NCBI GenBank assembly: GCA_947373615.1
Contig: CANBYN010000001.1
Span: 1 to 43,276 of the forward strand
Reading direction: 5' to 3'
Source of the DNA: Burkholderiaceae bacterium
GTDB taxonomy: Bacteria > Pseudomonadota > Gammaproteobacteria > Burkholderiales > Burkholderiaceae
Length of the DNA stretch: 43,276 nt
Made by a program: the position numbers and the translations under genes. The notes under the pieces were generated by a model. The model was given only the letters and a program-made list of their open reading frames with translations, made no database searches and was not told the origin of the DNA. Positions 1-43,276 of the stretch are shown here, one piece after another (positions within the stretch are counted from its first letter, which is position 1; each line of letters begins with the position of its first letter).

Positions 1-1020
1 AATACACCCGTTCAGATTGCTGATGAGTTTCGCAATCTTGCGCTCTCATTTGTGGTCATGTGGAGTGTTTCACGCATTCCACCCAAGTGGTTAGAGACGG
101 GTGCTGTTTGGATATATGGTCTTGGTGTTGCTCTCTTAATTGGAGTTGCTGCCTTTGGATTAATTAAAAAAGGGGCTCGTCGTTGGCTCAATATTGGAGT
201 CGTTATTCAGCCATCTGAAATTATGAAAATCGCAATGCCACTCATGCTAGCTTGGTACTTTCAAAAACGTGAGGGCATTCAGAAATCCTGGGACTATGGT
301 GTTGCCGCAGTTATTTTGGCAATACCAGTTTTTCTCATTGCAAGGCAACCCGACCTGGGAACTGCGCTCTTAGTTTTTGCGGCGGGACTTTACATCATCA
401 TCTTGGCTGGTCTTCCTTGGAAATGGATTCTGCCATTCGTTGGTCTTGGCGTGGTAGGCATTTTTCTAATTGTTATTTTCGGCAATACCATTTGCGCGCA
501 AGATGTTGACTGGCCGTTTGTACACGACTACCAAAAACATCGCATCTGCACTTTATTGGATCCAGCTAGCGATCCCCTTGGAAAAGGATTTCACACCATT
601 CAATCAATGATCGCCATTGGTTCTGGTGGATTTTTTGGTAAAGGATGGTTTCAGGGAACGCAAGCGCATTTGGAATTTATCCCAGAAAAACATACGGACT
701 TTGTATTTGCTGTTTTTTCAGAAGAGTTTGGGCTTTTAGGCAATCTCATATTGCTTGCACTTTTCTTTGCCCTCATTAAAAGGGGGTTGGCAATCTCTGC
801 AAGTGCGCCTAACTTATTTACGCGATTATTGGGTGCTGCCATCACCCTGATCTTCTTTACTTACGCATTTGTAAACATTGGCATGGTAAGCGGCCTACTT
901 CCAGTGGTAGGTGTGCCTCTACCATTTATTAGTTATGGCGGTACAGCGCTGGTAACCTTAGGATTTGGTGCGGGAATCTTAATGAGCATTCATCGTCATC
1001 GCCGCTTAGTCCAAAGTTAA
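1..1020 (+). CDS. rodA: Rod shape-determining protein RodA (SEDS family), 5' end outside window
   Basis: SEDS motifs GARRW, QPSEIMK, QPDLGT, IGSGG..GKG, PEKHTDF, PFISYGG; multi-TM protein. Confidence 0.93.
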   Translation, partial: NTPVQIADEFRNLALSFVVMWSVSRIPPKWLETGAVWIYGLGVALLIGVAAFGLIKKGARRWLNIGVVIQPSEIMKIAMPLMLAWYFQKREGIQKSWDYGVAAVILAIPVFLIARQPDLGTALLVFAAGLYIIILAGLPWKWILPFVGLGVVGIFLIVIFGNTICAQDVDWPFVHDYQKHRICTLLDPASDPLGKGFHTIQSMIAIGSGGFFGKGWFQGTQAHLEFIPEKHTDFVFAVFSEEFGLLGNLILLALFFALIKRGLAISASAPNLFTRLLGAAITLIFFTYAFVNIGMVSGLLPVVGVPLPFISYGGTALVTLGFGAGILMSIHRHRRLVQS

Positions 1021-1045
1021 TTCAATAACAGATATTTAAGAGCTC

Positions 1046-1079
1046 AATAAAAAAGCCCGGTATTCCGGGCTTTTTTATT
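1046..1079. terminator. Bidirectional intrinsic terminator between convergent rodA and HU gene
   Basis: AATAAAAAAGCCCGG-TATT-CCGGGCTTTTTTATT perfect inverted repeat with A/T tracts on both sides. Confidence 0.9.
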
Positions 1080-1092
1080 AACAAGAGAAGAA

Positions 1093-1377
1093 TTACTTCT
1101 TACGCTTGTTAACTGAATCTTTAAATGCTTTACCAGCAGAAAACTTAACAGTTTTAGCAGCGGCGATTTTAAGTGGTTCGCCAGTTTTTGGGTTACGACC
1201 CATACGTGCAGCACGTTTGCCAGATGCAAAAGTACCAAAGCCGATCAGTTGTACTGAGTCACCTTTAGTAACGGCTTTAATGATTGTGTCGATAGCAGAA
1301 TTCAATGCGAATTCAGCTTTAGCTTTAGAGATCTCCGCGTCGTCAGCAATCGCTGCGATTAGTTCGGCTTTGTTCAA
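1093..1377 (-). CDS. hupB: DNA-binding protein HU (probable TTG start at 1377)
   Basis: NKAELI...GFGTF...[12 protein letters not shown].....A...VKF.AGK.FKD signature; AAGGAG SD 6 nt before in-frame TTG at 1377. Confidence 0.9.
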
Positions 1378-1488
1378 GTGAAGCTCCTTATAGATAGTGA
1401 TGTCAGCGCACATTACGCTTAATTGATTTTAACAACAAAAAATTGAAAGAATAAAGTTTCGATACGGCAATTTTTAATTGCCTACACA

Positions 1489-1854
1489 TTATTCATCCAA
1501 AACTGTAATGCCGGAAACAAAATATTCCGTATCTCCAAAACAAGTTGTTGGCAGTCCAATGTGCTGATCGTACTTTAGAGCCACTTTCTTGCCTAAATTC
1601 GCATTTATTTTTTGCGCCACAGCATCTTCGTGCACCGTAAAGAAGAATTTTTCCGACATAGTGCCAGGCATAGAAACCATTGCTAATTCGCCCTCCCAGG
1701 TTTTGCATAAGTACCCCCGATTGGAAAATTTCTGGACGTATCCGGCACGCTCCCCACTCCCATAGCTCCATGTCAACATGACCCATGTATAAGCCGAAAT
1801 CCCGGCTATCCCAATTAAAACAAGGCTTAAGAGCCACTTTATAAACCCATTCAT
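1489..1854 (-). CDS. Conserved hypothetical membrane-anchored protein
   Basis: 121 aa, N-terminal TM helix, G.RAGYVQKFS.RG..CKTWEGEL motif; AAGGGG SD upstream. Confidence 0.75.
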   Translation of the reverse strand: MNGFIKWLLSLVLIGIAGISAYTWVMLTWSYGSGERAGYVQKFSNRGYLCKTWEGELAMVSMPGTMSEKFFFTVHEDAVAQKINANLGKKVALKYDQHIGLPTTCFGDTEYFVSGITVLDE

Positions 1855-2005
1855 CAGATATCCCCTTAATCTAACCCCACAAAAACCCTAATCGGTTCAA
1901 AACCTACTTTATCGCAGTATATGGGCTTAACAAGAGAAGAAATAGTCCGCTAGCCCCCATATATCAAATTAAAATGAGGTCTGTTACTTCAGAGTGGTAA
2001 GCCTC

Positions 2006-2908
2006 ATGCAAATTCGTCATATTGTCTTTTTCATTTTTATTGTATCGGCTCTTTATGTGTATTTTCGAGGCAGAGTTCGTTTTGGGGTCGTCCGATCACT
2101 TACTGATTACCAAGTTCTTTTAGCGCCAATTAACACACTTCTTTACCTCTTTTCCAAAGTAAAAGCTGGCGCATTTATTCCTGTAAGTCAGTTTCCAGAA
2201 ATGAAGCCGCTGCAAGATAACTGGGAAGTCATTCGCAAAGAGGCGCTTTCCTTACACGCAGACGGAGCCATTGCTGCGGCAACTGGTTACAACGACATTG
2301 GCTTTAATTCCTTCTTTCGTACTGGTTGGAAACGTTTTTATCTATGCTGGTACGGCAAAGATGTGCCATCGGCTCAAGCAAATTGCCCAAAAACTGTAGC
2401 CCTACTCAAATCAATTCCCTCAATTAAAGCTGCCATGTTTGCCTCCCTCCCGCCAAGCGCGACGCTGGTAAGGCACCGCGATCCCTATGCTGGGTCTTTA
2501 CGCTATCACATCGGTCTAGTTACGCCCAATGACCCAAAATGCTTTATTGAGGTCGATGGCGAGCGTTACTTCTGGAAAGATGGAGAGCCCGTTATGTTCG
2601 ATGAGACTTACATTCATTTTGCGGCTAATGAAACAGATCAGCAACGGATTGTTTTATTTTGTGATGTTGAACGTCCTGTGCACACGAAAATCATTCAGAC
2701 ATTTAACCGCTGGTTTGGTCGATACGTTATGAGTGCCGCCTCATCCCAAAATGTTGAAGGTGAAAAAATTGGCTTTGTGAATGTTTTATTTACCTATTTT
2801 TATCAGCTCAGAGCTCAAGCAAAAAAACTGAAAGCAAAGCATCGTTCTGTTTATTATGTAGGGAAATGGGTGCTTATTTTGGGAATCTTATGGTCTATTT
2901 TTTGGTAA
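2006..2908 (+). CDS. lpxO: Lipid A hydroxylase LpxO / Asp-Asn beta-hydroxylase family
   Basis: HRDPYAGSLRYH and FDETYIH Fe(II)/2OG motifs, GWKRFYL; TM helices at both ends. Confidence 0.85.
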   Translation: MQIRHIVFFIFIVSALYVYFRGRVRFGVVRSLTDYQVLLAPINTLLYLFSKVKAGAFIPVSQFPEMKPLQDNWEVIRKEALSLHADGAIAAATGYNDIGFNSFFRTGWKRFYLCWYGKDVPSAQANCPKTVALLKSIPSIKAAMFASLPPSATLVRHRDPYAGSLRYHIGLVTPNDPKCFIEVDGERYFWKDGEPVMFDETYIHFAANETDQQRIVLFCDVERPVHTKIIQTFNRWFGRYVMSAASSQNVEGEKIGFVNVLFTYFYQLRAQAKKLKAKHRSVYYVGKWVLILGILWSIFW

Positions 2909-2923
2909 ATCATAGCCTCAAAA

Positions 2924-3220
2924 TCAGGGTTTTAATGCTTGAATAATTTGCTCTGGGCTAATAGATCCCCAAATTTCTATCTTTTTTTTGCGGCTATTTT
3001 GGCCTGATACAAATTGAATTTGCTTTTGAGGGACTCTTAATTTTTTAGAAAGCCAGACCAATAAAAGCTCATTAGCCTTATTTTCAAGGGCTGGCGCCTG
3101 CAGGGAAATCTTTAAGCATCCATCATGCAACCCCACCACTTTTGTTATCTTTGCGCCTGGCTGGCAGTGCAGATTTAATGTAATTCCAGCAGGGGTTTGT
3201 TTTAACCAAATAGGCATCAT
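2924..3220 (-). CDS. DUF167 (YggU/UPF0235) family protein
   Basis: QPGAK...LKI.LQAPALENKAN..L...L.......I..VSGQNSRKK pattern. Confidence 0.85.
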   Translation of the reverse strand: MMPIWLKQTPAGITLNLHCQPGAKITKVVGLHDGCLKISLQAPALENKANELLLVWLSKKLRVPQKQIQFVSGQNSRKKKIEIWGSISPEQIIQALKP

Positions 3221-3242
3221 TAAAGTACTTTAAACTGAAACC

Positions 3243-3914
3243 ATGTCGCACAAAAATTCTCAAGCTCTAGAACACCTATTTACCAATAATCGTCAATGGG
3301 CAGAAGGCATGATTGCCAAGGATCCAGACTTCTTTAAGCGCTTAGTTAATCAACAGGCGCCCGAGTATCTTTGGATTGGTTGTGCCGACAGCCGCGTACC
3401 AGCAAACGACATTGTCAATCTATTGCCTGGCGAACTCTTTGTGCATCGTAATGTAGCAAATGTTGTTGTTCATACCGACCTCAATTGTTTATCAGTCATT
3501 CAATTTGCAATTGACTTACTTAAGGTAAAGCACATCTTGGTGGTGGGTCACTATGGCTGTGCTGGTGTTCATGCTGCACTAAGTGATAGGCGCGTTGGTC
3601 TTGCCGATAATTGGCTGCGACACGTAAAAGACGTACATCAAAAACATGAGCGCTATCTAGGGGAAATGCTTCCTACTCCGAAGCGCCAAGATCGTCTATG
3701 CGAACTTAATGTGATTGAGCAAGTGGTCAATGTCTGTGAAACAACCATCGTACAAGATGCTTGGTCAAGAGGGCAGGATCTTACAGTGCATGGTTGGGCA
3801 TATCGTTTAGATACAGGCTTAGTAAATGACTTGGGTATGTCAATTAGCTCAACGCATGAAATGCAGGAGCGTTACGCTAAATCAATCAAGCGTTACGAAT
3901 CTCCGAACAACTAG
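3243..3914 (+). CDS. can: Beta-class carbonic anhydrase
   Basis: CADSRVP and HYGC zinc ligands; GELFVHRNVAN. Confidence 0.95.
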   Translation: MSHKNSQALEHLFTNNRQWAEGMIAKDPDFFKRLVNQQAPEYLWIGCADSRVPANDIVNLLPGELFVHRNVANVVVHTDLNCLSVIQFAIDLLKVKHILVVGHYGCAGVHAALSDRRVGLADNWLRHVKDVHQKHERYLGEMLPTPKRQDRLCELNVIEQVVNVCETTIVQDAWSRGQDLTVHGWAYRLDTGLVNDLGMSISSTHEMQERYAKSIKRYESPNN

Positions 3915-3915
3915 C

Positions 3916-4815
3916 TTGCTTAAATCCCTTTCAAACCAAGCGGTTGTTGTACTTCTTAAATTACTACCGCTTCTGCCCTATAAGTTGTTGGTCTCTGTTG
4001 GTTATGGCCTAGGTTATATTGCTTCACGCATCCCTAGCGACAGGAATCGCGTAGTCAAAACTAATTTGCATATGTGCTTTCCTAATTTGGACTCAATAGA
4101 AATTGATCTTCTTAGTAAGCAGCACTGGAGATTGCTGGGACGTAGTCTTGTGGAGAAAAGCATCATCTGGTGTGGTACCACCAAACAGCTGAGCCAAATG
4201 ATTGAAGTCAAATCAGCAGTTGATCTTTCGAGCAAAAAACCTCGTATTTTAGTTAATATGCATTTCACTGGAATAGAGGGCAGCATTATTTTGAGCGCTC
4301 TTTCCAAAGAGAAGCATTGGCCTCGTACTTCGGGATTTTTTCAAAGAATGAAAAATCCATTCTTCAACAAAAAGATTGTTGAGTGGCGTAATCGTTTTGG
4401 CGGAAACTCAATTGATCGGCAAGGCAACACCAAAGAAATCATTAGAGAAATTCGCAATGGTGATTTAATCATTATCGCTCCAGATCTTGATTTGGGCCTC
4501 CAGAACTCAATGTTTGTTCCTTTTTTTGGAATTCAAACCAATACCATTACGACGATCTCGCGTTTGGCTAAAATTACTGGTGCGGAAGTATGCTTGATGA
4601 CCACCACTTTAAAAGCTGATGAATCTGGCTATCTATGTGAGATTAGCAAGCCTTTAGAAAACTTTCCCGGGCAAGACCCTAAGTCAGATACCGCACGACT
4701 AAATCAATATTTTGAAAATGAAATTCGTTTGCGTCCAGCCGAATACTATTGGGTTCATAAACGCTTTAAAAATCGCCCTCCGAACGAGGCAAACCCCTAC
4801 AACCCTTTTATCTAA
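3916..4815 (+). CDS. Lipid A late acyltransferase (LpxL/HtrB family); probable TTG start at 3916
   Basis: HFTGIE (H-x4-D/E-like) motif, VPFFG, C-terminal PAEYYWVHKRFK. Confidence 0.85.
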   Translation: MLKSLSNQAVVVLLKLLPLLPYKLLVSVGYGLGYIASRIPSDRNRVVKTNLHMCFPNLDSIEIDLLSKQHWRLLGRSLVEKSIIWCGTTKQLSQMIEVKSAVDLSSKKPRILVNMHFTGIEGSIILSALSKEKHWPRTSGFFQRMKNPFFNKKIVEWRNRFGGNSIDRQGNTKEIIREIRNGDLIIIAPDLDLGLQNSMFVPFFGIQTNTITTISRLAKITGAEVCLMTTTLKADESGYLCEISKPLENFPGQDPKSDTARLNQYFENEIRLRPAEYYWVHKRFKNRPPNEANPYNPFI

Positions 4816-4840
4816 AGGACTTTTGTCCTATCATTCATAG

Positions 4841-5593
4841 ATGACTGAACGTATTGGGCTATTTGCCGATCTCCATAGCAATTTAGAAGCTTTTGAAGCC
4901 TGTCTTGTTCGCGCCGAAGAGCTTGGTGTTACCCGTATGGTGTTCTTGGGTGATATCGTCGGCTACAACGCAGATCCTGCGGCCGTCATTGATCGCATAG
5001 CTGATTTGGTAGCAAACAAAAAGGCTGTTGCAGTTCTGGGCAATCATGACGAAGCCGTGTTTAAAGATAGTCGTGATCAGATGAATGACAGCGCAAATGC
5101 TGCTATTGAATGGACTAAGACTCAACTCAATGATGGCCATGTACAGTTTCTCAAAGATCTGCCACTCATTATTCATGAAGAAAAAATTTGTTTTGTTCAT
5201 GCCTCAGCGTACAAACCCTCAGAATGGAACTACGTTACAGAAAGTATGAGTGCTTGGCGTTGCGCTCAGGAGGCGGGCAAGAGCTATACCTTTGTAGGCC
5301 ATGCACATGAGCAGGCGCTTTTTTATCAAAGCGCCGTTGGAAAACTGATTCGCTTTTCACCCCATCCAGGCGATGAAATTCCAGTCTTGCCGCATCGTCA
5401 ATGGGTTGGTGTTGTTGGCTCCCTTGGCCAGCCAAGAGATGGAAACCCAGAAGCATGCTTTGCCGTATTCGAGCCAGACTCTCAATTGCTCACATTTCAC
5501 CGCACGCCTTACGATCACTTTGCTGCTGCTGAAAAAGTTCGGCGCGCTGGGTTACCAGAAGATTTGGCTACCCGTTTAATTACTGGAAAATAA
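4841..5593 (+). CDS. Calcineurin-like metallophosphoesterase
   Basis: DLHSN, GDIVGY, GNHD, GHAH, GSLGQPRDG motifs. Confidence 0.9.
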   Translation: MTERIGLFADLHSNLEAFEACLVRAEELGVTRMVFLGDIVGYNADPAAVIDRIADLVANKKAVAVLGNHDEAVFKDSRDQMNDSANAAIEWTKTQLNDGHVQFLKDLPLIIHEEKICFVHASAYKPSEWNYVTESMSAWRCAQEAGKSYTFVGHAHEQALFYQSAVGKLIRFSPHPGDEIPVLPHRQWVGVVGSLGQPRDGNPEACFAVFEPDSQLLTFHRTPYDHFAAAEKVRRAGLPEDLATRLITGK

Positions 5594-5596
5594 ATA

Positions 5597-7015
5597 ATGT
5601 CTCTCATGCCTGATATTCAAGCAGTAGACGAGATATTTCAAGAAGGAAAAGTGGTTGATGGCTTTGTCTTGGGCAAAGAAGTACACCGTGGGGGCATGGC
5701 AAGTCTTTTCTCTGCCACCAAAGACGGGATTGATATTCCTATCCTGCTCAAAATTCCACGTGTTGGCCGAGACCAGCCAGTTGAAAGTTTGATTGGCTTT
5801 GAAACTGAGCTCACCATATTGCGCTCCCTAAAAAGTCCTTATATTCCAAAATATTTGGGCTACGGCAGTATGGCGACTCATCCTTATATTGCAATGGAAC
5901 GAGTTGAGGGTCGGCCCCTTGAAGACCTCATTAAAGATGGCAAACAGTTCACAATTGATGAGGTGGTGCGAATCGGAGCCGATCTTGCACAGGCAGTGCA
6001 ATCTCTACACGCGCAAGATGCTATTCATTTGGACATCAAACCAGAAAATATTTTGATTGATGACAAAGGAAAATTAACGCTTATTGATTTTGGCTTATCG
6101 CATCATGCTCGCTATCCTGATTTGCTGGCAGAAGAGATGCGCAAGGGAATAGGTTCAGCGCCCTATATTTCGCCAGAGCAAGTCGCCGGTATTCGCTCTG
6201 ATTCTCGTAGTGATATTTTTTCCATCGGCGTCATCATGTATGAATTGCTGACTGGGGAACTTCCTTTTGGCAATCCTCAGTCTATGAGTGGCCTGAGAAA
6301 GCGGATGTGGGCAGAACCATTCCCACCTAGAGCATTACACAGGGAAATTCCTCGATGGTTGCAGGAAGTGATCTTAAGATGCTTAGAACCTCGCGCGGCT
6401 GATCGTTATCAAAGCGCATCACGTTTACGCCAAATGCTACGCGATCCAGAGGGAGTCAAAATTACTGAGCGGGGAGAGCGCGTAGAACCCCCTAGCTTTT
6501 GGGATAGCTTCAAAAAGTGGCTTAAAGCGGCAGGCTATGAACCCTCACCAAGTCCGCGCCCCAGCATGGGCAATCAGGATGCGCCTCTCATGGTTGCCGC
6601 AATTGATACTCGTCAATCTGACGAAGATCTTCGAGAGCGCATGCAACTCACTACCAAAAACTTATTGCAGGCCTATCCCGAAAGTCGCTTAGTTTGCTTA
6701 AGCACAATTGCGAGCACGCCAACCTATGAAGGTAAACACGAAAGCGAAACGGCAAGTGGCATTGTGCGCGGCCACCTAGTGCAATTAATCGAATGGGCTA
6801 AGCCCTTAAAACTTCCACCTGAGAGAATTTCTTATCACGTACTAGAAGCGCTTGATCCTGCCTCACGTATTGTGGAGTTTGCCAAAGACAATGACGCTTC
6901 GCTTATTTTGATTGGTGCATCACATAAGCTACCTAATAAAGTAACGCCGTGGAGAACCTCGATGACAAAAATTGTCGAAGAGGCCCCGTGCAGCGTTCAC
7001 ATTGTTAGAACTTAA
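5597..7015 (+). CDS. Hanks-type Ser/Thr protein kinase fused to a C-terminal universal stress protein domain
   Basis: GGMA, HLDIKPEN, DFG, SPE, DIFSIG kinase motifs; USP-like C-terminus (LILIGAS...IVEEAPCSVHIVR). Confidence 0.9.
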   Translation: MSLMPDIQAVDEIFQEGKVVDGFVLGKEVHRGGMASLFSATKDGIDIPILLKIPRVGRDQPVESLIGFETELTILRSLKSPYIPKYLGYGSMATHPYIAMERVEGRPLEDLIKDGKQFTIDEVVRIGADLAQAVQSLHAQDAIHLDIKPENILIDDKGKLTLIDFGLSHHARYPDLLAEEMRKGIGSAPYISPEQVAGIRSDSRSDIFSIGVIMYELLTGELPFGNPQSMSGLRKRMWAEPFPPRALHREIPRWLQEVILRCLEPRAADRYQSASRLRQMLRDPEGVKITERGERVEPPSFWDSFKKWLKAAGYEPSPSPRPSMGNQDAPLMVAAIDTRQSDEDLRERMQLTTKNLLQAYPESRLVCLSTIASTPTYEGKHESETASGIVRGHLVQLIEWAKPLKLPPERISYHVLEALDPASRIVEFAKDNDASLILIGASHKLPNKVTPWRTSMTKIVEEAPCSVHIVRT

Positions 7016-7017
7016 AC

Positions 7018-8346
7018 TTAATGCATCTTTTCTTGTTTTTGGTCTAACAAAATTTCTGGTTCTTGAGCCTCGATCCAGCCGTCACGATTGAGCGCTCGAG
7101 TTAATTGCTTCTGATCTAATTCACCAGTCCACTTCGCCACAACAATCGTAGCAACACCATTACCAACTAAATTAGTAAGTGCACGTGCTTCAGACATAAA
7201 GCGGTCGATTCCCAGAATAATCGCCAAGCCAGCAACGGGCACATTGCCTACTGCAGACAATGTTGCTGCCAATACAATGAAGCCACTGCCTGTAACGCCT
7301 GCCGCACCCTTTGAGGTTAGTAACAGGACTAGCAAGAGCGTTACCTGCTGGATAATGGTCATCGGGGTATCTGTAGCCTGCGCAATAAATACTGCAGCCA
7401 TCGTTAAATAGATAGATGTTCCATCTAAATTAAAAGAATACCCCGTTGGAATTACCAATCCTACGCAGCTTTTCTTGGCGCCCAACAACTCCATTTTTTC
7501 CATCATGCGTGGTAATACAGATTCTGAAGAGGAGGTACCCAAAACAATTAAGAGCTCTTCTTTGATATAGCGAACAAATTTAAAAATATTAAATCCATTA
7601 ATCCGCGCGATGATTCCTAGCACAATGAAGACGAAGAGCAGGCAGGTAATGTAAAACGCCCCCATCAATTTTCCCAAAGAAAATAATGAACCAACCCCGT
7701 ATTTGCCAATCGTAAAAGCCATTGCACCAAATGCGCCGATAGGTGCAAATTTCATAATGATGCCAATGATGTCAAAAAGCACGTGGGATGTCTTTTCAAT
7801 CAAATCAAAAACCATCGTTCCACGGCCACCAAACTTGTGCAATGCAAATCCAAATAGCACTGCAATAAACAGCACTTGCAATATTTCACCCTTCGCAAAT
7901 GCATCAACAGCCGTGCTTGGAATGATGTTAAGCAAGAACTCTGTAGTTGTACCAATCTTCCCGGGCCCAGTGTATGCAGCAATTCCTTTAGTATCCAAAC
8001 TGGCGGGGTCGATATTCATTCCAGCGCCTGGTTGCAATACATTCACCACAACTAAACCAACAATTAATGCGATGGAGCTAACAACTTCAAAATAAAGAAG
8101 GGCAAGACCGCCCGTTTTACCGACTTTCTTCATATCCTCCATACCGGCAATGCCCAGGACCACCGTACAGAAAATGATGGGGGCAATCATCATCTTGATG
8201 CTTTTGATAAACGCATCACCAAAAGGTTTCATATCAACCCCGATGGATGGATAGAAATGCCCCAATAAAACCCCCACTACAACAGCTGTAAGTACTTGAA
8301 AATAAAGGATTTTATAAAATGGTGGCTTTTTTAATATTGCAGTCAT
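7018..8346 (-). CDS. dctA: C4-dicarboxylate:H+ symporter DctA
   Basis: [39 protein letters not shown] motifs. Confidence 0.95.
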
Positions 8347-8450
8347 GATGTCTTCCCTTATTTAATTATTTGTCAGCAGTATGAGGTGGTAACTAATACA
8401 ACATATTACTCTGAACCTTACAAGGCCTACCTTTACCCGATAATGCAGTC

Positions 8451-9188
8451 ATGGAAGAAAAAATTCGTGTCTCTAAACTACTATCGGAGCTTGGCCTTTG
8501 CTCACGTCGTGAGGCTGACTCTTACATAGAGCAAGGCTTGGTAACTGTTGACGGAATTGTAGTCAATGAGCTTGGCGTACGAGCCTTTCGTCATCAAAAA
8601 ATTGAGTTGCAATCTGGCGCCAAGGCACAGCAAGCATCACGCATTACGGTCATTCTCAATAAGCCCGTTGGCTATATCTCTCACTATGATGATGAGCAGG
8701 AGTATCAACCAGCCGCTTCCTTGATCACGCCTGAGAACTACTTTGCAAACCCATTAGATAAAGGTAGAAACCCTCGTTTTAATACCAAGGGTCTAGCTCC
8801 CGCTGGCCGACTAGATATTGACTCTACTGGCATGTTGGTGCTTACTCAAGATGGACGAATCGCCAAATTACTGATTGGTGAAAATAGTCCTATTGAAAAA
8901 GAATATTTAGTGCGCGTTGAAGGCAGGCTTTCATTTGAAGATCTGGATCGCCTAAGACATGGCCTATCCCTAGATGGCGTTGAGCTAAAACCCGCTCAAG
9001 TAAGTTGGCAGAACGAAGATCAACTTCGCTTTGTGTTGCGCGAAGGACGTAAGCGTCAGATTCGTAGAATGTGTGAAATGGTTGGCCTTAAAGTCATCGG
9101 CTTAAAACGCGTGCGCATGGGTCGCCTCTCCTTAGGCGCGCTACCCCCTGGTCAATGGCGTTATGTAAGGCCTGAAGAGCAATTCTAA
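8451..9188 (+). CDS. rRNA pseudouridine synthase, RsuA/RluB/RluF family with S4 domain
   Basis: CSRREAD S4 start, NKPVG, GRLD catalytic motif, EGRKRQIRRM. Confidence 0.9.
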   Translation: MEEKIRVSKLLSELGLCSRREADSYIEQGLVTVDGIVVNELGVRAFRHQKIELQSGAKAQQASRITVILNKPVGYISHYDDEQEYQPAASLITPENYFANPLDKGRNPRFNTKGLAPAGRLDIDSTGMLVLTQDGRIAKLLIGENSPIEKEYLVRVEGRLSFEDLDRLRHGLSLDGVELKPAQVSWQNEDQLRFVLREGRKRQIRRMCEMVGLKVIGLKRVRMGRLSLGALPPGQWRYVRPEEQF

Positions 9189-9203
9189 GCAGGTCCACAA
9201 GCT

Positions 9204-9209
9204 TATAAT
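9204..9209 (+). promoter_or_regulatory. Candidate -10 box of prfC promoter
   Basis: Perfect TATAAT 30 nt upstream of the proposed ATT start. Confidence 0.5.
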
Positions 9210-9238
9210 TGCCTCCCAACCAGATTAACTAGCGCAGA

Positions 9239-10873
9239 ATTACCATCGATACCACCACCTCCAGCACACCAAGCGCAGAAGTACTTAGACGCCGCAGTTT
9301 TGCCATCATCTCTCACCCTGATGCAGGCAAAACAACGCTTACTGAAAAGCTATTGCTATATGCAGGAGCGATTCAGATTGCAGGCAGCGTTAAAGCTCGC
9401 AAAGCAAGTAGGCACGCTACTTCTGACTGGATGGAAATTGAAAAGCAGCGAGGTATTTCTGTAGCAAGCTCCGTGATGCAGATGGAATATCGTGATTGCA
9501 TCATCAATCTATTGGATACCCCGGGCCACCAGGATTTTTCTGAAGATACTTATCGCGTATTAACTGCGGTGGACTCTGCATTAATGGTGATCGATGCTGC
9601 AAATGGAGTCGAGTCACAAACATTACGCTTGCTTGAAGTTTGTCGCGCTCGCAATACACCTATTATTACTTTCATTAATAAGATGGATCGTGAAGTTAAG
9701 CCTCCCATGGAATTAATGGATGAAATTGAAACTGCTCTTGGTATTGAAGTGGTTCCTTTTACTTGGCCAGTTGGTATGGGAAAATCCTTTGCTGGCGTAA
9801 TCGATATTGCCAATTCACGCATGCGCATGTTCAAAGCCGGCGAAGATCGTGTGACCGAAGATTCTCACGTGATTGTAGATATACAAGATTCGTCCCTTAA
9901 AGATCGCCTAGGTACAGATCTAGAAAATGCCTTAACTGAAGTTAATCTCATCAAAGAGGCAATGCCTGCGTTTAATCTTGATGCTTTCTTGGCGGGTCGT
10001 CAGTCTCCCGTATTTTTTGGTTCTGCTATCAATAACTTCGGTGTGCGTGAGATTTTAAATACATTGGTTGAGCTTGCGCCTTCGCCGGGATCCCGTAAAG
10101 CACTACAACGCGAAGTGAGCCCCGGAGAAAATAAATTTTCTGCAGTCGTGTTTAAGATCCAAGCAAATATGGATCCTGCTCATCGTGACCGCGTTGCTTT
10201 TCTACGAATTTGCTCGGGTCACTTTCAGCGTGGCATGAAATTGAAAATTTCTCGCAATGGTAAAGAAGCTCGAACTAATAATGCGCTCTCCTTTTTATCT
10301 CAACGACGCGATATTCTAGATGAAGCATTTCCTGGCGACATAATTGGTTTACCCAACCATGGCTTATTGCGATTGGGCGATACCTTAACTGAGGGTGAAC
10401 AACTCCAATTTACTGGTCTGCCTTTTTTTGCTCCCGAGATTTTCCGCATGGTTGAATCAGCCGACCCATTGCGATCCAAACAATTGCGAACTGGGCTCAT
10501 GCAACTTGGTGAAGAAGGTGCCATTCAGGTATTTCGCCCAATGGCTGGAGGGACAATGCTACTTGGCGCCTTTGGCCAACTACAGTTCGAAGTAGTAAGC
10601 CATCGGCTGCAGACAGAATATGGCGCAGAAGTACGACTATTACCAGCGCGCTACAGTCTTGCTCGCTGGGTGAGCTCTGATGATCCTGTAGCTTTAAAGA
10701 AATTTACCCAAGAAAACATTCACCGCATGGCTGAAGATGTTGTGGGCGCTTCCGTATTCTTAGCCTCACATAAATCAGAGCTAGATGTTGCACAGCAACG
10801 CTGGGAGACTATTCAATTTCATGCGCTGAGAGAGCATGCTGGCCTCATTTATCAATCCGACCTGACCGGGTAG
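9239..10873 (+). CDS. prfC: Peptide chain release factor 3; N-terminus extends upstream of the ORF-track start, probable non-canonical ATT start
   Basis: In-frame upstream translation gives RRRSFAIISHPDAGKTTLTEKLLL (G1 loop); SDWMEIEKQRGIS, DTPGHQDF, NKMD; in-frame TAG at 9230-9232. Confidence 0.93.
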   Translation: MTIDTTTSSTPSAEVLRRRSFAIISHPDAGKTTLTEKLLLYAGAIQIAGSVKARKASRHATSDWMEIEKQRGISVASSVMQMEYRDCIINLLDTPGHQDFSEDTYRVLTAVDSALMVIDAANGVESQTLRLLEVCRARNTPIITFINKMDREVKPPMELMDEIETALGIEVVPFTWPVGMGKSFAGVIDIANSRMRMFKAGEDRVTEDSHVIVDIQDSSLKDRLGTDLENALTEVNLIKEAMPAFNLDAFLAGRQSPVFFGSAINNFGVREILNTLVELAPSPGSRKALQREVSPGENKFSAVVFKIQANMDPAHRDRVAFLRICSGHFQRGMKLKISRNGKEARTNNALSFLSQRRDILDEAFPGDIIGLPNHGLLRLGDTLTEGEQLQFTGLPFFAPEIFRMVESADPLRSKQLRTGLMQLGEEGAIQVFRPMAGGTMLLGAFGQLQFEVVSHRLQTEYGAEVRLLPARYSLARWVSSDDPVALKKFTQENIHRMAEDVVGASVFLASHKSELDVAQQRWETIQFHALREHAGLIYQSDLTG

Positions 10874-10875
10874 CT

Positions 10876-11109
10876 TTAGCGTGGCACCCTGCAATCAAAG
10901 ACTGCAACTAATGAACCGTCACTACTCCTAAATGACGCTGTTTTTCCATATTGCTTGCAATATGCTTTTGCTTTTATTGTTAATTCCTCAATAGATTCGC
11001 CACTACTATTTAAAAAAGTGACGTGATTAGCATCTGAGGCATCGGTATACACCGCAGCACAAGCGCCAAGAGCTAAAACGCAAAACGCTGCACTCGAATA
11101 TAGCTTCAT
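10876..11109 (-). CDS. Small putative lipoprotein
   Basis: 77 aa, signal peptide with LGAC lipobox, AKAYCKQYGK motif with two further Cys. Confidence 0.65.
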   Translation of the reverse strand: MKLYSSAAFCVLALGACAAVYTDASDANHVTFLNSSGESIEELTIKAKAYCKQYGKTASFRSSDGSLVAVFDCRVPR

Positions 11110-11288
11110 TTCAAGCCTTTCTCATACAATAAATTGCTTTTGATCCTAAAGGGTGCTCATACCCCAATCATAGCGCCTAGGCTATTTAACTGTTATGCTG
11201 GATCGTGATCACTATTGTGCGCCCTAGATAGGGGAATCTCTTGAGTAATTCTCTTAGATTCATCATTCCAATAATCTAGGAAAATCAA

Positions 11289-11471
11289 ATGGCTGTTGGC
11301 CAAAATCAAAGAACCAGAAAAAATGACTCTATGCTCACCAAAACAGGAAAGGCGCGCTTAGGTCCCCTTAATGCAACTCAGCTCACTAAATTATTAGAAA
11401 CAAGCACCAAGCCAAAAGAGAAAAGTAAGATTTTACGAGCACTAAGCAAACGTCAAATTGTTACCGAATAA
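11289..11471 (+). CDS. Small basic (K/R-rich) hypothetical protein
   Basis: 60 aa, AGGA SD upstream, stop codon followed directly by a terminator. Confidence 0.7.
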   Translation: MAVGQNQRTRKNDSMLTKTGKARLGPLNATQLTKLLETSTKPKEKSKILRALSKRQIVTE

Positions 11472-11504
11472 ATAAAAAGCCCTGATATAACAGGGCTTTT
11501 TATT
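11471..11504. terminator. Bidirectional intrinsic terminator
   Basis: AATAAAAAGCCCTG-ATATAA-CAGGGCTTTTTATT between convergent genes. Confidence 0.9.
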
Positions 11505-11522
11505 GTCTCGAGCGCACGATAA

Positions 11523-12398
11523 TTAAATCCTTTTTACCAACATTCGTTTACTTAAGATCACCATAGAAACGACCAATACCGCAAAGACTAGGTTCATTAA
11601 AGTAAGTGGGTCACCAAGCAAAACACTGGCAGCGACCAGAGTACAAAAGGGTTGCATTAATTGAACTTGACTGACTCGTGCAATCCCCCCATATGCTAAC
11701 CCTTCATACCAAAAGAAAAAACCGAGGAACATGGGAAACAAACTTAAATATACAAAACTAGTCCATGCAATTGGCCCCGCATCAAGATATACGGAGTTAA
11801 AAGTGTAGTAGGTCATTACGATATTAATTGGCAAGGATATAACTAGCGCCCAAGAAATAACCGCGCGCGGATTCATCTTTCTTGATAACTCCCCACCTTC
11901 AACATAGCCCACGCAAGCACTAATTCCACCAAGTACCAATAAGCCGTCTACATAAGTAAAGCTACCCGAGCATTTTAGTAATGCATAAAGCATTACAAGT
12001 GCTGCACCCATCAATGACACAAGCCAAAAACCTAATGACGGTCGCTCTTGAAATCGTATGACCCCAATGACTGTAGTAGCTAAGGGCATCATTCCTAAAA
12101 TGACGGCACCATGAGACGATGAGCCATGAGTCATTGCTACCGTCGTGAATATTGGAAAACCAAATACCACTCCCAAAGCAATCACTACGAACTTAGTGAA
12201 ATCCCCTTTAGGAGGTATAGCCTCTTTCTTGTAAACAAGATAGGCTAATGCAACCAAGCCCGCCAAGACTGCCCTACCAAACGCGATGAAATACGGATTA
12301 AAACTAAGAACTGCAATCTTACTTACCGGCAAAGTTAAGCTAAAAATTAAAATGCCAATAAAACCAATAAGCATTCCTTTACTTTCTTTATTCACCAT
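11523..12398 (-). CDS. DMT/EamA family transporter
   Basis: About 10 TM helices in two EamA repeats; GGIARVSQVQLMQPF. Confidence 0.88.
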   Translation of the reverse strand: MVNKESKGMLIGFIGILIFSLTLPVSKIAVLSFNPYFIAFGRAVLAGLVALAYLVYKKEAIPPKGDFTKFVVIALGVVFGFPIFTTVAMTHGSSSHGAVILGMMPLATTVIGVIRFQERPSLGFWLVSLMGAALVMLYALLKCSGSFTYVDGLLVLGGISACVGYVEGGELSRKMNPRAVISWALVISLPINIVMTYYTFNSVYLDAGPIAWTSFVYLSLFPMFLGFFFWYEGLAYGGIARVSQVQLMQPFCTLVAASVLLGDPLTLMNLVFAVLVVSMVILSKRMLVKRI

Positions 12399-12470
12399 CA
12401 CCCTTTTTTAGCGTTAAATAGATTGTATTAACAATACTGAAACAGTGCGCTGTAATATGTCTTACTCACC

Positions 12471-12995
12471 ATGAAATTAAGTTCTCAAATTCAAGCCATC
12501 TATATTGCCCCTTATGCAGGAGCTCAAATGCAAGCCATTACCCAAGCTAAGGTTTTTATGGGCGCAGGCATTGAGGGTGATCGATACGCATTGAATATGG
12601 GTACCTTCTCAGCAACCAAGCCCGCCAAAGTACGTCACATAAGCCTAATCACCCAAGCAGGCATCACCACTGCAAATGAGTGGCTTGAGGCTAATCATGA
12701 ACCTACTTTTGCTGATTCTGAAACACGCCGCAACATAGTGCTTTCAGGGATCACTGCAAGCGAGCTCAATGCGCTAGCGGGTGAAACATTCGCACTGGGA
12801 GCAGTGCTATTAAAGGGCACAGAACTTTGCACGCCCTGCCAAAGACCTGCCAAGCTTCTTGGAAGACCAAGCTTCAAGGATGCATTTGATGGTCGTGGTG
12901 GTTTGCGTGCTGAAATCCTGAACTCTGGAACCCTCACCATCGGGGATGAGCTGGCGTTGATTGATGAGGAACCAAATGATCTTATACCTCGATAA
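12471..12995 (+). CDS. MOSC domain protein
   Basis: GIEGDRY, TRRNIV, C.PC, GRGGLRA..L..G.L..GD. Confidence 0.85.
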   Translation: MKLSSQIQAIYIAPYAGAQMQAITQAKVFMGAGIEGDRYALNMGTFSATKPAKVRHISLITQAGITTANEWLEANHEPTFADSETRRNIVLSGITASELNALAGETFALGAVLLKGTELCTPCQRPAKLLGRPSFKDAFDGRGGLRAEILNSGTLTIGDELALIDEEPNDLIPR

Positions 12996-13371
12996 CGCCA
13001 ATATCACTGCAGAGCAGGCCATTGACTTATACATGCGCTCCACACTCGGCGAACGCAGGCCGATTGACAATGTAGAAAGCTTTAAGGCCATGCTTAAAAA
13101 CGCCAATCTAACAATTTCGGCCTGGGATGGAGATAAGTTGGTTGGAATTTCACGATCACTAACTGATTTTGCTTATGTTGCATACCTAGCTGATTTAGCG
13201 GTAGACCAAGCCTACCAACGCTCAGGAATTGGAAAAAAACTCATTGCAGAAACTAAAGCTCGCCTTGGTTTGCAGTGCATGATTGTGCTTTTAGCAGCAC
13301 CAAAAGCTAATGAATATTACAAACACATTGGATTTGAACACAATGCACGCGCTTGGACTCTTAAAAAATAA
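12976..13371 (+). CDS. GNAT family N-acetyltransferase
   Basis: LAVDQAYQRSGIGK acetyl-CoA motif, YYKHIGF; GAGGA SD before ATG 12976. Confidence 0.85.
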   Translation: MILYLDNANITAEQAIDLYMRSTLGERRPIDNVESFKAMLKNANLTISAWDGDKLVGISRSLTDFAYVAYLADLAVDQAYQRSGIGKKLIAETKARLGLQCMIVLLAAPKANEYYKHIGFEHNARAWTLKK

Positions 13372-13392
13372 TTACCCCTTTATCATTACGAC

Positions 13393-14037
13393 ATGACAAC
13401 TACTCGCTTCTGCTTGGTACGCCATGGTGAAACGGATTGGAATTCAGAGCATCGCCTTCAAGGCCATACTGATATTGGACTAAATATTCGCGGCACCGCA
13501 CAAGCCGCTCAATTGGCACATGCCATAAAGGACAGTAATCTTCAATTCGACGTGCTTTATACAAGCGATCTTCAACGCGCAGTGAAAACTGCTCAAGCCA
13601 TTGAACTTCTCTTTAATAAATCCGCAATCATTGATAACGCCCTTAGAGAGCGTCATCTTGGCGCTCTCCAGGGGCTGACAATTAATGAAGCTCCTGGACT
13701 CGAACCGGAACTCTGGCAATCTCATATCAGTAGAAATTTGAATGAGGAGTTGCGCGGTGGAGAAAGTATTAAACAATTTTCTGATCGCATAAAAAGTGCG
13801 CTCGAACGTATCCGTAATCAACACCTTGGCAAAACTATTTTGCTTGTAAGTCATGGCGGGGCATTAGACATGATGTACAGGATTGCCAGCAATCATCCTT
13901 TAAATGCTGAGAAGATTGTCTCGGTACCCAATGCATCCCTCAATTGGATTAGCCATGAAGGATCAGCCTGGAAAGTTGATGGCTGGGCTGAAACTAGTCA
14001 TCTCGAAGGTCTGGTTCTGGATAATTTAGACCTATAA
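13393..14037 (+). CDS. Histidine phosphatase (phosphoglycerate mutase-like) family protein
   Basis: RHGETDWN, SDLQRA, GGES, VSHGG. Confidence 0.9.
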   Translation: MTTTRFCLVRHGETDWNSEHRLQGHTDIGLNIRGTAQAAQLAHAIKDSNLQFDVLYTSDLQRAVKTAQAIELLFNKSAIIDNALRERHLGALQGLTINEAPGLEPELWQSHISRNLNEELRGGESIKQFSDRIKSALERIRNQHLGKTILLVSHGGALDMMYRIASNHPLNAEKIVSVPNASLNWISHEGSAWKVDGWAETSHLEGLVLDNLDL

Positions 14038-14069
14038 GCAACACCCCCTAAATAGCATATGATTCATTC

Positions 14070-14840
14070 ATGAAACCTATTTTTTGGCTAGTGGCTTTCC
14101 TTATAGGATTAACCATTTCCATGTCAGCCTATTCGATGGATGACGCACCTGACGAACTTCCGAATCGAGTAGTTGGAGATATTGGCGCCGCCGTATACAC
14201 CTCTAATCTGCATATAGGCACCGAAGGAACACAATCATTGGCACTTCCTTATGCTTTCTTTGACTATGAGCGCTTTTTTGCACGGATAGACGAAGTCGGC
14301 ATTAAGACATTTAAATTGGGTTACGGCTATTTCGAAGTTATCGGAAAAATTAATTTAGATACCTATACAGTAAAGTCCTCAATTAACGGCAACTCCATTA
14401 ATCGAAGCGACCCAATTCCTTTGGGCTTGGGAACATTTCAAGAAACGCCAATTGGAGGATTTTTTATTAATGCCTATCATGACTTCGGAAAATCTAAGGG
14501 GGCCCTTTATGAATTCCTTTACTTTGCCGAAATAGAGACCTATAAAAAAGTGGTGGTCTATCCTCAGATAGGAGTTGAAAGGCAATCCAGCCAATACGCC
14601 AATTATTACTATGGCATAAACTCCGGAGAGTCTGTGCTTACCGGCTATAGCGCTTATTCAGCCCCCGCTACTACGAACCTCTTAGCAGGGCTCATGGTCG
14701 AAATTCCTGTTGTAGATAACTGGTATGTAAATGTTTATGGGAGACGCAAATGGATGGGCAATGGTATCAACAATAGTCCAGTCATGAATCGCTCATTTCA
14801 AGACAATATATTTATGGCAGTAGCTTATCGTTTTAAATAA
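14070..14840 (+). CDS. MipA/OmpV family outer-membrane protein
   Basis: Signal peptide, beta-strand pattern, YANYYYGI, INNSPVM, C-terminal YRF. Confidence 0.75.
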   Translation: MKPIFWLVAFLIGLTISMSAYSMDDAPDELPNRVVGDIGAAVYTSNLHIGTEGTQSLALPYAFFDYERFFARIDEVGIKTFKLGYGYFEVIGKINLDTYTVKSSINGNSINRSDPIPLGLGTFQETPIGGFFINAYHDFGKSKGALYEFLYFAEIETYKKVVVYPQIGVERQSSQYANYYYGINSGESVLTGYSAYSAPATTNLLAGLMVEIPVVDNWYVNVYGRRKWMGNGINNSPVMNRSFQDNIFMAVAYRFK

Positions 14841-14850
14841 GCAGTAACAA

Positions 14851-14874
14851 ATAAGCTACCCAAAGGTAGCTTAT
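14851..14874. terminator. Hairpin terminator between convergent genes
   Basis: ATAAGCTACC-CAAA-GGTAGCTTAT perfect 10-bp stem; U-tracts weak. Confidence 0.65.
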
Positions 14875-14888
14875 CTTAGAGGCTTCAA

Positions 14889-15080
14889 TTACTTCGCGGA
14901 ATGTAATTTATTCTGATCTGAAATACAAAAGTCCACGATCACATCAGCAAAACTTAAGTAACGAGAGTTACTTTTTCTAAACTGATCTATCTCGTTCACA
15001 ACTGGTGATACCCCACTCTTAAAACCAGCATCCTCATACCCAGGATGATAAGGGGCTTCTTCTACAAATTTGTTTGTCAT
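14889..15080 (-). CDS. Small hypothetical protein downstream of the glycine riboswitch
   Basis: 63 aa, TAAGGT SD before ATG, ends at a hairpin; no family recognised. Confidence 0.55.
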   Translation of the reverse strand: MTNKFVEEAPYHPGYEDAGFKSGVSPVVNEIDQFRKSNSRYLSFADVIVDFCISDQNKLHSAK

Positions 15081-15255
15081 ACATTAACCTTATTCAGTAA
15101 GCGCCCTAAAACAATAATGTTTAGAGCATAAAAGTAAAACGGATTTGCCATTACAAGCTACAAATGTCTACTGAACTATTCAAAAAGGATCTGCATACAA
15201 GATTCTCCCAAAGCAGCCCATCAAACACATGAACACCATGTGGATGGTTGCCGCT

Positions 15256-15442
15256 CCCCCTGTCCTTGATACCTGAGAGATTCACTCTAAGCTCAGCTTA
15301 GAACTTGCTCCTTCGGCGCACCATAAAGATGGTGACTCTCCAGACGGCCATTAAAGATAAGCAGTACCTTCCTATTGGTTACCTGAGCGTTCATGGGAGA
15401 TTGCGCCTTCGGTGGAGGGAAATCCCTCACTCTCCTGCTTGA
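15256..15442 (-). ncRNA. Tandem glycine riboswitch (two aptamers: about 15440-15359 and 15347-15256)
   Basis: Minus strand reads AAGCAGGAGAG..CCACCGAAGGCGCAA..CGCTCAGG..GGTACTGCTT then GTCTGGAGAG..CGCCGAAGGAGCAA..ATCTCTCAGG..AAGGACAG; both carry the GGAGA / CCGAAG / CTCAGG core; TATAAT at 15452-15447 places the transcript start at the first aptamer. Confidence 0.92.
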
Positions 15443-15754
15443 TGAAATTATATTCTGTGCACGGAAGAACAATATTAGTGATTACTACTACTCAAATCCT
15501 AAAAGACATTACTTAGATAGAGATGTCTTTGGTAAAGAGAATGGCCAAGCGCTGACTGCTTTGTTAATCTAACCAAGAAAAATGATGTATTAATTGCACC
15601 CATCGATCCGACTGGCTCGATCAAAGATGGGGTTTTGATAAGTCAACCAAAACACACTAGGGGCAGACAAGTTAGTCGTACCAAAACCAATTGCATACCC
15701 TAGAACCTCAGCATATAAGCCTAGGAAATCAAGCGTTAGAGCATTATGAAGTAG

Positions 15755-16149
15755 TCATACAAGCTCACTGATCTCGATCAAGTTCTGATCGGGGTCACGC
15801 ACATAAATAGAATTTAATTTTGAAGTAGCTCCAGTACGAATAACTGGGCCTTCAATAATAGGCCAATTTTCAGATGCCAATTTTGAAATCACCTCAATCA
15901 ATGGCACTGAAGCAATAAAACAAAGGTCTAACGATCCTGGCATAGGAATGTTTGCCTTGGGCTCAAACTCCTTGCTTTTATGTGTAGATTGATTTTTTGT
16001 TTGCCGAACTTTAATGCTTTACGCTCAACAGGTGGAGTGCCGCCAATAAATGACTCCAACTGCATACCTAAAACAAGAGTATTAAAATTAACGCATTCAA
16101 TCTCATTCGCGGTTGTAAGAACAAGATGGTCAATATTGTTCAGAAGCAT
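15755..16149 (-). pseudogene. VOC/glyoxalase family gene (GLOD5-like) split by a 1-nt frameshift near 15975
   Basis: IDHLVLT...RKALKFGKQKINLH in one frame continues as KEFEPKANIPMPGSLDLCF..EGPVIRTGA..SIYVRDPDQNLIEIS in another. Confidence 0.85.
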
Positions 16150-16193
16150 TTCAAGAATAAATTAGTTTGGCATCGCCTTAAATAACTTAGCGG

Positions 16194-16346
16194 TTAGCGT
16201 CCCTGACAGTCAAGCGGCATATCCCTCAAAGGCTTCTCCTTGCTGTAATCACAATTAATCCCATCGGGTGAGGTAGTGCTAGCAAGGCATCCACCTAAGG
16301 ACAAAATGAACAAGGCTTCGATGAGAGCTGTAAATAATTTTTTCAT
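16194..16346 (-). CDS. Small putative lipoprotein (50 aa)
   Basis: MKK-hydrophobic-LGGC lipobox from ATG 16346; two more Cys. Confidence 0.55.
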   Translation of the reverse strand: MKKLFTALIEALFILSLGGCLASTTSPDGINCDYSKEKPLRDMPLDCQGR

Positions 16347-16393
16347 ATTCAGATCCAATTTAAATATATAAATGCATTCTCCAGAGACCAACA

Positions 16394-16475
16394 AAATCAA
16401 AACCTCTCAGAGGTAATTTCGATATTTCTTGAAGGCCTCAGGTCAAAATACACAAAGCCCATTATGTGATCCCAT
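16394..16475 (-). repeat. att-like repeat copy H (most decayed)
   Basis: Plus strand AAATCAAAACCTCTCAGAGGTAATTTCGATATTTCTTGAAGGCCTCAGG matches the consensus AAATGAAAACCACCCGAAGGTGGTTTTGGTGTTTCTTGGTGGCCCGGGG at 34/49 without gaps; hairpin ACCTC-TCA-GAGGT kept. Confidence 0.65.
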
Positions 16476-16575
16476 TGACTTCTAGTCAAGATAGACTAAA
16501 GGGTCCATCTTGATGCCTTGGGCTAAGCAAAGGGCTCGCCATTGCAGGACTGCTCCAAAATTGCCAAAAAAGAGT

Positions 16576-16633
16576 CAAGCCGCCCAAGGGGGTCCGAGAC
16601 GGAATCAATCAAGGCCGAGGATGACCAATCCTA
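16576..16633 (-). repeat. att-like repeat copy G (internal deletion in terminator arm)
   Basis: Minus strand TAGGATTGGTCATCCTCGGCCTTGA-TTGATTCCGTCTCGGACCCCCT-TGGGCGGCTTG; 16/22 to tRNA 3' end. Confidence 0.8.
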
Positions 16634-17155
16634 CTTAATAAGCCCGCATGCAATTCTTGGGCCCGAGTTCCCTGCTGGTTGTGATTTGTAATCATCAGGG
16701 TCGCGATGAACAACAACAGATCTTCCCAATATTCCAGTTGGCCCACTGTTAACAGCAAACCCGCTTAACTTTGCTGAATAAACTGCATTGCCATTGGAAT
16801 CCGATTTAATGTTTGGCATATCTCCAGCATGGTTTGCGCCGCTTCCAGGCATACCATGTGATTGAACATCCGGATTAAAATGTCCACCTGCGCTGGTTGC
16901 ATCTGGAGCCGAGCAATCTCCCTTTTCATGGATATGAAATCCTTGCTCGGCATTGGGCTTCAATCCTGAAAAGTTTCCGGATACCAATACATCATGCCCT
17001 TGCCATACAAAATTAACCGTACCTTTTACATTCGATCCCGAGCGTGCATCAAGGTTGGCAGATGCTTTTTGTCCTGCTCCATGCTCCATTGATTGGCATG
17101 CTGCCAAAGTCAGAGCCGCAAGAACACCCATAGTTAAACAAATGCCTTTAGCCAT
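16631..17155 (-). CDS. sodC: Cu/Zn superoxide dismutase, lipoprotein
   Basis: GFHIHE.GDC, SAGGHFNP, HAGDMPN, VVVH..PDD, GNSGPRIACG; LAAC lipobox. Confidence 0.93.
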   Translation of the reverse strand: MAKGICLTMGVLAALTLAACQSMEHGAGQKASANLDARSGSNVKGTVNFVWQGHDVLVSGNFSGLKPNAEQGFHIHEKGDCSAPDATSAGGHFNPDVQSHGMPGSGANHAGDMPNIKSDSNGNAVYSAKLSGFAVNSGPTGILGRSVVVHRDPDDYKSQPAGNSGPRIACGLIK

Positions 17156-17285
17156 CACTCATCTCCCTTATTTCTATTGATCTAGGATAGATCTTGCCTG
17201 ATTCTCACAAAAACACTCTTTAAGCAAAATAAAGACCTCGTTCCAAGTAGTCTTATTAGTTTATTTCATGGCTAAGTAATAAATA

Positions 17286-17365
17286 CCAAATTCGCCTTTG
17301 GGTAGTTTTGGTATTCTTAGCTGGTCAGGGATGGAATCAAATCACTATCGCATGGATGTTTCATC
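17286..17365 (-). repeat. att-like repeat copy F
   Basis: Minus strand ..AAACATCC..TTGATTCCATCCCTGACCAGCTA-AGAATACCAAAACTACCC; 16/22 to tRNA 3' end with one insertion. Confidence 0.7.
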
Positions 17366-17371
17366 TGGCCG

Positions 17372-17761
17372 TCAATGATGATATCTATATTCCTGAGTCT
17401 TTCCTCCATAACCATAGGAGGCCGCCCTAACATCTTGAACATGGATATAGCTTTCTTCATGCAAGTTGCCCAGAATTCTCTCAAAGCCCTCAAATGCCTC
17501 TTTGATGTATTGAGCCTTTTCATCCTTGGTATTGGTTTCATCAGTTACTTTGATGTCAAAGTAAAAACTGTTTTTACCTTGCTCACTCAATAAGCGACCG
17601 CCTACAAACCAAGAGTCATCATCTACATAGTTAATCGTAATAGCTATAACTTCCTTTTTCTTGCCCAAGATTCTGTGAGTAAGATCAAGAAGTAATTCAT
17701 TTATCTTTTTTGTAGTTTCTACTGACTTTTTACTGCTGACTTTGACATTTATGATTGGCAT
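17372..17761 (-). CDS. 4-oxalocrotonate tautomerase family protein (double-domain)
   Basis: Catalytic N-terminal Pro after Met removal (MPIINVKV); TNTKDEKA, SYGYGGKTQ. Confidence 0.85.
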   Translation of the reverse strand: MPIINVKVSSKKSVETTKKINELLLDLTHRILGKKKEVIAITINYVDDDSWFVGGRLLSEQGKNSFYFDIKVTDETNTKDEKAQYIKEAFEGFERILGNLHEESYIHVQDVRAASYGYGGKTQEYRYHH

Positions 17762-17774
17762 AACATTTTCCTAA

Positions 17775-17794
17775 TTAGTTAGCTATACAACTAT
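17775..17794. promoter_or_regulatory. Putative MarR operator upstream of tautomerase
   Basis: TTAGTTAGCTATACAACTAT, palindromic TAGTT-N8-AACTA; 19/20 identical to 18248-18267. Confidence 0.75.
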
Positions 17795-17814
17795 ATGATC
17801 TAAAAATAGGGGCA

Positions 17815-18228
17815 CTACAAGGCATCACTAATTCCCCTTAACCTTTGTACGACATCTAGAAACTCATTTGCTCCTAATAACTTTTTTAGCTTCTTGGTCA
17901 CTTCACCGCTTGCAGCGTTGAGCCCAGCCCTCATGGCCTTAGCCTTCTTGGTGGGATGAATTTCAACTTCACGAGCATCATGTGCTGATGGGAATCTTTC
18001 TATTAGCCCTAAATTCTCGAGCCCATCTAAACCTCGAGATACAGTCGGCTTAGTGATATTCATTTCTTTAGCCAGGACATTTGGATAAGACAGTGGCTTT
18101 TCCAAAACCACCCTTAGCATGAATGCTTGTGAAGGCGTCAACCCAAAAGGTTTAAACGCCAGCGTCCATTCCCGTTCTAACTTACGAGCTAGTGATGTGG
18201 TATTGAAATATAGGCATTGTTCAAACAT
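17815..18228 (-). CDS. MarR family transcriptional regulator
   Basis: FGLTPSQAFML, wHTH (LAKEM.ITKPTVSR.L..LE..GLIER), D.R wing motif. Confidence 0.9.
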   Translation of the reverse strand: MFEQCLYFNTTSLARKLEREWTLAFKPFGLTPSQAFMLRVVLEKPLSYPNVLAKEMNITKPTVSRGLDGLENLGLIERFPSAHDAREVEIHPTKKAKAMRAGLNAASGEVTKKLKKLLGANEFLDVVQRLRGISDAL

Positions 18229-18247
18229 GTAATAATTGTAACATCAT

Positions 18248-18267
18248 TTAGTTAGCTATGCAACTAT
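18248..18267. promoter_or_regulatory. Putative MarR operator upstream of marR (autoregulation)
   Basis: TTAGTTAGCTATGCAACTAT just upstream of a TACAAT -10 box. Confidence 0.75.
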
Positions 18268-18344
18268 TGTAGAGAATACAGTTATAAAAGTCATTATCTG
18301 ACTCTGCTATAGAAAATTAGTTTGTCCTTTTAAAGGATGTTTAA

Positions 18345-18366
18345 TAAAAAGAGGCTAAAGGCCTCT
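18345..18366 (-). terminator. Intrinsic terminator after GNAT gene
   Basis: Minus strand AGAGGC-CTTTA-GCCTCT-TTTTA overlapping the stop codon. Confidence 0.6.
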
Positions 18367-18811
18367 AATCCAGCAAAAGCCTATAAGGGGTCATCTTAGA
18401 CTTCACAAAGCCTTTCTTTTGATAAAAAGATTGGGCTTTTGTATTTTCAATATCCGTTAATAAGGTAATTCGATTACAGGACTCTTTTATTGCCTCGCTA
18501 ACCGCATAATCAATTAACTGGGAACCAATTCCTTTGCCTCTGAATTTTGATAGAACAACCATATCTTCAAGGATGGCTACTTTAGAGCCTAGGGCGGTAG
18601 ATTCCGTAAATAGTAGATTAATCATGCCTAATATTTTTTTATTATCTCTGGCAACTAAAACTATGCCGATCTTTGGATCAAGCATGATTTTGATAAGGGC
18701 TTTTCTTTGAGATTCTGAATGAGGCTCAAACTCTGCCTCTTGCTCAAAAAGAGTCTTCAATAACTCAACGAGTTCCGGAATATCTGAATAGATGGCCCTT
18801 GTAAATTTCAT
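18365..18811 (-). CDS. GNAT family N-acetyltransferase
   Basis: LEDMVV..FRGKGIGSQL, N.KAQSFYQKKGF. Confidence 0.88.
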   Translation of the reverse strand: MKFTRAIYSDIPELVELLKTLFEQEAEFEPHSESQRKALIKIMLDPKIGIVLVARDNKKILGMINLLFTESTALGSKVAILEDMVVLSKFRGKGIGSQLIDYAVSEAIKESCNRITLLTDIENTKAQSFYQKKGFVKSKMTPYRLLLD

Positions 18812-18864
18812 TGGTCAATTTTATTAATCTTGTCATCCCAATCAACGGAATACCGCATGCCATA

Positions 18865-18950
18865 CCAAATGAAACTATTCCAACTAGAGCGCTATTAAAT
18901 TTCTTAGTGGTCCGCGGTGAAATCAACTAGTGATGGGATGTGCAACCCTA
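18865..18950 (-). repeat. att-like repeat copy E
   Basis: Minus strand TAGGGTTGCACATCCCATCACTAG-TTGATTTCACCGCGGACCACTA-AGAAA...TTTCATTTGG; 16/22 to tRNA 3' end. Confidence 0.75.
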
Positions 18951-19394
18951 TTTCTTAGACTTATATTTTTGTATAGCCTCTTTTAAGTCTGAGTATTCCT
19001 CACAGCCAAAGTTGCAGGCCTTGTCTAATCTTGCCAATAATGCCTCAGCACCAGGCAGATCATTATTAATTAACTTTAGCTTCCCGTAATATTCAAGAGC
19101 GCCGCGATGATTTGGATCTATTTTTAAGGCAGCTTGATAGTACTTTTCTGCCCCTGCCAAATCAGGCGGCTGTTTCTTACGAAGACTGTAGCCCATCAAG
19201 TTATTCCAATCGGCTGAACTTGTATCATTGGCACCTTGTAACTGTTTGATGGCCTGATCATATTTTTCGGCTTTAATGCTTGCCCTTGACTCGGTTAACC
19301 AAGTTGGGTCTGACTTAACAGGCGCAGTATCTGCCCCATAAGATAAGCCAACCATTGAAAGGAGCAATAGAAGCACTGAGAGTGTTTTTTTCAT
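18948..19394 (-). CDS. Exported tetratricopeptide-repeat protein (start ATG 19394)
   Basis: MKK signal peptide; ADWNNLMGYSLRK, YYQAALKIDPNHRGALEYYG TPR pattern. Confidence 0.82.
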   Translation of the reverse strand: MKKTLSVLLLLLSMVGLSYGADTAPVKSDPTWLTESRASIKAEKYDQAIKQLQGANDTSSADWNNLMGYSLRKKQPPDLAGAEKYYQAALKIDPNHRGALEYYGKLKLINNDLPGAEALLARLDKACNFGCEEYSDLKEAIQKYKSKK

Positions 19395-19462
19395 TTTATA
19401 GCCTGTAGTTGATAGCCCCTCTTTTATAAACCGATTATTCAATTCCCGCTTGAGAGGAGGAT

Positions 19463-19545
19463 AAATAAAAATCACCCGTAGATGGTTTTGGTATTTCTTG
19501 GTGGTCTTGGACAGAATCGACCAGAGCCAAGGAGGCTTAACCCCA
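19463..19545 (-). repeat. att-like repeat copy D
   Basis: Minus strand TGGGGTTAAGCCTCCTTGGCTCTGG-TCGATTCTGTCCAAGACCACCA-AGAAATACCAAAACCATCTACGGGTGATTTTTATTT; 17/22 to tRNA 3' end. Confidence 0.88.
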
Positions 19546-19546
19546 T

Positions 19547-20503
19547 CTAATAAGTTAGCCCGGCAACATAAGCGTAAAGCGGAATTCCCAGGATGATATT
19601 AAAAGGGAAGGTAATTCCTAAAGACATCCCCATATATAAAGCGGGATTTACTTCAGGAAGAGCGTGCCTTAATACTGCTGGCACAGCAATGTAAGAAGCG
19701 CTGGCGGCAAGCACCATTAATAAAACGGTATCGCCTAGAGGTAAACCCAGCGACTTACAGAGTCCCAATGCGATAGAGGCATGAACTAAGGGGGCCCCAA
19801 TTGCATAAAATAAAGTAATGAGCGGTTTTCCTTTTAATCCCACAAAGTTCTTAGCCGCCATCAATCCCATATCGAGCAGGAAGAAAGCAAGCATCCCCTT
19901 AAATAGGTCGATTGAAAATGGGGCCATTATTTTTTGGCCAGCGTCACCACTCACCAAACCAACCATCATCGAACCCAATAAAAGAAGCTGCGCCCCATCG
20001 GTAAATGATTCGTGAAAAATCTTTGACATACCTACGGACTGTTTTGAATTGGAAGCTGACATCCTCGCTTTGTTTGCTAATAAGATTGCCAGAATAATTG
20101 CGGGCGATTCCATCAAGGCCATTGCGGCAGCCATATGTCCACCAAACGCAATGCCATATTGATCAAGTGCTTGCGTTGCGGTGATAAAAGTAACAGCACT
20201 CACTGAGCCATAAGTTGCGGCAATGGCGGCCGCATCATAGTTATTAAGCTTGGTTCTTAAAACAGCATAACCTATTATAGGAATGATGATTGCTAGAAAT
20301 ATTGCCAGTCCAAGTGCCAAACCAATCTCAAGAGTAAAGCCTGATTTATGAAGTGCAAAGCCGCCCTTCAAGCCCAAAGCCATCAAGAGATATAAGGATA
20401 AAAATCTAGCTATGGGCTGAGGAATTTCTAGATTGGATTTCACTGCACCAGCAAAGGCACCAAAGACAAAGAAGAGAATTGCTGGATCCAAGAGATTACT
20501 CAC
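19547..20503 (-). CDS. sbtA: Sodium-dependent bicarbonate transporter family permease (SbtA-like)
   Basis: LSLYLLMALGLKGG, YGSVSAVTF, MESPAI, ASASYIAVPA, LGITFPFNI. Confidence 0.85.
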   Translation of the reverse strand: MSNLLDPAILFFVFGAFAGAVKSNLEIPQPIARFLSLYLLMALGLKGGFALHKSGFTLEIGLALGLAIFLAIIIPIIGYAVLRTKLNNYDAAAIAATYGSVSAVTFITATQALDQYGIAFGGHMAAAMALMESPAIILAILLANKARMSASNSKQSVGMSKIFHESFTDGAQLLLLGSMMVGLVSGDAGQKIMAPFSIDLFKGMLAFFLLDMGLMAAKNFVGLKGKPLITLFYAIGAPLVHASIALGLCKSLGLPLGDTVLLMVLAASASYIAVPAVLRHALPEVNPALYMGMSLGITFPFNIILGIPLYAYVAGLTY

Positions 20504-20561
20504 GTTTATATCTTAGGTAATTTTAGAAGTCCTTGCATTAGCCCCACATAGTTTGAGGGCT

Positions 20562-20645
20562 AAATGAAAAACCACTCGAAAGTGGCTTTTGGTGTTGCTG
20601 GTGGCCTTAGGTGAAATCGATCGGGCCCGAGGATGCCTAATCCTA
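20562..20645 (-). repeat. att-like repeat copy C
   Basis: Minus strand TAGGATTAGGCATCCTCGGGCCCGA-TCGATTTCACCTAAGGCCACCA-GCAACACCAAAAGCCACTTTCGAGTGGTTTTTCATTT; 17/22 to tRNA 3' end. Confidence 0.92.
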
Positions 20646-21227
20646 CTTTAATACTGCTTTTACTTTCCTTCTAAGAGTCGGCAAAATCTCTTCTTCAAAC
20701 CAGGGATTCTTTTTCAGCCAAATATTATTTCTTGGGCTTGGATGCGGCAAAGGAATGGCCTTGGGCCAATAATTCTTCCATGCCATAACTGTTTCAGTCA
20801 AATTCTCATTATTGCCATCATCTAAATGCCACGCTTGAGCATATTGACCAATAATAATAGTTAGCCTAATGTTTGGCAGTTTTTCTAATAGCTTTACTCT
20901 CCAGGTATCGGCACATTCCGGCCTTGGGGGAAGATCACCCGATTTGCCTGTTCCCGGAAAACAAAAACCCATTGGAAGAAGAGCAATCCTCGTTTCGTCA
21001 TAAAAGACTTCTTTATCAATGCCCATCCATTCTCTTAATCGATCGCCACTAGGATCATTAAATGGAATTCCTGTTTCATGAACTCGGCTACCCGGCGCTT
21101 GGCCAGCTATGAGGATCTTTGCCGAACTACTCACCTGAATAATTGGTCGTGGGCCTAGTGGCAAATGATTGGCACATAAAGTACAGGAGCGAATTTCATT
21201 AACGAGCTTGGTGAGGGATAGGCTCAT
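20643..21227 (-). CDS. Uracil-DNA glycosylase superfamily protein
   Basis: CxxC, GQAPG, F.DPSGDRLR.W, MGFCFPG, DLPPRPEC, PHPSPRN. Confidence 0.88.
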   Translation of the reverse strand: MSLSLTKLVNEIRSCTLCANHLPLGPRPIIQVSSSAKILIAGQAPGSRVHETGIPFNDPSGDRLREWMGIDKEVFYDETRIALLPMGFCFPGTGKSGDLPPRPECADTWRVKLLEKLPNIRLTIIIGQYAQAWHLDDGNNENLTETVMAWKNYWPKAIPLPHPSPRNNIWLKKNPWFEEEILPTLRRKVKAVLK

Positions 21228-21241
21228 CAATTGAGAATACG

Positions 21242-22108
21242 CTATATTGCTTCGTCTGTCGTATCGTGAATCAAAGTCTGATCAATAAAGGCTTTCATCC
21301 CAAATTCATTGGTGCAAAATAGATCCACAAAGCGATGATTCCACCTAATATCCTCAAAGGTGTAGGTATGGTTAGAATGAATTGTTTGAGAAACGGTCTC
21401 ATCTAAACCCTTAACAGTTGCGACTAACGCGAAATCTGCTTTAGATAATTCTTCTTGAGATAACTTTGATAGAGGACTTTTTTCATCGATCGGATGAATC
21501 ACAAGCCAAGTCAATGCCAGCATGGGTGTATGGTTACGGGCCAAGCTTAAATCATATATCCGCCTTATGCTATTACCTTCTTTGGTGATCTCTTGTATGA
21601 ATAGGCTCAACTCAACTTCGGCGCCAATGATGCGGTTGTTTCTTTCATTAGCCATTCTGAACATCAAGGCAGGTTGGCCTTCGAAATTATTCACTATGGC
21701 AGTATTACTAAAGACTACTCTTGACCTTGGCAATGAAATTCTGGCAAATGCAAGAGCCGCAAACATTCCAATACCCAATAAGCCAACCATCGCTTCAATC
21801 GTGACCAAAATATGCCCATAGAGCGTTTGGGGATACATACTTCCATAACCAATAGTGGCTAGAGTTTGAACGCTAAAGAAAAAATACTCTAAAAACCCAA
21901 TGCTCTTAAGCCCTGCGATTGAATCATCCTGCAAGGAATACATGAACCCAAAAAGTAAATTAATGGCAAAAAACACAGCGACAAAAGAAGCCAAAAAACG
22001 AGGCCAGGACATTCGCACCACTAAATGATAAAAATCTATAAAGGCATTTGAAAACAGTGATGTTGAAGATCGCTTAACAGGCGTAGTCATGAAATTATTT
22101 TTATCCAT
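21242..22108 (-). CDS. Prokaryotic inward-rectifier K+ channel (KirBac-like)
   Basis: Slide helix DFYHLV, two TMs, FFFSVQTLATIGYG filter, cytoplasmic domain (LMFRMANER, W.VIHPIDEKSPL). Confidence 0.9.
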   Translation of the reverse strand: MDKNNFMTTPVKRSSTSLFSNAFIDFYHLVVRMSWPRFLASFVAVFFAINLLFGFMYSLQDDSIAGLKSIGFLEYFFFSVQTLATIGYGSMYPQTLYGHILVTIEAMVGLLGIGMFAALAFARISLPRSRVVFSNTAIVNNFEGQPALMFRMANERNNRIIGAEVELSLFIQEITKEGNSIRRIYDLSLARNHTPMLALTWLVIHPIDEKSPLSKLSQEELSKADFALVATVKGLDETVSQTIHSNHTYTFEDIRWNHRFVDLFCTNEFGMKAFIDQTLIHDTTDEAI

Positions 22109-22160
22109 TGAAATAGCTTAACCCATTGCTTCTATCAGCACATTCGAAACACTAAGGCAA

Positions 22161-22244
22161 AAATGAAAACCACCCGAAGGTGGTTTTGGTGTTTCTTGGT
22201 GGCCCCGTGCGGAATCGACAAGGGCTTCAGTATGCCTTACTCTA
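22161..22244 (-). repeat. att-like repeat copy B
   Basis: Minus strand TAGAGTAAGGCATACTGAAGCCCTTG-TCGATTCCGCACGGGGCCACCA-AGAAACACCAAAACCACCTTCGGGTGGTTTTCATTT; 20/22 to tRNA 3' end. Confidence 0.93.
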
Positions 22245-22796
22245 ATGGCTCTTTAAATAATCAATGACCCAAGCTGGGTCGCTATCGCTTGGAAAGATGG
22301 GATAGTGAACCGCCTCGATTACGCCATTATTAGCAATTAAGGTAACTCGCTTTAATAAAGTCATTCCAGCCGCTTCAAAGGTTGGCATATTCAATGCCTT
22401 TTGAAAGTGATGACCCTCATCACTGACAACTGGAAATGGCAGGTGGAGTCTATCAGCCATCTCTTTTTGATATTCAGTAGATTGAACACTTAAACCTACA
22501 ACCTCTGCACCCAATGCTTGAAGTTCTTGATAGTGATCCCTAAACGAACAACTCTGAGGCGTACATCCTCTTGCTCCAGGAATTTGATCCCAACCATCAG
22601 GAAGAGCAACATTGGGTTGCCCTGTCATTGGATAACAGTAGATAACCAACTTACCTTTGATGTCTCCAAAATTAACATTCTTACCATTGGTGGCATTTAA
22701 GGAAACATTGGGTAGTCTCATTCCCTTCAAATGATTGGTTGAACCATCATCTTGAGGAATGGGCAAGTCTGTAGGGAGCTGATTTAGATTTGTCAT
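22242..22796 (-). CDS. Peroxiredoxin (BCP/PrxQ-like)
   Basis: YP...PGARGCTPQSCSFRD, resolving Arg in LKRVTLI. Confidence 0.88.
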   Translation of the reverse strand: MTNLNQLPTDLPIPQDDGSTNHLKGMRLPNVSLNATNGKNVNFGDIKGKLVIYCYPMTGQPNVALPDGWDQIPGARGCTPQSCSFRDHYQELQALGAEVVGLSVQSTEYQKEMADRLHLPFPVVSDEGHHFQKALNMPTFEAAGMTLLKRVTLIANNGVIEAVHYPIFPSDSDPAWVIDYLKSH

Positions 22797-22811
22797 AGAT
22801 GAATTCTATAT

Positions 22812-22893
22812 AAAAACCGCCCATGTGTGGTTTTGGTGTTTCTTGGTGACCCGGGGCGGAATCGAACCAGGGCCGTGGATGCCTGATTTAATC
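22812..22893 (-). repeat. att-like repeat copy A (closest to tRNA)
   Basis: Minus strand AATCAGGCATCCACGGCCC-TGGTTCGATTCCGCCCCGGGTCACCA-AGAAACACCAAAACCAC; 22844-22869 is 25/26 identical to 23984-24009. Confidence 0.95.
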
Positions 22894-23511
22894 TTATTTA
22901 GGTCTATACAACTTAAAGAGTTGTTCCTTGCCAATGGTGAAGTAATCGCCTGGCCCACCACCTCTAAGGACATGTCCTGATTCTGAAGTTTCGTAGATTC
23001 CTTCTTTTAACAAGGCCTTATCAATATGAATATTTACAACCTCACCAAGCACTAACCATGTCTGAGCCTTTTCACCTGAAATACCTTTGAGCTGAATGAT
23101 CTCAGTGCATTTACATTCAAATGCGACCTTGGCGTTGGCAACTCTTGGAGGGGCAACTAATGTTGATTTAGCTTGCTCAAGCCCTGTAGCTTCAAACTCA
23201 CTGACTTCAGGAGGATATGGAGCACACGATTGGTTCATGGCTTCCACTAAATCGAATGTAACTAAGTTCCAAACAAACTCACCTGTCTCTTCAATGTTTC
23301 TTAAGGTATCTTTATAGCCAACACTTGAAAAGCCAATAATCGGAGGGACATAGTTAAAGGCATTAAAGAAACTATATGGCGCCAAGTTCATAACCCCAGC
23401 TTTACTTTGTGTTGAGATCCACCCAATCGGCCTTGGACCCACAATGGCATTAAAAGGGTCATGTGACAAACCATGCCCATTCTTAGGTTCATACGAATAC
23501 ATATCTGTCAT
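22894..23511 (-). CDS. Flavin reductase family protein (DIM6/NTAB)
   Basis: PRPIGWIST, NLAPYSFFN, KDTLRNIEETGEFV.N. Confidence 0.9.
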   Translation of the reverse strand: MTDMYSYEPKNGHGLSHDPFNAIVGPRPIGWISTQSKAGVMNLAPYSFFNAFNYVPPIIGFSSVGYKDTLRNIEETGEFVWNLVTFDLVEAMNQSCAPYPPEVSEFEATGLEQAKSTLVAPPRVANAKVAFECKCTEIIQLKGISGEKAQTWLVLGEVVNIHIDKALLKEGIYETSESGHVLRGGGPGDYFTIGKEQLFKLYRPK

Positions 23512-23534
23512 TTCTATTCCTTAGGCGGCTGGTC

Positions 23535-23900
23535 CTACTTAACTTCTTTTGGATTGAAGTAGGGGTTTTGAATAATTCCAAATCGATTTCCAAATGGGTC
23601 TTTTAATGCGGCGACCATAATGCCTTCACCAACATCAGTCACTGGTTCAAGCGATTCAGCGCCGAGATCCAATAATCTTTGAAAAGCCGTCTCTATATTT
23701 GCTACACCCCACAGTGGTTGTGATCCAGCTGTAGATGATTCGCCCTGTGGCAAAAGTCCAAGCTCAAAACCGCCTACCTGAAAGCCCACATAAAAGGCTT
23801 GATCATAATAGGGTTTCATCTCCAACACTTGTGAATACCAGTCTTTAGCTTTAGCCAAATCATTAACTGGATAGATTGCCGTTCTGAGTCCGAGGATCAT
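23535..23900 (-). CDS. VOC/glyoxalase family protein
   Basis: V.DLAKAKDWY..VL, DVGEGI.VA..KDPFGN.FGI. Confidence 0.88.
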   Translation of the reverse strand: MILGLRTAIYPVNDLAKAKDWYSQVLEMKPYYDQAFYVGFQVGGFELGLLPQGESSTAGSQPLWGVANIETAFQRLLDLGAESLEPVTDVGEGIMVAALKDPFGNRFGIIQNPYFNPKEVK

Positions 23901-23944
23901 ATAAGCCTAATTAGGGTTGCGTTGGTTAAGAATAGCAAACCCCC

Positions 23945-23974
23945 AAATGAAAAAACCACCCGAAGGTGGCTTTT
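23945..23974 (-). terminator. Intrinsic terminator downstream of tRNA-Phe (part of the repeated arm)
   Basis: Minus strand GCCACC-TTCG-GGTGGT-TTTTT, cUUCGg tetraloop. Confidence 0.9.
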
Positions 23975-23983
23975 GGTGTCACT

Positions 23984-24059
23984 TGGTGGCCCGGGGCGGA
24001 ATCGAACCACCGACACAAGGATTTTCAATCCTCTGCTCTACCGACTGAGCTACCAGGCC
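23984..24059 (-). tRNA. tRNA-Phe (GAA)
   Basis: GGCCTGGTAGCTCAGTCGGTAGAGCAGAGGATTGAAAATCCTTGTGTCGGTGGTTCGATTCCGCCCCGGGCCACCA, 76-nt cloverleaf, encoded CCA; TATAAT at 24075-24070. Confidence 0.98.
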
Positions 24060-24212
24060 AAGACTGGGAATTATAAATGAAACTGCATTCCAACCTAAAA
24101 AATGGCCAAACTACAGCTAACTCGACTAATTTGCTAGCAACACAATCCTATAGGGCGGCGCTCTAATAGATTGGGCGAGAATTAATAGCCAAAAATGCCG
24201 TGGCTCGCAATC

Positions 24213-26417
24213 TTAACTAATCTTAGTTTCTATTTTGGCTCGGGCCACATGTAATTTTCTGAAGCTGTCAATCATGCGGCGATGCCTGTCTAGCCCTTCT
24301 AGGTTTATGCTAGTTGGTGTCAGACCGTAGAATAGAACACTGCCGTCCACTGAGCCAATTGCTGCATCCATCCTCTCATTGCCAAAGATCCGACGCAAAT
24401 TAACTAAGTAGTCATCGAGCTCTAAAATTTCATCCAATAGAATTTCCAGTACCGCGTTTAAGGCCTGATAAAACAATCTGCGCTCAATTGTATTGTCGTT
24501 ATATTGCAGGAAGGCGCCCACCAATTCATGCGCTTCCGTAAAGCGTTTCAAGCTAAGATGAATCAGTAACTTCAACTCCAAAACTGTTAGTTGACCCCAA
24601 ACCGTATTTTCATCGAATTCAATTCCAATCAATGTGGCGATATCACCGTACTCATCGAGCTCATTACTCTCTAAACGCTCAAGAAGCATACTAAGGCCAG
24701 CATCATCTAAACGAGACAGGTTCAAAATATCAGAACGAAATAACAGCGCCTTGTTGGTGTTATCCCAAATTAGATCCTCTATTGGATAAATCTCAGAATA
24801 TCCTGGCACCAGTATCCGACAAGCGATCGCGCCCAGCTCGTCATACACTGCCACGTAAGCCTCTTTGCCTATAGATTTAATAATGCCAAACAAGGTTGCA
24901 GCCTCCTCGGCATTGGAGTTTTCACCATGGCTAGAGAAGTTCCATTCCACAAAATCATAGTCCGATTTAGCGCTGAAAAAATGCCACGAAACAATTCCAC
25001 TAGAATCAATAAAGTGTTCTACAAAATTATTTGGCTCAGTCACTGCCTCTCTTGAAAAAGTAGGTGGGGGTAGATCGTTAAGGCCTTCTAAACTACGCCC
25101 CTGCAGCAATTCCGTCAAACTACGCTCTAGTGCTACCTCCATACTTGGGTGTGCGCCGAATGAAGCAAACACGCCACCTGTCCGAGGATTTAATAAGGTG
25201 ACACACATTACTGGATAGACCCCACCCAATGAGGCATCTTTTACTAACACTGGAAAGCCCTGCTTTTCCAGTCCCTGAATGCCTGCCAAAATGCCAGGAA
25301 ATTTCGCCAGCACTTCCATCGGCACATCTGGCAAAGCAATTTCACCTTCCAGAATTTCGCGCTTAACAGCTCTTTCGAAAATCTCCGATAGGCATTGCAC
25401 CTGCGCTTCGGCAAGCGTGTTACCAGCACTCATGCCATTGCTAACGTAAAGATTTTCAATCAAGTTAGATGGGAAATAAATAGTCTCCCCATCTGATTGA
25501 CGAACAAAAGGCAACGAACAAATGCCGCGCTTTACGTTACCAGAATTGGTGTCAATCAGATGTGAGCTACGTAAATCGCCATCAGGATTAAAAATTTTCA
25601 GACAGCGCTCATCCAGAATTTCTGACGGTAAAGTATCGTTCTTGGCTGGCTTGAACCAGCGCTCGCTTGGGTGGTGTACAAACGCTGCGTTAGCGATATC
25701 TTCTCCCCAGTACGCACCGGCATAAAAATGGTTGTTACTCAGTCGCTCAATATATTCACCCAAAGCAGATGCCAATGCGCTTTCTTTTGTCGATCCCTTG
25801 CCATTGGTAAAACACATTGGAGAGTGGGCATCTCGGATATGCAAGGACCACACATTGGGAATGATATTGCGCCATGAGGCGATTTCAATCTTAATACCTA
25901 GATTCGCCAACACGCTAGTCATATTCACAATGGTTTGCTCTAGCGGGAGATCTTTGCCCACAATATATGTACTAGCATCAGATGCGGACTTTAAAGTCAA
26001 CAATGTTTGCGCATCAGCATCCAAGCTCTTAACTTCTTCAATGACAAACTCTGGCCCCGCTTGCACTACTTTCTTGACGGTACAGCGTTCGATGGAACGC
26101 AAAATGCCTTGGCGGTCATTTGCCGAGATATCTTCTGGCAATTCAACCTGAATCTTAAAAATCTGCTGATAACGGTTTTCAGGGTCGACAACATTATTCT
26201 GTGAAAGCCGAATATTTTCGGTGGAAATATTACGAGTGGCACAGTAAAGCTTCACAAAATAGGCGGCACATAAGGCTGAAGAAGCTAGAAAGTAATCGAA
26301 AGGACCTGGAGCAGAGCCATCACCTTTATATCGGATGGGCTGGTCGGCAATCACCGTGAAGTCATCGAACTTAGCTTCAAGACGTAACTTATCGAGAAAG
26401 TTAACTTTAATTTCCAT
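24213..26417 (-). CDS. OsmC domain / YcaO domain fusion protein (start ATG 26417)
   Basis: N-terminal OsmC-like (DQP...GDGSAPGPFDYFLAS..LC; RCTVKK); YcaO motifs NGKG....ALASALGE..ER and SNGMSAGN......Q.LSEIFER. Confidence 0.9.
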   Translation of the reverse strand: MEIKVNFLDKLRLEAKFDDFTVIADQPIRYKGDGSAPGPFDYFLASSALCAAYFVKLYCATRNISTENIRLSQNNVVDPENRYQQIFKIQVELPEDISANDRQGILRSIERCTVKKVVQAGPEFVIEEVKSLDADAQTLLTLKSASDASTYIVGKDLPLEQTIVNMTSVLANLGIKIEIASWRNIIPNVWSLHIRDAHSPMCFTNGKGSTKESALASALGEYIERLSNNHFYAGAYWGEDIANAAFVHHPSERWFKPAKNDTLPSEILDERCLKIFNPDGDLRSSHLIDTNSGNVKRGICSLPFVRQSDGETIYFPSNLIENLYVSNGMSAGNTLAEAQVQCLSEIFERAVKREILEGEIALPDVPMEVLAKFPGILAGIQGLEKQGFPVLVKDASLGGVYPVMCVTLLNPRTGGVFASFGAHPSMEVALERSLTELLQGRSLEGLNDLPPPTFSREAVTEPNNFVEHFIDSSGIVSWHFFSAKSDYDFVEWNFSSHGENSNAEEAATLFGIIKSIGKEAYVAVYDELGAIACRILVPGYSEIYPIEDLIWDNTNKALLFRSDILNLSRLDDAGLSMLLERLESNELDEYGDIATLIGIEFDENTVWGQLTVLELKLLIHLSLKRFTEAHELVGAFLQYNDNTIERRLFYQALNAVLEILLDEILELDDYLVNLRRIFGNERMDAAIGSVDGSVLFYGLTPTSINLEGLDRHRRMIDSFRKLHVARAKIETKIS

Positions 26418-26548
26418 TGAAATAATTCCGAAAATGATGTGGACGCTATTATCTGTCGCTACACCGTTGCCGCGCAATCTTGCGAGGATTTTTATAAACG
26501 CAAAAGATAATTTGCCGATTTTTTTCGACAAATTATTTACTTAAGGCC

Positions 26549-27232
26549 TTATTGCTCGCCCTTATTCCGTGATGTGTCGATGCCTAAAGCTTTGAGCTTG
26601 CGATAAAGATGGGTTCGCTCCAAACCTGTGTACTCGGAAATCTTGGTCATGCTCCCACCCATGATTTGCATTTGGTGCTCAAAGTAGGCTTTTTCAAAAA
26701 GATCTCTTGCCTCTCTTAGAGGAAGATCGAAGTAGGTTTTTGCAATCCCACTTATGTACTCGTCTTCAGGCGCGCAAGCACTTACTTCAGTCACCGCTGG
26801 TCTGAGTGCATTACTAGTGCTCGAGCTAGGCTGAACTGTGCGCTCTTCTTCCGGCTCTACATATTTAGGCGAGCTCTCCAAAGCCTTGTTAACTGTCTTT
26901 AGAAGCTTTTGTAAAGCGATCGGCTTTTCTAAAAAGTTCAGCGCGCCAATGCGTGTTGCTTCAACTGCGGTATCAATTGTGGCGTGCCCTGACATCATGA
27001 CCACGGGCATTGTCAATTGACCAGTCTTAGACCACTCTTTTAACAAAGTAATGCCATCTGTATCTGGCATCCAAATATCCAATAACACAAGGTCTGGTCG
27101 CATTTGTTCACGAATAGTGCGTGCTTGAATAGCATTTTCTGCCACGTATACAGTGTGGCCTTCATCCGTCAGAATCTCATTGAGAAGCTCACGAATTCCC
27201 ATCTCATCATCAACCACCAAAATACAAGCCAT
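26549..27232 (-). CDS. Response regulator, REC + Fis-type HTH without AAA+ domain (betaproteobacterial NtrX/EsaR-like)
   Basis: LVVDDE, LLDIWMPD, EKP; GLERTHLYRKLK. Confidence 0.88.
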   Translation of the reverse strand: MACILVVDDEMGIRELLNEILTDEGHTVYVAENAIQARTIREQMRPDLVLLDIWMPDTDGITLLKEWSKTGQLTMPVVMMSGHATIDTAVEATRIGALNFLEKPIALQKLLKTVNKALESSPKYVEPEEERTVQPSSSTSNALRPAVTEVSACAPEDEYISGIAKTYFDLPLREARDLFEKAYFEHQMQIMGGSMTKISEYTGLERTHLYRKLKALGIDTSRNKGEQ

Positions 27233-27234
27233 AC

Positions 27235-29526
27235 TTAGGCCGCCTCTTTTGCTAAATTCATAAACAGAATTGATACTTGCGCACCGATCACATCCTCCCC
27301 CTGCATACGGTTTCGGATTTTAATCTTGGCTGCATGGTCATCAATAATTTTCTTTACCACTGCCAAACCTAATCCCGTACCCTTACTCTTGGTTGTTACA
27401 TATGGCTCGAATGCTCTTGCCAATATCTTAGCTGGAAATCCAATCCCGCAATCACTTATTGTCAACCGAACTGCATTTTGCACTACGCCAGTGTGCCCAC
27501 CATAGGGCACCAATTCAGTTTTTACCTCGACTGGTTCACTCGGGTTTGGGCCCTCAAGCGTGGAATCTTGCGCATTTTGAAGTAAATTGTGAATTACCTG
27601 TCTTAACTGAGTAGCGTCGCCCATGATGTTTGGGCAGCTAGGATCGAGGTGAGTTCGCAATGGACTGCCTTCATATAAACCCAAAATCTCTGTAGTGAGC
27701 GTATTGATAGATACCGACTTTAGTTGAGGTGCTGGTGTTTTAGCAAAATCCCTAAAGTCATTCACCATCTGCTTCATGGCTTGTACCTGGCCAATAATGG
27801 TTCCGGTACTTCGGTTCAGCATTTCCTCTTGCTCTGGGTTCAACTTGCCGGCAAGCTTGTGCTGCAATCTCTCCGCTGAGAGCTGAATAGGGGTAAGTGG
27901 GTTTTTGATTTCATGAGCTAGTCGTCTTGCAACCTCACTCCATGCAATAGACCTTTGCGCACTGACAACATCGGTAATATCATCAAAAACCACCATTCGC
28001 AGTTCGCTCGTCAACTCAGTTCCTCGGACAAACAAGGTCACACCCAACTCGTTTTCAAACTCGTTGGTGGAATGCAATTGGATTTGCTTTTGCCATACAG
28101 GGGCAATTGGCTGCCCAAACTGGGCTGCAGGGACATCGCTAGCTACGGCAAGCTTGATTGTTGCAAAGCCTTCCTTAATTGCCCCCTCAAATTCTAAAAG
28201 GCTAGGACTATGACTAAGTGGCTTACCGTCCAATTGCGTCAGATCTTGCACAAAAATTCTATCTGCCCCAGCATTACTGGAGACTACGTTGTAGTTTTTA
28301 TCAAAAATACACACTCCCGCAGTTAAGCTACCCAGAACTTTTTCTAAAAACGACTTTGATTCTTGTAAAGAATTTCGCGTATCGGCAAGCTGGCTTGTCA
28401 TGACGTTAAATTGGCGAGTCAGCAGGCCCAACTCATCTCCAGTATCTAGTTCTGGTTTAGGTGACAAGTCCCCCTGAGCTACGGCTTGAGTTCCCTTTAA
28501 AAGCATCAAAAGAGGGCGGGCAAGCTGCCGGCCCAATAAAAGAGCCAAAGTAATTGCTACAAATACTGCAAAAAATAAAGTTAGCGTTAAAGTACCTACA
28601 AACATTTTGCGCAAACCAGTACGTCCCAAGGACTTCTCTTGATATTCGCTATAGGCAGACTCAACCGCAAAAATATTCTTGGCCAATGGGACCGGAATAT
28701 AACGCACCAACTGTAAAAAATATTTATCGTCTGCGTCTTTGCTGCGGGTAGAGTTCTTTCTAACAATCGGCACAATCGCTCTTACTCGATAGCCCCGTTG
28801 ACCCCCTTCCATCTCAATTTGGTCTAAAAAAGTAACGCCCTTCTTTTTAAAAGCCTCCGAAATGACATCAGAACTAGGCGCAGGAAAATATTTTTTGGGC
28901 TTTAGCTCACTAGTAAAAATTAAATTGCGTCGCATATCAAAGAGACTGAGCTCTTGAATACCAAATTGGTTACGAATCTTCATAACTGTTGTGGCGACCT
29001 GATCAGTGGTTGCGCCTGAGGGGGCCTGCACAATCTGTTCAGCAATAAAATTTCCCTCGCCCAAAATCTCTTCTTGGGCAACTTGCAATGTAATGCGCCC
29101 CAACTCTAAGCCAGAGTTCAACGCTGATTCGACTTTCACATCAAACCAAGTTTCAATGCTGCGAGAAACGAACTGTAGAGAAACGCCATACAAAATCAAA
29201 CCCGGCACGATTCCAACTAAAGCAAAAATCATTGCTAATTTCGCAATTAACCGCGTGCCAAAATGACCTCGGTACCAACGAACCGCAATCACACTCACCA
29301 AAATTAAAATAACTAAGGTTAAACAAATGCCAATAATTACATTAGCGGCATATAACCAAATAAAATAATTATCAAAAAATTTGGTATTGGACGATGCGAT
29401 GGATAGTAATACCAATAGCAATAATGCAAAAATACCAATCGCGCCAATCGCAATCGGAATTACTTTTTTTCTCCAAGCCTTTGATGCAAAAAAGTCGGCC
29501 TTAAGCAGTGCTAAAGGAGCTTTCAT
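27235..29526 (-). CDS. Sensor histidine kinase, NtrY/EsaS-like (HAMP-PAS-HisKA-HATPase)
   Basis: AWSEVARRLAHEIKNPLTPIQLSAERL H-box, N/G boxes; ATG 29526 overlaps the DUF4390 stop (ATGA). Confidence 0.92.
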   Translation of the reverse strand: MKAPLALLKADFFASKAWRKKVIPIAIGAIGIFALLLLVLLSIASSNTKFFDNYFIWLYAANVIIGICLTLVILILVSVIAVRWYRGHFGTRLIAKLAMIFALVGIVPGLILYGVSLQFVSRSIETWFDVKVESALNSGLELGRITLQVAQEEILGEGNFIAEQIVQAPSGATTDQVATTVMKIRNQFGIQELSLFDMRRNLIFTSELKPKKYFPAPSSDVISEAFKKKGVTFLDQIEMEGGQRGYRVRAIVPIVRKNSTRSKDADDKYFLQLVRYIPVPLAKNIFAVESAYSEYQEKSLGRTGLRKMFVGTLTLTLFFAVFVAITLALLLGRQLARPLLMLLKGTQAVAQGDLSPKPELDTGDELGLLTRQFNVMTSQLADTRNSLQESKSFLEKVLGSLTAGVCIFDKNYNVVSSNAGADRIFVQDLTQLDGKPLSHSPSLLEFEGAIKEGFATIKLAVASDVPAAQFGQPIAPVWQKQIQLHSTNEFENELGVTLFVRGTELTSELRMVVFDDITDVVSAQRSIAWSEVARRLAHEIKNPLTPIQLSAERLQHKLAGKLNPEQEEMLNRSTGTIIGQVQAMKQMVNDFRDFAKTPAPQLKSVSINTLTTEILGLYEGSPLRTHLDPSCPNIMGDATQLRQVIHNLLQNAQDSTLEGPNPSEPVEVKTELVPYGGHTGVVQNAVRLTISDCGIGFPAKILARAFEPYVTTKSKGTGLGLAVVKKIIDDHAAKIKIRNRMQGEDVIGAQVSILFMNLAKEAA

Positions 29527-30104
29527 CGTTTGATTAAGTTGGGCCCATTGGGCGTAAGCGGAAAACGGAACCAATCGCTAGAAACATTCCAATCGCGATT
29601 ATTCAATGCATTTACTTGAAATGGCTTGGGAAGCTTGCTTAAATCTAGAACCATTCGCAAACCTGCTGTGTAAGCCTTATTGGGATCTAGCTGAGTGTTA
29701 TCAATCACATTCCATCCACCAATACTGCCCACCGCTTGTAATGCCTCGGAGATAGTTTTTGCTGAGAATGTGAATCCCTCGGAGGCAATCCGATATTGCT
29801 GAGTGAGCGGCTGATAAGACAATCGTGTTTGCCTTTGAACAAACACTGGTCTTTCTTCAAACCAATACCAGCGTCCCCGCGTTAAATCAAACTCCGCCTG
29901 AAAATAGAGCACCACGCCTTTTTGAACAGCATCTTCTAAGCCTGGTGATAACTCAATCTGAAATGCGGCACTCAATAGCCAGTCATTATCGACCCTCTCC
30001 AACTCGAAGGATTTGATTTTGATACCCTCTGCATTAACGGCCGTTGTAAATACCCCCAAGGCCATCAAACACACAAAGATGGATTGTTTAATTCGTTGGT
30101 TCAT
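29523..30104 (-). CDS. DUF4390 domain exported protein
   Basis: Signal peptide, RWYW, LSYQPLTQQYR, LPKPFQVNAL; usual position between rsmB and ntrY. Confidence 0.85.
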   Translation of the reverse strand: MNQRIKQSIFVCLMALGVFTTAVNAEGIKIKSFELERVDNDWLLSAAFQIELSPGLEDAVQKGVVLYFQAEFDLTRGRWYWFEERPVFVQRQTRLSYQPLTQQYRIASEGFTFSAKTISEALQAVGSIGGWNVIDNTQLDPNKAYTAGLRMVLDLSKLPKPFQVNALNNRDWNVSSDWFRFPLTPNGPNLIKR

Positions 30105-31416
30105 GACTCATTTTTTTAAACAAAGCATAGTAAAAACCGTCATTTAACTCGGTGGGCAATAGCTGCCCCGGAGAGTCCAATCGTAATGCATTGCTATGTT
30201 CTGTAGCAAACCAAATTGCCTGCCCCTCCCCCTCCTCTGGGAATAATGAGCATGTCACATACAAAAGTAGCCCACCCGGCTTTAGCATCTTCCATGCCTG
30301 ACTCAAAATACTCCGCTGCCTTAGCTGTAAAGCCTTTATATCTGCCTCACGCCGTAAGAAGGGTATATCTGGGTGTCTGGACACAATTCCCGAAGCTGAG
30401 CAAGGAGCATCTAGCAAAATCTTGTCAAATGGCGCTCCATCCCACCAAGACGCTTTTGAGGCATCCCCTCTTAATACCCGAACATTTTGAGAATGTAAGC
30501 GTAATCGATCTAAGTTTCCCCCTATTTTTCCGATACGCTCGCCATCAAGCTCAAGGGCAAACATCTCGCAATCAGCCAACTCCAATAAGTGGGCAGTCTT
30601 TCCGCCAGGTGCAGCGCAGGCATCCAAGACTCTTTCGCCCGGCTGAGGATTTAGCAAAACCGCCGCTAACTGCGCTCCTGCATCCTGTACCGAAACTGCA
30701 CCACTATAAAAACTTGGCAAATCTGAAACTGGAACAGGCTCAGTTAACAACAGAGCAGAAGGCAACTGAACACCTGCAATCTCTTCAATGGGGCTCGAAA
30801 TAATCCCTGCTTCTCTTAATAGAGTTTGATATTGTTCACGCGAATATTGTTTCTGATTTACTCGCAAAATTAATGGCGCACGCTTTGCTTGTTGAAACAA
30901 AATTGATTGCCACACCTTTGCATAGTTGAGCTTCAAGTTAGCCCGCCACCAAGCCGGAACATACATTGGTATAGGGTCTGGAGGGTAGTGCTTTTCACCT
31001 TCTACTGGCTGCACAGTGAGGCTTACTTTCCTTAACACTGCATTTACCAAGCCCTTTGCATAGACCGTCTGATCATATTCGCCACAAGCCCTAACAGCCT
31101 GATCAACAATGGTGTGAGGAGCATAACCTTTGCCTTCTATGGTTTCCTGCAAAAACAGAGCAATTGCCACCGCGAGCAAATGCTCAACTTCAGGAGGCGG
31201 TGGCTTTGGAATAAATTGCTTAATCAACTCATGAGAACGAACCCATTTGCGCAATGCATCGAAAGTGAGGCTTTGCACAATCGGTCGCTCATGGGCATCT
31301 AGCTGATCCAAGACCTCTGTGAGCGAACTACCACTCATTACCTCTCCAATCGCTTGTGCAGCAATGGTGATTGCTTCAGAAAGCGGAAGACTGCGTGGTG
31401 TTTTTTGATCAGTCAA
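30088..31416 (-). CDS. rsmB: 16S rRNA m5C967 methyltransferase RsmB
   Basis: NusB-like N-terminus, VQD, DACAAPGGKT, DAPCS.SG, YVTCS. Confidence 0.93.
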   Translation of the reverse strand: MTDQKTPRSLPLSEAITIAAQAIGEVMSGSSLTEVLDQLDAHERPIVQSLTFDALRKWVRSHELIKQFIPKPPPPEVEHLLAVAIALFLQETIEGKGYAPHTIVDQAVRACGEYDQTVYAKGLVNAVLRKVSLTVQPVEGEKHYPPDPIPMYVPAWWRANLKLNYAKVWQSILFQQAKRAPLILRVNQKQYSREQYQTLLREAGIISSPIEEIAGVQLPSALLLTEPVPVSDLPSFYSGAVSVQDAGAQLAAVLLNPQPGERVLDACAAPGGKTAHLLELADCEMFALELDGERIGKIGGNLDRLRLHSQNVRVLRGDASKASWWDGAPFDKILLDAPCSASGIVSRHPDIPFLRREADIKALQLRQRSILSQAWKMLKPGGLLLYVTCSLFPEEGEGQAIWFATEHSNALRLDSPGQLLPTELNDGFYYALFKKMSHEPTN

Positions 31417-31417
31417 A

Positions 31418-32284
31418 TTAGTTTTCTCCGGGATATACCCCGTTTTTTGCCATATTCAAAAGGCGGGCCACTCGCTCTTCGGTTGGAGGATGAGTAGAAA
31501 ATAATTGGGTAAGGGCGCCCGCACTTAAGGGATTAAGAATCATCATCTGCGCAGTTTCAGGATGTTGCTCTACTGCCTGAAACGGAATGCCCTGTGCATA
31601 GCTGTGTATTTTCTCCAAGGCCTGTGCCAACGCTTCAGGATCGGCGCTGATCTCAGCGCCGCCACGGTCTGCCTCGTATTCTCTTGCGCGAGAAATACTC
31701 ATTTGAATCAAGCTTGCGGCGATAGGGGCCAAGATTGCCACCAACAAACTTGCAATTGGATTGCTTGGCCGACCCTCAGAGTCGCGCCCACCAAAAAACA
31801 TCGCAAAATTTGCCAACGCGGAAATCGCACCAGCCATAGTGGCTGCAATCGTTGATATCAAGATATCCCGATGACGGACGTGCGCTAGCTCATGGGCCAT
31901 GACGCCGCGCAACTCACGGTTTGATAGGATCTTTAAGATTCCCGTAGTTGCAGCAACCGACGCATTCTCTGGATTGCGTCCAGTAGCAAAGGCATTGGGT
32001 GCATCCTCGTTAATCAGAAATACTTTAGGCATTGGAAGTCCAGCCTTTCCTGAAAGCTCCTTCACAAGCGCATAAAACTGTGGGGCAGATCTTTCATCGA
32101 CTTGTTGGGCATTAGTCATTTTCAGGACCATGGTGTCAGAGAACCAATAACTAAAAAAATTCATGCCAATAGCTATGAGCAACGCCATCAACATACCCTG
32201 TTCTCCACCTAGCATGCCTCCAACCACTATAAATAGAGCGGTAATTGCCGCCATTAAAATGGCGGTCTTGACCAAGTTAAACAT
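31418..32284 (-). CDS. htpX: Zinc metalloprotease HtpX
   Basis: [28 protein letters not shown]. Confidence 0.95.
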
Positions 32285-32286
32285 TC

Positions 32287-33285
32287 TTATTCCTTTGCTT
32301 GAAAACGCAATAATCCTTCGCTAGCACCAAGTGACTGTATACACATTTTTGGGCTCATTTTTTTTCCTCCAGACTTTTGCATTTCAAGAATCTCTATCAC
32401 GCCGTGGCCACATTGAATATAGGCGCAACCATCTCTAAACCCTAAAATTTCGCCAGGAACGCCCTTGTGCTCAAAGGTGCCCGCCTTCGGAATGCGAGAA
32501 TTCCATAGCTTCATTACTGCGCCGTCAATATTGCTAGTGGCGCCAGGAAAAGGATTAAATGCACGAATTCGAGCATCAATTTGAGCGGCGCTTAAACTCC
32601 AATCAATTTCTGCTTCCGTTTTTAATATTTTTTCTGCGTAAGTAATCCCAACCGTAGACTGTTTACTCCTCGACAAATCATTGCCTTCTTGCAGAAGTTT
32701 TAAGACATTAACAATAAGTTTGGAGCCTAAGATAGCCAAACGATCGTGCAAGGTGACGCTTGTTTCTTCAGGATTAACTTCAAGATCCGAAACTAGAACA
32801 GTGTCACCCGTATCCAGGCCTACATCCATTTGCATGATGCATACCCCTGTTTTTAAGTCTCTCGCTTCAATAGCGCGCTGAATGGGAGCGGCACCACGCC
32901 AACGGGGCAATAGTGAGGCATGAATATTAAAGCTTCCATGCCTACCTGGTTTCTCGGTGAGATCCAATATTTCTTGCGGCAAGATCAAACCATAAGCGAC
33001 TACTACCATAGCATCGAATTCAATTTCAGATAGTTGTCGAAAAGTTTCTTGAGCTTGAGCCCGCTTCACAGGATCATTGCTATTAAGCCTTAGTGTTTCA
33101 GGCTGCAACACAGGTATATTATTTTTTAATGCAAACTCTTTAACAGGGCTTGCCTGTAGATGCATTCCCCTGCCGGCGCGACGATCGGGTTGTGTAAGCG
33201 CTAAAACCACTTCATGTCCAGCATGATGAATAGCGCGCATTGCTTGCGCCGCAAACTCAGGGGTACCAGCAAATACAATTTTCAT
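32287..33285 (-). CDS. fmt: Methionyl-tRNA formyltransferase
   Basis: [33 protein letters not shown]. Confidence 0.96.
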
Positions 33286-33293
33286 CGCGGCGC

Positions 33294-33809
33294 TTAGCGC
33301 TGACTCTCTAATTCTTTTGCGCGCTTTTTCATTTTTTGTGTGATACGAGTGCGCTTAAGTATCGATAAATATTCTACAAATACTTTTCCCTGCAAATGAT
33401 CCATCTCATGCTGTAAACATACCGCCAAAAGACCGTCTGCTGCAATCTCAAAATCTTTGCCATTGGTATCTATCGCTTTTACGCGAATCTCTGCAGGCCG
33501 CTCAACCTCATCATAGAATTCGGGCACGGAAAGGCAGCCTTCACGCCAAGACTTTGTCTCAGCGCTTGCCCAAATAATTTCTGGATTAATGAAAACCATC
33601 AGCTCATTTTGATCTTCTGATACATCTATCACTACGATGCGCTCATGGATGTCAACCTGTGTAGCAGCTAAGCCCACCCCGGGGGCCTCATACATCGTGT
33701 CGGCCATATCGGCCACAATTTGTTTTATACGTGCATCAACTTGTGCTACAGGTTTAGCAACCTTGTGCAAGCGCGGGTCTGGATAACAAAGGACGGGTAA
33801 CAAAGCCAT
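33294..33809 (-). CDS. def: Peptide deformylase (start ATG 33809)
   Basis: [19 protein letters not shown]. Confidence 0.96.
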
Positions 33810-33845
33810 ATGAGAATTATCCAACAGAGCCAACAGTCTGTCCCG

Positions 33846-34211
33846 ATTGCTTCAATTTCCCAAACCCAATAGAGAGCAAGAATCCTTATCATTTCTGGGA
33901 TCGCAAGAGAGCTTGATGGCCCAGCGCATCCAGTCACTTTAGGTTTAGGCTCCGTTAATGATTACCGCATTTGGCACAAGGAAGGGTGTGATTTAGCTCT
34001 GAGATTACTTCAGCCTAGCCCGAGCTTTAGCTTAACAAGTACTTTTTATATCTAAGTATTCTCGAGGAACAAAACTAACACCATTCTTCCGCCTTCCGAA
34101 GGGTGGCTGACTTTTCTCATCTCCTGCCAAATGCCAGTTATTGATTCAACAAGGTGCAAGCTAGTGCGACAGCCAAGCGATGTCATTGGGAAACTCATTT
34201 TATTTGCTTAA
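33846..34211 (+). pseudogene. dprA: Eroded remnant of DNA-protecting protein DprA
   Basis: Manual translation gives collinear fragments IISGIARELDGPAH, ITAFGT..., LARALA*QVLFISKY..GT, CQLLIQQGA/LVRQPSDVI with stops, frameshifts and deletions; dprA normally lies between def and the topoisomerase gene. Confidence 0.8.
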
Positions 34212-34245
34212 AACCCCATTTAAAGGCATTTAAATGGGGTTTTAA
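34208..34245. repeat. Perfect 17-bp-arm inverted repeat (terminator or cruciform)
   Basis: TTAAAACCCCATTTAAA-GGCA-TTTAAATGGGGTTTTAA. Confidence 0.8.
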
Positions 34246-34429
34246 TATGAATACTGCCACTTTTAGGCCTGATTTATACATTCCAAAATAAGGCTTTTTG
34301 GACTTTTCCCAATTTATCGGTTAATAATAAAAAAGGGGTAAGTGATCGACCAAACCCTGATTTGGTTTAAATTGATCATCCTTTTCCCCTATTAAAAATA
34401 TCATTTCAGGCTCAAATTTAGGCAAACGC

Positions 34430-37102
34430 GTGGCAAAAGCACCCTCCAAAAGCACCTCAAAAACCTCATCCGTTGATCACCCCAAGGCACTCATCATTGC
34501 CGAGAAGCCGTCTGTTGCAAATGATATCGCCAAGGCTTTGGGTGGCTTTACCAAATACGAGGATTATTTTGAAAGCGACGACTTTGTTATTTCGTCCGCC
34601 GTTGGCCACCTTCTCGAAATTGCAGCGCCAGAGGAATATGACGTCAAACGCGGCAAATGGTCTTTTGCTAACCTGCCTGTTGTGCCGCCTTACTTTGATT
34701 TACGCCCCATTGTCAAAACTGAGTCGCGCTTAAAAGTTTTACAAAAACTGATTAAACGCAAAGATGTGACCTCACTCATTAATGCCTGTGATGCAGGACG
34801 AGAAGGTGAGTTAATTTTTCGGTTGATTGCACAACATGCAAAAGCTCCCCAATCTATTAAACGCTTATGGCTTCAGTCGATGACACCTGCAGCAATTCGT
34901 GATGGCTTTATTAACCTGCGCACTGACGAAGAAATGCAGCCCCTTTCAGATGCGGCGCGCTGTCGTTCTGAAGCAGACTGGTTAGTGGGGATCAATGGCA
35001 CTCGCGCAATGACTGCTTTCAATAGCAAGAGTGGCGGATTCTTTTTAACTACTGTTGGCCGTGTACAAACCCCGACTCTTTCCATAGTAGTGGAGCGTGA
35101 AGAGCTCATTCGCAAATTTGTATCCAAAGATTATTGGGAAGTAAGGGCCGAATTTATTGCTGCCGCAGGCCTTTATGAAGGTCGCTGGTTTGACCCCAAT
35201 TTTAAGAAAGATACTGCTGAGCCAGATGCGCGTGAGAATCGTCTCTGGAGTGAAGCTGCTGCTCTGAGTATTGTTGCGGCATGTCGAGGAAAGAAAGCTA
35301 CGGTTACCGAAGAGGCTAAACCAGCAACTCAGCTTGCGCCTCAACTATTTGATTTAACTAGTCTGCAACGCGAAGCCAATGCACGCTTTGGCTTTTCTGC
35401 AAAAAATACCCTAGGTCTTGCTCAAGCCCTCTATGAGCGCCATAAGGTCCTCACCTATCCTCGTACTGACGCTAAGGCCTTACCTGAGGACTACCTTGAT
35501 ACCGTTAAACAAACCATGGAAAACCTTGCTGATCATTCGCAAGACTATCGTACATTTGCCAAACAAATTTTGAATGGGGACCCAAAAGATTCAAAGACAA
35601 AGGCTGGTTATGGTTGGATTAAGCCTAATAAACGAATTTTTGATAACTCCAAAATTTCGGACCACTTTGCGATCATCCCCACTTTAGAAACACCAAAGAA
35701 TTTAAGTGAGCCAGAAGCCAAGCTCTATGATTTGGTTGTGCGACGATTCTTGGCAGTGTTTTATCCGGCAGCTGAATTCCGTGTAACTACCCGCATTACC
35801 GAAGCTTCTGGTCATCATTTCAAAACTGAGGGTCGCGTTCTTGTCAACCCTGGATGGCTGACCGTCTATGGTAGGTCCAATCAAGCTGACGATGAGTTGG
35901 TACCCGTGCAAGAAGGTGAAGCCGTTCAAACTGAATCTGTAGTTGCTGTGCCGTTAAAAACTAAACCACCTGCACGCTATACAGAAGCGACCCTACTTTC
36001 AGCAATGGAGAGTGCTGGCAAGTGGGTTGATGATGATGAAATGCGCGAAGCCATGGCTGAAAAAGGTTTAGGCACACCTGCGACACGCGCAGCAATTATT
36101 GAAGGCTTGCTTGCTGAGAAATATATGGTTCGCGAAGCACGTGAGTTGATTCCGACTGCCAAAGCCTTCCAACTTATGACTCTTTTGCGAGGATTAGACG
36201 TAGAAGAGTTAACTCGCCCCGATTTAACGGGCAACTGGGAAAATAAGTTATCGCTCATTGAGCAGGGCAAGATGAATCGCGACACCTTCATGCAAGAAAT
36301 TGCACAGATGACGCAGCGCATTGTTAAGCGCGCCAAAGAATATGACAGCGATACGATTCCTGGTGACTACGCAACAATGTCAACGCCATGCCCGCACTGT
36401 AAAGGCCCAGTAAAAGAAAACTACCGTCGCTTTGCGTGTGAAAAGTGCGGCTTTACGATTAGCAAAACTCCAGGTGGCCGCGCTTTTGAATATCCTGAAG
36501 TCGAAGAATTATTGCGTGAAAAAACAATCGGGCCTCTCCAAGGGTTCCGCAGCAAAATGGGTCGACCATTTGCCGCCATTATTAAGTTAAGCGAAATTCC
36601 CGAGGATGATGCTGATTATCCAAATGCAGGTTTCAAGCTTGAATTTGATTTTGGTAATACTCAAGATGATGAAACTGAAGCTATCGATTTCACAGGACGA
36701 CTAGCTCTAGGTGTTTGCCCAAAATGTTCTGGTGCAGTTTATGAAGATGGCATGCGCTACGTTTGTGAGCGCAATACTGGGCCAACTAAATCATGCGACT
36801 TCAAAACTGGCAAAGTGGTTTTACAGCAAGAAATTTCCCAAGAGCAAGTTCAAAAATTGTTGAAAGAAGGCAAGACTGATCTTCTCACCAACTTTAAATC
36901 TAACCGAACTGGTCGTGGCTTTAAAGCCTATCTTGCTTTGGGATCTGACGGAAAAATTGGCTTTGAGTTTGAAGCTAAAGCCCCCAAAGCTGCGGGTGCA
37001 GCCAAGGATCCTGCGAAGAAGCGGGCTGGCGCAAGTGCAGCTAGTAAGTCGGTCGCAAAGCCTAAGCGCGCAAGTAAAGCGAAATCATCCGAAAGTAGCT
37101 GA
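34430..37102 (+). CDS. topB: Type IA DNA topoisomerase (topoisomerase III family) with C-terminal Zn-ribbon/repeats and K/A-rich tail
   Basis: IAEKPSVA, DAGREGE, GRVQTPTL, TYPRTD catalytic Tyr, GLGTPATRA. Confidence 0.93.
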   Translation: MAKAPSKSTSKTSSVDHPKALIIAEKPSVANDIAKALGGFTKYEDYFESDDFVISSAVGHLLEIAAPEEYDVKRGKWSFANLPVVPPYFDLRPIVKTESRLKVLQKLIKRKDVTSLINACDAGREGELIFRLIAQHAKAPQSIKRLWLQSMTPAAIRDGFINLRTDEEMQPLSDAARCRSEADWLVGINGTRAMTAFNSKSGGFFLTTVGRVQTPTLSIVVEREELIRKFVSKDYWEVRAEFIAAAGLYEGRWFDPNFKKDTAEPDARENRLWSEAAALSIVAACRGKKATVTEEAKPATQLAPQLFDLTSLQREANARFGFSAKNTLGLAQALYERHKVLTYPRTDAKALPEDYLDTVKQTMENLADHSQDYRTFAKQILNGDPKDSKTKAGYGWIKPNKRIFDNSKISDHFAIIPTLETPKNLSEPEAKLYDLVVRRFLAVFYPAAEFRVTTRITEASGHHFKTEGRVLVNPGWLTVYGRSNQADDELVPVQEGEAVQTESVVAVPLKTKPPARYTEATLLSAMESAGKWVDDDEMREAMAEKGLGTPATRAAIIEGLLAEKYMVREARELIPTAKAFQLMTLLRGLDVEELTRPDLTGNWENKLSLIEQGKMNRDTFMQEIAQMTQRIVKRAKEYDSDTIPGDYATMSTPCPHCKGPVKENYRRFACEKCGFTISKTPGGRAFEYPEVEELLREKTIGPLQGFRSKMGRPFAAIIKLSEIPEDDADYPNAGFKLEFDFGNTQDDETEAIDFTGRLALGVCPKCSGAVYEDGMRYVCERNTGPTKSCDFKTGKVVLQQEISQEQVQKLLKEGKTDLLTNFKSNRTGRGFKAYLALGSDGKIGFEFEAKAPKAAGAAKDPAKKRAGASAASKSVAKPKRASKAKSSESS

Positions 37103-38163
37103 GCTGCAATTAGCTTTGCTGCTAAGGCTGACCAAAGCACACCTCTCGAGCCAAGAGCTGTAGCCAAGAAGATTCCTGGGCGTTGAGTTAGTGCGCCGAT
37201 GATTGGCAGACGGTCTCCTGCCACGCAACGTACGCCCACAAATTCACCTTCTTGAATTAATCCGCGAGGATCACCTTCTAAATAATCAACTAAACCCTGG
37301 GCCTGAGCGCGATTAAATTCATCACTTTCATTTCTGGGCGCAAGATCATCTTCGCCCTCATCAAAGCTTGAGCCAACAATCCAGCGACAGCTTCCATCTT
37401 CTAATAAATCCGCAGGCAGGCAATAGCCGTCCCCGGAGATTCCCACCCGAGGTAATTTTTCTAACCAAGCATCATTGGCTTTGATAGAGAAAATACTGAG
37501 TTGCCCCCTCACTGGTTTTAATGGCAAACGAATGCCAATGCTACTCATCAAAGCTTTGCTTTCCATCGCAGCAGCTATAACTACTTTGTTTGCAGAAAGG
37601 ATGGGTTCATTGGTTTCGTTATAAAGATGCCATACGCCCTTACTTTCTTCAAGCCGAGTAATGCGCGTATTCCAACGGCAAGTTAGGCGTTCATGGATTT
37701 GTAAAAGTGCGTTACTGGTCTCAAATAAATTTAAGGATGCACCTCGCGGCAACCACACACCACTTTGCTTTATGCCGCAAATTTTTTCAGCCTCTGATGC
37801 ATCCAAAGGTAATGCCATTTCTTGATCAAGACTGAGAGAAGATAAGTGCTGCATAAGCTCTAGGCGATCAAACGCTCTACCTCTTTTCGTGGGCTGAAAT
37901 ATGCCATGACGCCTCCAAACCTGGCCCCATCTAGTTTCAGCCATTAAAAAGGCGATTCGCGTTAATCGCAATAAACGAGGGGAGCCCTTCCCAATATGAG
38001 GATGGGCAATAGCATATGCATGACTAGAACAAGCGGTTGCAGGGGCGGGTGCTGCATCGACAATGCAAACTGATTTGCCGCGCTCGACCAACTCATTAGC
38101 AATGGTTGCGCCACAAATTCCTGCCCCAATCACCACGATTTCATGGTGTTGGGGGTTGGTCAT
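36928..38163 (-). CDS. FAD-dependent oxidoreductase, MnmC C-terminal (cmnm5s2U34 oxidoreductase)-like, stand-alone
   Basis: VIGAGICG Rossmann motif, PVRGQLS, VRC...DRLPIIG, LGSRG, LAPARF. Confidence 0.8.
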   Translation of the reverse strand: MTNPQHHEIVVIGAGICGATIANELVERGKSVCIVDAAPAPATACSSHAYAIAHPHIGKGSPRLLRLTRIAFLMAETRWGQVWRRHGIFQPTKRGRAFDRLELMQHLSSLSLDQEMALPLDASEAEKICGIKQSGVWLPRGASLNLFETSNALLQIHERLTCRWNTRITRLEESKGVWHLYNETNEPILSANKVVIAAAMESKALMSSIGIRLPLKPVRGQLSIFSIKANDAWLEKLPRVGISGDGYCLPADLLEDGSCRWIVGSSFDEGEDDLAPRNESDEFNRAQAQGLVDYLEGDPRGLIQEGEFVGVRCVAGDRLPIIGALTQRPGIFLATALGSRGVLWSALAAKLIAAQLLSDDFALLARLGFATDLLAALAPARFFAGSLAAPAALGALASNSKPIFPSDPKAR

Positions 38164-38208
38164 TTAATAAGTCTAGATAAAGGTGATGCGTATGATGTTG
38201 CTATACGC

Positions 38209-40086
38209 TTAGGCATTTAAGCGTTGTTCGATCTTCGTGCGAGTCTCTTTCAACTCTTTAGGCAAACGCTCGCCAAGATGCTCAAACAATTCTGTATGTA
38301 ACTTTAGTTCATTCTTCCAGTCATCAATTCCAACGGTGATAGCTTTGGTGAATTTCTCTGCTGAATAGTCGAGTCCACCCCAATCCATATCGCTATACTC
38401 TGGAGTAATCCCAAACGGTGTTTCTTTCCCACTTGCTTTGCCTTCGGCGCGGTTCAGAATCCATGAAAGAACGCGCATGTTTTCACCAAACCCTGGCCAG
38501 ACAAACTTGCCATTTTCATCTTTGCGGAACCAGTTCACACAATAGATCTTCGGCAATATCGCGCCCTCGGCTTCAAGTTTCTTGCCAATATTGAGCCAAT
38601 GTTGGAAGTAGTCGCTCATGTTGTAACCAGCAAATGCGATCATCGCAAATGGGTCACGACGAACTACGCCAATTTGACCGGTAATAGCTGCAGTAGTTTC
38701 TGAGCCCAAAGTTGCAGCCATATAAACACCCTCAACCCAGTCACGCGCCTCACTAACTAAAGGAACGGTGTTAGAGCGACGACCACCAAACAAGAATGCA
38801 TCAATTGGAACACCTGCAGGATCGTCCCAATTAGGGTCGACAGCCGGGTTATTAGTTGCAGCCACTGTGAAGCGTGAATTTGGATGAGCAGCTTTGCGAC
38901 CGGCAGCACCATCAGAAGGAGTCCAATCTTTCCCTTGCCAGTCAATCAAATGCGCTGGCGGCGTTTCTGTCAAATCTTCCCACCAAACATCACCATCATC
39001 AGTTAAGGCAACGTTGGTGAAGATAACGTCTTGGTTAAGGGAGTCCATACAATTTTGATTGGTTTGACGGTTTGTACCAGGAGCGACGCCGAAGTAACCG
39101 GATTCTGGATTAATTGCAAACAAACGGGTTTTGCCAGAGACTGGATCTTTACGTGGCTTAATCCACGCAATGTCATCACCAATAGTGGTAACTTTCCATC
39201 CATCAAATCCTTTTGGAGGAATCATCATGGAGAAGTTGGTTTTGCCACAGGCAGATGGGAATGCTGCAGCGATGTGATATTTCTTGCCTTCAGGAGAAGT
39301 TACGCCCAAGATCAACATGTGTTCTGCTAACCATCCTTGATCGCGACCCATATTGGATGCAATACGCAAGGCAAAACATTTTTTTCCCAACAATGCGTTG
39401 CCGCCGTAACCAGAACCATATGACCATATTTCACGAGTCTCTGGATAGTGAACAATATATTTGTTCTTATTATTAGGCCAAGCAACGTCCTTTTCGCCAG
39501 CAGCTAAAGGTTTGCCAACAGTGTGAATGCAAGGCACAAACTCTCCATCTGCGCCTAGTTGATCGATAACCGCCTTACCCATACGAGTCATAAGGCGCAT
39601 ATTGATTGCAACATAGGGACTGTCAGATATCTCAACGCCAATGTGTGCAATTGGTGAGCCAATAGGGCCCATTGAGAAGGGCACCACATACATTGTTCTT
39701 CCGCGCATGCAACCATCAAACAAAGGTTTTAGTGTTGCGCGCATTTCATTTGGCTCAACCCAATTATTAGTGGGGCCGGCGTCTTCTTTTTTTGCAGAAC
39801 AAATAAAGGTGCGGTCTTCAACACGAGCCACATCTTCAGGATCTGAAAGTGCTAAAAATGAATTTTTTCGCTTAGCAGGATTTAAGCGTTTGAATACGCC
39901 CGCCTTTACCAAAAGTTCGCAAAACTCATCATATTCAGCTTGAGAACCATCACACCAGCGAATCGTATCTGGTTTTGTTAGGGCTGCAACTTCGCCAACC
40001 CATTCAATTAATTGCTTATTTTTTACATAAGCTGGCGCATTTACATTGATATGGCCGTTACCAGTTGAAGTCATATATTTCCCCAT
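38209..40086 (-). CDS. pckG: Phosphoenolpyruvate carboxykinase (GTP)
   Basis: [41 protein letters not shown]. Confidence 0.96.
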
Positions 40087-40164
40087 GAAAATTGAATTTT
40101 TTAATCCATAAATTTTAACATTTTGGTCATATTGGGGGCGTAGGCCTAGACCCGAACAAACCCT

Positions 40165-41535
40165 TTATTTACCAATACAAAATTGACTAAAGATTTTTCC
40201 CAAAAGGTCATCGGGAAGTAGTTTTCCCGTGATTTGGCCTAGGTAATTTTGGGATAAAGTGAGCTCTTCAGCAAATAACTCAAGGGAATTGTTGCCATTT
40301 GCAGCAAATTGCTCTGATTTTTCAATATGCTCAGCTGCACGCTCTAGGCAGTCTAGATGCCTTCTGCGCGCCACAATAGCACCTTCTTGTGACCCACCCC
40401 ACCCAGCAACTTCAAGGATTTTTTGTTTGAGGGCGTCGATCCCGGCCCCCGTTTTAGCAGAAATCAAAAGCACATCTCCAGCGGCAATTTTTGAGTGGCC
40501 CCCAAGCAAGTCCGATTTATTGATAACCTCTAAAATGGGGCACTTTGTTGGAATTTGCGCCAAAATTTGGGTTTTTAGCCCTTCAGGCGTCGAATTAGAG
40601 TCTGACAAAAAAATCACTAGATCTGCCAAGCGAATGGCATCCCATGATCTTTCAATTCCTTTTGCCTCAACAACATCGCTGGTTTCCCGCAAGCCTGCCG
40701 TATCAATGATGTGCATAGGCACTCCATCAATGGTGATGCTTTCCTTGACTCGATCCCTAGTGGTGCCAGCAATGGGGGTCACGATTGCAACCTCTTCACC
40801 TGCAAGACGATTTAATAATGAGCTCTTGCCAACATTAGGTGCACCAGCTAATACCAGTTGAATGCCATCACGCAAAATTTTTCCCTGTTTAGCCCCCTCT
40901 CGTAAAGCACCGAGTTTTCTCTTAATTGCACTCAAATGTTCTTGAGCATGTGCATTTTCTAAAAACTCAATCTCTTCCTCTGGGAAATCTAATGTCGATT
41001 CAACCAAGATCCGTAGTTGCGTAATTTCTTCAATAAGTTCATTGATGTCATCCGAGAATGCGCCCTGCAAAGAGCGTGCCGCCCCACGGACCGCAGCCTC
41101 ACTTTGCGCATCAATCAAATCCGCTATAGCTTCTGCTTGAGCCAAATCAATCTTATTATTGAGATAGGCGCGAAGTGTAAATTCACCAGGCTCAGCAATT
41201 ACTAAGCCCTCGTCTTTACCCAACTCAAGGCAACGTTTCATCACCAACTCAAGGAGATGCGGACCACCGTGACACTGAAGCTCTAAAACATCTTCACCAG
41301 TAAAAGAGGCGGGCGCGACAAACTGGATAGCAATGAGCTGATCAATGGCACGACCTTCAATATCACGCAAGGTTAATAGGCTTGCTTGTCGTGGAGAAAG
41401 GGGGGTTTGAAACAGCGCATTAGTAATTGCACTTAGGTTTTGTCCGCTGATGCGGATCACGCCAACCCCTGCCTTGCCAGGAGCAGTGGCAACAGCAATG
41501 ATGGGTAACTTTCTAGTCATCATTGCTGTCTGCAT
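40165..41535 (-). CDS. mnmE: tRNA modification GTPase MnmE
   Basis: SFTGEDV.E..CHGG, GAPNVGKSS, GTTRD, DTAG, NKSD, C-terminal FCIGK. Confidence 0.97.
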   Translation of the reverse strand: MQTAMMTRKLPIIAVATAPGKAGVGVIRISGQNLSAITNALFQTPLSPRQASLLTLRDIEGRAIDQLIAIQFVAPASFTGEDVLELQCHGGPHLLELVMKRCLELGKDEGLVIAEPGEFTLRAYLNNKIDLAQAEAIADLIDAQSEAAVRGAARSLQGAFSDDINELIEEITQLRILVESTLDFPEEEIEFLENAHAQEHLSAIKRKLGALREGAKQGKILRDGIQLVLAGAPNVGKSSLLNRLAGEEVAIVTPIAGTTRDRVKESITIDGVPMHIIDTAGLRETSDVVEAKGIERSWDAIRLADLVIFLSDSNSTPEGLKTQILAQIPTKCPILEVINKSDLLGGHSKIAAGDVLLISAKTGAGIDALKQKILEVAGWGGSQEGAIVARRRHLDCLERAAEHIEKSEQFAANGNNSLELFAEELTLSQNYLGQITGKLLPDDLLGKIFSQFCIGK

Positions 41536-41561
41536 TTTAGGGTTCTTATGCCACGTATAAA

Positions 41562-43241
41562 TTACTTGGTGGACTTTTTCCCAAACAATTTATTGATCTG
41601 CCACTGTTGGGCGATTGATAACAGGTTGTTGACCACCCAATAAAGCACCAAACCAGCAGGAAAGAAGAAGAACATAATCGAGAAAACGATTGGCATGTAC
41701 ATCATCACCTTGGCCTGAATTGGATCTGGTGGGGTTGGGTTTAACTTAGTTTGCACAAACATCGAGACCGCCATAATGACCGGCAAGATATAGTAAGGAT
41801 CTGGAACTGATAGGTCATGAATCCACAAAATCCATGGAGCACCGCGCATTTCCACAGAAGATAGCAATACCCAATACAAAGAAATGAATACTGGGATCTG
41901 AATAACCACTGGCAGACATCCCCCCAATGGGTTGATCTTCTCTTTGCGGTACATCTCCATCATTGCTTGGTTTAGCTTTTGTGGCTCACCCTTGAATTGC
42001 TCTTTCATAACTGCCAAGCGTGGCTGAACCTCTTTCATGCGGGCCATTGACTTGTAGCTTGCTGCCGACAGCGGAAAGAAGACTAGCTTAATCAAAATCG
42101 TTAGAAGAATAATCGACCATCCCCAATTTCCAATATACCCGTGGATTTTTTCTAACAACCAAAAAATTGGTTTAGCCAAAATAGTGAGGTAGCCGTAGTC
42201 TTTTAATAACTCAAATCCAGGCGCAATCGTCTCTAAAACTTTTTCTTCCTGAGGGCCAACAAAGAGTCTCGCCTTTTCTACAACCGTGACCCCGGGCGCC
42301 ACTATCCCAAGGGGTGTTTGCATACCAATGCGATATAAACCGTTGTCAATTTTGCCAGCATAAATGTCTCGAGCAACCTTATCACCAGGAATCCATGCGC
42401 TTGCAAAGTAATGCTGAACCATCGCAATCCAGGCGGGATCGCCTGCGGGTACCTGAGTGGGTATGGTGATCTTGTTTTTATCAATTGCCGTGAATTCCAA
42501 CTTATTAAACTTCTCTTTGTTGGTATAGGCCGCAGGGCCTGTAAAGGTGCTGGCTGAGAAAGCACCGCCAAATGGGCCGATTTTTTGCTCTTGTGTGGAG
42601 TCGCGAACAATCTCTGTATAAAGCACCAACGGGGATGCGTTTGTACTTGATTGAGAAATACGGTGACCAACATCAACAACGTAACTTCCCGGGTTAAGAA
42701 TGAATGTTTTTTCTAACTTAACGCCATTGCGCTCACTAACAAAAGTGGCAAATGGTCTGCCTGAACCGTCTTTTCCAGACTGGGCAAGTTTAAAGGTGCT
42801 GGTGTGATTGGGAAGATCGGCATTGCCCAACGAGATCAGGCCAGAGCGAGCAAAATATTTATGGTTCGGGGTGTATTGAAATAGCTCAACAGGTTTTTGT
42901 TCTGCAGTCAGCGCTTTCAATAGTTGTGCATCGATGACGTTTGCACCGCTTGCGCTTATTTCCAAGACCAATACATCGTTTTGTAAAACAAATTTTTCGG
43001 CGCTTTCTATGGTGCCGTTATTTGCTACTGGGGTTGTTGATACACCTGTTGCGCCAGATATTTGCACAGGTACATCTACTTTATTGCTTGCAACAGTCGT
43101 ATCTGTGGCAGTGGGTGTGCTTGCAGGAGTGCCGCCAAATAAAGATGGTTTGCCCTCATGAACCTGCCAATTGTTAAAGAGCATGAGACCCGACAACGAG
43201 AATACAGCCCAAAGAATTGTTTTTTTAAAGTCCATTTGCAT
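41562..43241 (-). CDS. yidC: Membrane protein insertase YidC
   Basis: Large periplasmic domain, DYG, GNWGWSII, NPLGGCLP, PAGLVLYW..NN. Confidence 0.97.
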   Translation of the reverse strand: MQMDFKKTILWAVFSLSGLMLFNNWQVHEGKPSLFGGTPASTPTATDTTVASNKVDVPVQISGATGVSTTPVANNGTIESAEKFVLQNDVLVLEISASGANVIDAQLLKALTAEQKPVELFQYTPNHKYFARSGLISLGNADLPNHTSTFKLAQSGKDGSGRPFATFVSERNGVKLEKTFILNPGSYVVDVGHRISQSSTNASPLVLYTEIVRDSTQEQKIGPFGGAFSASTFTGPAAYTNKEKFNKLEFTAIDKNKITIPTQVPAGDPAWIAMVQHYFASAWIPGDKVARDIYAGKIDNGLYRIGMQTPLGIVAPGVTVVEKARLFVGPQEEKVLETIAPGFELLKDYGYLTILAKPIFWLLEKIHGYIGNWGWSIILLTILIKLVFFPLSAASYKSMARMKEVQPRLAVMKEQFKGEPQKLNQAMMEMYRKEKINPLGGCLPVVIQIPVFISLYWVLLSSVEMRGAPWILWIHDLSVPDPYYILPVIMAVSMFVQTKLNPTPPDPIQAKVMMYMPIVFSIMFFFFPAGLVLYWVVNNLLSIAQQWQINKLFGKKSTK

Positions 43242-43276
43242 TCACTTAAGTGTTAATGAGATGTTTGTTTTACCGC

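Follow-up and report, generated by a model that had tools for sequence, protein, structure and literature searches.

An integron-like array of gene-sized units behind tRNA-Phe in a Burkholderiaceae bacterium and its relatives

A stretch of 43,276 nucleotides from a Burkholderiaceae bacterium (the window) carries a real array of small gene units stacked behind a tRNA-Phe gene (Table 1). This array is an integron-like variant of the additive islands found at tRNA genes; it is not an integron, and the variant is new. Such arrays are genus-wide, in a genus that is likely Polynucleobacter: 34 of the 40 complete relatives scanned with an HMM, as an earlier note on this DNA had proposed, have 1 to 14 such sites behind tRNA-Phe, with differing cargo. 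The best-placed explanation, to which we give an even chance, is that this is a polar, recombinase-less cassette array whose units move singly, likely as circles, by means of a tyrosine recombinase that larger islands likely supply in trans.

Table 1. Parts of the tRNA-Phe array, in window coordinates, with the evidence for each
Feature	Position	Strand	Basis
tRNA-Phe(GAA), anchor and insertion target	23984..24059	-	ARAGORN, Rfam
Terminator 3' of tRNA	23945..23983	-	First part of unit 1, by inheritance pattern
Unit 1 cargo: VOC/glyoxalase (23535-23900), flavin reductase (22894-23511)	22894..23900	-	Pfam
Site A: arm, tRNA 3' core, terminator	22808..22892	-	HMM E 2e-21
Unit 2 cargo: peroxiredoxin	22242..22796	-	Pfam
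Site B	22159..22245	-	HMM E 7e-21
Unit 3 cargo: KirBac-type K+ channel (21242-22108), uracil-DNA glycosylase (UDG) family (20643-21230)	20643..22108	-	Pfam
Site C	20562..20646	-	HMM E 3e-15
Unit 4 cargo: SbtA-family bicarbonate transporter	19547..20503	-	Pfam
Site D	19463..19546	-	HMM E 1e-18
Unit 5 cargo: TPR protein	18948..19475	-	Pfam
Site E, decayed	18866..18951	-	HMM E 2e-6 for 18887-18951
Unit 6 cargo: GNAT (18365-18811), MarR (17815-18228), tautomerase (17372-17761)	17372..18811	-	Pfam
Orphan copy of island palindrome	18323..18339	.	Sole PWM match in window positions 1-27059
Site F, strongly decayed, marginal	17283..17370	-	HMM E 0.09; 19 bits
Unit 7 cargo: SodC	16631..17158	-	Pfam
Site G: arm and T-loop half, without CCA or terminator	16589..16635	-	HMM E 9e-7
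Site H: core end and terminator half only	16395..16438	-	HMM E 1e-3; complements G

Pfam returned the cargo that the earlier note had read from the letters alone, with all 11 array genes co-oriented with tRNA-Phe, and, as in the note, none of the 39 window ORFs scanned (of 78 listed) matched a recombinase, transposase or phage family. Of the eight copies of the site claimed there, A to E and G were recovered independently by an HMM trained solely on sites of other genomes, whereas F was recovered marginally and H amounts to half a site. The copies of this site of about 80 bp are anything but uniform, with a mean column identity of 64%. Since G and H each hold what the other lacks, they are more simply one interrupted junction than the borders of an empty unit of about 160 bp. 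From T-loop anchor to T-loop anchor, the units measure 1140, 647, 1598, 1100 and 594, then 1586 and 732 bp. Unit 6 is likely two fused units: the orphan palindrome, together with the occurrence of GNAT as a stand-alone unit of 578-583 bp in other loci, suggests that a further junction between GNAT and MarR has likely been eroded. Other parts also recur elsewhere, namely the peroxiredoxin unit in G125 (676-695 bp), the UDG gene as a stand-alone 683-bp unit in G067, the SbtA unit (1100-1101 bp, 84-86% identity) at rank 9 in G108, at rank 5 in G133 and in L234, the TPR gene in units of 597-598 bp in L123 and L211, and SodC in a 720-bp unit in G064. Among the 23 tRNAs found in the window's own genome, which is 73% complete, none beyond tRNA-Phe showed repeated 3' ends.

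Sequence comparison shows that a cassette consists of a terminator, one or more genes and an arm. The site consensus, built from 182 sites, is tRNA-derived, and even the arm, which had been called non-tRNA, is partly tRNA-like, with a 4-bp box, a 7-nt spacer and a TCCT box that line up with the anticodon stem-loop. In 23 junction triads, the arm columns follow the upstream unit (110:13) and the core columns are divided (9:10). The bases after CCAA track the downstream unit (31/52 vs 1/38). The arm is inherited with the upstream gene and often provides its stop codon, as for peroxiredoxin and SodC, whose TAG stops are the first bases of the arms of sites B and G. The terminator-like hairpin with which units begin is inherited with the downstream unit. 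The exchange point falls within the 22-26 bp core, from T-loop to CCA, and does not map to one base: in the very few informative cases, derived core bases belong to the upstream unit as far as about the acceptor strand and to the downstream unit thereafter, and in eight hybrid sites and one reciprocal hybrid the switch comes immediately to the right of the spacer instead. Stop codons lie 15-35 nt from the T-loop anchor in 78 of 119 units, 18 of them at one shared position. The arm resembles a protein-bound site, given its retention in 177 of 200 upstream families, its layout of two boxes 7 nt apart, the higher rate of change in the spacer than in the left box (16/196 vs 3/140 positions in 28 near-identical pairs), and the trimming of units that ends at its left edge. 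One mobile family has the core without the arm.

A scan for the site gave 289 matches (tRNA genes included) in 41 loci and none in reversed sequences, and of 150 relatives searched for tRNA-Phe itself, 142 have it at 99-100% identity. Median unit size is 948 bp, 85 of 141 units hold one gene, the last gene is co-oriented with the tRNA in 119 of 135, and the cargo includes toxin-antitoxin and stress genes. Content and order vary among relatives, as the earlier note had expected, and its standardised gene-sized units are borne out. Of 237 HSP ends that fall within arrays, 172 coincide with sites, against 9.6% expected. Its proposal that units are inserted one by one agrees with 28 of 29 site-to-site blocks between species-level genomes spanning exactly one unit (at least 94% identity; many loci only about 6 kb long, and pair counts not phylogenetically independent). 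Site score drops with distance from the tRNA in 24 of 26 arrays, which supports the view that the newest units sit at the tRNA and that sites decay outward. Trimmed units of 470-1330 bp are 98-100% identical yet have different neighbours on both sides, and they keep their length to a few bases at different ranks. The earlier note had named fixed gene order, breakpoints away from the repeats and descent of each unit from a deleted larger element as contrary to its proposal; what was found instead is variable order, breakpoints at the repeats and trimmed units that move singly.

The earlier note's idea of a helper element finds support in an integrase-bearing family of islands with shared end sequences. 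These islands, of 8-16 kb, lie in the same arrays and encode a 424-aa integrase, a 188-aa catalytic-domain-only recombinase, an AAA ATPase and DUF6641; they have a palindrome-bearing end arm in common with the cassettes. End arms with palindromes at +112/+158 occur in 65 of 219 downstream families against three controls, more commonly at rank 1 (14/29) than at rank 8 and beyond (3/31). Exact palindromes are concentrated inside arrays (40 of 44 genome-wide, in five genomes), and gene gaps that bear them are more often breakpoints than others (22/37 vs 34/136). It is likely, on this comparative evidence, that cassettes are stripped-down descendants of the larger islands, which likely also supply the cassette enzyme. 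An in-house tyrosine-recombinase HMM matched 6 of the 54 units that end in sites of the anticodon-loop type but not one of the 403 cassette-type units; as it was trained on the available recombinases, a remote family could escape it. The islands' recombinases are not assigned to cassettes, because island junctions point to crossover in the anticodon loop and cassettes exchange in the T-loop-to-CCA core.

Several candidate agents of movement were set aside. The window's own genome gave two PF00589 matches, read as XerD and XerC, and no resident integrase; G071, which is 100% complete and has a fresh site, likewise has only XerC and XerD by PF00589 and phrog_1. PF07508 had no match in five of five complete genomes, G071 among them, and the 424-aa integrase had none in 10 of 40 relatives, several of which have arrays. 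Action of XerC/D is not favoured, given that the site has no evident dif-like arms. A carrier phage or plasmid was rejected after three site patterns found no match in IMG/VR and blastn with site B found none in PLSDB and INPHARED. The island arm is not required for movement, since near-identical copies have moved in 15 of 172 families without it and in 7 of 81 with it (p=1). No terminal repeats were seen among 251 fetched loci, and the contigs of four runs, a form of data that drops rare forms, held no clean circle joints, only ambiguous ones (90% likeness).

In the explanation that we prefer, units would most likely be excised as circles and returned to the 3' end of the tRNA by a tyrosine recombinase, one likely provided in trans by the related family of larger islands. 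Exchange inside the T-loop-to-CCA core restores the tRNA, hands it the incoming terminator and displaces older units outward, where their sites decay. The 188-aa recombinase is a candidate cassette enzyme, the 424-aa integrase being tied to anticodon-loop junctions. The islands of 8-16 kb may collect cargo between palindromes, shed their core genes and then be trimmed until a stop codon meets the arm, which would yield a cassette. Carried further, and more tentatively, the system may be a two-tier analogue of the integron made from unrelated parts, in which the island captures genes between palindromes, sheds minimal cassettes with a tRNA-mimicking site and lends the catalytic-domain-only tyrosine recombinase that shuffles them at tRNA-Phe across the genus.

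Host homologous recombination is a serious rival, and a possible though less probable one. It holds that island-born cassettes spread by RecA/DprA recombination after DNA uptake, with no dedicated enzyme, in cells without mismatch repair; the invariant tRNA (76 bp) and 22-60 bp of core and terminator would be the anchors, and the arm would be kept by descent, gene conversion and extra pairing. ComEC and DprA were found in five of five relatives and MutS in none of the five, and mutS/mutL are reported missing in all 20 PnecC genomes, with an r/m of 7.4, in the cited part of PMC5644125; sites also occur, however, in the records of P. rarus and P. cosmopolitanus, which the same source gives as mutS-positive. 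The lack of a resident recombinase beyond XerC/XerD in G071, the mobility of units irrespective of the island arm, the spread of crossovers across the core and, at times, into the arm, and a rank-1 unit that G013 and G107 share (99.4%) starting at the tRNA and ending at the first site are all in keeping with such a route. Fragment transfer should nevertheless often bring two or more adjacent units, which is not the pattern of the inter-species blocks. The terminator often switches directly after CCAA (58 of 129 HSP ends fall at +20 to +29), which leaves at most 26 bp of identity, and pairing should be better with a perfect copy of the tRNA than with a divergent arm, yet there are 66 such copies against 547 arm-type sites.

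It is improbable that the units are mere scars of tandem integrase islands that decayed in place, mobile only in cis, by the CIME accretion established for streptococcal elements in the cited part of PMC5704250. This route fits the 102 of 403 cassette-type units that have island-type end arms, a share that falls with rank, and the existence of mini-units with both island ends but no integrase. Independent decay to identical endpoints is implausible, given the singly moved, near-identical trimmed units of constant length amid different neighbours; accretion is thus largely refuted as the whole explanation, and is likely true of cassette birth. Improbable too is an attC-like site of which one strand folds into a tRNA-like minihelix recognised by its shape. 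In its favour, pairing is possible between GGCCCTGG in the arm and the 3' strand of the acceptor, the upstream cassette owns most of the site, which supplies stop codons as attC does, and 60 sites give a weak folding signal, with a mean z of -0.9 (top strand) and -1.45 (bottom strand). Compensatory changes, however, are almost absent, common variants break the proposed pairs (40 A-C at one, 67 at another), and site A folds no better than shuffles. With covariation essentially absent and Rfam matching only the tRNA and two glycine aptamers, a single-strand hairpin or RNA structure is unlikely.

Integrons and CALINs are defined by attI, attC and IntI, with attC boxes RYYYAAC...GTTRRRY. The present arrays share with them a polar order of small, mostly one-gene, co-oriented and recombinase-less cassettes that move singly, a site at the cassette 3' end that often gives the stop codon, and toxin-antitoxin and stress cargo. 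The analogy drawn in the earlier note thus stands for the polar single-unit array, but not for the defining features: no integron integrase was found in the 39 window ORFs (Pfam), in the window's own genome or in G071 (XerC/XerD only by PF00589), neither attC box occurs in the site consensus, there is no attI, a single-strand hairpin is unsupported, and a tRNA serves as the target. With a terminator at the head of every unit, the units have no shared promoter and presumably carry their own.

Closer likenesses are found among tRNA-targeted elements. The additive flexible genomic islands of Alteromonas (PMC4898812) and fGI-2 of 'Ca. Methylopumilus', with its 20-bp tRNA-Lys repeats (PMC10872708), also have, in the cited parts, a fixed tRNA anchor, 3'-end repeats and strain-variable cassettes that cross species, here as near-identical copies. 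Those islands are described there as hotspots marked by the tRNA repeat, whereas the units studied here have a standard arm and terminator each, stop codons fused to the arm, a small median size, site halves whose ownership is mapped, and transfer one unit at a time. Islander islands (PMC4383910) and tycheposons (bioRxiv 10.1101/2020.12.28.424599), as the cited parts describe them, likewise restore the tRNA, displace its fragment and push old elements distally, and they cross over at the anticodon loop or at the T-loop/acceptor junction, subsites that correspond to the two junction classes of the present arrays. The 8-16 kb islands are in keeping with this kind of integrative island, but the cassette-type units, unlike its members, encode no detectable integrase of their own. 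The same part of PMC4383910 states that Islander rejects candidates below 2 kb or without an integrase and lists four tandems of at least three in 2168 genomes, whereas the present arrays reach at least 14 sites. CIMEs, in the cited part of PMC5704250, are integrase-less remnants that keep their att sites and stack at one target, which resembles the loss of the integrase and the retention of shared end arms and palindromes seen here; they move in cis with an adjacent ICE, whereas these units appear, from comparison, to move singly after trimming. A literature search found no paper describing the array, although Hoetzinger et al. 2017, on Polynucleobacter islands, may list the locus; 'tRNA' is absent from the main text of PMC5644125 and PMC7936036.

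The means by which additive islands acquire pieces the size of a gene without integrases is a question usually left open. In the present case the unit and its ends, the zone of exchange and a likely parent element have been mapped in strains that can be cultured, so that simple experiments could decide between an integrase acting in trans and host recombination. Such arrays may be widely overlooked, given that Islander's filters exclude them and that they lack integron signals. If a dedicated recombinase does act on the site of about 50 bp, it could provide a compact insertion tool. For the organisms themselves, these arrays offer a concrete route, open to testing, for the exchange of individual genes with stress, transport and toxin-antitoxin functions between species of a freshwater genus that is streamlined and abundant.

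The cassette array behind tRNA-Phe is real, and it is genus-wide in what is likely the host genus, Polynucleobacter. Of 113 genome loci with the exact arm-core pattern, the 80 listed bear the title Polynucleobacter or belong to lake MAGs whose labels are broader or doubtful. The Polynucleobacter-type site also occurs (L087, L147, L148) in two lake MAGs titled Bordetella parapertussis, probably automatic mislabels. The 37 kb behind tRNA-Phe were sampled in 40 single-contig genomes, drawn from the 142 relatives in which the tRNA had a match. There an iterated HMM found 289 matches (tRNA genes counted in) against 0 on the reversed sequence; at a 25-bit cut-off, 34 of the 40 had 1-14 sites beyond the tRNA and 6 had none. 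Gene content and order were unlike in almost every genome, the cargo comprising transporters, redox/stress enzymes, arsenic-resistance-like genes and toxin-antitoxin pairs. Recurrent units are equal in length within a few bases and stand at different ranks counted from the tRNA; the window's 1100-bp SbtA unit is also found in genomes G108 (rank 9) and G133 (rank 5). The addition of 251 further genome and metagenome loci brought the total to 464 non-redundant units.

In the window, tRNA-Phe is followed by degenerate repeats of the tRNA 3' end, each preceded by an arm and accompanied by a terminator-like hairpin. The earlier note counted eight such sites, from A, nearest the tRNA, to H. A model built solely on sites of other genomes recovered A-E and G clearly, F marginally, and of H no more than a half-site of core end and terminator. 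Since G and H are complementary halves, the "empty unit" claimed between them is more simply read as a single junction that has been interrupted. The cargo had been read correctly: all 11 genes agree and share the strand of the tRNA, and a scan of 39 window ORFs matched no recombinase or phage family, as had been stated. The arm's first three bases form the stop codon in four of the seven window units; in the remaining three the stop codon precedes the arm by a few bases.

Features in the window and at related loci
Feature	Location	Strand	Remark
tRNA-Phe(GAA)	window 23984-24059	minus	sole tRNA gene in the window
Upstream side of tRNA-Phe	window 24213-26531		also variable, like the 3 kb on that side of the gene in relatives
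Small lipoprotein-like ORF	window 16194-16400		distal zone, with the split VOC/glyoxalase-like gene
VOC/glyoxalase-like gene (by eye)	window 15755-16149	minus	broken into two overlapping ORFs
Tandem glycine riboswitch, RF00504	window 15250-15447	minus	upstream of the 63-aa ORF
63-aa ORF	window 14889-15080		no obvious glycine-cleavage or transporter gene there
Stretch between def and topoisomerase gene	window 33834-34430		no ORF of at least 70 aa
1.3-kb unit	G000 contig C102, 250-1632		lies apart from the tRNA, with a tRNA-Phe-type site on either side
Palindrome-bearing end arm	G133, L334:6985-7230		follows tRNA-Ser(TGA)

Inside arrays, 172 of 237 alignment ends (at least 94% identity) fell within a site, with 9.6% expected, and 28 of the 29 site-to-site blocks common to species-level genomes were exactly one unit; these pair counts take in related genomes and overstate independence. 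In 24 of the 26 arrays having at least four sites, site quality drops the farther a site lies from the tRNA. As content and order vary, breakpoints fall at the sites, units move singly and the sites show polarity, the outcomes that the earlier note named as refuting its proposal did not appear. Ectopic pairs of tRNA-Phe-type sites occur in G110 (L335) and around the C102 unit, which recurs in the arrays of L142, L242 and L246 at ~80% identity.

Two junction classes were distinguished: L sites, whose tRNA match runs from the anticodon loop onward, and S sites, the type found in the window. The S-site arm consists of a 4-bp box, a variable 7-nt spacer, TCCT and CGGCCCTGG, followed by a T-loop-to-CCA core. 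Its register matches that of the anticodon stem-loop, and it is therefore not simply "non-tRNA", as it had been called. The median length is 948 bp for S-closed units (n=403) versus 2360 bp for L-closed ones (n=54). The Islander table gives crossover subsites at the anticodon loop and the T-loop/acceptor junction, which fit the L and S classes (PMC4383910). Across 23 triads (95% flank identity), arm bases sided with the upstream unit by 110 to 13, core bases split evenly (9 upstream, 10 downstream), and bases past CCAA went with the downstream unit. A cassette thus comprises terminator, gene(s) and arm, with exchange somewhere within the 22-26 bp core. Exceptions are eight hybrid sites and one reciprocal hybrid, switching just right of the spacer. 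The arm is retained in 177 of 200 upstream families; in 28 near-identical pairs, differing positions made up 8.2% in the spacer versus 2.1% in the left box, on small numbers. Folding and covariation lend little support to an attC-like hairpin.

Some L-closed units are islands of 8-16 kb. They encode a tyrosine integrase of 424 aa, which matches phrog_1 (E 7e-31) and no Pfam family at 1e-5, and a 188-aa recombinase consisting of the catalytic domain only; an AAA ATPase and DUF6641 are encoded as well. An HMM built from these island recombinases and XerC/D matched in 6 L-closed units and in 0 of 403 S-closed ones. Islands and many cassettes also have in common the stretch that follows the terminator. 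This end arm carries a 15-bp palindrome at +112 and +158, and was seen in 65 of 219 families as against 3 controls. Genome-wide, 40 of 44 exact palindromes in five genomes lay inside the array; the other four follow tRNA-Ser (two) or flank an ectopic tRNA-Phe-type site pair (two). Within islands the palindrome lies between gene modules, and breakpoints occurred at 22 of 37 palindrome-holding gaps versus 34 of 136 without. The end arm was found in 14 of 29 units at rank 1, but in only 3 of 31 from rank 8 onward; window units lack it, one orphan palindrome remaining between GNAT and MarR. From these sequence comparisons we infer that cassettes are offspring of such islands, born from them and then trimmed with age. 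Between its palindromes the end arm holds a cassette-arm-like segment, whose variants end in TAGACATCC, then GTCGAT, which hints at an origin of the cassette arm in an island repeat that became joined to the T-loop. Given the end arm at tRNA-Ser(TGA), and palindromes and related integrases adjoining tRNA-Met in G125 (L336), the island family uses several tRNAs. Upstream of tRNA-Phe, an OsmC-YcaO gene is present in some genomes only, and three (G023, G061, G120) carry there an integrase of the island-integrase family, directed away from the tRNA.

That a tyrosine recombinase moves the cassettes in trans has, in our judgement, an even chance: units transfer singly, the box-spacer-box arm is conserved with trimming up to its edge, many junctions share 26 bp of identity or less, and intact islands occur in 5 of 40 arrays. 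Against this reading, island junctions indicate the anticodon loop, families moved equally often without the island arm (15 of 172) and with it (7 of 81), G071 has a fresh site yet matched the recombinase families searched with XerC/XerD only, and searches for a carrier phage, carrier plasmid or excised circle found none. Spread by host homologous recombination is a real rival, which we hold to be the less likely of the two. ComEC and DprA were present in 5/5 genomes and MutS in 0/5, and PMC5644125 reports mutS/mutL loss and high recombination in PnecC. DprA had no match in the window's own genome (73% complete); dprA occurs in 5/5 relatives, in four of them ~7.5-10.6 kb from tRNA-Phe, and the stretch between def and the topoisomerase gene is possibly a decayed dprA.

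In relatives, the zone distal to the array contains genes known elsewhere as stand-alone cassettes (MAPEG, peroxiredoxin); this zone suggests that old cassettes become fixed there. A literature search covering main texts found no account of this array. Although the layout is like that of an integron, the array is not one by the tests that define integrons. It is to be grouped with the additive tRNA islands (PMC4898812, PMC10872708), and there are resemblances to CIME accretion (PMC5704250) as well as to the tandems of tycheposons (bioRxiv 10.1101/2020.12.28.424599). Within the literature searched, the array is a previously undescribed form of additive tRNA island.
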